Shown here: in pieces, positions 1 to 41,235 of the stretch
Numbering within the stretch: position 1 is the first letter of the stretch
How the letters are laid out: each line of letters opens with the position of its first letter
DNA from: Planococcus sp. (in: firmicutes)
GTDB taxonomy: Bacteria; Bacillota; Bacilli; Bacillales_A; Planococcaceae
Direction: 5' to 3'
Length of the DNA: 41,235 bases
NCBI GenBank assembly: GCA_035461045.1
Contig: DATHVY010000177.1
Coordinates: forward strand, 1-41,235
Position numbers and translations under genes: made by a program
The notes under the pieces: model-generated
The model's input: only the letters and a program-made list of their open reading frames with translations
Database searches by the model: none
Told to the model about the DNA's origin: nothing

Positions 1-116
1 TGAAATCCTGTGCGATGAGTGCCTACCTATCCGGCGTAAACCCCTTTGATCAGCCAGGCGTCGAATTCTATAAACAAAATATGTTCCAATTACTCGGTAA
101 ACCCGGGTATGAATAG
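1..116 (+). CDS. pgi: glucose-6-phosphate isomerase, C-terminal fragment (5' truncated by window)
   Basis: Frame 3 reads [37 protein letters not shown]; NPFDQPGVE-x-YK is the PGI C-terminal signature; TAG at 114-116. Confidence 0.93.
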
Positions 117-124
117 AAGAGAGT

Positions 125-168
125 AAAAAAACCCCCAAAGCTCTCAAGTGAGCGTTTTGGGGGTTTTT
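125..168. terminator. bidirectional intrinsic terminator between convergent pgi and the pro-peptide gene
   Basis: AAAAACCCCCAAA-GCTC...GAGC-g-TTTTGGGGGTTTTT hairpin flanked by A and T runs. Confidence 0.85.
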
Positions 169-184
169 GTATTAGTGGAGTTTA

Positions 185-517
185 TTAAACGGTTTTGTTT
201 GCGCTCCAAGGCTCGGTAACGCGGTAACCAACGGCGACATCAGAACGAGTACTCCAAGGCTCGGTAACGCGGTAACCAACGGCGACATCAGAACGAGTAC
301 TCCAAGGTTCGGTAACGCGGTAGCCAACGGCGACATCAGAACGAGTATTCCAAGGCTCGGTAACGCGGTAGCCAACGGCGACATCAGAACGAGTATTCCA
401 AGGTTCAGTGACACGGTAGCCAACAGCAGTATCATAGCTTTCAGTTGAATTATCAAGGATAGCTAATGAAGACAAAGCAAGTGCGGATGAAAACGTTAAT
501 ATTAAAATTTTTTTCAT
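185..517 (-). CDS. secreted signalling pro-peptide (Phr/NprX/PapR-like) with five tandem AVGYRVTEPW cores
   Basis: AGAGGAG RBS; ATG overlaps the receptor TGA (ATGA); Sec-type signal MKKILILTFSSALALSSLA; 16-aa repeats; double TAA stop; lies directly downstream of an HTH-TPR gene. Confidence 0.85.
   Translation of the reverse strand: MKKILILTFSSALALSSLAILDNSTESYDTAVGYRVTEPWNTRSDVAVGYRVTEPWNTRSDVAVGYRVTEPWSTRSDVAVGYRVTEPWSTRSDVAVGYRVTEPWSANKTV
204..433. repeat. 48-bp coding tandem repeat, about 4.8 units
   Basis: Units start at 204, 252, 300, 348, 396; unit 1 = unit 2 = CTCCAAGGCTCGGTAACGCGGTAACCAACGGCGACATCAGAACGAGTA; no spacers. Confidence 0.98.
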
Positions 518-1821
518 TGAATTTCACTCCTCTTTTTATTCACAATTAAGTTTTGAAAGGCTTGTTTTGCTATTTTTAAAGATTCTGAAGACTTTTTATA
601 TTCACCTAACTCGTAATATACATCTCCTAATAAGGCATAATAATAACCTATCTCATAAAAATTATTATTTAACTTTAAACTAGGTATTAGTTTGTCAACC
701 ACGAGTTCCTCAAATTCAATATAATTTTCTTGAATCAAATTATACAAAGCCATAATTTCTAAGTAACCTTCTTTAAAAGCTTGGTTAGTAGGTGAATCAA
801 AATTTAACTTATTGACCTTAATTATTTCTACCCCTTTTTCTGCCCAATTAAGAGCCTCTGAAGAATTTTTTAATTCAACATTACACTTAATCAAAACACA
901 ATGACTGAGCAAAATGTCAGCGGTATACTCTTTTGGTATATAACTTAATGTATGTTTCATATGCTCGAGAGAGGCTTCGTAGTCTTGTAAAAGATAGTAA
1001 GTATAAGCTAAATTAAACTCAGTTGTAAACCTAATGACATCATTTTCTAGTTTTCTGCCAATTGTGTATGCATTTAAATAGTGTTCTGCAGCTAGTTTAA
1101 AGTTTCCAAATTGAAATTGAGCCAGAGCGATATTTGAATGGCACTCTACAATCCGTTTCGGTATAAATTCCTGCTGATAAATTTTCAAAGCCATTTCTGA
1201 ATACTTACTTGCCATCTCAGTTTCCCAGCATTGTGCGGATGATATTCCGATCGAGTAGTAGAGATCTCCCATTTCTGAAGCTGGAATTGTTGGAGGTGCA
1301 ATCTTCTCAGCCATTAAATAAGTTTTTAACGCTGAATCATGATCGTTTAAAAGATAATGGTAGTTGCCCAAATATTTATGATACAGGTAATACTGTTCCT
1401 GGTTCATGAATTCTTGGAAACGATACATTTCTTTTATCTTGTCTTCCGCACTGTCCAGATCCCCCGTAATGATGAAATACCGTATTTGCTGGATTGAATA
1501 TTCAAGCTCTACGTCTTCATGGGAGTGCAGTAACGGGTGGTCATGGATATCAGCATAATGCTCCATGATTTTTCCTTTATTTTGTGGGTGAAGCAAAGAT
1601 GATTTGAAATTTTTAACAAGTACTTTGCCTACGGGGTTATCTTTGGGCGCCAGTGGTATGTTTAGTCTTTTGCAGAGCTGTTCTAAAATATCGAGTGAAG
1701 GTTCTTTATCACCCGTTTCATACTTTTTGAGATCTTTTACGGAAAGGATCTCGGAAGCAGTTTCTTCCAGACTCATGCGTTTTTTAAGTCGCTGGTATTT
1801 TAGGCGCATTCCAGTATTCAT
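514..1821 (-). CDS. RRNPP-family (NprR-like) peptide-sensing transcriptional regulator, N-terminal XRE HTH + TPR repeats, ~435 aa
   Basis: MNTGMRLKYQRLKKRMSLEETASEILSVKDLKKYETGDKEPSLDILEQLCKRL = XRE HTH; several TPR-like helices (YLGNYHYLLNDHDSALKTYLMA, LYYSIGISSAQ, SNIALAQFQFGNFKLAAEHY, FNLAYTYYLLQDYEASLEH, LLGDVYYELGEYKKS); start placed at 1821 behind GAAAGGAG RBS (ORF track starts at 1953). Confidence 0.85.
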   Translation of the reverse strand: MNTGMRLKYQRLKKRMSLEETASEILSVKDLKKYETGDKEPSLDILEQLCKRLNIPLAPKDNPVGKVLVKNFKSSLLHPQNKGKIMEHYADIHDHPLLHSHEDVELEYSIQQIRYFIITGDLDSAEDKIKEMYRFQEFMNQEQYYLYHKYLGNYHYLLNDHDSALKTYLMAEKIAPPTIPASEMGDLYYSIGISSAQCWETEMASKYSEMALKIYQQEFIPKRIVECHSNIALAQFQFGNFKLAAEHYLNAYTIGRKLENDVIRFTTEFNLAYTYYLLQDYEASLEHMKHTLSYIPKEYTADILLSHCVLIKCNVELKNSSEALNWAEKGVEIIKVNKLNFDSPTNQAFKEGYLEIMALYNLIQENYIEFEELVVDKLIPSLKLNNNFYEIGYYYALLGDVYYELGEYKKSSESLKIAKQAFQNLIVNKKRSEIQ

Positions 1822-2253
1822 TGGCTCTCTCCTTTCCGCTTTCATGGGGAGGACTTCCATCATCCATGTAGGAGAGTTGGACTCAAACTTTCTCGAGCTT
1901 TCCGATAAGTAAGATACCGAAAGTTTGTTTAATACGATATTTTCCACCTCCATAGACTTCAGTATACTTTAAACTTATATCTTTAATCCATGATATCATC
2001 AATTTTCAAAATAAACTGCATATTTATTTACCTAATTATGTATTTTTTTAAAAGGGTATTTAGTACCTACAAGATGGCTGCCTGAATAATTATCTATTTT
2101 AACTGGGTTAAATGTATTTCAAGGCTTAGTAACAAGCCATTGAAGCTTCAGGAATTTGTAGGTAAAAGCATTCTTATTCGATAATTTTAAAAAAGGATAA
2201 GCATGGCGACATAGGAAGAAAGTTGTCTGCTGAAATTGCGTTTTCCGCGGGAC

Positions 2254-2280
2254 GTTTTCAAAAACCTCTGTTTGGGGTAA
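2254..2280 (+). promoter_or_regulatory. putative SigB promoter
   Basis: GTTTTC-N15-GGGTAA upstream of a general stress protein gene. Confidence 0.6.
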
Positions 2281-2321
2281 AGATTTCTTAAAGAGTTTAA
2301 AAAAATGGAGGTAGTTTATTT

Positions 2322-2651
2322 ATGGGGTCAGTGAAAAGAGTTTTGGCGTTAGTCCACCATGTAGATGAATTGAAAAGTGAAATTGATAAATTGAAAACCC
2401 AAGGGTTCAAGGAAGAAGAGTTGAATCTGATTGCACAAGATACGGATCGCTTAGAGCAGTTTGAAAGGGATTCCGAAATTACTGCCGTAGAAGCAGGATC
2501 CTTCAAAGATCAATTCAAAAGCTTTATTACAGGAGAAAGCAGTGTACGTGAAGGATTGAAGACACTGGATTTATCAGAACAGGAACTTGAAGAATATACC
2601 AGGGATGTGGCGAGAGGCAGCATTTTGGTATATGTGGACATTGACGTATGA
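2322..2651 (+). CDS. general stress protein, YflT/17M-like domain
   Basis: GGAGG RBS; IDKLKTQGFKEEELNLIAQD...FKSFITGE...L..L.L...E.EEY..DV.RGSILV pattern typical of YflT-like domains. Confidence 0.75.
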   Translation: MGSVKRVLALVHHVDELKSEIDKLKTQGFKEEELNLIAQDTDRLEQFERDSEITAVEAGSFKDQFKSFITGESSVREGLKTLDLSEQELEEYTRDVARGSILVYVDIDV

Positions 2652-2683
2652 TCGGAATCGCTGCTTGCTAAGCATAATTGCAT

Positions 2684-2710
2684 GTTTTATCCCCTTACTT
2701 GAAAGGGTAC
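2684..2710 (+). promoter_or_regulatory. putative SigB promoter
   Basis: GTTTTA-N15-GGGTAC. Confidence 0.6.
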
Positions 2711-2747
2711 ATAATCGATAAGACGATAAACAGGAGGCTGATTTAAA

Positions 2748-3647
2748 ATGAAGTCAACAGATCGTGAAATTGAAGTAGTATACACACAGAATGAACTCGA
2801 AAACAAAATAGAGGAAATGAAGTCATGGGGCTATAATTCCAATGAAATCAAAGTATTGGCCAATGATTCGGATATCCTGAATTCGGTAGAAACTCAAACC
2901 GGGGTTCAGACCAAAGAAACAGAAACACTTGGCAGCAAATTCAAATCATTTTTTACCGGGGAAGACGCAGCGCGGGCCGAACTTTCAAAACTGAATTTGA
3001 ATTATGCGGAAGTGGATGATTATCAAAAGGCACTGGACAATGGCGGGCTTATTCTTTACACCGATCACCGAACAGAAAACCGTACCGGAGACCAGTTCAA
3101 GCGTAATACGGCTTTCGCGCCTTTTGGCCGCGATGTTGAACGGGATGGTAATAAGTTCGACGACCCGAAAATTGTCGATAGGGATGTAAAAGCGGATATC
3201 AACCAATCAAAAAAGGATTCCGGAGAAATTTACACAACTGAAGTTAGAAGAGAAGATCAGCACGGCCAACCTGGATATGCTGACAAGACACAGGATTCCC
3301 GTATGAAAGGTGAAAGCATTCATCCGACTGGTGATTCCAATAAAGACCAAGGTTCATTGAAAGAAAAAAGGATGGATCATGAACCTAACCTGGAGACAGA
3401 TGAGGGAGACCGCAACTTGAATCGGGAAGAAGGAGTCAATAAACGACAGGACGAACCTTCACCTGGCAACGATCTGAATTTGGGGCCTGCACCTTTTGGA
3501 AGGGACTCCGAAGAGCAACATCTGGTTAACAAAGAAAAGAAACGCAGAGAATTCGAAGAAACTGAAAGCCCTCCACATGAGCAAAAGAATATACGCGATG
3601 AAGTTGATAAAAAGATGGATACGCAAAGCACGCCAAGGCTCTTCTAA
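2748..3647 (+). CDS. general stress protein: YflT-like N-terminal domain plus long charged, probably disordered tail
   Basis: AGGAGG RBS; N-terminal ~105 aa paralogous to 2322-2651; C-terminal ~190 aa rich in D/E/K/R/Q/G. Confidence 0.75.
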   Translation: MKSTDREIEVVYTQNELENKIEEMKSWGYNSNEIKVLANDSDILNSVETQTGVQTKETETLGSKFKSFFTGEDAARAELSKLNLNYAEVDDYQKALDNGGLILYTDHRTENRTGDQFKRNTAFAPFGRDVERDGNKFDDPKIVDRDVKADINQSKKDSGEIYTTEVRREDQHGQPGYADKTQDSRMKGESIHPTGDSNKDQGSLKEKRMDHEPNLETDEGDRNLNREEGVNKRQDEPSPGNDLNLGPAPFGRDSEEQHLVNKEKKRREFEETESPPHEQKNIRDEVDKKMDTQSTPRLF

Positions 3648-3668
3648 GCTGGAGGCCAGAAAAACATG

Positions 3669-3709
3669 AACAAGCCGATTCTCCTTTAGGGAAGAATCGG
3701 CTTGTTTTT
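3669..3709 (+). terminator. intrinsic terminator
   Basis: AACAAGCCGATTCT / AGAATCGGCTTGTT stem followed by T run. Confidence 0.8.
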
Positions 3710-3735
3710 AGTTTTGGCATTTGATGACATAATCA

Positions 3736-3764
3736 AAAACACCGGCCATTAAGGCCGGTGTTTT
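3736..3764 (-). terminator. intrinsic terminator of the CsbD-family gene
   Basis: AAAACACCGGCC / GGCCGGTGTTTT stem. Confidence 0.75.
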
Positions 3765-3767
3765 GCA

Positions 3768-3953
3768 TTACTTACGATCTTTTTTTGTGTCGCCAATTGC
3801 GTCTTGAACATGGCCTTTAGCTTTATCAAACTTGCCTTCAGTTTGTTTGCCAGGGTCGTTAGTTGCGTTACCAACCTGATCTTTCACTTCGCCTTTTCCT
3901 TTATTCACTGCACCTTTGACTTTATCTGAAAAACTATCTTTGTTGTTACTCAT
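3768..3953 (-). CDS. csbD: CsbD family general stress protein
   Basis: DKVKGAVNKGKGEVKDQVGNATND...EGKFDKAKG.VQDAIG motif; AAGGAGG RBS. Confidence 0.9.
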   Translation of the reverse strand: MSNNKDSFSDKVKGAVNKGKGEVKDQVGNATNDPGKQTEGKFDKAKGHVQDAIGDTKKDRK

Positions 3954-3985
3954 ATGAAACGCCTCCTTAGTGTGTTATCTATTAT

Positions 3986-4010
3986 ATAACCGCAATCGTG
4001 AGGATTAAAC
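3986..4010 (-). promoter_or_regulatory. SigB promoter of csbD
   Basis: Minus strand GTTTAA-N13-GGTTAT, near consensus. Confidence 0.8.
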
Positions 4011-4021
4011 GTATTCAAAAC

Positions 4022-4050
4022 AAAAACCCGGCAAAAGTGACGGGTTTTTT
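4022..4050 (-). terminator. intrinsic terminator
   Basis: AAAAACCCG / CGGGTTTTT stem just past the stop of 4063-4344. Confidence 0.65.
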
Positions 4051-4062
4051 AAGAATCTGGTA

Positions 4063-4344
4063 CTATATAAGTGCAGATAAAGTGGTTTTTGCAGCATCCT
4101 GAACACTGATGCATAAATCCTGCTCTGCCAATCGATGCAAGGTGCCTAAAGGCGTGCACGGGTTTTGGGCGACTCCCTCTCTTACATCGACGTGCTGGTC
4201 CATGGATAAGTCCACAAGTAATCCTACGCAACTGATTGTTTTTGCCAATTCCGCTCTTTGTTCATGTTGCATTCTTAAAACTGCAGCTTCATCTGAGGGC
4301 GTCCAATCGGTTTTCTCCACGTAAAATTCTAAATTGCCATTCAT
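4063..4344 (-). CDS. small hypothetical protein with LRV/HEAT-like helical repeat
   Basis: AGGGGTG RBS before ATG at 4344; D-x-x-x-x-VR-x-x-VA-x-NP-x-TP-x-x-x-L-x-x-LA-x-x-D motif; own terminator. Confidence 0.6.
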   Translation of the reverse strand: MNGNLEFYVEKTDWTPSDEAAVLRMQHEQRAELAKTISCVGLLVDLSMDQHVDVREGVAQNPCTPLGTLHRLAEQDLCISVQDAAKTTLSALI

Positions 4345-4455
4345 ATAAGTATGCACCCCTATAATAAATTGTTTAAAAATTCTAACTATATATAGGATTA
4401 TATCATAAAACCTGTGTATTTAAACCTATAAATTACAAACCAGGAGGAGTAAATT

Positions 4456-5427
4456 ATGAAATTATTAATCATCGGCGGCACAAGTTTTATTGGACGGCAT
4501 ATCACCATGGAAGCGTCAAAAAAGGGGCATACCATCACTTTGTTTAACAGAGGCAAAAGCGATCCGTCGGCATTTCCTGAACTGAGATTGATCAAGGGAG
4601 ACAGACAGAAAGACGCTTATAAATTAGCTGGGGAAGAGTGGGACGCAGTGATCGACACTTCGGCATATACTCCTGGAGACCTGGAGCCTATGCTGCCTTA
4701 TATAAACACCGGACATTATACATTTGTTTCGACGATTTCGGTTTATGATAACTTTCGGGAGGGTCCGGTGGCTGAAGATGGTTCCACTCATACCCAAATC
4801 ATTAACTCGGACGAAGTGAACGGCAAAACATATGGTCCATTGAAAATGATGTGTGAAAACTTACTTCAAGATAAAATGAGGGACAAGCTGCTTATTGTGC
4901 GTCCTTGTATTGTCGCTGGTCCACATGATCCTACAGACCGATTCACCGACTGGGCGCTTAGGCTCGCGTCCAATCGGCCAGTGATTATTCCAGGGAGCAG
5001 AAGGAGAAAGATTCAATGGATTGATGTCAGGGATTTAGCGGAGTTCATCATCAACAAAGTTGAAGAGCAGTCAGTCGGGACATACAACGTGGCTTCAGAT
5101 CCGCTTTCAATGGAAGCGTTTGTGGAAGCCTTGCAAACAGGTGAAGTTGAAAAAATTTGGGTGGATGATGAGACGTTGTTGCGCCATGGCATTAAACCGT
5201 TTGAAATTCCGTTCTGGATGCCTGTCACCGAAGACTACCCGGATGGATTTATTCTAGTGGAGAACAGCCAGTCGAAAAAAGAAGGGTTACGCCTCACTCC
5301 GTTGGCTCAAACTGGAGAAGAGACACGAAAATGGTTTGGCGGGTTGTCTCGCCGGGAGCTCAAGGCCGGATTGGACAAACAGAAAGAAAATGAAATTTTG
5401 TTTAATATGCGTCAAAAAAGTGAATAA
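4456..5427 (+). CDS. NAD-dependent epimerase/dehydratase family (atypical SDR) protein
   Basis: IIGGTSFIG Rossmann motif, FNRG, YGPLK; AGGAGG RBS. Confidence 0.85.
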   Translation: MKLLIIGGTSFIGRHITMEASKKGHTITLFNRGKSDPSAFPELRLIKGDRQKDAYKLAGEEWDAVIDTSAYTPGDLEPMLPYINTGHYTFVSTISVYDNFREGPVAEDGSTHTQIINSDEVNGKTYGPLKMMCENLLQDKMRDKLLIVRPCIVAGPHDPTDRFTDWALRLASNRPVIIPGSRRRKIQWIDVRDLAEFIINKVEEQSVGTYNVASDPLSMEAFVEALQTGEVEKIWVDDETLLRHGIKPFEIPFWMPVTEDYPDGFILVENSQSKKEGLRLTPLAQTGEETRKWFGGLSRRELKAGLDKQKENEILFNMRQKSE

Positions 5428-5626
5428 TATGATATAAGGTTCCATATTCTTTACATTCAGGACATAATCTTAAATTTGGTGATATATTTCGAAACTTTAT
5501 CGTTCTCCGGCCGTCTAATGAAGATATAAGAAAAGTTCTTCAATTGTAAAGATGTTGTTTCAGTAGAAATTATGCTAAAATTGAACTGATTTGCTGAGAG
5601 AATTAAGTGTTTTAAGGAGGAAAGAC

Positions 5627-6706
5627 ATGCTATACCTGACAATGGTTTTGGCATTTATCGCTTCGATTGTTCTTACACCGATTGTTAAGCGGATTGCTTT
5701 CCGGTTAGGTGCGGTCGATAGTCCGAATTACAGGAAACTTCATACGCGCGTGATGCCGCGTCTTGGCGGACTGGCCATTTTCGGCTCGTTCCTCATGGGG
5801 TACATGATTTTAAGACCCGAAGATCCGATATCAAACTCAATTGAAGCTGCTCTTATTCCAATAGAGGCGGCGCTTTTGATTGGTGCTTTTTTAATTATCA
5901 TAACCGGTATCTTAGACGATATATATGAAATTACAGCTAAAGCAAAACTTTTTGGCCAAATCATTGCGGCCAGCATAGTCGTTATTGGCGGAGGCTTGGA
6001 AATTTCTTTCATCAACCTGCCTTTCGGGGGAGAAATCGATTTTGGCTATGCGAGTATTCCGTTGACCATATTGTGGATTGTCGGCATTACGAATGCCATC
6101 AACTTGATTGACGGCTTGGACGGGCTTGCTGCCGGAGTGTCATCGATCGCATTGCTCACTTTGGCTGGGATGGCCTTTATCATGGGCGACATTTTCGTTA
6201 TGTCGATTGCCGCCTTGTTGGCCGCAAGTTCTTTAGGCTTTCTGGCGTACAACTTTCATCCCGCAAAGATTTTTATGGGTGATACGGGAGCCTTGTTTCT
6301 GGGTTTTATGATCTCAGTACTGGCTTTGATGGGCTTTAAAAATGTTACGGTCGTAGCGTTGATCATTCCGATCATTATGCTGGGGGTACCGATTTCAGAC
6401 ACATTCTTCGCGATTGTCCGCCGAATAAGGGAGAAACAGCCTTTATCGGCACCGGATAAAGCACATCTTCACCATTGTTTACTGAATATCGGTTTTTCCC
6501 ATCGCCAGACGGTACTGATCATTTATGGCATCGCGGCGTTGTTCGGCTTAGCAGCGCTGTTGTTTTCCCAAGCTACCTTATGGGGAGGTATCCTGCTGGT
6601 TGGGGTTATGCTCCTCATCATTGAGCTGTTTGTCGAAGTGGTTGGTCTGGGTGGAAAAAATTATAAACCGCTGATCAATCTTGTGAAAATGATAGGTAAA
6701 GATTAA
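5627..6706 (+). CDS. tagO: undecaprenyl-phosphate GlcNAc-1-phosphate transferase (MraY/WecA family)
   Basis: PRLGGLAIF, GILDD, NAINLIDGLDGLAAG, FMGDTG, HLHH motifs; AAGGAGG RBS before ATG 5627. Confidence 0.9.
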   Translation: MLYLTMVLAFIASIVLTPIVKRIAFRLGAVDSPNYRKLHTRVMPRLGGLAIFGSFLMGYMILRPEDPISNSIEAALIPIEAALLIGAFLIIITGILDDIYEITAKAKLFGQIIAASIVVIGGGLEISFINLPFGGEIDFGYASIPLTILWIVGITNAINLIDGLDGLAAGVSSIALLTLAGMAFIMGDIFVMSIAALLAASSLGFLAYNFHPAKIFMGDTGALFLGFMISVLALMGFKNVTVVALIIPIIMLGVPISDTFFAIVRRIREKQPLSAPDKAHLHHCLLNIGFSHRQTVLIIYGIAALFGLAALLFSQATLWGGILLVGVMLLIIELFVEVVGLGGKNYKPLINLVKMIGKD

Positions 6707-6755
6707 AAGACAGGACATCAAGCCAAGTGCTTGATGTCCTGTCTTTTTTTTTTTT
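6705..6755. terminator. bidirectional terminator between tagO and the LCP gene
   Basis: 19-bp stem AAAAGACAGGACATCAAGC / GCTTGATGTCCTGTCTTTT with long T run. Confidence 0.9.
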
Positions 6756-6777
6756 GCAGAAAAAAACTTCTCAGTGT

Positions 6778-7821
6778 TCACTGAGAAGTTTTGGATTCGA
6801 TATGGTAATGATCTGCAAGTTCGCTTTCGTTGAGGTTGGTCATATTCGACGTGTCTGGCTTTAATCCCAAATGACTTTGTAAGACATCTTGTACTTCCAT
6901 CAGGGATTCTTGATTGAGCTTCCAGTAATAGATGCCGGTACTCATGTCATCGTATCCATCCAATGTGATCGTTTCGACTTCAGGCATTCCGCCTTTGGCA
7001 TATTCAAAAAACGACTGCATATCCCGGAACGATAGATTTGTTTTCATATTGTCTCCGATTGCGTCGATTACGCTGCCGTAACGGGTAACGGAACCGGCTG
7101 ACAACGCTTTAGTCATGACAGCCTCGATAATCATCTGCTGGCGTTTGCCTCGTTCGATATCATTGTCCTGGCGGCGGGTTCTAGCCAAAGCAAGGGCTTC
7201 GCTGCCGTCGACGATCTGCATCCCTTTTTTTAACTCGATCGCATTTGCTACGTCATTTTCATCCTGTTCTTTCATATCATATGGAACATTTACTCGGATG
7301 CCGCCAAGCGCATCCACTACGTCTATGAAAGCTTCGAAATCCATCCGGACATAATAGTCAACGGGAATCTGCAAAAGGTTTTCAACGCTATCTATAGTGG
7401 ATTGTGCTCCATTAAAAGCATAGGCGTGGTTGATTTTATCTTCTTTGTCGGAGGCGGGTATATAAGTGTAAGTGTCCCTTGGTATGCTCACTAGTTTCAC
7501 GGATTTATCTTCATTATTCAATGTTGCGAGAACTAAAGCATCAGATCGGATATTGTTGTCACCCTGATCTCTTTTGCCGCTATCGTCCACTCCAATGAAA
7601 AGTATGGAGATATCATCGTTCAAAGGATCCACTTGTTCATCTCTCATATCAGAAGACTCGCTGGCTTCAAAAGCGCGATCCGCTGCATTTTCCGCTTTTT
7701 TGACCAAATATATTCCATATGCCGAGACGCAAATCAGCAAGGATGCGGCTAAGGTCAACATCACTTTAATGATGGTCCTTTTCCGGCTGGATTTATTGGT
7801 GCGGTGGTTTTTCCGGTTCAT
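6778..7821 (-). CDS. LytR-CpsA-Psr (LCP) family glycopolymer transferase (YvhJ/TagV-like)
   Basis: One TM helix; RSDAL, SIPRD, KINHAY, ALALARTR, DIERGKRQQ motifs. Confidence 0.92.
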   Translation of the reverse strand: MNRKNHRTNKSSRKRTIIKVMLTLAASLLICVSAYGIYLVKKAENAADRAFEASESSDMRDEQVDPLNDDISILFIGVDDSGKRDQGDNNIRSDALVLATLNNEDKSVKLVSIPRDTYTYIPASDKEDKINHAYAFNGAQSTIDSVENLLQIPVDYYVRMDFEAFIDVVDALGGIRVNVPYDMKEQDENDVANAIELKKGMQIVDGSEALALARTRRQDNDIERGKRQQMIIEAVMTKALSAGSVTRYGSVIDAIGDNMKTNLSFRDMQSFFEYAKGGMPEVETITLDGYDDMSTGIYYWKLNQESLMEVQDVLQSHLGLKPDTSNMTNLNESELADHYHIESKTSQ

Positions 7822-7968
7822 GGTTAAAACTCCTCTGGGTTAACCGAGTATTCAGTTCGGGTTCAGCCAATCATTTTTTCGGGTTTCGACAAAATTCCAT
7901 CATTTTACACGAACGCCCATTTTATTAATTATACAAGCTTTTAGTCTTTTCGTAAATAATAATTACCT

Positions 7969-8601
7969 TCAAATTTTGAATTCTAGGAATATATTTTTTT
8001 GGAAATTTATAACAGCTTGCCCGTTGGTCATCTCGTTCATCCACTCGGTAAACTCGTCTCTTTTTTCGACCGGAACAAATACAAAAACATCCACGCCTTC
8101 AGCATATTGGATTTCCTTTAACGGGTAATCGGATTGTCTCACTTCGTTTTCTATTTTTCCCAGCCAATTATAGTCGATACTAACTTTCACGAGATCATGC
8201 AAACGGCGTTCAACGATGCCGGATGCAGCGATCGCCTCGGTAGCGGATTTGCCATATGCCCGGATCAGTCCGCCTCCACCAAGTTTAATACCCCCAAAGT
8301 AACGGGTAACCACAATTACGGTGTCTTTAAGTTTTTGTTTTTTCAGCACTTCAAGAATCGGAACACCTGCAGTGCCACTCGGTTCACCATCGTCATTGGC
8401 CTTTTGGATTAAGTCGTGCTCTCCGATCAAATAAGCTGAACAATTATGATTGGCCGAACGGTGGAGCGTTTTTATCTGATCGATGAAGTCCAGTGCTTCT
8501 TGTTCAGTTTCAGCTCTGGCAGCATGGGCGATAAACCTGGACTTTTGGATGATAATCTCACTAGTGGCCATTTCGCCTACAGTCTTGTAATTTTCTCGCA
8601 T
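7969..8601 (-). CDS. yvyE: YigZ/IMPACT family protein (YvyE)
   Basis: KSRFIA, ANHNCSAY, DDGEPSGTAG, VTRYFGGIKLG.GGLIRAY; divergent from degS as in Bacillus. Confidence 0.92.
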   Translation of the reverse strand: MRENYKTVGEMATSEIIIQKSRFIAHAARAETEQEALDFIDQIKTLHRSANHNCSAYLIGEHDLIQKANDDGEPSGTAGVPILEVLKKQKLKDTVIVVTRYFGGIKLGGGGLIRAYGKSATEAIAASGIVERRLHDLVKVSIDYNWLGKIENEVRQSDYPLKEIQYAEGVDVFVFVPVEKRDEFTEWMNEMTNGQAVINFQKNIFLEFKI

Positions 8602-8756
8602 TTTATCTCCTCCTGTTGTAGAATATAGTCAGATAATTTGTAACGCATATTTAATATCAACTTGCTTATATAGTGATATACTTGATAAAGCTTAAACAGG
8701 CACAAAGGTGCAAGCTTTTCCTGCACAAGAGTAAGCATGGCTAAGGCGGTTGTAAG

Positions 8757-9902
8757 ATGAGTAAAAAGGGTAATGTGAAAGTACTGGACTCCATCTACAA
8801 TCAATTGCTGGGTCAGATGGAAGCTTCCAAGGATGAAATTTTCACAATCAGTGAAGAAAGTCGCCAAAGTTATGAAGAAATGAAAGACGAGCTAGAAGAT
8901 GTCAGGACCAATATCACCCGGCTCATCAAATCCGGGAATGTATACGAGGAACGGACTCGGGCAGCCCGGCGCCGTTTAGCGGAGGTATCCCAGTCTTTTG
9001 ATTCTTATACTGAGAAGCAAGTGGCAGAGGCATATGAGCAGGCTAACGAACTTCAAGTGCATCTTTCAAAAAACCGCAGCGAAGAAAAGAAATTTCGGCA
9101 AAAGAGAGATGCGCTGCAACGCAAGCTCCAAACTCTCCTGCAAACGATTGAACATTCCGAAAACCTTGTGAATCAGGTTAGTGTTGCCATGAATTACTTG
9201 ACGTCCGATTTTAAAAAAGAGGATGATGTAATTGGCGGCAACAAGTTAAGTCAAGATTATAGCCTTCGAATCATTGAAGCGCAAGAAGAAGAGCGGAAAC
9301 GTTTATCAAGAGAAATTCATGACGGCCCTGCTCAAATGATGGCGAATGTTCTGCTCCGTTCTGATTTAATTGAAAAGACATATCGCCAAAAAGGTCCCGA
9401 ACCCGCTTTTAAGGAAATTTCTTCCTTGAAAGAGATGGTTAGAGATGCGCTCACTGAAGTCAGAAGGATCATATATGATTTAAGGCCGATGGCGCTTGAT
9501 GATTTAGGGTTAGTGCCTACCTTGAAGAAATATTTGGAGACGATCGAAGATTATAATACTGATGTTCAATTGCATTTCCATTGTAGAGGCAATGAAGTTC
9601 GGTTGCCCAATAACCATGAATCTTCAATTTTTCGCCTTGTGCAGGAAGCGGTTTCAAATGCAATTCGTCATGGGAAAGCAACATATATCGATGTCGATGC
9701 AGAATGGATGAAAGAGCAACTGACTTTGACTGTTAAGGACAATGGCAGTGGTTTCGACCAAAGCATCGTGAAAAAACAGTCTTACGGGTTAATCGGGATG
9801 AAAGAGCGGATCGAGTTGGTCAAGGGGGACTTTAACATCAAGTCTTCACCTGGCAACGGTACAGTTTTAAAGTTTCAAATTCCAATTCAATTGGATGGTT
9901 AA
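8757..9902 (+). CDS. degS: cytoplasmic sensor histidine kinase DegS
   Basis: Coiled-coil N-terminus; H-box EEERKRLSREIHDGPAQ; DLRPMALDDLGL; DNGSGF; synteny. Confidence 0.92.
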   Translation: MSKKGNVKVLDSIYNQLLGQMEASKDEIFTISEESRQSYEEMKDELEDVRTNITRLIKSGNVYEERTRAARRRLAEVSQSFDSYTEKQVAEAYEQANELQVHLSKNRSEEKKFRQKRDALQRKLQTLLQTIEHSENLVNQVSVAMNYLTSDFKKEDDVIGGNKLSQDYSLRIIEAQEEERKRLSREIHDGPAQMMANVLLRSDLIEKTYRQKGPEPAFKEISSLKEMVRDALTEVRRIIYDLRPMALDDLGLVPTLKKYLETIEDYNTDVQLHFHCRGNEVRLPNNHESSIFRLVQEAVSNAIRHGKATYIDVDAEWMKEQLTLTVKDNGSGFDQSIVKKQSYGLIGMKERIELVKGDFNIKSSPGNGTVLKFQIPIQLDG

Positions 9903-9929
9903 GATAAGGTATTCGAGGAGGACAACATA

Positions 9930-10604
9930 ATGACAAAAATAATCATAGTAGACGATCATCAACTTTTCCGCGAAGGAGTTAAACGAATTCTGGATTTCGA
10001 GGATTCCTTCGATGTAGTGGCTGAAGGCGGGGATGGAACAGAAGTCATCAAATTATACGAAGAAAACAAACCCGACGTGGTATTGATGGATATCAATATG
10101 CCGGAAAAAAATGGTGTGGAGGCAACTGGTGAACTGATCGAAAAATTCCCGGATGCCAAAGTCATTATGCTGTCTATTCACGACGATGAATCTTACGTCA
10201 CACACGCACTGAAAACTGGTGCTTTGGGCTACATGCTGAAAGAGATGGACGCGGAAGCAATTATCCAGGCGATTAAAGTTGTTGCTAAAGGTGGGTCTTA
10301 CTTGCACCCGAAAGTAACGCGCAACCTTGTCATGGAGTTCCGTCGCTTGAGCGAACGCGAAAACAAAGGCTCATTCCATCAAACGGAAATTCGCCGGCCT
10401 TACCACCTGCTGACGAAGCGCGAAAGCGAAGTTTTGCAATTATTGACGGACGGACAAAGCAATCGAGTAATCGGTGAAACCCTGTTCATCTCAGAAAAAA
10501 CGGTCAAAAACCATGTTTCAAGCATTCTGCAAAAAATGCAAGTGAATGACCGGACCCAAGCGGTAGTGACCGCTATAAAAAATGGTTGGGTAGAAGTTCG
10601 ATAA
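9930..10604 (+). CDS. degU: response regulator DegU
   Basis: [17 protein letters not shown] receiver; Lux[27 protein letters not shown]. Confidence 0.96.
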
Positions 10605-10616
10605 ACAAAGTGCAGC

Positions 10617-10647
10617 AAACCCCACAGAGCTCCTGTGGGGTTTTTTT
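10617..10647 (+). terminator. intrinsic terminator after degU
   Basis: AAACCCCACAG / CTGTGGGGTTT + T run. Confidence 0.85.
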
Positions 10648-10724
10648 GGCGGCCATTTAGTCACAGTTTCTCCATTGTATTCGAGCTAGGGCTGTGGGAA
10701 AATGTAGCGCAGGAGGTGTATTTG

Positions 10725-11285
10725 ATGAAAAAGATGCTAATGTTTGCAGGTTTGTTCCTGATGCTCGGTGCGTGTTCGGCTGGAGAAGAAGGCGCAGTCA
10801 ATGAAAACAGTGCCGCAGACAGCGATTTAACCAATGAAAATAATGCGATCGACCACGGGATTGAAGATAAATCAGTCGGATTTACCATGGAAGACGATGG
10901 CAACGTCGTGGAAGCGGATGTGCCGCCTGAAGAGGCGGATAAAATCCTGGCCGCATACCAGGAGTATATAACTTCGTTTAATGCTGAAGATTTGGATCGA
11001 TACATGGCGGTAATCGCTGAAGAACCGGCAGGCTTTGATCGTGAGGAAGATATGGCAGCGTTGACCGAAGCTTTTGAAACCTATGATACAACCTACCAGA
11101 CCAGCAATGAGACCATTGTAAAGTATGAAGAAGACAGAGCAGAAGTGTTTGCCGAAGTGGAAGTGGAGATGGTCGAAACCGGTACAAGCCGGAACGTCAC
11201 CCAGACCGGTCGCCAAGTCGTCGTATTTGTGAATGAAGAAGGCAACTGGAAACTCACGAGTCTTCATTTTATAGGCAATCAATGA
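10725..11285 (+). CDS. acidic lipoprotein with NTF2-like domain
   Basis: AGGAGG RBS; lipobox LGA-C; Y.TSFNAEDLDRYM...VFVNEEGNWKLT typical of SnoaL/NTF2-like folds. Confidence 0.7.
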   Translation: MKKMLMFAGLFLMLGACSAGEEGAVNENSAADSDLTNENNAIDHGIEDKSVGFTMEDDGNVVEADVPPEEADKILAAYQEYITSFNAEDLDRYMAVIAEEPAGFDREEDMAALTEAFETYDTTYQTSNETIVKYEEDRAEVFAEVEVEMVETGTSRNVTQTGRQVVVFVNEEGNWKLTSLHFIGNQ

Positions 11286-11372
11286 GCGGCTTCCCGATAA
11301 TTTCGGGAGGTTGTTTTATTTTATAGAAGTATCGACATTTTTTGGTAAAATGGATAGGAGAGGGATGAGAAA

Positions 11373-12209
11373 ATGAAAACTGCAATCTTGACAGACAGCA
11401 CTTCATATATTTCAAAAGAAATACGTGAAGAGCTTGATATCCACATGATTCCCTTGCAAGTAATCTTTAAAAATGAATCTTTCAAGGAAGAAATGGAATT
11501 GGATAGTGAAACGTTTTATCGGAAAACCAGGGCGGAACTGCCGAAAACTTCTCAGCCGCCATTAGGGGAGTTCGTGAACTGCTTTGATGATTTGGCAAAA
11601 AGGTTTGATGCGGTCATTTCGATTCATCTTTCGAGCGGCATCAGTGGAACATGCTCAGGAGCGATGCAAGCCGGCCAAATGGTCGAAGGAATCGACGTAC
11701 TTGTGTTCGACTCAGAAGTATCCTGCGCCATGCAAGGCTTTTACGTAATAAAAGCGGCCAAGATGGCGAAGGCTGGCGAAAGCCCGGAACGGATACTGGC
11801 CGAACTGGAAGGGATGAAACATTCACTTCGCGCTTATTTTATGGTAGACGACTTACAGCATCTTCAGCGGGGCGGCCGCCTTTCAGGCGCGCAGGCTTTG
11901 ATCGGGGGCATGCTCCAAATCAAGCCGGTCCTGCATTTCGACAACAAAGAGATTGTGCCTTATGAAAAGATCAGAACCCGAAAAAAAGCGATGAACCGGA
12001 TTGTTGAACTGCTGAAAGAAGATGTGGCCTCTGGGGATGCCATTCAAGCGACCCTCATCCATGCGAACCGTCCGGCTGAGGCCGCAGAATGGTTGATTGA
12101 ATTGGAAGAGAAGCTGCCACAAGTGGATTTTGGAATATCGTATTTTGGGCCAGTTATCGGTACCCATCTAGGCGAAGGGTCAATGGGGATTGGGTGGGTA
12201 AAAAAATAA
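11373..12209 (+). CDS. degV: DegV/FakB family fatty-acid-binding protein
   Basis: ILTDST, PKTSQP, HLSSGISGT, L.RGGR, GPVIGTHLG motifs. Confidence 0.93.
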   Translation: MKTAILTDSTSYISKEIREELDIHMIPLQVIFKNESFKEEMELDSETFYRKTRAELPKTSQPPLGEFVNCFDDLAKRFDAVISIHLSSGISGTCSGAMQAGQMVEGIDVLVFDSEVSCAMQGFYVIKAAKMAKAGESPERILAELEGMKHSLRAYFMVDDLQHLQRGGRLSGAQALIGGMLQIKPVLHFDNKEIVPYEKIRTRKKAMNRIVELLKEDVASGDAIQATLIHANRPAEAAEWLIELEEKLPQVDFGISYFGPVIGTHLGEGSMGIGWVKK

Positions 12210-12240
12210 ATCGCCGGACCATCTGAAATTTGAAAGGAAG

Positions 12241-13575
12241 ATGCTTTTGAATGAGTTACGTGATTTTTTAGTTGGCCGCATATGGCTGAGAAGCCACCTC
12301 CCTTTTCCGAAAGAAGTTGTTGATGCGGCAATTGAACAAGGAAGGGTGGAAGTGGTAAAAGGAATTACAGACAGGGGAGAATGTTGCCGCTGTCTGGAAA
12401 CTTCGCAAGACAAGATTGTCTCTTTCTATTGTTCCAAGTGCAGCAAAGTTTGCCGCTATTGTCGAAATTGCATTCAAATGGGCCGTGTCAGCTCCTGCAG
12501 CGAGCTGGTTCTATGGTCAGACTCTCCACCACCCCCACAGTCCATCCACTCGTTTGCCTGGAAAGGTGAACTCACAGTTTCCCAGCAAACCGCTTCTTCT
12601 GCGATTATCCGAAGTCTTAGTTTACGCCAATCTCATCTTGTCTATGCTGTCTGTGGAGCAGGAAAAACTGAATTATTGTTTCCTGTCATTTTTGATGAGC
12701 TTCAAAGGGGACATCGAATTTGCATTGCGGCTCCCCGGGTAGACGTGATATTGGAATTGGCTCCTCGTATCCAATCCGCTTTTCCTGAAACTCTCCTGCA
12801 CGTTCTATACGGTGACTCTCCCCAAGAAACCGGGTTCGCCACTATTGTCCTCGCCACTACCCATCAACTTTTCAGATTCCAGTCCGCATTTGATGTGCTT
12901 ATTGTGGATGAAGCCGACGCTTTTCCGTATTCCATGGACCTCTCCCTGGAGCGAGCGGTGGGAAAATCGATAAAAGGCGACTCACCCATTGTTTACGTCA
13001 CAGCCACACCATCTCGAAAACTTTTGAGAAAGACCCCCAACCGATCGGAGATTTTCCAGCGATTCCACGGGCATCCTCTGCCCGTACCTCAATTTGCCTC
13101 TCTCTGGAATTATGAAAAAGCCTTATTAAAAAACCGCTTGCCCGAGAAACTGAAAGCGTGGACAAAGAGCAAGTTGGAGAAGAAAGAGCCGTTTCTGATT
13201 TTTCTCCCTACCATCGAGTTGATCTCCTTAGCGATTCCGTTATTTAAAGAGCTGCACCCAGGCATTGAAGCTGTTCATGCTTCGGATGACAATAGAAAAG
13301 AAAAGATAATGGCGTTGCGCAATAAAGAAGTGCCCGGAGTCCTGACATCCACCATTTTGGAGCGGGGCATTACCATACAGAATGTCCAAGTGGCAGTGGT
13401 AGGTGCAGATCATCCGGTTTTCACCGCTTCGGCTTTGATTCAAATTGCGGGGCGAGTCGGCAGGGCCTCCGAATTTCCAGATGGGGATGTTATTTACTTC
13501 CATAACGGCAAGACTTTGCAAATGGATCAGGCTAGACGTGAGATCAAAGGTTATAACCGGCAAGGTGGTGAATGA
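12241..13575 (+). CDS. comFA: competence DEAD-box helicase ComFA
   Basis: Cys-rich Zn motif, AVCGAGKT, DEADAFP, TATP, ILERGITI, QIAGRVGR. Confidence 0.92.
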   Translation: MLLNELRDFLVGRIWLRSHLPFPKEVVDAAIEQGRVEVVKGITDRGECCRCLETSQDKIVSFYCSKCSKVCRYCRNCIQMGRVSSCSELVLWSDSPPPPQSIHSFAWKGELTVSQQTASSAIIRSLSLRQSHLVYAVCGAGKTELLFPVIFDELQRGHRICIAAPRVDVILELAPRIQSAFPETLLHVLYGDSPQETGFATIVLATTHQLFRFQSAFDVLIVDEADAFPYSMDLSLERAVGKSIKGDSPIVYVTATPSRKLLRKTPNRSEIFQRFHGHPLPVPQFASLWNYEKALLKNRLPEKLKAWTKSKLEKKEPFLIFLPTIELISLAIPLFKELHPGIEAVHASDDNRKEKIMALRNKEVPGVLTSTILERGITIQNVQVAVVGADHPVFTASALIQIAGRVGRASEFPDGDVIYFHNGKTLQMDQARREIKGYNRQGGE

Positions 13576-13576
13576 T

Positions 13577-14236
13577 GTGAAATGCTATTTATGTGATGGT
13601 GAAATGCAATCCGCGCATTCATGGAGGGAACTTTTTTTCAATGATATCCAGGAAGTGGCTTGCGTCAAATGCAAAGAGGGTTTTCTTGGAATGGGCGGCC
13701 CGGGTTGTCGTATCTGCGGACTGCCCGGTGATAAACTGTGCATCGATTGTGTACGATGGGAAGAAACGAGTTACCGGGGAGTGATTGGGTCTGGGACTTC
13801 TTTGTTCACGTACAATGAGGCCATGAAAACCTATCTGCATCAATATAAGTTTTTACAAGACGTGTTGCTGTCAGAGGTTTTTGCCAAAGAAATCAGTGCA
13901 TCATTAAAAAAAGAACAAGCAGTCCTAATCCCGATTCCAATGAATCCGGAGAAATTAAAGGAGCGGACCTTCCCACACGTAGAGCGGCTGCTCGATGCAG
14001 CAGGTTTGGAGTATGTGCAACTGTTGGAAAAAAACGCAGACATACAGAGCAAGAAAACGAAAGAGGAGCGGTTGAACTCAAAACCGCTGTTTACCCACAA
14101 CGGCCAAAGGATTCCCGCCCGCGTGATGTTGGTTGACGATTTATACACAACTGGCACGACGATGCGCCACGCTGCCAAGATCTTGAAGGAAGGCGGTGCC
14201 CGGGATATCCGGATTTTCACTTTAATCAGAGGGTGA
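13577..14236 (+). CDS. comFC: competence protein ComFC (Zn finger + PRTase-like)
   Basis: GTG start behind AAGGTGGTG; CxxC pairs; LVDDLYTTGTT PRT motif. Confidence 0.88.
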   Translation: MKCYLCDGEMQSAHSWRELFFNDIQEVACVKCKEGFLGMGGPGCRICGLPGDKLCIDCVRWEETSYRGVIGSGTSLFTYNEAMKTYLHQYKFLQDVLLSEVFAKEISASLKKEQAVLIPIPMNPEKLKERTFPHVERLLDAAGLEYVQLLEKNADIQSKKTKEERLNSKPLFTHNGQRIPARVMLVDDLYTTGTTMRHAAKILKEGGARDIRIFTLIRG

Positions 14237-14294
14237 AGGGATTGTGCAGTCCATATAAAAAAGCCGGCCATTGCCGGCCGGCAGTTGAGATTTG

Positions 14295-15002
14295 TTAATG
14301 TTCGTAAATCATCTTTCGTGTCATGCCGCCGTCTATTTTAATGCACTCTCCTGTAATGAAGGAATTGCGAGGATCGCAAAGAAACAGGCAGGCGCGCGCA
14401 ATGTCAGCTCCGTCACCCACTCTGCCGCTCCAATGCTGATGTTTGTCTTTGTCACGCAATTCCTCATGATCTCCAGTATGGATCCAGCCCGGAGCGATTG
14501 CATTGACCCGGATACTCATTTCACTGAGCGTTGCTGCAAGCGAATGAGTCAAAGCGTAAATCCCGCCTTTTGAAGCGGAATAACATTCGGTATTCGGCTC
14601 AGACATGAATGCGCGTGTCGAGGCCATATTCACGATGGAGCGGACATCGTCAGTCATGAACCGCGCCGCTTCACGGCTGCAAATAAAGACGCTTTTCAAA
14701 TTGGTGTTCAACACATGATCCCAATCTGCCTCTTCAACCTCCCAAATCGATTTGAATTCGGAAAGTCCGGCATTGTTGATGAGTGCATGTATCGGACCAT
14801 GCGTATCATGGATATCGGCAAAGGTTCTTTTCACTTCTTCAAAATTTCCCACATCGCAGATTCTGGACTCCACGCCTTCAATCTCCACTTCTTCGATATC
14901 AAGTCCGATCACTTTAGCATTTTCGTTGACAAAATGTTCAGCTATGCTGGCACCGATGCCATTTGCCGCACCAGTGACGACAATGGTTTTACTTTTTAAC
15001 AT
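14295..15002 (-). CDS. short-chain dehydrogenase/reductase
   Basis: TGAANGIG, NNAG, YSASKGG, RVNAIAPG. Confidence 0.92.
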   Translation of the reverse strand: MLKSKTIVVTGAANGIGASIAEHFVNENAKVIGLDIEEVEIEGVESRICDVGNFEEVKRTFADIHDTHGPIHALINNAGLSEFKSIWEVEEADWDHVLNTNLKSVFICSREAARFMTDDVRSIVNMASTRAFMSEPNTECYSASKGGIYALTHSLAATLSEMSIRVNAIAPGWIHTGDHEELRDKDKHQHWSGRVGDGADIARACLFLCDPRNSFITGECIKIDGGMTRKMIYEH

Positions 15003-15060
15003 AATATTCAGCTCCTTGTCATATTCTTTACCTGAAATTTGCTTTAACGAAACTTTTTTA

Positions 15061-15097
15061 GTTTTAAGCAGGAATGCAAAGGGAACATATAGAATGA
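15061..15097 (+). promoter_or_regulatory. overlapping SigB and SigH-type promoters of hpf
   Basis: GTTTTA-N14-GGGAAC (15061-15086) and GCAGGAATG-N12-ATAGAATGA (15068-15097); B. subtilis hpf (yvyD) has SigB and SigH promoters. Confidence 0.7.
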
Positions 15098-15130
15098 AAC
15101 AAGTAAGCAGACAATGAAGGAGGAGTTTAC

Positions 15131-15694
15131 ATGCTGCAATTCAATATTAGAGGCGAAAACATCGAGGTAACTCCAGCAATTCGGGAACACATCGAAAAGA
15201 AAGTCCAAAAAATTGAAAGATATTTTACAGATGGTGCCAATGCAACTGCAATGGTTAACTTAAAAACCTATAATAATAGCCAAACAAAAGTAGAAGTTAC
15301 AATTCCGATGAAAAACCTGACATTACGTGCCGAGGAAAGGCACGATGAAATGTATGCGGCAATCGATTTGATCGTCAGCAAACTGGAACGTCAAATCCGT
15401 AAATATAAAACCAAAGTAAACCGTAAATTCCGTGACCGTGATGGAATTGGAGTTGCTTTTGCAGCTGCTGAACAATCCGCGAATGCCGCGGAATATGGTG
15501 ATGAGGACGAGGACTTCACAATCGTCCGCACAAAACAATTCGATTTGAAACCGATGGATGAAGAAGAAGCGGTATTGCAGATGAATATGCTTGGCCACAA
15601 TTTCTTCGTTTTCACAGATGCCGAATCAAATGGCACAAACATTGTCTATAAACGTAAAGACGGAACATACGGATTGATTGAAACCAATACGTAA
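15131..15694 (+). CDS. hpf: ribosome hibernation promoting factor (long HPF)
   Basis: [49 protein letters not shown]. Confidence 0.96.
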
Positions 15695-15706
15695 AAATTC
15701 CATTTT

Positions 15707-15733
15707 AAGCCTCTCCTTGTGAGAGGCTTTTTT
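15707..15733 (+). terminator. intrinsic terminator after hpf
   Basis: AAGCCTCTC / GAGAGGCTT + T run. Confidence 0.85.
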
Positions 15734-15778
15734 GATGGATAGATAGTGATTGGCACCTTTTGACAGGCTACCGGATTC

Positions 15779-15807
15779 TTGCACCGTTTTCGCTGCAGTG
15801 TTAAAAT
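15779..15807 (+). promoter_or_regulatory. SigA promoter of secA
   Basis: TTGCAC-N17-TAAAAT with TG extended -10. Confidence 0.7.
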
Positions 15808-15952
15808 GAAGAGTGACAATTTTGAAACTGTTTTCAATGGATGTTAAGAGAACGCATTTGAAGAAACTTTAAAGCCAAAATGACATACACGAAGAGAAAA
15901 GCTTCCGGCCCTCATCAGGGGATGCCGGATATTAAGCAGGGAGCGGTTATTG

Positions 15953-18466
15953 ATGCTTGGAGTATTACACAAAGTATTTGATCCCAATAAAAAGGATCTA
16001 AAAAGATTAGAAAAAGTCGCAGACAAAGTGGAAGCACTTGCTTCTGATTATTCGGCGCTATCAGACGAAAGTTTAAAAAAGAAAACCATAGAATTCAAAG
16101 AACGGCACAACAACGGGGAATCACTGGAGGACCTGTTGCCGGAAGCATTTTCAACAATACGGGAAGCTTCCAAGCGTGTGCTGGGCTTGTATCCGTTCCG
16201 CGTACAGATCATGGGTGCAGCGGCACTTCATGAAGGCAATATCGCTGAAATGAAAACCGGTGAAGGTAAAACGTTAACCTCCACCTTATCGGTTTATTTA
16301 AATGCGATTTCCCAAAAAGGTGTGCACGTAGTCACAGTCAATGAATATTTGGCGAGCCGTGACGCAGAGGAAATGGGCAAGCTTTATCAATGGCTTGGGT
16401 TAACAGTCGGTTTGAACTTAAACAGCATGACAAAAGAGGAAAAGCGTGAGGCTTATTCAGCTGACGTCACTTACAGCACCAACAACGAAATTGGATTCGA
16501 CTACCTACGGGACAATATGGTCTTATATAAAGAAGATATGGTTCAGCGTCCTTTGAATTATGCAGTTATTGATGAAGTCGACTCCATCTTGATTGATGAA
16601 GCTCGTACGCCTTTGATCATTTCCGGACAGGCTTCGAAGTCCGCGCAGCTGTATATGCAGGCAAATGCGTTCATGCGAATACTGGACCAGGATGTCGATT
16701 ACACGTACGACGAAACGACAAAAGGCGTTGTATTGACTGAGGAAGGCATCGAAAAAGTCGAAAAATCGTTTGGTATTGAAAATTTATTCGATATCAATCA
16801 TGTTCGCTTGAACCATGCCATTAACCAATCATTGAAAGCTCATGTAACGATGAGCAATGACGTGGATTATGTGGTCCAGGACGGCGAGGTGGTCATCGTT
16901 GATCAGTTTACCGGACGATTGATGAAAGGCCGCCGGTATTCAGACGGACTTCACCAGGCAATCGAAGCAAAAGAGGGTCTGGAGATTCAAAATGAATCGA
17001 TGACGATGGCCACTATCACATTCCAGAATCTGTTCCGTATGTATAAAAAGCTTTCAGGTATGACAGGTACAGCCAAAACAGAGGAAGAAGAATTGCGCAA
17101 CATCTACAATATGGATGTGATTACGATTCCTACAAACAAGCCGATCATCCGTGAGGATCGGGTCGACCTGATTTATGCAACGACTGAAGGCAAGTATAAA
17201 GCTGTTTCCGATGACATCATCGAGCGCCATAAAAATGGCCAGCCCGTTTTGGTCGGAACAGTTGCGATTGAAACTTCAGAAATCATCTCGAATTATTTAA
17301 CGAAAAAAGGCATCAAGCATTCCGTATTGAATGCCAAAAATCACGCGCACGAGGCCGAAATCATTCTTAATGCCGGGCAACGGGGAGCGGTGACAATCGC
17401 GACCAACATGGCAGGGCGAGGAACGGATATCAAGCTCGGCAGCGGAGTGATCGAGGCCGGTGGACTTGCCGTACTCGGTACAGAACGCCATGAATCACGA
17501 CGGATTGACAATCAGCTTCGAGGACGTTCCGGACGTCAGGGAGATCCAGGGGTCACCCAGTTCTACTTGTCCTTGGAAGATGACTTGATGCGCAGATTCG
17601 GCTCAGACGCCATGCGTTCGATGATGGGCAAACTTGGCATGGACGATTCACAGCCGCTGCAGTCGCGGATGGTGACGCGTTCTGTTGAATCTGCACAAAA
17701 ACGTGTAGAAGGAAATAACTTTGATGCACGGAAACGTTTGCTTCAATATGATGATGTATTGCGCCAACAGCGCGAAATCATCTATAAAGAACGGATGGAA
17801 GTGCTCGAAACGGATAATATGCGCGGATTGGTCGATTCAATGGTGGATTCAACCATTGATCGGATGGTGCAAGCTCATACTATGGAAGAAAAGCAGGAAA
17901 ATTGGCATTTGAAATCTCTCGCTGATGTAATTGGGGCTAACTTGCTTCCTGAAAACACCATCGTTGAGGCCGATTTGATGAACAAATCCCAGGACGAACT
18001 GGCTGAGTTCATCAAAGCAAAAGCGAAACAGCATTATGATGAAAAAGAAGTCGAAATGACGTCAGATCGCATGCGTGAATTTGAGAAAGTTGTTTTGCTG
18101 CGCTCAATCGATAGCAAATGGATCGACCACATCGACGCAATGGATCAGCTTCGCCAAGGAATTCACTTGCGTGCATATGGGCAGACAGATCCGCTTCGTG
18201 AATACCAGAACGAAGGATTTGCCATGTTCGAAGCAATGGTACAATCCGTGGAAGAAGATGTCACCAAATACGCCATGAAGGCTGAAATACGCAACAACCT
18301 GGAACGCCAGGAAGTGGCAAAAGGCCAGGCGGTCAATCCGAAAGAGGATGGACCGGCAGCCAAAAAGAAAAAAGAACCGATTCGCAAAGAGATGGCCGTC
18401 GGACGCAATGACGCTTGTCCATGCGGCAGTGGCAAAAAGTATAAAAACTGCCACGGAGCGGCTTAA
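15953..18466 (+). CDS. secA: preprotein translocase ATPase SecA
   Basis: [38 protein letters not shown]-terminal [13 protein letters not shown]. Confidence 0.99.
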
Positions 18467-18532
18467 TAGGAACGTTGAAAGTGCCGAAGAGCGGAGATGC
18501 TCTTCGGCGTTATTTTGAGGAGGAACTTATAA

Positions 18533-19637
18533 ATGATGGAATTATCAGATGCTCGGAACGAATTAGACAAATCAGCCGGAAAACTTGCGGACTTCAGGGG
18601 GTCTCTTTGACTTAGAGAACAAAGAAGCGAGAATTCAGGAATTGGACGAAATGATGATCGATCCGGATTTTTGGAACAACCAGGAATCTGCTCAGGAGGT
18701 CATTTCCGAATTGAATATCTTGAAGGAAATTGTACACACCTATCATAACTTCACTGATAAACAGGAAAACCTGGAAATGACGTTGGAACTTCTGCGTGAA
18801 GAAGCGGATGAAGATTTACATGAGGAGCTAAGCTCTGAAATGAAAAAATTCATCGCTGAGTTAAGTGACTATGAATTGCAGATGCTTTTAAGTGAGCCTT
18901 ACGATAAAAATAATGCCATTCTTGAGCTGCATCCGGGAGCAGGCGGCACTGAGTCACAGGACTGGTGTTCGATGCTGTTGCGCATGTATACGCGCTGGGC
19001 GGAAAAACGGGGCTTCAAAGTGGAGACTCTCGACTATCTGGCCGGGGAAGAAGCGGGAGTCAAGTCTGTCACTTTGGGCATCAAAGGCCACAATGCGTAC
19101 GGTTATTTAAAAGCTGAAAAAGGTGTTCATCGCCTGGTGCGGATCTCGCCTTTTGATTCTTCGGGCCGACGCCATACTTCGTTCGTATCTTGTGAAGTGA
19201 TGCCTGAATTCACTGGAGAAATCGAAATCGACATCCGGACGGAAGATTTGAAAATTGATACGTATCGTGCGAGCGGCGCTGGTGGACAGCACATCAATAC
19301 GACAGACTCTGCAGTCCGCATTACCCACCTGCCGACCAACTCGGTCGTGACTTGCCAGCAGGAGCGTTCACAGATTAAGAACCGGGATAAAGCGATGCAA
19401 ATGTTGAAAGCCAAATTATATGCTTTGAAAATACAGGAACAAGAAGCTCAACTGCTTGAAATCCGTGGAGAACAAAAAGAAATCGGATGGGGAAGCCAGA
19501 TCCGTTCCTATGTATTCCATCCTTATTCAATGGTCAAAGATCACCGGACAAATTACGAGACCGGAAATTTGCAAGCTGTCATGGACGGCGATATTGATGG
19601 ATTCATCAATTCACTGTTGCGATCCAAAATGAACTAA
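18533..19637 (+). CDS. prfB: peptide chain release factor 2 (programmed +1 frameshift)
   Basis: First frame [25 protein letters not shown] ends at CTT-TGA-C (18605-18611); +1 frame continues DLENKEARI... with SPF and GGQ motifs. Confidence 0.98.
18596..18611 (+). promoter_or_regulatory. prfB +1 ribosomal frameshift site
   Basis: AGGGGG internal Shine-Dalgarno, TCT, then CTTTGAC. Confidence 0.97.
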
Positions 19638-19656
19638 ACAATTCCAATACTTTGCC

Positions 19657-19686
19657 AAGCTGCCGAGATGATCTCGGCAGCTTTTT
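19657..19686 (+). terminator. intrinsic terminator after prfB
   Basis: AAGCTGCCGAGA / TCTCGGCAGCTT + T run. Confidence 0.85.
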
Positions 19687-19803
19687 CTATGGACTCGAAT
19701 TTCAATGGGGTGCTTTATTCGGATGAAGTTCACAAGAGCTCGGGGGTTTGGTATACTTTTTCAGGGTTTACAGATCGAATACAGGAAAGAGGCAGTAATC
19801 ATT

Positions 19804-20676
19804 ATGAATAAAAAAAATCAACGGAGCCGCAAGGAACCGCATCCGTATTTGTCTGTCATTGGAGATTATATTAGTGTTCTCCTCGGAGCAGCGATTGTGG
19901 CCATATCTTTCAACGTTTTTCTTCTTCCGAATGAAATCGCATCCGGCGGTGTCAGCGGAATCAGTACGATTCTATATGGCTTGTTTGAATGGCGTCCGGC
20001 TTTTGTGCAATGGGCCTTCAATATTCCGCTGTTTATAGCGGGTGTCGTTCTGCTCGGCAAAAGCTTTGGAATCAAAACAGCGGTAGGAACCGTGTTTTTG
20101 CCGCTCATGGTATATTTGACTGAGACGTGGGAGCCTTGGACGCTGAATCCCCTTCTTGGCGCATTGTTCGGGGGGATCATGGTCGGACTGGGTCTTGGAA
20201 TCGTATTCAGAGGAAAAGCTTCGACTGGCGGAACCGATCTGGCTGCGCAAATCATCACGAAGTACACCGGATTGACTCTGGGAACCAGCATAGCCATGAT
20301 TGATGGCTTCATCGTTTTGGCTGCAGCAGTTGTTTTTGATATCGAGAGTGGCTTGTTCGCGTTGGTTGGCCTGTTTGTGACGACCAAAACAATCGATCTG
20401 GTTCAAGTCGGTTTTGGACGATCCAAACTGGTTTACATCATTACCAATCATCAAGTGGCCATCCGTGATGCCATTTATGAACAAGTTGACCGCGGCGTGA
20501 CAAAACTGACAGCAACTGGGGGCTACACGGATTCGGAAAAACCGATTCTTATGGTAGTCGTGCATCAAACCGAATTTACCCGTTTGAAGCAAGCTGTCAA
20601 ATCGATCGACCCGGAAGCATTCATCATTGTTTCCGACGCTTCTGAAGTGCTTGGTGAAGGTTTCAAACGACCGTAA
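19804..20676 (+). CDS. YitT family membrane protein (YvjA-like)
   Basis: [22 protein letters not shown]...GGYT, IDPEAF motifs; start chosen behind GAAAGAGG. Confidence 0.88.
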
Positions 20677-20728
20677 ATTTGGTATACTTGAAGAGATTAA
20701 CAAATACGTGCTGCAAAGGAGAAACCAT

Positions 20729-21076
20729 ATGAAAAAAGCGATAATGGCTTTATTATTCGGAACGACCCTGATTTTGGGTGCTTGCGGCGGAGCCGACGAA
20801 AATGTAGAACCTCCAGCGGATGCGCCGATTGAAGAACCGGGAGTTGATGAATCAGCAGTCGATGCAGAACAAGTGGTAAACCGGGCTTGCATTTCCTGCC
20901 ATGGTGCAAACCTTGAAGGAAGAGGCAATTTTCCTCCATTGGATGATGTGGGAGCCAGATTGTCAGAAGAAGAAATCTTGGATATCATCTTAAACGGCAA
21001 AGGTGCCATGCCTCCAGAAATTATTGAAGGTGCGGAAGCGGAAGCGGTAGCGGAATGGCTTGCCAATAAACAATGA
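20729..21076 (+). CDS. cccB: lipoprotein cytochrome c551
   Basis: Lipobox LGA-C; heme motif CISCH; distal MP; upstream of ftsE as in Bacillus. Confidence 0.88.
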
Positions 21077-21105
21077 AACCAGCTGAAAAGCTGGTTTTTT
21101 ATTTT
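21076..21105 (+). terminator. intrinsic terminator after cccB
   Basis: AAACCAGCT / AGCTGGTTT + T run. Confidence 0.8.
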
Positions 21106-21359
21106 GTCGCTCTCCAAATAAAAGAATATTAAGATAATATAGGCCTTAAAATTGCTCCTTGAATAATAAGTATTATTTCTTTTTATTTTATTGGTGAAAA
21201 AAGGAGCTTAGACCTAGTTTAAGTTTAGAAATGAATCTTAATTGATATACAACTGTAATATTCACGCGTCTTCTGGATGCTATAATGAGTCTGCTGGAAT
21301 TTTTCAAACGAAGAAACTGGACCCGGAAATACTAGTTTAATATAGGTGGTAATAAAAAA

Positions 21360-22046
21360 ATGATAGAAATGAAGAAAGTTTACAAAAAGTACCCGAATGG
21401 CATTGTTGCACTCAACGGACTCGACGTTGAGATCAAACAAGGCGAATTTGTATATATAGTAGGACCGAGTGGGGCAGGCAAATCGACGTTCATCAAGATG
21501 ATGTATCGGGAAGAGCGCCCAACTTCCGGCCAAATGGTAGTGGATGGTATAAATTTAGCCACTTTGAAGAATAAAAAAGTGCCTTTGCTTAGAAGAAGTA
21601 TTGGAGTTGTTTTTCAAGACTTCAAGTTGTTGCCAAGATTGAATGTCTATGAAAATGTAGCATTTGCTCTCGAAGTGATTGAACAAAAACCGGCAGCCAT
21701 TCGTGAACAGGTGGAAAACGTACTGGATTTAGTCGGATTAAAACACAAAGCACGCATGTTCCCGACAGAGCTGTCAGGCGGGGAACAACAACGGGTATCC
21801 ATTGCCCGCTCCATCGTCAACACGCCCAAAGTGGTCATAGCTGATGAACCGACAGGAAACCTGGATCCCGAAACTGCATGGGATATCATGCACCTGTTTG
21901 AACAGATCAACGCAAAAGGGACAACCATTTTAATGGCTACGCACAACCGTGAAATCGTCAATACGATGAGACACCGTGTTATTGCAATTGAAGGCGGCTT
22001 AATTGTCCGTGATGTGGCAGGAGGTGACTACGGCTATGAAGGCTAG
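21360..22046 (+). CDS. ftsE: cell division ATP-binding protein FtsE
   Basis: GPSGAGKST, VVFQDFKLL, LSGGEQQRV, IADEPTGNLDP. Confidence 0.97.
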   Translation: MIEMKKVYKKYPNGIVALNGLDVEIKQGEFVYIVGPSGAGKSTFIKMMYREERPTSGQMVVDGINLATLKNKKVPLLRRSIGVVFQDFKLLPRLNVYENVAFALEVIEQKPAAIREQVENVLDLVGLKHKARMFPTELSGGEQQRVSIARSIVNTPKVVIADEPTGNLDPETAWDIMHLFEQINAKGTTILMATHNREIVNTMRHRVIAIEGGLIVRDVAGGDYGYEG

Positions 22047-22920
22047 AACCTTATGGCGGCATTTTAGAGAAAGTCTCAAAAGCCTGGGCCGCAACGGCTG
22101 GATGACCTTCGCTTCTGCCAGTGCAGTAACCGTAACCTTGCTTTTAGTCGGTGTTTTTGTCCTGATTATGATGAACTTAAACAAAGTAGCCGATGACCTG
22201 GAAAACGATGTTGAGATCAAAGTGTTCGTTTCGCTGGTGGCTGATGAAAACCAGATTGTTGAATTGGAAAACGATATAGGGAATATGCCGGGAGTCGATA
22301 CAGTCGATTTTTCAACCAAAGAGGATGAATTGACCAGCCTGGTCATGGATTTCGGGGATGAGTTGAGCTTGTTCGAACAAAGCAATCCATTGTTCGACGT
22401 TTTTTATGTGAAAGCGAGCGAACCCCAGCAAACTGAGGTTGTCGCAAGTGAGATCATCCAGCTTGAAAATATCGAAGATGTTAAATACGGAGAAGGCAAG
22501 ATCGAGAAACTCTTCAATGTATTGAACACCGGACGGAATGTCGGGTTGGTTTTGATTTTGGCTCTGTTGTTTACGGCCATGTTCTTAATTTCCAATACAA
22601 TCCGTATTACGATTGTCGCCAGACGCCGTGAAATTGAAATAATGAAACTGGTGGGAGCGACCAACTGGTTTGTACGCATTCCATTTATATTGGAAGGGAT
22701 GTGGCTAGGCATTCTGGGGTCCATTGTTCCGATTGCCCTTGTGGCCACGCTTTATTACAACGTAACGAATTTTGCGGAACCGAGATTAAGTGGAGAAATG
22801 ATCCAGTTGCTTGAGTTCTCACCATTTATATATCAAGTCAGTGCGCTGATCTTGGTTATGGGTGTGTTTATCGGAATATGGGGCAGTTTCATGTCCATCA
22901 GAAAATTTTTGAGGGTTTAG
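22036..22920 (+). CDS. ftsX: cell division permease FtsX
   Basis: RNGWMTFAS, LISNTIRITIVARRREIEIMKLVGAT; AGGAGG RBS before ATG 22036. Confidence 0.96.
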   Translation: MKARTLWRHFRESLKSLGRNGWMTFASASAVTVTLLLVGVFVLIMMNLNKVADDLENDVEIKVFVSLVADENQIVELENDIGNMPGVDTVDFSTKEDELTSLVMDFGDELSLFEQSNPLFDVFYVKASEPQQTEVVASEIIQLENIEDVKYGEGKIEKLFNVLNTGRNVGLVLILALLFTAMFLISNTIRITIVARRREIEIMKLVGATNWFVRIPFILEGMWLGILGSIVPIALVATLYYNVTNFAEPRLSGEMIQLLEFSPFIYQVSALILVMGVFIGIWGSFMSIRKFLRV

Positions 22921-22992
22921 TCCAAAGATTGTAGATAAAGAAACAATAGAGAGAAAGATTCGGTAATCGCACAAGCGAAAGGGGAAAATAAC

Positions 22993-24522
22993 TTGAATTT
23001 AAAGTCGAAATGGATGTTGACAGGTGTTTCAACAATATTAGCAGTATCAATGGTGCTTCCTACAGCAAGCGCTGAAAGTCTGGACAATCTGATGCAAAAA
23101 CAGCAACAGATGGAACAGCAGCAAAAAGAATTGAATTCGGGCATCAACCAGAAATCAAACGAACTCAATGAAAATCAATCCAATCTGGAAAAAATCATGG
23201 GTAAGATCCAGGAACTGGAAAATGAAATCGCTGATACTGAAAATCAAATCAACTCTGTTCAAGGTGAGATTGATCAAACCAAAGGTGAAATCGAAGCCCT
23301 AGAAGCATCTATTGCCGAATTGGAAAGAAAGATATCAGAACGCGAAGACCTTTTGAAACAGCGTGCACGTGCGATTCAATTAAGCGGTGGTTCAGTCGAC
23401 TATATTGATGTTTTGCTGGGTGCCAATAATTTCATCGATTTCATCGACCGTTTCTCAGCTGTTAATACACTGATCGAAGCTGACCGTGAAATCATGAAAG
23501 AACAGGCAAGGGACAAAGAGTCCTTGGCAGAGCAGCAAGCGGAAGTTGAATCCAAGCTTGCCGATCAGGAAATGCGCAGAGCAGAATTGGTCGGATTGAA
23601 AAATTCCCTGGATGGCCAAAAAGCTGAACAAGCTCAATTGGTTAAAGATTTGCAAGCTGAGCAAAAACGTTTAGGCTCAGAAAAAGCGGAATTGGAAAAA
23701 AAGGAAGCTGAAGCAATAGACGTCAGCGCGGACCTTGAAGAGCAGATTGTCGCAGAACAAGAGCGCCTGGCTGAATTGGCCCGTAAAGCGGAAGAAGAGC
23801 GCCAGCGCAAAATCGCTGCTGAGAAAAAAGCTCAGGAAGAAAGAGAGCGTGAAGCAGCCCGCCTAGCAGCTGAGCAGAAAGCCGCAAGTGAAGCCGCTGC
23901 GGCAAGAGAAGCAGCAAACGCTGCAAACGCGAGAGAGGCAGCAGCAGCTAAAGAAGCAGCAGCTGAGAGAGCTGCTAAAGAAGCCGCAGCACAAAAAGCA
24001 GCCGCAGCCAAAGCGGCAGCAACACCTGCACCAACACAGCCGGCTAGCACGCCAGTGAAAGCTTCCACGCCTGCTCCGGCAGTGCAACCCGCTGCAGCTG
24101 CACCAGCTGTCAGTTCAGGGTTTGCAAATCCTACTACAGGACGCTATACGTCTAAATTCGGATGGCGTGACATCGGCTTTGGCCAAGAGTTTCATCAAGG
24201 AGTCGATATTGCCAACTCAACAGGTACGAATGTAGTGGCTTCTGCAGGCGGATTTGTATCATTCGCAGGCTGGATGGGCGGCTATGGCAATGTAGTCATC
24301 CTGACTCATTCCATTAACGGACAGACTCATGCCACTGTTTATGCTCACTTGAATTCCATCAGCGTTTCAGTCGGACAATCGGTTTCTCAAAGACAAAGCA
24401 TCGGACAGATGGGGAACACTGGACGTTCGTTCGGTTCACATCTTCACTTTGAGATCCATGTTGGCCCTTGGAATGGCTCCCGATCGAATGCTGTTAACCC
24501 GGCAAACTACATGAGCTTCTAA
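22993..24522 (+). CDS. FtsEX-associated peptidoglycan hydrolase: PcsB/CwlO-type coiled coil + Ala/Pro linker + M23 peptidase
   Basis: Signal peptide; YIDVLLGA..F.DFI.R coiled-coil motif; HQGVD and HLH zinc motifs. Confidence 0.88.
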   Translation: MNLKSKWMLTGVSTILAVSMVLPTASAESLDNLMQKQQQMEQQQKELNSGINQKSNELNENQSNLEKIMGKIQELENEIADTENQINSVQGEIDQTKGEIEALEASIAELERKISEREDLLKQRARAIQLSGGSVDYIDVLLGANNFIDFIDRFSAVNTLIEADREIMKEQARDKESLAEQQAEVESKLADQEMRRAELVGLKNSLDGQKAEQAQLVKDLQAEQKRLGSEKAELEKKEAEAIDVSADLEEQIVAEQERLAELARKAEEERQRKIAAEKKAQEEREREAARLAAEQKAASEAAAAREAANAANAREAAAAKEAAAERAAKEAAAQKAAAAKAAATPAPTQPASTPVKASTPAPAVQPAAAAPAVSSGFANPTTGRYTSKFGWRDIGFGQEFHQGVDIANSTGTNVVASAGGFVSFAGWMGGYGNVVILTHSINGQTHATVYAHLNSISVSVGQSVSQRQSIGQMGNTGRSFGSHLHFEIHVGPWNGSRSNAVNPANYMSF

Positions 24523-24531
24523 ATGAAATTG

Positions 24532-24562
24532 ACCGGCATCCGCGGATGCCGGTTTTTCTTTC
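24532..24562 (+). terminator. intrinsic terminator
   Basis: ACCGGCATCC / GGATGCCGGT + T run. Confidence 0.8.
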
Positions 24563-24635
24563 ATTTCAGACCTTAAGCAGTAGCATGGAAGGCAACTTTT
24601 ATCGTATGATGGTGGTTGAACGGAGTGAACGCAAT

Positions 24636-25214
24636 ATGACGAAAAAAATAATCGGCTTATCGCTGCTTGCAGCGATGATTATCATCGTAGTGTCAGGACT
24701 TGTTAAGAAAAGCATGGATGAACCGAGTGCATTGGACAATATTGCTTTGGGGAGCGACGTGGATTTTCTGGCCACGAGCGAAGGTTTGGCAGCCGGGGAA
24801 AGAGCGCCTGATTTCCAACTGACCAACATCGATGGAGAACGAGTCCGGTTATCCGACTTTCACGGACAAAAAGTGATCCTGAACTTTTGGACCTCGTGGT
24901 GTCCGCCTTGCCGCGCCGAAATGCCGCATATGCAAAACTATCATGAAGAAAAGGCCGAAGATGCAAATGCGGTCATTTTAGCTGTGAATTTAACGGATTT
25001 GGATCATGGAATGGCTAAAATAGAAGAGTTCATAAAAGATTATGACCTGACATTCAGCATACCTATGGACACGGATGGAGAAGTTGGCTCGATTTACCAG
25101 GCCGCTGCGATTCCGACCTCCTATATGATCGATACGGAAGGAAAGGTCCAGCATAAGATTGTAGGACCAATGAATGAAGAAATGATGGAATCGTACGTAG
25201 AAAAACTCAATTAG
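24636..25214 (+). CDS. membrane-anchored TlpA/ResA-like thiol-disulfide oxidoreductase
   Basis: N-terminal TM; APDFQL, LNFWTSWCPPC, IPTSY. Confidence 0.88.
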   Translation: MTKKIIGLSLLAAMIIIVVSGLVKKSMDEPSALDNIALGSDVDFLATSEGLAAGERAPDFQLTNIDGERVRLSDFHGQKVILNFWTSWCPPCRAEMPHMQNYHEEKAEDANAVILAVNLTDLDHGMAKIEEFIKDYDLTFSIPMDTDGEVGSIYQAAAIPTSYMIDTEGKVQHKIVGPMNEEMMESYVEKLN

Positions 25215-25223
25215 GGGGCACCA

Positions 25224-26336
25224 ATGATGACAAAGTCAATTGAAACAAAGTCTGTTCAAACCGCAAATATGAACGAGCGTACGATTCACCCAAAAGTAAT
25301 GCCAATCTATCAGACGTCGGCTTTTTCTTTTTCCTCTTTGGAAGAGCTCGAAGGATATTATGAAGGAAATGGGACGTATCTCTATTCCAGAACAGCTAAC
25401 CCGAACACCGATGCACTTGGAATGACCGTGGCTCAGTTGGAAGGTGCACCTAAAGGTGTAGCGGCTTCTTCCGGTATGTCAGCGATTCTGGCGGGCATCC
25501 TCGCTGTGGTCAAAGCAGGGGATCATATCCTGGCGGCTGAAGATGTTTACGGCGGAACATTTCATTTGCTCAAAGAAGAGCTGATCCGGCTTGGAATCCA
25601 AGTTCATTTTACGGATTTCTCTCAAGTCAGTGGGATTGAGCAATACTTGGTCGATTATCCGGAAATCAAAATGGTGTTCAGTGAATCCATCACCAACCCC
25701 TTCCTGCGGATTGAGGATATGGAAGCGCTGGCTAACTTGAAACAGCAGTATGGCGTTAAAGTGATGATCGACAACACATTCGCAACGCCTTATTCCATTT
25801 CACCTTATGGGCTCGGCGCAGATTTGGTCGTACACAGCGCCACCAAATATCTTGGGGGACACAGTGATGTGACGGCCGGAGTCATTGTCGGCGATGCGGG
25901 TTTAATAACAGCCGCAGAATCCAGGATTGTCAACTTGGGCATGAATTTAAGTCCTTTTGAAGCATGGCTCACTCTTCGAGGCATTAAAACACTGGCGTTG
26001 CGGATGAAAGCGCAAAATGCGAATGCTCAGGCTATCGCAACATTCCTGGAAGGCAAAGCACGTTGCTGGTACCCGGGCATCGGCGCGATAGTATCATTTG
26101 AAATTCCAGAGCCTATAGCTCCATCTGTTTTCTTTGAGTCTCTCGGGTGGATCAAAATCGTTCCCACCTTGGCGGGCGTTGAAACCACTGTTTCCTATCC
26201 ATATGGAACTTCTCACCGGGCTTTGACGGAAGAAGAAAAAGAACGTGTCGGAGTGACAAAAAGAATTGTGCGTCTATCCGCAGGAATCGAAGGAACAGAA
26301 GATATCCTGTCCCAGTTGGCGACCGCCTTCGAATAG
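25224..26336 (+). CDS. PLP-dependent Cys/Met metabolism enzyme (cystathionine gamma-synthase/lyase family)
   Basis: YSRTANP, SSGMSAI, DNTFATP, HSATKYLGGHSD, RLSAGIE. Confidence 0.9.
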   Translation: MMTKSIETKSVQTANMNERTIHPKVMPIYQTSAFSFSSLEELEGYYEGNGTYLYSRTANPNTDALGMTVAQLEGAPKGVAASSGMSAILAGILAVVKAGDHILAAEDVYGGTFHLLKEELIRLGIQVHFTDFSQVSGIEQYLVDYPEIKMVFSESITNPFLRIEDMEALANLKQQYGVKVMIDNTFATPYSISPYGLGADLVVHSATKYLGGHSDVTAGVIVGDAGLITAAESRIVNLGMNLSPFEAWLTLRGIKTLALRMKAQNANAQAIATFLEGKARCWYPGIGAIVSFEIPEPIAPSVFFESLGWIKIVPTLAGVETTVSYPYGTSHRALTEEEKERVGVTKRIVRLSAGIEGTEDILSQLATAFE

Positions 26337-26402
26337 GGCGAAAAGATCGTCTTTATAAGCTTTATGTTTGGTACAATGGAAACAAGCGTCAGTAGCCGGT
26401 GA

Positions 26403-27578
26403 ATGGAAGGTGTAAATAAGTTGATAGTAGATTTGTTAGCAGGTGTAGGAAGTTTTTTCATAAATCCAGTGTTTTACATAGCAGTAGCATTGTCAGTGCT
26501 TTTAGGTTTTTTTCGTGTGAAGAGAGAACGCCGGTTATTCCGCACTCGAATCGATGAAGGGGGAGCGGAAATCGCCGGACTATTGAAACAGGGCGCTTGG
26601 ATGGCGCTGGTCTTTTCAATCATCATTATCGGTTTTGGAGCTGCTGTTCCGATTCAATGGCTTGTAGCAGTATCGGCCATCAGCATTCTTTTAATGTTGA
26701 CAGGAAGCTTGCATTTCGGTTCATTTATCTATATTTCGGCTGGGGCAGTTGCATTGGGCTGGCTTTTCCAAACGAATGGCTGGACAGCCAATCTTTTGTT
26801 CATGGAATACAGCGGATATCCAATCGCATGGCAATGGATTTTGCCGGTCGCGCTAATTACCGGATTGGTTTTGTTTGCTGAAGGCGTGCTGATCCGGAAA
26901 TTCGGTTCGGCTTCATCATCTCCCAGAACAGCAAAGTCATCCAGAGGTATGAATGCCGCGTTCTATTCTACTAAACGCTTGTGGCTGCTCCCGGTGCTGC
27001 TTTTGGTGCCAGGTACCTTGGTAGAAACTTACGCTCCGTTTTGGCCGCAGTTTCCAATCGGAGAAAGCGCATTTTCCATCGTCTTATTTCCGATTTTGAT
27101 CGGTTTTCAGCAACAAGCACGCGTAACAATGCCGGTATATTTGTATCCTCGCATCGGCAAAGCGGTTCAAGCGCTTGGAGCGGCCATCTTTGTGCTGAGT
27201 TTTGTTTCATTCCTCTGGGCGCCGTCCGCTTTGCTCGTATTATTTGCAGGACTGCTCGGACGTGCTGGAATTGGCTTGTACTTTGCATTCAAAGAGCGAG
27301 GCGGCAATTTTGCGGTCGCTCCTCAATCCAAAGGAGTCATGATCGTGGACGTTCTTCCGGAATCGCCGGCTGCAAAGATGGGGTTAGTGCGAGGGGAAGT
27401 AATCAGGAAAGTCAACGGATTGCCTGTTACCAACGAATCAGATTTATACGAAGCAATCCAAGTCAATGCTGCGCATTGCCGCTTGGAAGTGTTGGATCAT
27501 CGCAGCGAAGTGCGGCTTCGCCAGCATGTGATTTTCCATCATGACCATCATCGATTAGGATTGATTGTAATCAGTTAA
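26403..27578 (+). CDS. minJ: multi-pass membrane protein with C-terminal PDZ domain (MinJ)
   Basis: RVKRER..F..RI N-terminus; GVMIVDVLPESPAAKMGL..GEVI.KVNG PDZ; synteny after ftsEX. Confidence 0.8.
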   Translation: MEGVNKLIVDLLAGVGSFFINPVFYIAVALSVLLGFFRVKRERRLFRTRIDEGGAEIAGLLKQGAWMALVFSIIIIGFGAAVPIQWLVAVSAISILLMLTGSLHFGSFIYISAGAVALGWLFQTNGWTANLLFMEYSGYPIAWQWILPVALITGLVLFAEGVLIRKFGSASSSPRTAKSSRGMNAAFYSTKRLWLLPVLLLVPGTLVETYAPFWPQFPIGESAFSIVLFPILIGFQQQARVTMPVYLYPRIGKAVQALGAAIFVLSFVSFLWAPSALLVLFAGLLGRAGIGLYFAFKERGGNFAVAPQSKGVMIVDVLPESPAAKMGLVRGEVIRKVNGLPVTNESDLYEAIQVNAAHCRLEVLDHRSEVRLRQHVIFHHDHHRLGLIVIS

Positions 27579-27589
27579 GGAGCTGGAAT

Positions 27590-27847
27590 ATGGAATCCAT
27601 GTTGACTAAATTTTTGTTGTCGCTGCTATTGCCGGGACTTCTGGTTGTATTGTTTACCAGGGTTACGTTCAATCATATTGTCGGCCTGATCCTGACAGTG
27701 GCACTCATCTCCGCAGCAGTTTATGCGGGATATACGAATACCTGGTTCTTGTATGTGGTCAATGCCGCTTCATTAACCGTCGGGTTCTGGTATGCGACCA
27801 ATATGTATAAGCGTGCGAAAAAAGCCGATGCTCAGGATTCTGAGTAA
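27590..27847 (+). CDS. csbA: CsbA family small membrane protein
   Basis: LLPGLLVVLFTRVTFNH.VGL.LT.ALI.A...GYT pattern; AAGGAG RBS. Confidence 0.8.
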   Translation: MESMLTKFLLSLLLPGLLVVLFTRVTFNHIVGLILTVALISAAVYAGYTNTWFLYVVNAASLTVGFWYATNMYKRAKKADAQDSE

Positions 27848-27858
27848 CGGCTTTTTTT

Positions 27859-28164
27859 TTAAATGTATAAGCTGAATACGGCCAAAACTGCAATTGATCC
27901 AAGCACGACGAAAATGACGTTTGCCCCGGCAAAAGCGATGCCGAATGCGGCGGCGACTCCAATTACTCCAAACCAAATATTATCCTGAATGAATAAAACA
28001 GCAGGGAATATGAGCGCACCGAGGACAGCATACGGAATATTGCGCAGTACATTTTGGACGGGCGCAGGAAGTTCACGCCCTTCAAGGAGAGTAAGTGGAA
28101 TCGCCCTTGGAATATACGTTACGATTGCCATACCGATGATCATCCACCAAAACCATGCACCCAT
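27859..28164 (-). CDS. azlD: AzlD family branched-chain amino acid exporter small subunit
   Basis: GMAIVTYIPRAIP, L..IPYAVLGALIFP; coupled to azlC. Confidence 0.88.
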   Translation of the reverse strand: MGAWFWWMIIGMAIVTYIPRAIPLTLLEGRELPAPVQNVLRNIPYAVLGALIFPAVLFIQDNIWFGVIGVAAAFGIAFAGANVIFVVLGSIAVLAVFSLYI

Positions 28165-28856
28165 TACGATTTCCCTCCTCTTGAAGAAATGACTTCAATC
28201 AATATCGCGGAAGCAAGCGTCGAGACAAGAATCGCCCAGCCGGTGGAGAGCCATCCGGTAAAGTGAAAGAAAGAATGGAACAGGGCTCCAAAAAGCGCCA
28301 GGCTCACTACCTTTCGATTTCCCTTCATCGAAGGCACCAACAGCCCAACAAACATCGCATACAAGGCAATCGACATGGACGCCTGGAGAAATGCCGGCAA
28401 ATTAGCGCCAATGAGATGTCCGAGTGCAGTAAAGCTGATCCAACTGCCGTAAGAGATGAGAATCACACCGGCTGCGAAGGTCGTTTTCAGCTTTTGTCCT
28501 TCCTGGGTCGCCAAAACGGTAAACGTTTCATCCGTGATGCCAAACGCATACAATGCTTTTTTCCATCTTGCATCGGGCTGCATCTTTTCATTCAACGCGG
28601 CCGTCATCAGAAAATGGCGTATGTTGACGATAAATGTGTTCAGTACGATCAGTATCGGAGCGACACCGGCGGCGATCAAGGATAATGAAATATATTGTGC
28701 TGCACCGGCGAAAACAAAAATACTCATTGCCGTCGCTTCGATAATTGAGAGGCCTGTAGTCTTGGCTAAAAGGCCGAAAGTCAATGCTATAGGAAAATAG
28801 CCGATTGCAATACTGGATCCAGCTTTTAGCCCAGCTGAAAATCCTCGTTCATCCAT
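28164..28856 (-). CDS. azlC: AzlC family branched-chain amino acid exporter
   Basis: GYFPIALTFG, FAGAAQY, VNIRHFLM, GITDETF. Confidence 0.92.
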   Translation of the reverse strand: MDERGFSAGLKAGSSIAIGYFPIALTFGLLAKTTGLSIIEATAMSIFVFAGAAQYISLSLIAAGVAPILIVLNTFIVNIRHFLMTAALNEKMQPDARWKKALYAFGITDETFTVLATQEGQKLKTTFAAGVILISYGSWISFTALGHLIGANLPAFLQASMSIALYAMFVGLLVPSMKGNRKVVSLALFGALFHSFFHFTGWLSTGWAILVSTLASAILIEVISSRGGKS

Positions 28857-29058
28857 ATGTTCCGCTCCTTATGTATAAGTATTTCTCTTTTCCAAATAGG
28901 GCGAAAGAGTGTAAAGTAATTATATCAAAGAAAAGTGGAGGCGGCCGTATACTCAACAATGAAAGTTGAGCACGGCTTAATGAAACTTCCCGCATCATTT
29001 TGGAAAACTAATCAGGGTCAACCGGTTAAAATACCGCTTCGCTAAAAGGATTGAGAAT

Positions 29059-29682
29059 ATGTTGGATTTTTTTTCATTGGAAAATATAGAGGAACTGGCA
29101 CAGAACTATAGGGCATTAGGGCCGCTCATAGGAATCTTGTTGCCATTTATCGAAGCGTTTTTGCCGTTTTTGCCATTCTTTGCATTCGTTTTTGCCAATG
29201 CCAGTGCCTATGGCTTATGGCTGGGCTTTCTTCTGTCATGGACCGGCACGGTCGCAGGCTCTTATTGTGTGTTCTTATTAGTCAGGAAGTATGGCCGTGC
29301 CAGATTCATGGGCTTCATGATGCGCCACGAAAAAGTTCAAAAGCTGATCCATTGGGTCGAACGCAATGGGTTTGGTCCGCTATTTTTGTTGATCTGCTTT
29401 CCTTTTACCCCTTCTGCACTGGTCAATGTGGTGGCGGGGCTTTCGAATATCCGAAAGCAATATTATTTGCTGACCCTGATAGCAGGGAAATTCGTGGTGG
29501 TGTTCATGATTTCATATGTCGGATATGATGTGGGAGCTTTATTTACCCAACCATTGAGAACGGCCATTGTCGTCATTGTCGTTGTTCTTTTATACGTAAT
29601 AGGGAAACAATTCGAAAAAAGGCTGCACGCCAAAGTTGAGGCTGATTTTCGTCGGGCAGCAAAAAAACGCGAACAATCCTAA
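29059..29682 (+). CDS. TVP38/DedA (SNARE-associated) family membrane protein, YhjE-like
   Basis: LPFIEAFLPFLP, CFPFTPSALVNVVAG. Confidence 0.85.
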   Translation: MLDFFSLENIEELAQNYRALGPLIGILLPFIEAFLPFLPFFAFVFANASAYGLWLGFLLSWTGTVAGSYCVFLLVRKYGRARFMGFMMRHEKVQKLIHWVERNGFGPLFLLICFPFTPSALVNVVAGLSNIRKQYYLLTLIAGKFVVVFMISYVGYDVGALFTQPLRTAIVVIVVVLLYVIGKQFEKRLHAKVEADFRRAAKKREQS

Positions 29683-29727
29683 GTTGATGGACGAGACTGG
29701 AAAATCACCAGCCATTCGGATAAAATA

Positions 29728-29741
29728 AGAACAAACGTTCC
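29728..29741 (+). promoter_or_regulatory. LexA (SOS/Cheo) box upstream of addB
   Basis: AGAACAAACGTTCC matches GAAC-N4-GTTC, between TAAAAT (-10, 29721-29726) and the AGGAG RBS. Confidence 0.75.
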
Positions 29742-29757
29742 TGATAGGAGAGATGGT

Positions 29758-32700
29758 ATGTCATTGAGGGTCATATATGGTAGAGCCGGTTCCGGCAAAA
29801 CCAGATTCATCCAGGAAGAGATCGGCGCGGAGCTCGAAGGGCATGCCGATGGAGAACCGATTTTTTTAATCGTGCCTGATCAGATGTCTTTTACGACGGA
29901 ATATCGTCTTTCCACTGCTTATGGCAGCAAGGGGATGATCCGGGCACAGGCGGTGACTTTTAAGCGTTTGGCCTGGCGGGTGCTGCAGGAAGTGGGCGGC
30001 ATCAGCAGGAAAGAAGTGGATACGTTCGGATACCGGATGCTGATCCGCAGTTTGCTCGAAGAACATAAAGAAGAATTTCAGCTGTTTAAAAGAGCGGCTG
30101 GCAAAAGGGGCTTTACCGATCAAATCGAACAATTGGTTCAGGAGTTTGCCCGGTATTGTGTGGATTGCGGCGAATTAAGCACGATCAGAACAGCATTGGA
30201 AGAAGTGGGTGCCCCGCGTACGCTGCTTGATAAAGCGGCAGACCTCGAATTGATTCTAGCGGAAATCGAAAGCCGGCTCGGCAAATCCTTTGTCGATTCA
30301 GAAGGGCATCTGGGCTTGCTGTCCGAGAAAATCCAGTATTCAGATCTGATCCAATCGAGTCACATTTACGTGGACGGTTTTGTGACGTTTACGGCTCGGG
30401 AGTATGAGATTCTTTTTGAGTTGATGAAAAGGGCGAAATCGGTAACCATTGCGTTGCCATTGGATGACCAATCACATGCAGACGACGAGCAGGCGCTATT
30501 TTATCAATCGGCCAACACCGGAGTCCGCTTGACAGAATTTGCAGAAAATGAAGGAATTGAAATAGACGAGCCGGTTCATTTGGCTCGTCCTCTTCGGTTT
30601 GCCAACAAAGAACTTTTACATTTGGAGCAGCATTTTGATTCATTCCCTGTGCCTCAGATGAAGGCTGAGGGAAGCATATCCCTGGTAGAAGCAGGCAATC
30701 GCAGGGCAGAGATTCATTCGCTGGCCCGTTCTATCCGCTCGGAGATAAGAGAAGGCAGGCGTTATCGGGAGATTGCCATTTTGTACAGACAGCCAGAAAT
30801 TTATGATGAGCTGATCAACACCATTTTTCCTCAATATGAGATTCCATATTTCATCAGCCAGAAAAAATCGATGCTTCATCACCCCTTGATCGAATTCAGC
30901 CGTTCTACATTAGAAGCCGTATTGACTGATTATTCCTATGAAGCGGTGTTCCGGGCTGTTAAAACCGATCTGTTTTTCCCGGAAGGAAGTATTCTCAAAT
31001 GGCGTGAACGTAGTGACATTCTTGAAAACTTTGTCATCGCCAATGGCATATATGGTGACAGATGGTTTGACGAAAATCGCTGGTTTTACAAAAAATACCG
31101 GGGACTTGAATTTCATACGCGGGTGCAAACGGATGAAGAAAAAGACCAGCAGATGGAACTTCATGCAGTGCGCGATCGGATCAGGGAGCCCCTGGCCAGC
31201 TTGAAGGATGGCCTGAAGGGTTGCAGCACCGGCAGAGAAATAGCCGAAGTGATCTATTTGTTCGTAGAAGAGATGGGGGTTTATGAGAAAATCCAATCTT
31301 TGAAAGAGCGCGAGGAAAGCGAACACCGGCTGTTGGCGGCATCTGAACACGAACAGGCATGGAATCAATGGATCAGTGTTCTGGATCAATTTGTGCTGAT
31401 GTTCGGCGACAAAGAGATGAATCTCGCCAAAGCGGTGAAAATACTCGATGAGGGCTTTGAAACGCTAGAGTTTTCCCGGATTCCGACTGCACTGGATCAA
31501 ATCACGGTAAGCCAAATTGATTTGGCCCGGCTGATGGACATTAAATCCGTATACGTCATCGGCGCGAATGACGGGGTCTTGCCGAAAAGGGTTGAACACG
31601 AAGGCCTGCTGACCGATATGGAGCGGGAATGGTTCGCGCAAATCGGCTTTGAACTGGCACCGACGTCGAAAACAAGACTGATGGATGAAACTTATATGGT
31701 GTATAGAGCCTTTACCTCCGCATCGGATCGACTGACGGTTTCGTACCCAATAGCGGATGAAGAAGGCAAAGCCTTATTGCCATCACTTTATATCCCCAAA
31801 CTTGAGACGATGTTTTCAATCGAACCGGTGGCAGCAGCCATTGATCCGGAAGAATTGAGCCGGGATTCGGATCTTGATTATATTTCGCATCCGAAAGCGG
31901 CATTGGCTTATTTAACTTCCCGCATACGCAGCGGCAACCTGACGCCCGAATGGCGAGCGGTGCTGCATTATTACCAAGGGGATCCGTACTGGTCATCCGT
32001 GATCAAAAGAATCATGAACCCGATCAAGCCGAACGCAGCGGATCCTTTGAGGGAAGAAGTGACAGAACCGCTCTATGGACTGCCGATCTCTTCCAGTGTC
32101 TCCCGTGTAGAGACCTTTTACAGCTGTCCGTTCGCTCATTATGTGACCTACGGGTTAAAGCTTGAAGAACGAAGCCAGTACAAGCTGGCTGCCCCGGCGA
32201 TGGGCGACCTGTTTCATGCCGCCATCAAATGGATTTCCGATGAAGTGAACCGGTTGGATGTTTCCTGGGATTCACTCACCAAAAAACAGTGCCAGGAGCT
32301 GGCGAAAGGAGCATTGGAACAGCTGTCTCCATATTTCGTCAACCACATCCTGATCAGTACGCATCGTTACCGTTATATCCAGTACAAGCTGGAAGCCATT
32401 ATCCGGCAGACTGCAGTGATGCTTGGCAGGCATGCGAAAGTTTCCGGATTTGTTCCGGTTGCGCTGGAAGTCGGCTTCGGGCCGAAAGAGACCATTCCAC
32501 CTTTGGACATCCCACTGTCACGTGGAAGAAAAATGAACGTACGCGGGCGGATCGACCGAATCGATTCCACAACGATTGACGGCAAACCTTATATACGGGT
32601 GGTCGATTATAAATCCTCCAAACGGGGCTTGGATTTGAGCGATGTCTATCACGGATTGTCACTGCAGACATTCACGTACCTGGATGTCGCACTGACGCAT

Positions 32701-33234
32701 TCCGACCGCTGGCTTGGAGAGCAGGCAGAACCGGCGGGAGTGCTGTATTTTCACATGCATAATCCGATGCTCAAATCGACTAAACTGATGACTGCCGAAG
32801 AGCTGGAAGAAGAAGTCGCCAAATCGTTCAAGATGAACGGCTTGCTTGTGGAGGATCCGGAAGTCATTCACGCCATGGACGAAGGAGTGGACGGATTTTC
32901 CAATATCATCCCCGTCCGGATGAATAAAAATGGCGCAATCTCCAAATCGCAATCTAAAACAGTCATGAAAGAAGACATGGAAACGATCCGAACTTTTGTC
33001 CGGCATAAGCACCAGGCTGCAGGAAACGGCATACTCGAAGGCAACACCAGTGTTACTCCGTACAAAGTGAAGGATACGACCCCTTGCCAATTCTGTTCTT
33101 ATCGATCCATTTGCCAATTTGACCCGGCAGATCCCGACCAGAACTACCGAAAACTGCCCGCCCTATCCAGTGATAAAGCGGTGGAACTAATCCGGAAGGA
33201 GATGCATCGTGATGATTCCGAAGAAACCGACTGA
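29758..33234 (+). CDS. addB: ATP-dependent helicase/nuclease subunit B
   Basis: GRAGSGKT, IVPDQM, SVSRVETFYSCPF, GRIDRID, VVDYKSS, PCQFCSYRSICQFD (Fe-S Cys). Confidence 0.97.
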   Translation: MSLRVIYGRAGSGKTRFIQEEIGAELEGHADGEPIFLIVPDQMSFTTEYRLSTAYGSKGMIRAQAVTFKRLAWRVLQEVGGISRKEVDTFGYRMLIRSLLEEHKEEFQLFKRAAGKRGFTDQIEQLVQEFARYCVDCGELSTIRTALEEVGAPRTLLDKAADLELILAEIESRLGKSFVDSEGHLGLLSEKIQYSDLIQSSHIYVDGFVTFTAREYEILFELMKRAKSVTIALPLDDQSHADDEQALFYQSANTGVRLTEFAENEGIEIDEPVHLARPLRFANKELLHLEQHFDSFPVPQMKAEGSISLVEAGNRRAEIHSLARSIRSEIREGRRYREIAILYRQPEIYDELINTIFPQYEIPYFISQKKSMLHHPLIEFSRSTLEAVLTDYSYEAVFRAVKTDLFFPEGSILKWRERSDILENFVIANGIYGDRWFDENRWFYKKYRGLEFHTRVQTDEEKDQQMELHAVRDRIREPLASLKDGLKGCSTGREIAEVIYLFVEEMGVYEKIQSLKEREESEHRLLAASEHEQAWNQWISVLDQFVLMFGDKEMNLAKAVKILDEGFETLEFSRIPTALDQITVSQIDLARLMDIKSVYVIGANDGVLPKRVEHEGLLTDMEREWFAQIGFELAPTSKTRLMDETYMVYRAFTSASDRLTVSYPIADEEGKALLPSLYIPKLETMFSIEPVAAAIDPEELSRDSDLDYISHPKAALAYLTSRIRSGNLTPEWRAVLHYYQGDPYWSSVIKRIMNPIKPNAADPLREEVTEPLYGLPISSSVSRVETFYSCPFAHYVTYGLKLEERSQYKLAAPAMGDLFHAAIKWISDEVNRLDVSWDSLTKKQCQELAKGALEQLSPYFVNHILISTHRYRYIQYKLEAIIRQTAVMLGRHAKVSGFVPVALEVGFGPKETIPPLDIPLSRGRKMNVRGRIDRIDSTTIDGKPYIRVVDYKSSKRGLDLSDVYHGLSLQTFTYLDVALTHSDRWLGEQAEPAGVLYFHMHNPMLKSTKLMTAEELEEEVAKSFKMNGLLVEDPEVIHAMDEGVDGFSNIIPVRMNKNGAISKSQSKTVMKEDMETIRTFVRHKHQAAGNGILEGNTSVTPYKVKDTTPCQFCSYRSICQFDPADPDQNYRKLPALSSDKAVELIRKEMHRDDSEETD

Positions 33235-36200
33235 CGCAACTTGGACAGATGAACAATGGCAAGCGATCTGGGCCAAAGGCCAGGATATGCTTGTATCAGC
33301 AGCAGCCGGTTCCGGCAAAACCGCTGTGCTGATCAACCGAATGATCGAGAAGGTGTTGTCCGAAGAAGAGCCGATTTCGGTCGACGAATTGCTGGTGGTG
33401 ACCTTCACCAACGCTTCTGCAGCCGAAATGCGCCACCGCATGTCCAATGCGTTGGAAAGAGCGGTCGCGGATAACCCTGAATCGAAGCATTTGCGCAGGC
33501 AACTGCGGTTGATCAACAAAGCCCAAATTTCCACCCTGCACTCTTTTTGCCTTTCGGTAGTTAAGCAATATGCCTACCTGTTGGAGATTGATCCAGGATT
33601 CCGCATTGCGGGAGATACCGAGGCGGCCTTATTAAGGGACGATGTCATGGAAGCGGTCCTTGAGGCTGCCTATGAAGGCGAGGCGGCCGCCGAAGTATAC
33701 CGGCTTGCAGACAGCTTCACCTCCGACCGCAGCGATCAGGCCATGGAGCTGCTTCTAGAGAAGCTATATGATTATTCAAGGGTTCACCCGAATCCGGACA
33801 AATGGCTGGAACAAGTGCCGTTGCTTTATGATGTGCCGAAAGAAACCGGAATTGACGAGTTGCCCTTTATCGGCAGCTTGAAATTGACGATACACCATGC
33901 GCTCGAAGAAGCATTGCAATTGACCAGGGAAGGAAAACAGCTGACATTGGAACCTGATGGCCCCCATCAGCTGGGCGACACATTTGACCTTGACTTGCAG
34001 ATTATTCAAACGGCCATCGAAGCACTGGATCATTCATGGGAAGAGGCATACAAGCTTTCAAAGGATTTTAAATGGGGGAAAGCTGCAAGCATCAAAAAAG
34101 ACTCATGTGATCCGACCTTGGCTGAAGAAGCTAAAGGCCGCCGCAACGAAGCGAAAAAGATGGTTACAGGCGTGTTTGAAGCTTATTTTTCCCGGACGCC
34201 TGCAAGGCTGCTGGATGAGATGAGGGAAATGGCTCCGATCATGAAAACCTTGGTACAGTTGACTCAACGTTTTGCTGCTCAATTTAAAGCCTTGAAAATT
34301 GATCGGGCACTTGTCGACTTTTCGGACCTGGAGCATTACGCACTGGAAATCCTGAGTGAAGACGGCAAGCCATCAGCGATAGCGGATGAATACAAGGAGC
34401 GGTTTAAAGAAGTGCTGGTGGATGAATACCAGGACACTAATATGCTGCAAGAAACAATATTGAATCTGGTGAAGTCCGGTACGGAAGAGAACGGCAATCT
34501 GTTCATGGTCGGGGACGTCAAACAGTCCATCTATCGGTTCCGTCTGGCTGAACCGATGCTGTTCCTGGGAAAATATGCGCGTTTCAATCGATCCGGCGAA
34601 AATGCCGGCATGAAAATCGATTTGAATGCCAATTTCCGGAGCCGAAAAGAAATTCTGGATGGGACTAACTACATTTTTTCGCAAATCATGGGAGAGCGGG
34701 TCGGCGAAATCGATTATGATGAAGCCGCTGCTTTAAAACCTCAGGCGCCTTATGATGACGTCAGCATACCGATTGAACTGGCATTGATCCATGAGCCGGA
34801 AACTGAAGAAGAGGCAGATGCAGATCTGGCAAAATCGCAATGGGAAGCCCGGTATACCGCGAGGAAAATCAAGGAATTGATGGACCGGGAAACGTTCGTG
34901 CACGATCCATGGACTGGGCAAAAACGACCTTTAGAATACCGTGACATTGTGGTCTTGATGCGCTCGATGACCTGGTCGGGAGATTTTGCCGATGAATTTA
35001 AAATGGCTGGTATTCCACTTTATGCAGAACTGTCGGGCGGCTTCTTTGAAGCGCTCGAAGTGATGATCATGTTGAATACGCTTCGCGTTATCGATAATCC
35101 CTATCAGGATATTCCGCTCGTTTCAGTCCTGCGGGCCCCATTTATCGGCCTGAAGGAAAATGAATTAGCGGAAATCCGACTGGCCGCGCCGCAAGCCTCC
35201 TATTATGAAGCTGTTAGAACGTTCATGCGAAATGGTTCAGGAATTGAAAGGGACACCGCTGAGAAACTGGTGCGCTTTATGCGCCATCTCGAAAACTGGC
35301 GCAACTTGGCAAGAAGAGGATCCTTGGCTGAATTGATCTGGCAAGTATATTTGGATACGAATTATTACGAAATGGTTGGCGCGATGTCCAACGGCAAGCA
35401 GCGTCAGGCAAATCTCCGGGCGCTGCATGATCGGGCCTTGGAATACGAGAAAACCTCTTTTCGTGGCTTGTTCCGCTTTTTGCGGTTTATTGATCGCATG
35501 CGGGAGCGGGGAGACGACCTTGGAACAGCCAAATCCTTAAGCGAGAAGGAAAATGTCGTGCGGCTGATGACTGTCCATAAATCCAAAGGGCTGGAATTTC
35601 CAATCGTCTTTTTCGCAGGCACAGGGAGATCTTTCAACGAAATGGATTTCCGGAAACCTTATCTCTTTGATCAGGATTTCGGCTTGGCTGTAAAAGCGGT
35701 TAATCCGGATACCAGAATCGAATACACGTCCCTGCCCTTTTTGGCGGTGAGAGAAATGAAACAATTGCAGATGAAGGCAGAAGAAATGCGGGTGCTGTAT
35801 GTGGCTATGACCCGTGCAAAAGAGCGCTTGTTTTTAACAGCTTCTGTCAAAGAGCCGGAAAAACTGTTCGAGAAATGGAAAACAACTTCAACTGAAACGC
35901 GGCTGCCGGATTTTGTCCGCTCCAGGGCAAAAGGCTTTCTTGATTGGATCGGGCCGGCAGTGGCAAGGCATCCAGATACTGTTGAGATTTTTAATGGGAC
36001 TGGAGCTAGCCTGCATCACCATTCAAAATTCCATGTGGAAGTGGTCGAATCGCAGACGCTGTTGCCTGCTCAAGTGACAGTGGATGAACTGATGACGAGC
36101 GTGCCGGAGGAAAAAAATTATTCAGCAGAAATTTCCGCCAGATTCGACTTTCAATATCCCCACCGCAATGCGGTAGAGAAACGTTCCAAACAATCCGTTT

Positions 36201-36817
36201 CAGAAATAAAAAGGCTGCAAATGCTTCAAAGGTCAGAAGAACCGGAATCATTTATCCAAAGCACCAGCACCGGACAGCGCCTGCTTCATAACCGTCCCGA
36301 TTTTATGCAGGCAAAAAGAATTTCCGCTGCAGACCGGGGAACAGCGGTGCATGCCGTCATGCAGCATTTGCCTTTGACTTCGAAAATGGATCTTATGGAA
36401 ATCAACGAATTCATCGAAACATTGACAGGCAAGGAAATCATCTCAGTCGATGAAGGAAGAGCTGTGAAAGCGGCTGAAATTGCCCGGTTTTTCGACAGCC
36501 GCACAGCTGAGCGCCTGATGAAAGCTAAAAGCATTAAGCGTGAAGTTCCGTTTACTTATGCGAAAGAGGACGGGGATGGTGACCGCCAGATTATTCAAGG
36601 AATCATCGATTGCCTGTTTGAAGAAGAAGATGGATGGGTTCTGCTCGATTACAAAACGGACCGCGCAGAAGACATCGTCGATCTAAATCTTGAAATGAAC
36701 CAAAGGTACAGTGTGCAACTGGCGGTATACCAAGAGGCGGTCGAAGCCATATTGCAAATACCGATCAAACAGCGCTTACTATATTTGTTCTCAACAGATA
36801 AAGAAGTTGAAATTTAG
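33209..36817 (+). CDS. addA: ATP-dependent helicase/nuclease subunit A
   Basis: AAAGSGKT, DEYQD, VGDVKQSIYRFR, TVHKSKGLEF, YVAMTRA, GIIDCLF..LLDYKTD. Confidence 0.98.
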   Translation: MMIPKKPTDATWTDEQWQAIWAKGQDMLVSAAAGSGKTAVLINRMIEKVLSEEEPISVDELLVVTFTNASAAEMRHRMSNALERAVADNPESKHLRRQLRLINKAQISTLHSFCLSVVKQYAYLLEIDPGFRIAGDTEAALLRDDVMEAVLEAAYEGEAAAEVYRLADSFTSDRSDQAMELLLEKLYDYSRVHPNPDKWLEQVPLLYDVPKETGIDELPFIGSLKLTIHHALEEALQLTREGKQLTLEPDGPHQLGDTFDLDLQIIQTAIEALDHSWEEAYKLSKDFKWGKAASIKKDSCDPTLAEEAKGRRNEAKKMVTGVFEAYFSRTPARLLDEMREMAPIMKTLVQLTQRFAAQFKALKIDRALVDFSDLEHYALEILSEDGKPSAIADEYKERFKEVLVDEYQDTNMLQETILNLVKSGTEENGNLFMVGDVKQSIYRFRLAEPMLFLGKYARFNRSGENAGMKIDLNANFRSRKEILDGTNYIFSQIMGERVGEIDYDEAAALKPQAPYDDVSIPIELALIHEPETEEEADADLAKSQWEARYTARKIKELMDRETFVHDPWTGQKRPLEYRDIVVLMRSMTWSGDFADEFKMAGIPLYAELSGGFFEALEVMIMLNTLRVIDNPYQDIPLVSVLRAPFIGLKENELAEIRLAAPQASYYEAVRTFMRNGSGIERDTAEKLVRFMRHLENWRNLARRGSLAELIWQVYLDTNYYEMVGAMSNGKQRQANLRALHDRALEYEKTSFRGLFRFLRFIDRMRERGDDLGTAKSLSEKENVVRLMTVHKSKGLEFPIVFFAGTGRSFNEMDFRKPYLFDQDFGLAVKAVNPDTRIEYTSLPFLAVREMKQLQMKAEEMRVLYVAMTRAKERLFLTASVKEPEKLFEKWKTTSTETRLPDFVRSRAKGFLDWIGPAVARHPDTVEIFNGTGASLHHHSKFHVEVVESQTLLPAQVTVDELMTSVPEEKNYSAEISARFDFQYPHRNAVEKRSKQSVSEIKRLQMLQRSEEPESFIQSTSTGQRLLHNRPDFMQAKRISAADRGTAVHAVMQHLPLTSKMDLMEINEFIETLTGKEIISVDEGRAVKAAEIARFFDSRTAERLMKAKSIKREVPFTYAKEDGDGDRQIIQGIIDCLFEEEDGWVLLDYKTDRAEDIVDLNLEMNQRYSVQLAVYQEAVEAILQIPIKQRLLYLFSTDKEVEI

Positions 36818-36827
36818 GAGGATTATC

Positions 36828-37970
36828 TTGAAGTTACAACCCGTTGCACTCGATGAAAGAGTGGAAGCGATTGACTTGATGAGAGGGGTTGCCTTATTCG
36901 GCATTCTCCTCGTCAATATGCTCGCCTTCCATACGCCCTACTCTTATATAGATCCGCACACTTGGTTTGAAGGAACCATGAATTCAACGGTTTATTCATA
37001 TATCGACATATTTATACAAGCTAGCTTTTATCCGTTGTTCGCCATGTTATTTGGCTACGGATTAGCAATGCAGTTTATGAGAACTGAAGCACAAGGCCGC
37101 CCGTTCATACCTTTAGCCACAAAGAGGCTGGCTGTGCTGTTAGGTTTTGGGGTCATCCATGCATTCTTTATCTGGTATGGAGATATTCTGATTACCTATG
37201 CCATCATGGGCTTCCTGTTGATCGGCCTGCTGAGATTTCCGGCAAAATGGCTGTTGAGTCTTGGAAGTATACTTTATGTGGTTCCGCATTTACTGCTTCT
37301 GGTCCTGATGTTTATCGCGGTATCGCTTAACCCCAACTTTTATACGGGCATACAAGAAGTTCAAAATTCGTTTGCAGCCTACCCGGCTGGCAGTTATAGC
37401 GAAATTTTTAGCCAGCGCCTGTCAGACTGGTATTACCAGAACAACCCTGCGAACTTTTTTGTCATGATTTTCACCATTCTACCGTTAATGATGGCAGGAG
37501 CGGCCGCAGCAAAATGGCATTTGATCGAGCGCACCAAGCAGTATCGGAAATTGTGGATTTGGTTGGCTGTATTGCCGTTGTCTTTGGGACTTTTGTTAAA
37601 AGCTACGCCTTACCTTTTTGAAAAAAATTATGCTTTCACGTATTTACAGGACTTTTTCGGTGGACCGCTGGTAGCGGTCGGCTATGCAGCCCTCATTGCC
37701 TTGGTTGCTCAGAAAGAGCTGGCGTTGAAGCTGCTGAGCCCTGTAGTAAAGGTGGGCCGCATGTCTTTGACCACGTACATTACCCAATCCATTCTAGCAA
37801 CGTCTATATTCTATTCTTATGGGTTGGGGCTATACGGACAGGTGAATCTGCTGACCGGGACTTGGATTGCAATCGGTATTTTCATCCTTCAGTTGATCTT
37901 CGCAGAACTCTGGTTTACTAAATATTCCCAGGGTCCACTCGAAAAGCTGTGGCGCAAATTGACTTATTGA
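36828..37970 (+). CDS. DUF418 family membrane protein (YeiB-like)
   Basis: RVEAIDLMRGVALFGILLVN, FYPLFAMLFG, GRMSLTTYITQS, GPLEKLWR; TTG start behind AGGAGG. Confidence 0.88.
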   Translation: MKLQPVALDERVEAIDLMRGVALFGILLVNMLAFHTPYSYIDPHTWFEGTMNSTVYSYIDIFIQASFYPLFAMLFGYGLAMQFMRTEAQGRPFIPLATKRLAVLLGFGVIHAFFIWYGDILITYAIMGFLLIGLLRFPAKWLLSLGSILYVVPHLLLLVLMFIAVSLNPNFYTGIQEVQNSFAAYPAGSYSEIFSQRLSDWYYQNNPANFFVMIFTILPLMMAGAAAAKWHLIERTKQYRKLWIWLAVLPLSLGLLLKATPYLFEKNYAFTYLQDFFGGPLVAVGYAALIALVAQKELALKLLSPVVKVGRMSLTTYITQSILATSIFYSYGLGLYGQVNLLTGTWIAIGIFILQLIFAELWFTKYSQGPLEKLWRKLTY

Positions 37971-38049
37971 GTTAATTTTGAAAAAACCAACAATTTAAAT
38001 GCATGAATGTGTATAATGAATGCAATCAATGAAAAGGAGTGTTAAACGA

Positions 38050-38949
38050 ATGAAGCTGTTAACTTTTCGATATGAAGGAAAAGAAGGATTCGGACCTAAA
38101 GTGAAAAAGGAAGAAGCTGTCTGGGACGTAGTGGCAATCCAGCAGAAGTTAGAAGTTCTGCCAAGCTTTCCAACCAAGCTGATTGATGGAATCTCCGATG
38201 GAATGGAATTTGTGGAACAAGTCCGTAAGTTGACGGAAGCGGCGTTAAGTTCCAAAAATCCCCAGGATTTCAAACGCTCTTTTTCTGAAATCGAATGGTT
38301 AGCACCGATATCGAGAACACCCAAAAATATCATCTGCGTAGGTAAAAATTATGCGGATCACGCAAAGGAAATGGGTTCAGATGTACCGGAGGAATTGGTG
38401 GTATTCACAAAATCGCCAACATCCATCGCTGGTGATGAACAGACTGTTTCAGTCCATAGCAAACTGACGGACGCCTATGATTATGAAGGTGAACTGGCTG
38501 TTGTCATCGGTAAAAAAGGTCGTTCCATTCCGAAGCAAATGGCGTATGATTATGTATTCGGCTATACAATCGCAAACGATTTGACGGCCAGGGACCTGCA
38601 AACGAAGCATCAGCAATATTTCTTAGGGAAAAGCTTGGACGGTTCATGCCCAATGGGACCTTATTTAGTGACAAAAGATGAGATTCCGCAATCGGATAAT
38701 CTATCAATTGTAACTAAGGTAAATGACGAAGTCCGTCAAAACGGCAATACGTTAGATATGATTCGCCGGGTCGATGACATCATCCACGAAGTATCCAAAT
38801 ACGTTACGCTCGAACCGGGTGATGTGATTTTGACCGGAACGCCAGCAGGTGTCGGCAAAGGGTTTAACCCGCCAAAATATTTGAAGTCGGGAGACACGGT
38901 GAAAGTGTCGATCCAGTCCATCGGTACACTCGTCACACATTTGTCATGA
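38050..38949 (+). CDS. yisK: fumarylacetoacetate hydrolase family protein (YisK-like)
   Basis: ICVGKNYADH, DYEGELAVVIG, NDLTARDLQ, GDVILTGTPAGVG. Confidence 0.88.
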   Translation: MKLLTFRYEGKEGFGPKVKKEEAVWDVVAIQQKLEVLPSFPTKLIDGISDGMEFVEQVRKLTEAALSSKNPQDFKRSFSEIEWLAPISRTPKNIICVGKNYADHAKEMGSDVPEELVVFTKSPTSIAGDEQTVSVHSKLTDAYDYEGELAVVIGKKGRSIPKQMAYDYVFGYTIANDLTARDLQTKHQQYFLGKSLDGSCPMGPYLVTKDEIPQSDNLSIVTKVNDEVRQNGNTLDMIRRVDDIIHEVSKYVTLEPGDVILTGTPAGVGKGFNPPKYLKSGDTVKVSIQSIGTLVTHLS

Positions 38950-39019
38950 CCTGAGGGATGTTTATCCGGCATGAAACTGTGATAAACTGGTTGAGACAAT
39001 CTATTAAAGAGGTGACGAC

Positions 39020-39394
39020 TTGGGTTTTTTAACTGATACAACACATCTTCACATCACGACATGGGTCATCGCACTTGTGGTATTTTTAGTGGCAGCGCTG
39101 ATGCACCGTGAAAGCAAGGGCCGTAAGATTCTTCATATGGTTCTTCGCCTTTTCTACATCCTGATCATTATTACAGGATTGACTTTGTTCATTGAGTTTT
39201 CATCTGTTGACCCGATGGAATACGGCTTGAAATTCCTCTTTGGAATCTTGACGATCGGCATGATGGAAATGGTGCTGGTCCGTTCAAAGAAACAGAAACC
39301 GGTAACGATGTTCTGGATTCTGTTCGCAGTATTTTTGTTCGCGACAATGTTCTATGGTTTCCGACTGCCAATCGGTTTTGATTTTCTGGCGTAA
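39020..39394 (+). CDS. yisL: YisL/DUF1516 family membrane protein
   Basis: THLHITTWVIAL, HMVLRLFYILII.TG, GMMEMVL. Confidence 0.85.
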   Translation: MGFLTDTTHLHITTWVIALVVFLVAALMHRESKGRKILHMVLRLFYILIIITGLTLFIEFSSVDPMEYGLKFLFGILTIGMMEMVLVRSKKQKPVTMFWILFAVFLFATMFYGFRLPIGFDFLA

Positions 39395-39403
39395 TTGAAT
39401 CGA

Positions 39404-39432
39404 GCGGGCGCGAAATTTCGCGCCCGTTTTTT
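39404..39432 (+). terminator. intrinsic terminator
   Basis: GCGGGCGCGAA / TTCGCGCCCGT + T run. Confidence 0.85.
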
Positions 39433-39586
39433 CTTGTGCTTTTTTCATCAGACTTCACAGATTAGACGAAACTTGGGTTCATCAACAGCTGTTTTATTTC
39501 ACAGCCATAGCGGAGGGGTTCGCAGTTTGATAAAATAGACCGAGTGACGAAAAAATGGCCTCAAGGAACAAAAGGAGGATTTTGCA

Positions 39587-41065
39587 TTGAAAGCAAAATG
39601 GATAGCAATTGTAACCAGCATCGTTTTGATAACCAGCCTGGTGCAACCGGCAACAGCCGAAGAAACAGGGGATTTCTCTAAAGAAAGCATATATGATTTA
39701 TTGGTGGATCGGTATTTTAACCAAGATATTCTAAATGATTATGAAGCGGATGCCCGGGACATCAATTCGTTTTCAGGCGGGGATTTCAGTGGAGTGATCC
39801 AGGAAATGAACCGGATACAAGACATGGGCTTTACGATCTTATCCATCGGCCCAGTTTTTGCTTCTTCAACTTATGACGGCAAAGCGGTTTTGGATTATCG
39901 ACAGTTTGAAAGGCATTTCGGGACGGAAGAAGAATTTATTCAGTTGATCGAGGCTACCCACGATCGTGATATGAAACTGATGATCGACCTGCCGACACAA
40001 AGCCTGGATGAAAATCACGTTTGGTTCAGTGAAAATCCGGAATGGTTCGTAGAAAACGAAGATGGTACGGTTGCATTGGATACATCGATTCCGGAAGTTC
40101 GGGATGCGTTGATTCAGGAATTCACCGCTTTTGTCGGAAACTTTGATATCGATGCGCTACGTTTGCAGGATTCAGCTTCATTGGATGCCGACTTTATCCG
40201 TGAATTCTCACAGGAAATCAAAACAGTGAGAGATATTTACATCATCGGTGATGAGGAAATGGAGCCGACTGAAGGTTTTGACTCTGTGGTTATGCCGGGA
40301 GCGGAAGAAATATTAAGAAGCAGTTATCGAAACTTCGATCAAGAATCGGCGCGACTGCCGGCCTTGCTTGAGGGGAGCGATGGACAAATCATCCAAGTGG
40401 ATTCGCTTAAAGGTCCGAGATTCACTTCCGATGTAGTGGAGGAAAGAGGATTTCCGCCCACGCGCTGGAGTTTATTATTGACTCAAATGTTCACGATGCC
40501 TGGCGTTCCGAATGTGCAATACGGTTCAGAAATTGCGATGAGCGGGGATACGCTTCCGGAAGCACATCAAATTCTGGATATCGGAGTTGAAGCAGAGCTG
40601 AATGATCACATCGAGTCGTTGAACACGCTTCGCAACTCGTCTTCGGCATTGAGAAGCGGGAAAGTTGAAATTTTGCTCGAAGAAGACGGCTGGCTCGTTT
40701 ATGAACGATCTGATGAGGAAGAGACATGGATTATCGCCATCAATAATTCTTCTTCTACCCAGAACTTCATCGTGCCTGAAGAACGAATTGGCAGCGATAT
40801 GCAAATGCGTGGTTTGTTCGAAAACGACATGGTCAGGCAGGCTGATAACGGTACTTACCGGATTACCATGAACCGTGAAACATCAGAAACTTTCCATGTA
40901 ACTGAAGAACGGGGATTCAACATGGCGTATATTGCAGCTTTGGCAGTCATGTACTTGATTTTCCTAGCCTTTGTCTGGATGGTCTGGCGCAAAGGAAAAC
41001 AACGCAAAGCGGACGCAGCTTCAAAAGCGAAAATGAAATTAAAAAATGGAAATGAAACCGTCTAA
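39587..41065 (+). CDS. secreted, C-terminally membrane-anchored GH13 alpha-amylase-like protein with aberrant catalytic residues
   Basis: Signal peptide; ESIYDLLVDRYFN, GGDFSGV, DMGFT.L, HFGTEEEF..LIE..H.RDMKLMID, MPGVP...YGSEI; C-terminal TM + KGKQRK. Confidence 0.82.
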   Translation: MKAKWIAIVTSIVLITSLVQPATAEETGDFSKESIYDLLVDRYFNQDILNDYEADARDINSFSGGDFSGVIQEMNRIQDMGFTILSIGPVFASSTYDGKAVLDYRQFERHFGTEEEFIQLIEATHDRDMKLMIDLPTQSLDENHVWFSENPEWFVENEDGTVALDTSIPEVRDALIQEFTAFVGNFDIDALRLQDSASLDADFIREFSQEIKTVRDIYIIGDEEMEPTEGFDSVVMPGAEEILRSSYRNFDQESARLPALLEGSDGQIIQVDSLKGPRFTSDVVEERGFPPTRWSLLLTQMFTMPGVPNVQYGSEIAMSGDTLPEAHQILDIGVEAELNDHIESLNTLRNSSSALRSGKVEILLEEDGWLVYERSDEEETWIIAINNSSSTQNFIVPEERIGSDMQMRGLFENDMVRQADNGTYRITMNRETSETFHVTEERGFNMAYIAALAVMYLIFLAFVWMVWRKGKQRKADAASKAKMKLKNGNETV

Positions 41066-41087
41066 CGGGTTTCATTTCCATTTTTTT
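41041..41087 (+). terminator. intrinsic terminator overlapping the GH13 stop
   Basis: AAAAAATGGAAATGAAACC / GGTTTCATTTCCATTTTTT stem. Confidence 0.85.
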
Positions 41088-41235
41088 ATTGTTTAAGAAA
41101 GGATGATTTTTTCAAAATAAAGGCTTCGAAAGAAGTATTTCCCTGTCTAGACTCCAGCACCTAGCCCCTCGAGTCGCTTCGGTCTTATTTTATTGCCCGG
41201 TAGCCAATCATGTTCACGGGATCTTTGGGTGAAGA

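What the first reader, a model, noticed from the sequence alone, without database searches (positions are those of the whole stretch)
185..1821. RRNPP-type quorum-sensing cassette with a five-core polyprotein signal precursor (AVGYRVTEPW x5)
Seen: an XRE-HTH + TPR gene (514-1821) whose TGA overlaps the ATG of a 110-aa ORF. That ORF has a Sec signal peptide, a short acidic linker, then D-[T/V]-AVGYRVTEPW-[N/S] five times (TRS spacers, SANKTV tail), closed by a terminator. Known: RRNPP systems (Rap-Phr, NprR-NprX, PlcR-PapR, AimR-AimP) have this receptor + downstream secreted pro-peptide layout, but precursors are usually ~40-50 aa with one mature peptide; duplicated cores are reported for some Phr precursors. 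Asn residues in the TPR helices (SNIAL, FNLAY) fit the peptide-backbone-binding Asn of this family. The 'VA' before each core recalls the VA preceding SAIRGA in phi3T AimP. Inference: the precursor is cut into up to five identical signals (candidates VGYRVTEPW, YRVTEPW or VTEPW), giving built-in signal amplification. I do not recognise this peptide from any characterised system.
Basis: partly seen in the sequence, partly recalled or inferred. Interest (0 to 1): 0.88.

Follow-up and report, generated by a model that had tools for sequence, protein, structure and literature searches.

The report
Planococcus multi-copy peptide quorum-sensing cassette
A DNA-binding receptor gene sits directly upstream of a small gene with an export-type signal sequence and five copies of one short peptide; this is likely a cell-to-cell signalling pair of a known family, found across the genus Planococcus with 3 to 14 copies, and a five-copy relative is already listed in a published table.

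Summary
Observation confirmed: a 435-aa HTH+TPR gene (514-1821, minus strand) overlaps a 110-aa ORF (185-517) with a signal-peptide-like start and five AVGYRVTEPW copies, closed by a terminator. The receptor's fold is closest to NprR, then Rap, and keeps the family's peptide-binding Asn, but it lacks NprR's key Arg126: NprR-like, not NprR proper. It occurs in 56 of 56 same-genus genomes. All 50 complete precursors carry 3-14 cores ending in PW. Within arrays the last seven core residues show 88 synonymous and 0 non-synonymous variants, and the receptor's C-terminal half diverges with the core while flanking genes do not. The likely mature signal is the 9-mer VGYRVTEPW. Release, binding and targets are untested; co-folding was unavailable. 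Novelty is lower than claimed: identical multi-copy propeptides (up to 6-8) and the amplification idea are published, and a five-copy Planococcus orthologue is in a 2022 supplement. Not found in my searches: genus-wide fixation up to 14 copies, the peptide boundaries, and a conserved receptor leader (in-frame Ile-codon start plus a hairpin predicted to hide the main ribosome site).

The parts
514..1821 (-). Receptor gene, 435 aa: XRE-type HTH (about residues 3-58) followed by 18 helices (9 TPR-like pairs); NprR-like RRNPP receptor
185..517 (-). Propeptide gene, 110 aa: MKK + hydrophobic stretch (Sec-type signal by heuristic), acidic linker, five cores in 16-aa units, SANKTV tail; start overlaps the receptor stop
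398..427 (-). Core copy 1 (AVGYRVTEPW; preceded by D-T)
350..379 (-). Core copy 2
302..331 (-). Core copy 3
254..283 (-). Core copy 4
206..235 (-). Core copy 5, followed by a 6-aa tail, so even the last core is internal
527..532 (-). Shine-Dalgarno-like GAGGAG of the propeptide gene, inside the receptor's last codons
   Evidence: sequence
127..168 (.). Terminator hairpin flanked by A/T runs, between the propeptide gene and the convergent pgi 3' end
   Evidence: z -6.59; for pgi
1827..1833 (-). Main Shine-Dalgarno AGGAGAG, 5 nt before the receptor ATG
1870..1876 (-). Anti-Shine-Dalgarno CTCTCCT, complementary to the main site; predicted to pair with it
1822..1938 (-). In-frame 39-codon leader beginning at ATC (1936-1938); candidate non-AUG start; predicted disordered if translated
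1947..1951 (-). Upstream Shine-Dalgarno-like GGAGG, 8 nt before the ATC
1990..1998 (-). Candidate extended -10 element (TGATATCAT) in a conserved block; no consensus -35 in front of it
   Evidence: inference
2054..2068 (.). Conserved imperfect palindrome AGGTA-N5-TACCT type, about 247 nt before the ATG; candidate operator

Best explanation
This is likely an RRNPP-type quorum-sensing cassette: an HTH+TPR receptor gene overlaps a downstream gene carrying five identical peptide cores, and the precursor is predicted to be exported and cut into several copies of one signal, most likely VGYRVTEPW. Shown: the two-gene layout, the NprR/Rap-like predicted fold, fixation of the cassette across the genus, strict selection on the core sequence, and co-variation of the receptor's C-terminal helices with the core. 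Inferred from NprR, PlcR and Rap biology: Sec export; cleavage after the conserved [Q/E/D]-[V/L/F/I]-Ala and after PW; re-import through an oligopeptide permease; binding in the TPR groove with N270 holding the peptide backbone; a change in DNA binding by the HTH. More signal per precursor would lower the cell density needed to switch. Targets are unknown; the only candidate site found is a palindrome before the receptor's own promoter, which would suggest autoregulation.
For: Fold: pLDDT 91.7; top Foldseek hit apo NprR 5DBK E 7e-10, then Rap proteins; best natural profile hit NprR 4GPK E 4e-15 over residues 74-414. N270 = NprR N275, present in 47 of 47. Receptor in 56 of 56 same-genus genomes; 50 of 50 complete precursors have 3-14 cores; 50 of 50 precursors examined have a basic start and a hydrophobic stretch. 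Within arrays: last 7 core residues 88 synonymous / 0 non-synonymous variants, rest of the unit 95 / 49. Hydrophobic-Ala 7-9 residues before the PW end in 36 of 36 distinct units against 7.9 (maximum 15) in 2000 shuffles; Q/E/D before it in 32 of 36, a position not selected for. Among pairs with at least 93% identity in residues 1-190, C-half identity is 0.87-0.99 for the same core (16 pairs) and 0.54-0.88 for different cores (62 pairs), while five flanking gene families show no such gap. The excess divergence is patchy (181-210 and 271-390, little at 211-240), and 181-210 aligns with an NprR peptide-contact helix. A V/A change at the ninth residue from the end goes with C-half identities of 0.63-0.81, which points to a 9-mer. 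Seven family-5 peptide-binding proteins in the genome. Precedent: both identical copies of Phr105 are released by proteases (PMC11343458 section 10).
Against: No binding, processing or expression data. NprR's carboxylate-binding Arg126 is Gly in 47 of 47, N194 is Ser and N306 is Asp (46), so the binding mode must differ from NprR; the mapping rests on an alignment at about 18% identity. Genome pairs are not independent, and the C-half lies next to the peptide gene, so co-transfer can explain part of the co-variation. No single receptor column separated V- from A-starting cores. The hydrophobic-Ala motif was defined after seeing the data. Signal peptides were judged by a hydrophobicity heuristic, not SignalP. 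No conserved motif marks the cut after PW. Some arrays are mixed (two or three core variants in L038, L039, L067, L111; deviant first copies in L023 and L091). No regulon was found.
Confidence: 0.78

Rival explanations
1. The signalling pair is real, but copy number is not a tuned amplifier: the array expands and contracts by slippage and is homogenised by gene conversion, and only one or two cores are released efficiently.
For: Copy number ranges from 4 to 14 among 8 genomes sharing the core VQARVPEPW. In Phr105 the internal copy needs particular proteases. Distant relatives have single-core-looking precursors of 56-60 aa.
Against: None of 50 complete precursors has fewer than 3 cores. Internal copies accumulate synonymous but no non-synonymous changes in the last seven residues (88 vs 0), so each copy seems visible to selection (though a mutant copy could be selected against as an antagonist). 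A paralogous cassette is also multi-core.
Confidence: 0.12
2. The repeat protein acts uncut, as a small secreted or surface protein, and the neighbouring regulator merely controls it or is unrelated.
For: At 110-258 aa the precursors are longer than typical propeptides; no conserved C-terminal cleavage motif after PW.
Against: Spacers vary freely in length (units of 13-18 aa) and sequence while the core is fixed; the receptor's C-half tracks the core; the receptor is NprR/Rap-like.
Confidence: 0.05
3. It is a multi-core RiPP-type precursor whose cores are modified into an antimicrobial or other bioactive product.
For: The leader-plus-repeated-core layout resembles multi-core RiPP precursors (recalled).
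Against: Across 45 loci with up to 6 kb of flank no modifying enzyme or exporter is consistently adjacent: upstream are divergent yflT-like genes, brnQ and tagO; downstream are convergent, variable genes (pgi, peptidase C26, an alkyltransferase-like gene) beyond a terminator. The leader is Sec-like.
Confidence: 0.03
4. The receptor acts mainly as Rap proteins do, by binding a response regulator such as Spo0F, and the peptide switches that off.
For: Rap structures score as well as NprR; spo0A and Spo0B-like genes are present in 5 of 5 genomes tested; E188 is kept (47 of 47) and D107 in 36 of 47; two distant relatives appear to lack the HTH.
Against: The HTH region is well conserved (76% mean pairwise identity); NprR Y118 is Gln, Y223 is Phe, R126 is Gly, and D107 is His in this genome, and these residues are needed for NprR's Spo0F function (PMC4970707).
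Confidence: 0.07

Closest known systems
Planococcus orthologue WP_058383341.1 and its five-copy propeptide in Data Set S1 (NprR sheet) of Felipe-Ruiz et al. 2022, PMC9765709
   Same: Same receptor family (recognised by shared motifs such as GMRLKY and HPQNK, not aligned by a tool), same layout, five cores ending RVPEPW.
   Different: Core VKARVPEPW instead of VGYRVTEPW. Only 1 of the 10 orthologue rows there has a propeptide, the main text never mentions Planococcus, and no experiment is reported in what I read.
NprR-NprX of the Bacillus cereus group (PDB 4GPK, 5DBK)
   Same: HTH + 18-helix TPR domain of similar length; downstream Sec propeptide; internal mature peptide of 7-9 residues; N275 equivalent kept.
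   Different: About 18% identity; KRD motif and Arg126 replaced by TGD/Gly; no SKPDIVG-type core; Y223/F225 are F/P; 3-14 cores instead of typically one.
Rap-Phr systems with internally repeated pheromones (Phr105, Phr3T; PMC11343458, PMC5199041)
   Same: One propeptide with several identical pheromone copies; release of both copies shown for Phr105; up to 8 copies reported.
   Different: Rap has no HTH; those pheromones are 5-6 residues with one copy C-terminal; duplication is sporadic and was proposed to be transient there, whereas here it is fixed in every complete precursor seen.
RRNPP_detector subfamily 05 (NprR) entries for Planococcus, PMC10075063
   Same: Three Planococcus chromosomal receptors of similar length are filed under subfam_05_NprR; I did not align them to this receptor.
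   Different: In the rows I could see they are paired at 'loose' level with tiny unrelated ORFs; the tool's default 100-aa cap would exclude 44 of 50 of the precursors found here. The supplement was cut when stored, so a stricter table may hold more.

Membership tests
RRNPP(A) quorum-sensing systems | Receptor of 250-500 aa with TPR motifs | tested here: met
   435 aa; Pfam TPR hits over cut-off; fold matches NprR and Rap; criterion from PMC10075063
RRNPP(A) quorum-sensing systems | Propeptide gene directly adjacent to the receptor gene | tested here: met
   4-nt overlap here; offsets of -16 to +13 nt in orthologues
RRNPP(A) quorum-sensing systems | Small propeptide (50-120 aa in PMC11343458; RRNPP_detector's working cap is 100 aa) | tested here: met
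   110 aa: inside the 50-120 range, above the 100-aa detection cap; orthologues reach 258 aa
RRNPP(A) quorum-sensing systems | Sec signal peptide on the propeptide | tested here: met
   Heuristic only (two or more K/R in the first 8 aa and a hydrophobic 12-mer): 50 of 50; SignalP not available here
RRNPP(A) quorum-sensing systems | Conserved Asn that binds the peptide backbone (NprR N275) | tested here: met
   N270, 47 of 47
RRNPP(A) quorum-sensing systems | Mature peptide is released, re-imported and binds the receptor | not testable with these tools
NprR proper (B. cereus group) | N-terminal HTH plus 9 TPR motifs (18 helices) | tested here: met
   HTH_3; 18 long helices after the HTH in the model; NprR count from PMC4970707
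NprR proper (B. cereus group) | KRD motif with Arg126, binding the peptide's Asp and C-terminal carboxylate | tested here: not met
   Aligns to TGD; Gly120 in 47 of 47
NprR proper (B. cereus group) | NprX-type heptapeptide (SKPDIVG class, conserved Asp) | tested here: not met
   Cores end in [PT]-[EQDHP]-P-W; NprX description from PMC3763537
NprR proper (B. cereus group) | Spo0F-binding and tetramer residues D107, Y118, E188, Y223, F225 | tested here: inconclusive
   H101 (D in 36 of 47), Q112, E183, F219, P221: one kept, one conservative, three changed
Multi-core RiPP gene clusters | Modifying enzymes or a dedicated protease/exporter next to the precursor | tested here: not met
   None consistently adjacent in 45 loci

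The most novel reading that the evidence does not exclude
Planococcus has a core-genome peptide signalling system in which a polyprotein precursor is obligatory and copy number (3-14) works as a heritable gain dial, species sort into some 30 peptide types matched by the receptor's C-terminal helices, the receptor reads a Trp-ended 7- to 9-mer without NprR's Arg126, and receptor synthesis is throttled by an in-frame non-AUG leader start plus an anti-Shine-Dalgarno hairpin, a control I did not find described for an RRNPP receptor.
Probability: 0.3. Interest if true: 0.72.

Novelty: new variant of a known kind. Interest (0 to 1): 0.46.

Why it matters
It offers a natural series for testing the published but untested 'chattering' idea that extra pheromone copies raise signal output: one core occurs with 4 to 14 copies in related genomes. 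About 30 matched receptor-peptide pairs in one genus are a ready set for studying specificity and cross-talk, including cores shared between species. It also shows a blind spot: a 100-aa cap misses most of these precursors. The conserved leader, if real, would be an unusual translational control on a quorum-sensing receptor. The basic architecture is known, and an orthologue is already tabulated, which limits surprise.

Tried and rejected
ESM Atlas search of the precursor: not answered. Expression: no RNA holder listed; this says nothing on expression. Single-sequence PDB search found only LGN/Pins TPR proteins; NprR appeared only with a profile. Pfam and NCBIfam gave nothing over cut-off for the precursor. 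Regulon search: a weight matrix of the palindrome gave 19 intergenic hits in the genome with no evident theme; an exact degenerate pattern in 5 genomes hit the receptor promoter in 4, plus 3 unrelated sites, at counts no higher than the reversed-pattern control; targets remain unknown. CsrA as reader of the leader's ACAUGGAUG (consensus recalled): csrA was found in only 31 of 41 genomes and not in near-complete genomes G007 and G061, which keep the motif; set aside. Rfam: no match in 1-3000. The whole 181-nt leader folds no better than shuffles (z -0.15); only the local hairpin is supported, and it shows no compensatory changes because it is nearly invariant. The 39-aa extension does not fold (pLDDT under 50), so a structured N-terminal domain is rejected. 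pgi as a linkage control failed because it is the neighbour in only 11 of 47 loci and the script stopped; replaced by five other neighbours. Column-wise receptor-core association gave only a 9-mer/7-mer split at position 202 and three-sequence splits that are not independent. Prophage or mobile context: not seen; the site is fixed beside yflT-like genes. Two look-ups in this scan's earlier findings returned nothing.

Full report
Observation. The minus strand carries a 435-aa gene at 514-1821 with an HTH_3 domain and TPR repeats. Its stop overlaps the start of a 110-aa ORF at 185-517, which has a basic, hydrophobic N-terminus and five AVGYRVTEPW copies in 16-aa units (48-bp period, TRF score 379; coordinates). 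A strong hairpin at 127-168 follows (z -6.59), shared with the convergent 3' end of pgi. The five copies all differ at the DNA level. Public contigs match parts of the array but none listed spans it.

Organism and spread. Named homologues are Planococcus, Planomicrobium and Metaplanococcus proteins at 55-68% identity. The receptor was found in 19 of 19 same-genus genomes in a search of 201 and in 56 of 56 in a search of 301, where 65 genomes matched in all. It sits at a fixed chromosomal site: in 44 of 45 loci the nearest upstream gene is a divergent yflT-like gene, with brnQ and tagO beyond; downstream genes are convergent and variable. No modifying enzymes or phage genes are consistently adjacent.

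The precursors. Of 58 distinct full-length genus-type receptors, 50 have a complete downstream precursor; 8 were dropped (4 at contig ends, 3 with N gaps, 1 apparently frameshifted). All 50 have 3-14 cores, most often 6 or 7, and 44 exceed 100 aa. The 13- and 14-copy arrays come from assemblies of 1 and 2 contigs. An earlier subset of 50 receptors, 42 with complete precursors and including three from other genera, gave 30 distinct major cores. Anchored on the end, the pattern is [R/K]-[V/I]-P-E-P-W with PW in 42 of 42. A hydrophobic residue plus Ala lies 7-9 residues before the end in 36 of 36 distinct units, against a mean of 7.9 in shuffles; I defined this motif after seeing the data, but the Q/E/D before it (32 of 36) was not selected for. 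Every last core is followed by a tail of 4 or more residues, so the signal is internal, as in NprX. Comparing copies within each of the 42 arrays (first copies and off-length units left out), the last seven residues show 88 synonymous and 0 non-synonymous variants, the rest of the unit 95 and 49. The repeat is therefore selected as peptide, and most strictly in the core. Some arrays mix N-terminal variants (L038, L039, L067, L111), and two have a deviant first copy.

The receptor. The model is confident (pLDDT 91.7): an HTH followed by 18 long helices. Foldseek ranks apo NprR first (E 7e-10), with Rap proteins close behind and PlcR far lower; a profile of 49 orthologues finds NprR as the best natural protein (E 4e-15). 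Mapping through that alignment (offset fixed from the Y223A/F225A difference between 4GPK and 5DBK) and counting in 47 orthologues: N275 is N270 in 47, Y193 is kept in 46, E188 in 47; but R126 is Gly in 47, N194 is Ser in 46 and N306 is Asp in 45. PMC3763537 (passages) makes N275 common to the family and Arg126, in a KRD motif, essential in NprR. So the protein passes the RRNPP tests I could run and fails the NprR-specific ones: it likely works like NprR but is not NprR proper, although one published survey files its orthologues there.

Co-variation. Mean pairwise identity falls from 76-84% in residues 1-228 to 42-52% in residues 271-425. A quick tree of residues 191-425 groups receptors by core, including the three VG[Y/F/H]RVTEPW carriers (support 95). 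With three long-branch rows left out, core labels need 27 changes on the C-half tree, the minimum for 28 labels by my count, and 30 on the N-half tree. Among pairs at least 93% identical in residues 1-190, the C-half is 0.87-0.99 identical when the core is the same (16 pairs) and 0.54-0.88 when it differs (62 pairs); five flanking gene families show equal identity in both classes. The excess divergence lies at 181-210 and 271-390 with a nearly conserved stretch between, which fits selection on pocket helices better than one swapped block. The pairs are not independent and linkage cannot be excluded. Pairs differing only by V or A at the ninth residue from the end have C-half identities of 0.63-0.81, the main reason for preferring the 9-mer VGYRVTEPW; no single receptor column explained that split.

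An added feature: the receptor's leader. In 61 of 61 distinct orthologue leaders the 43 codons before the ATG have no stop; in 44 tested, the other two frames have stops in 44 and 38, and the next 132 nt upstream in 43-44. An Ile codon (49 ATC, 10 ATA, 2 ATT; never ATG) lies 117 nt before the ATG (120 in one), 8 nt after a GGAGG or GGGGG (pattern matched in 60 of 61). The GTG/ATG that gene callers use five codons earlier overlaps that site and is ACG or GGG in 4 of 44. A CTCTCCT (53 of 61; one-base variants in 8) is complementary to the main AGGAGAG site, whose mean predicted pairing probability is 0.95 against 0.59 with the upstream part shuffled. Against: the whole leader is no more stable than shuffles, there is no covariation, no Rfam match, and the extension is predicted disordered. 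My reading, untested: a weak non-AUG start either yields a 474-aa form or opens the hairpin, keeping receptor levels low or conditional. A palindrome of the AGGTA-N5-TACCT type lies about 247 nt upstream (7-10 of 10 matches in 44 leaders; three best matches fell at other positions) and recurs nowhere else consistently.

Mechanism. Shown: layout, fold prediction, conservation, selection, co-variation. Inferred from NprR, PlcR and Rap biology: co-transcription, Sec export, cleavage after hydrophobic-Ala and after PW, import by an oligopeptide permease (seven family-5 binding proteins in this genome), binding in the TPR groove, altered DNA binding. Up to five signals per precursor would raise output. 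No co-fold could be run, and no RNA run was listed.

What is in print. PMC9765709 (passages, section 7, supplement file 5; file 1 unreadable) reports up to six identical copies, repeats in 17 of 17 unusually long NprR propeptides, and the 'chattering' idea. Its NprR sheet holds 10 rows with this receptor's motifs, one with a five-copy VKARVPEPW propeptide. PMC11343458 (abstract, passages, section 10) shows release of both Phr105 copies and cites up to 8 copies. PMC5199041 (passages) reports duplications in phr and nprX. PMC10075063 (passages; supplement cut when stored) caps propeptides at 100 aa and pairs the Planococcus NprR-subfamily rows I saw with unrelated tiny ORFs. PMC4970707 was read in passages. 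Full-text searches for the core strings, Planococcus with NprR or with RRNPP terms (20 of 49 listed, none holding the word Planococcus), and non-AUG starts (15 of 29 listed) showed no description of this system or its leader; subscription papers and bioRxiv supplements were not covered.

Verdict. A real and well-supported RRNPP-type cassette. The five-copy design is a known kind with an orthologue already tabulated, so 0.88 is too high. The genus-wide fixation up to 14 copies, the different binding residues and the conserved leader make it a variant worth testing. Interest 0.46.

Noticed in passing
window 1822-1951 (-): Conserved in-frame 39-codon leader with its own Shine-Dalgarno-like site and an Ile codon, plus an anti-Shine-Dalgarno predicted to hide the receptor's main ribosome site; seen in 61 orthologue leaders.
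   Followed up: yes
window 2054-2068: Conserved palindrome before the receptor promoter; candidate operator with no second conserved site found.
   Followed up: partly
L107, L108, L109 (G143, G135, G240; matches also in G027, G126): A second, paralogous receptor (30% identity) in some genomes; the three fetched also have multi-core precursors (3-5 PW-ending units, cores such as VIHPNPW and ILWPQPW).
   Followed up: partly
L078/L023 and L024: Relatives outside the genus with 13 and 6 cores whose receptor match starts only at query residue 59 or 31-36; they may lack the HTH, which would make them Rap-like. Not tested with Pfam.
   Followed up: no
L022 (G012): Receptor split into two pieces, followed by a two-core precursor ending in PPPF rather than PW.
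   Followed up: no
L025, L026, L110: Distant receptors (25-27% identity) with 56-60-aa precursors that show no repeat, suggesting the multi-core state is derived.
   Followed up: no
L003, L006, L008, L035, L037, L082, L087, L088: Eight genomes share the core VQARVPEPW with 4 to 14 copies: possible cross-species signal and a natural copy-number series.
   Followed up: partly
L047: Precursor breaks off after two cores at a short contig end; frameshift or misassembly.
   Followed up: no
window 2254-2280 (+) and 2322-3647 (+): Two divergent YflT-domain stress genes; a GTTTTC-N15-GGGTAA before the first resembles a sigma-B promoter (consensus recalled).
   Followed up: no
window 514-1200: The receptor's 3' half is 30% G+C against 39% for its 5' part and 46% for the genome, in keeping with a fast-evolving or exchanged segment.
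   Followed up: partly
window 1-116 (+): 3' end of a pgi gene; pgi is the downstream neighbour in only 11 of 47 loci.
   Followed up: partly
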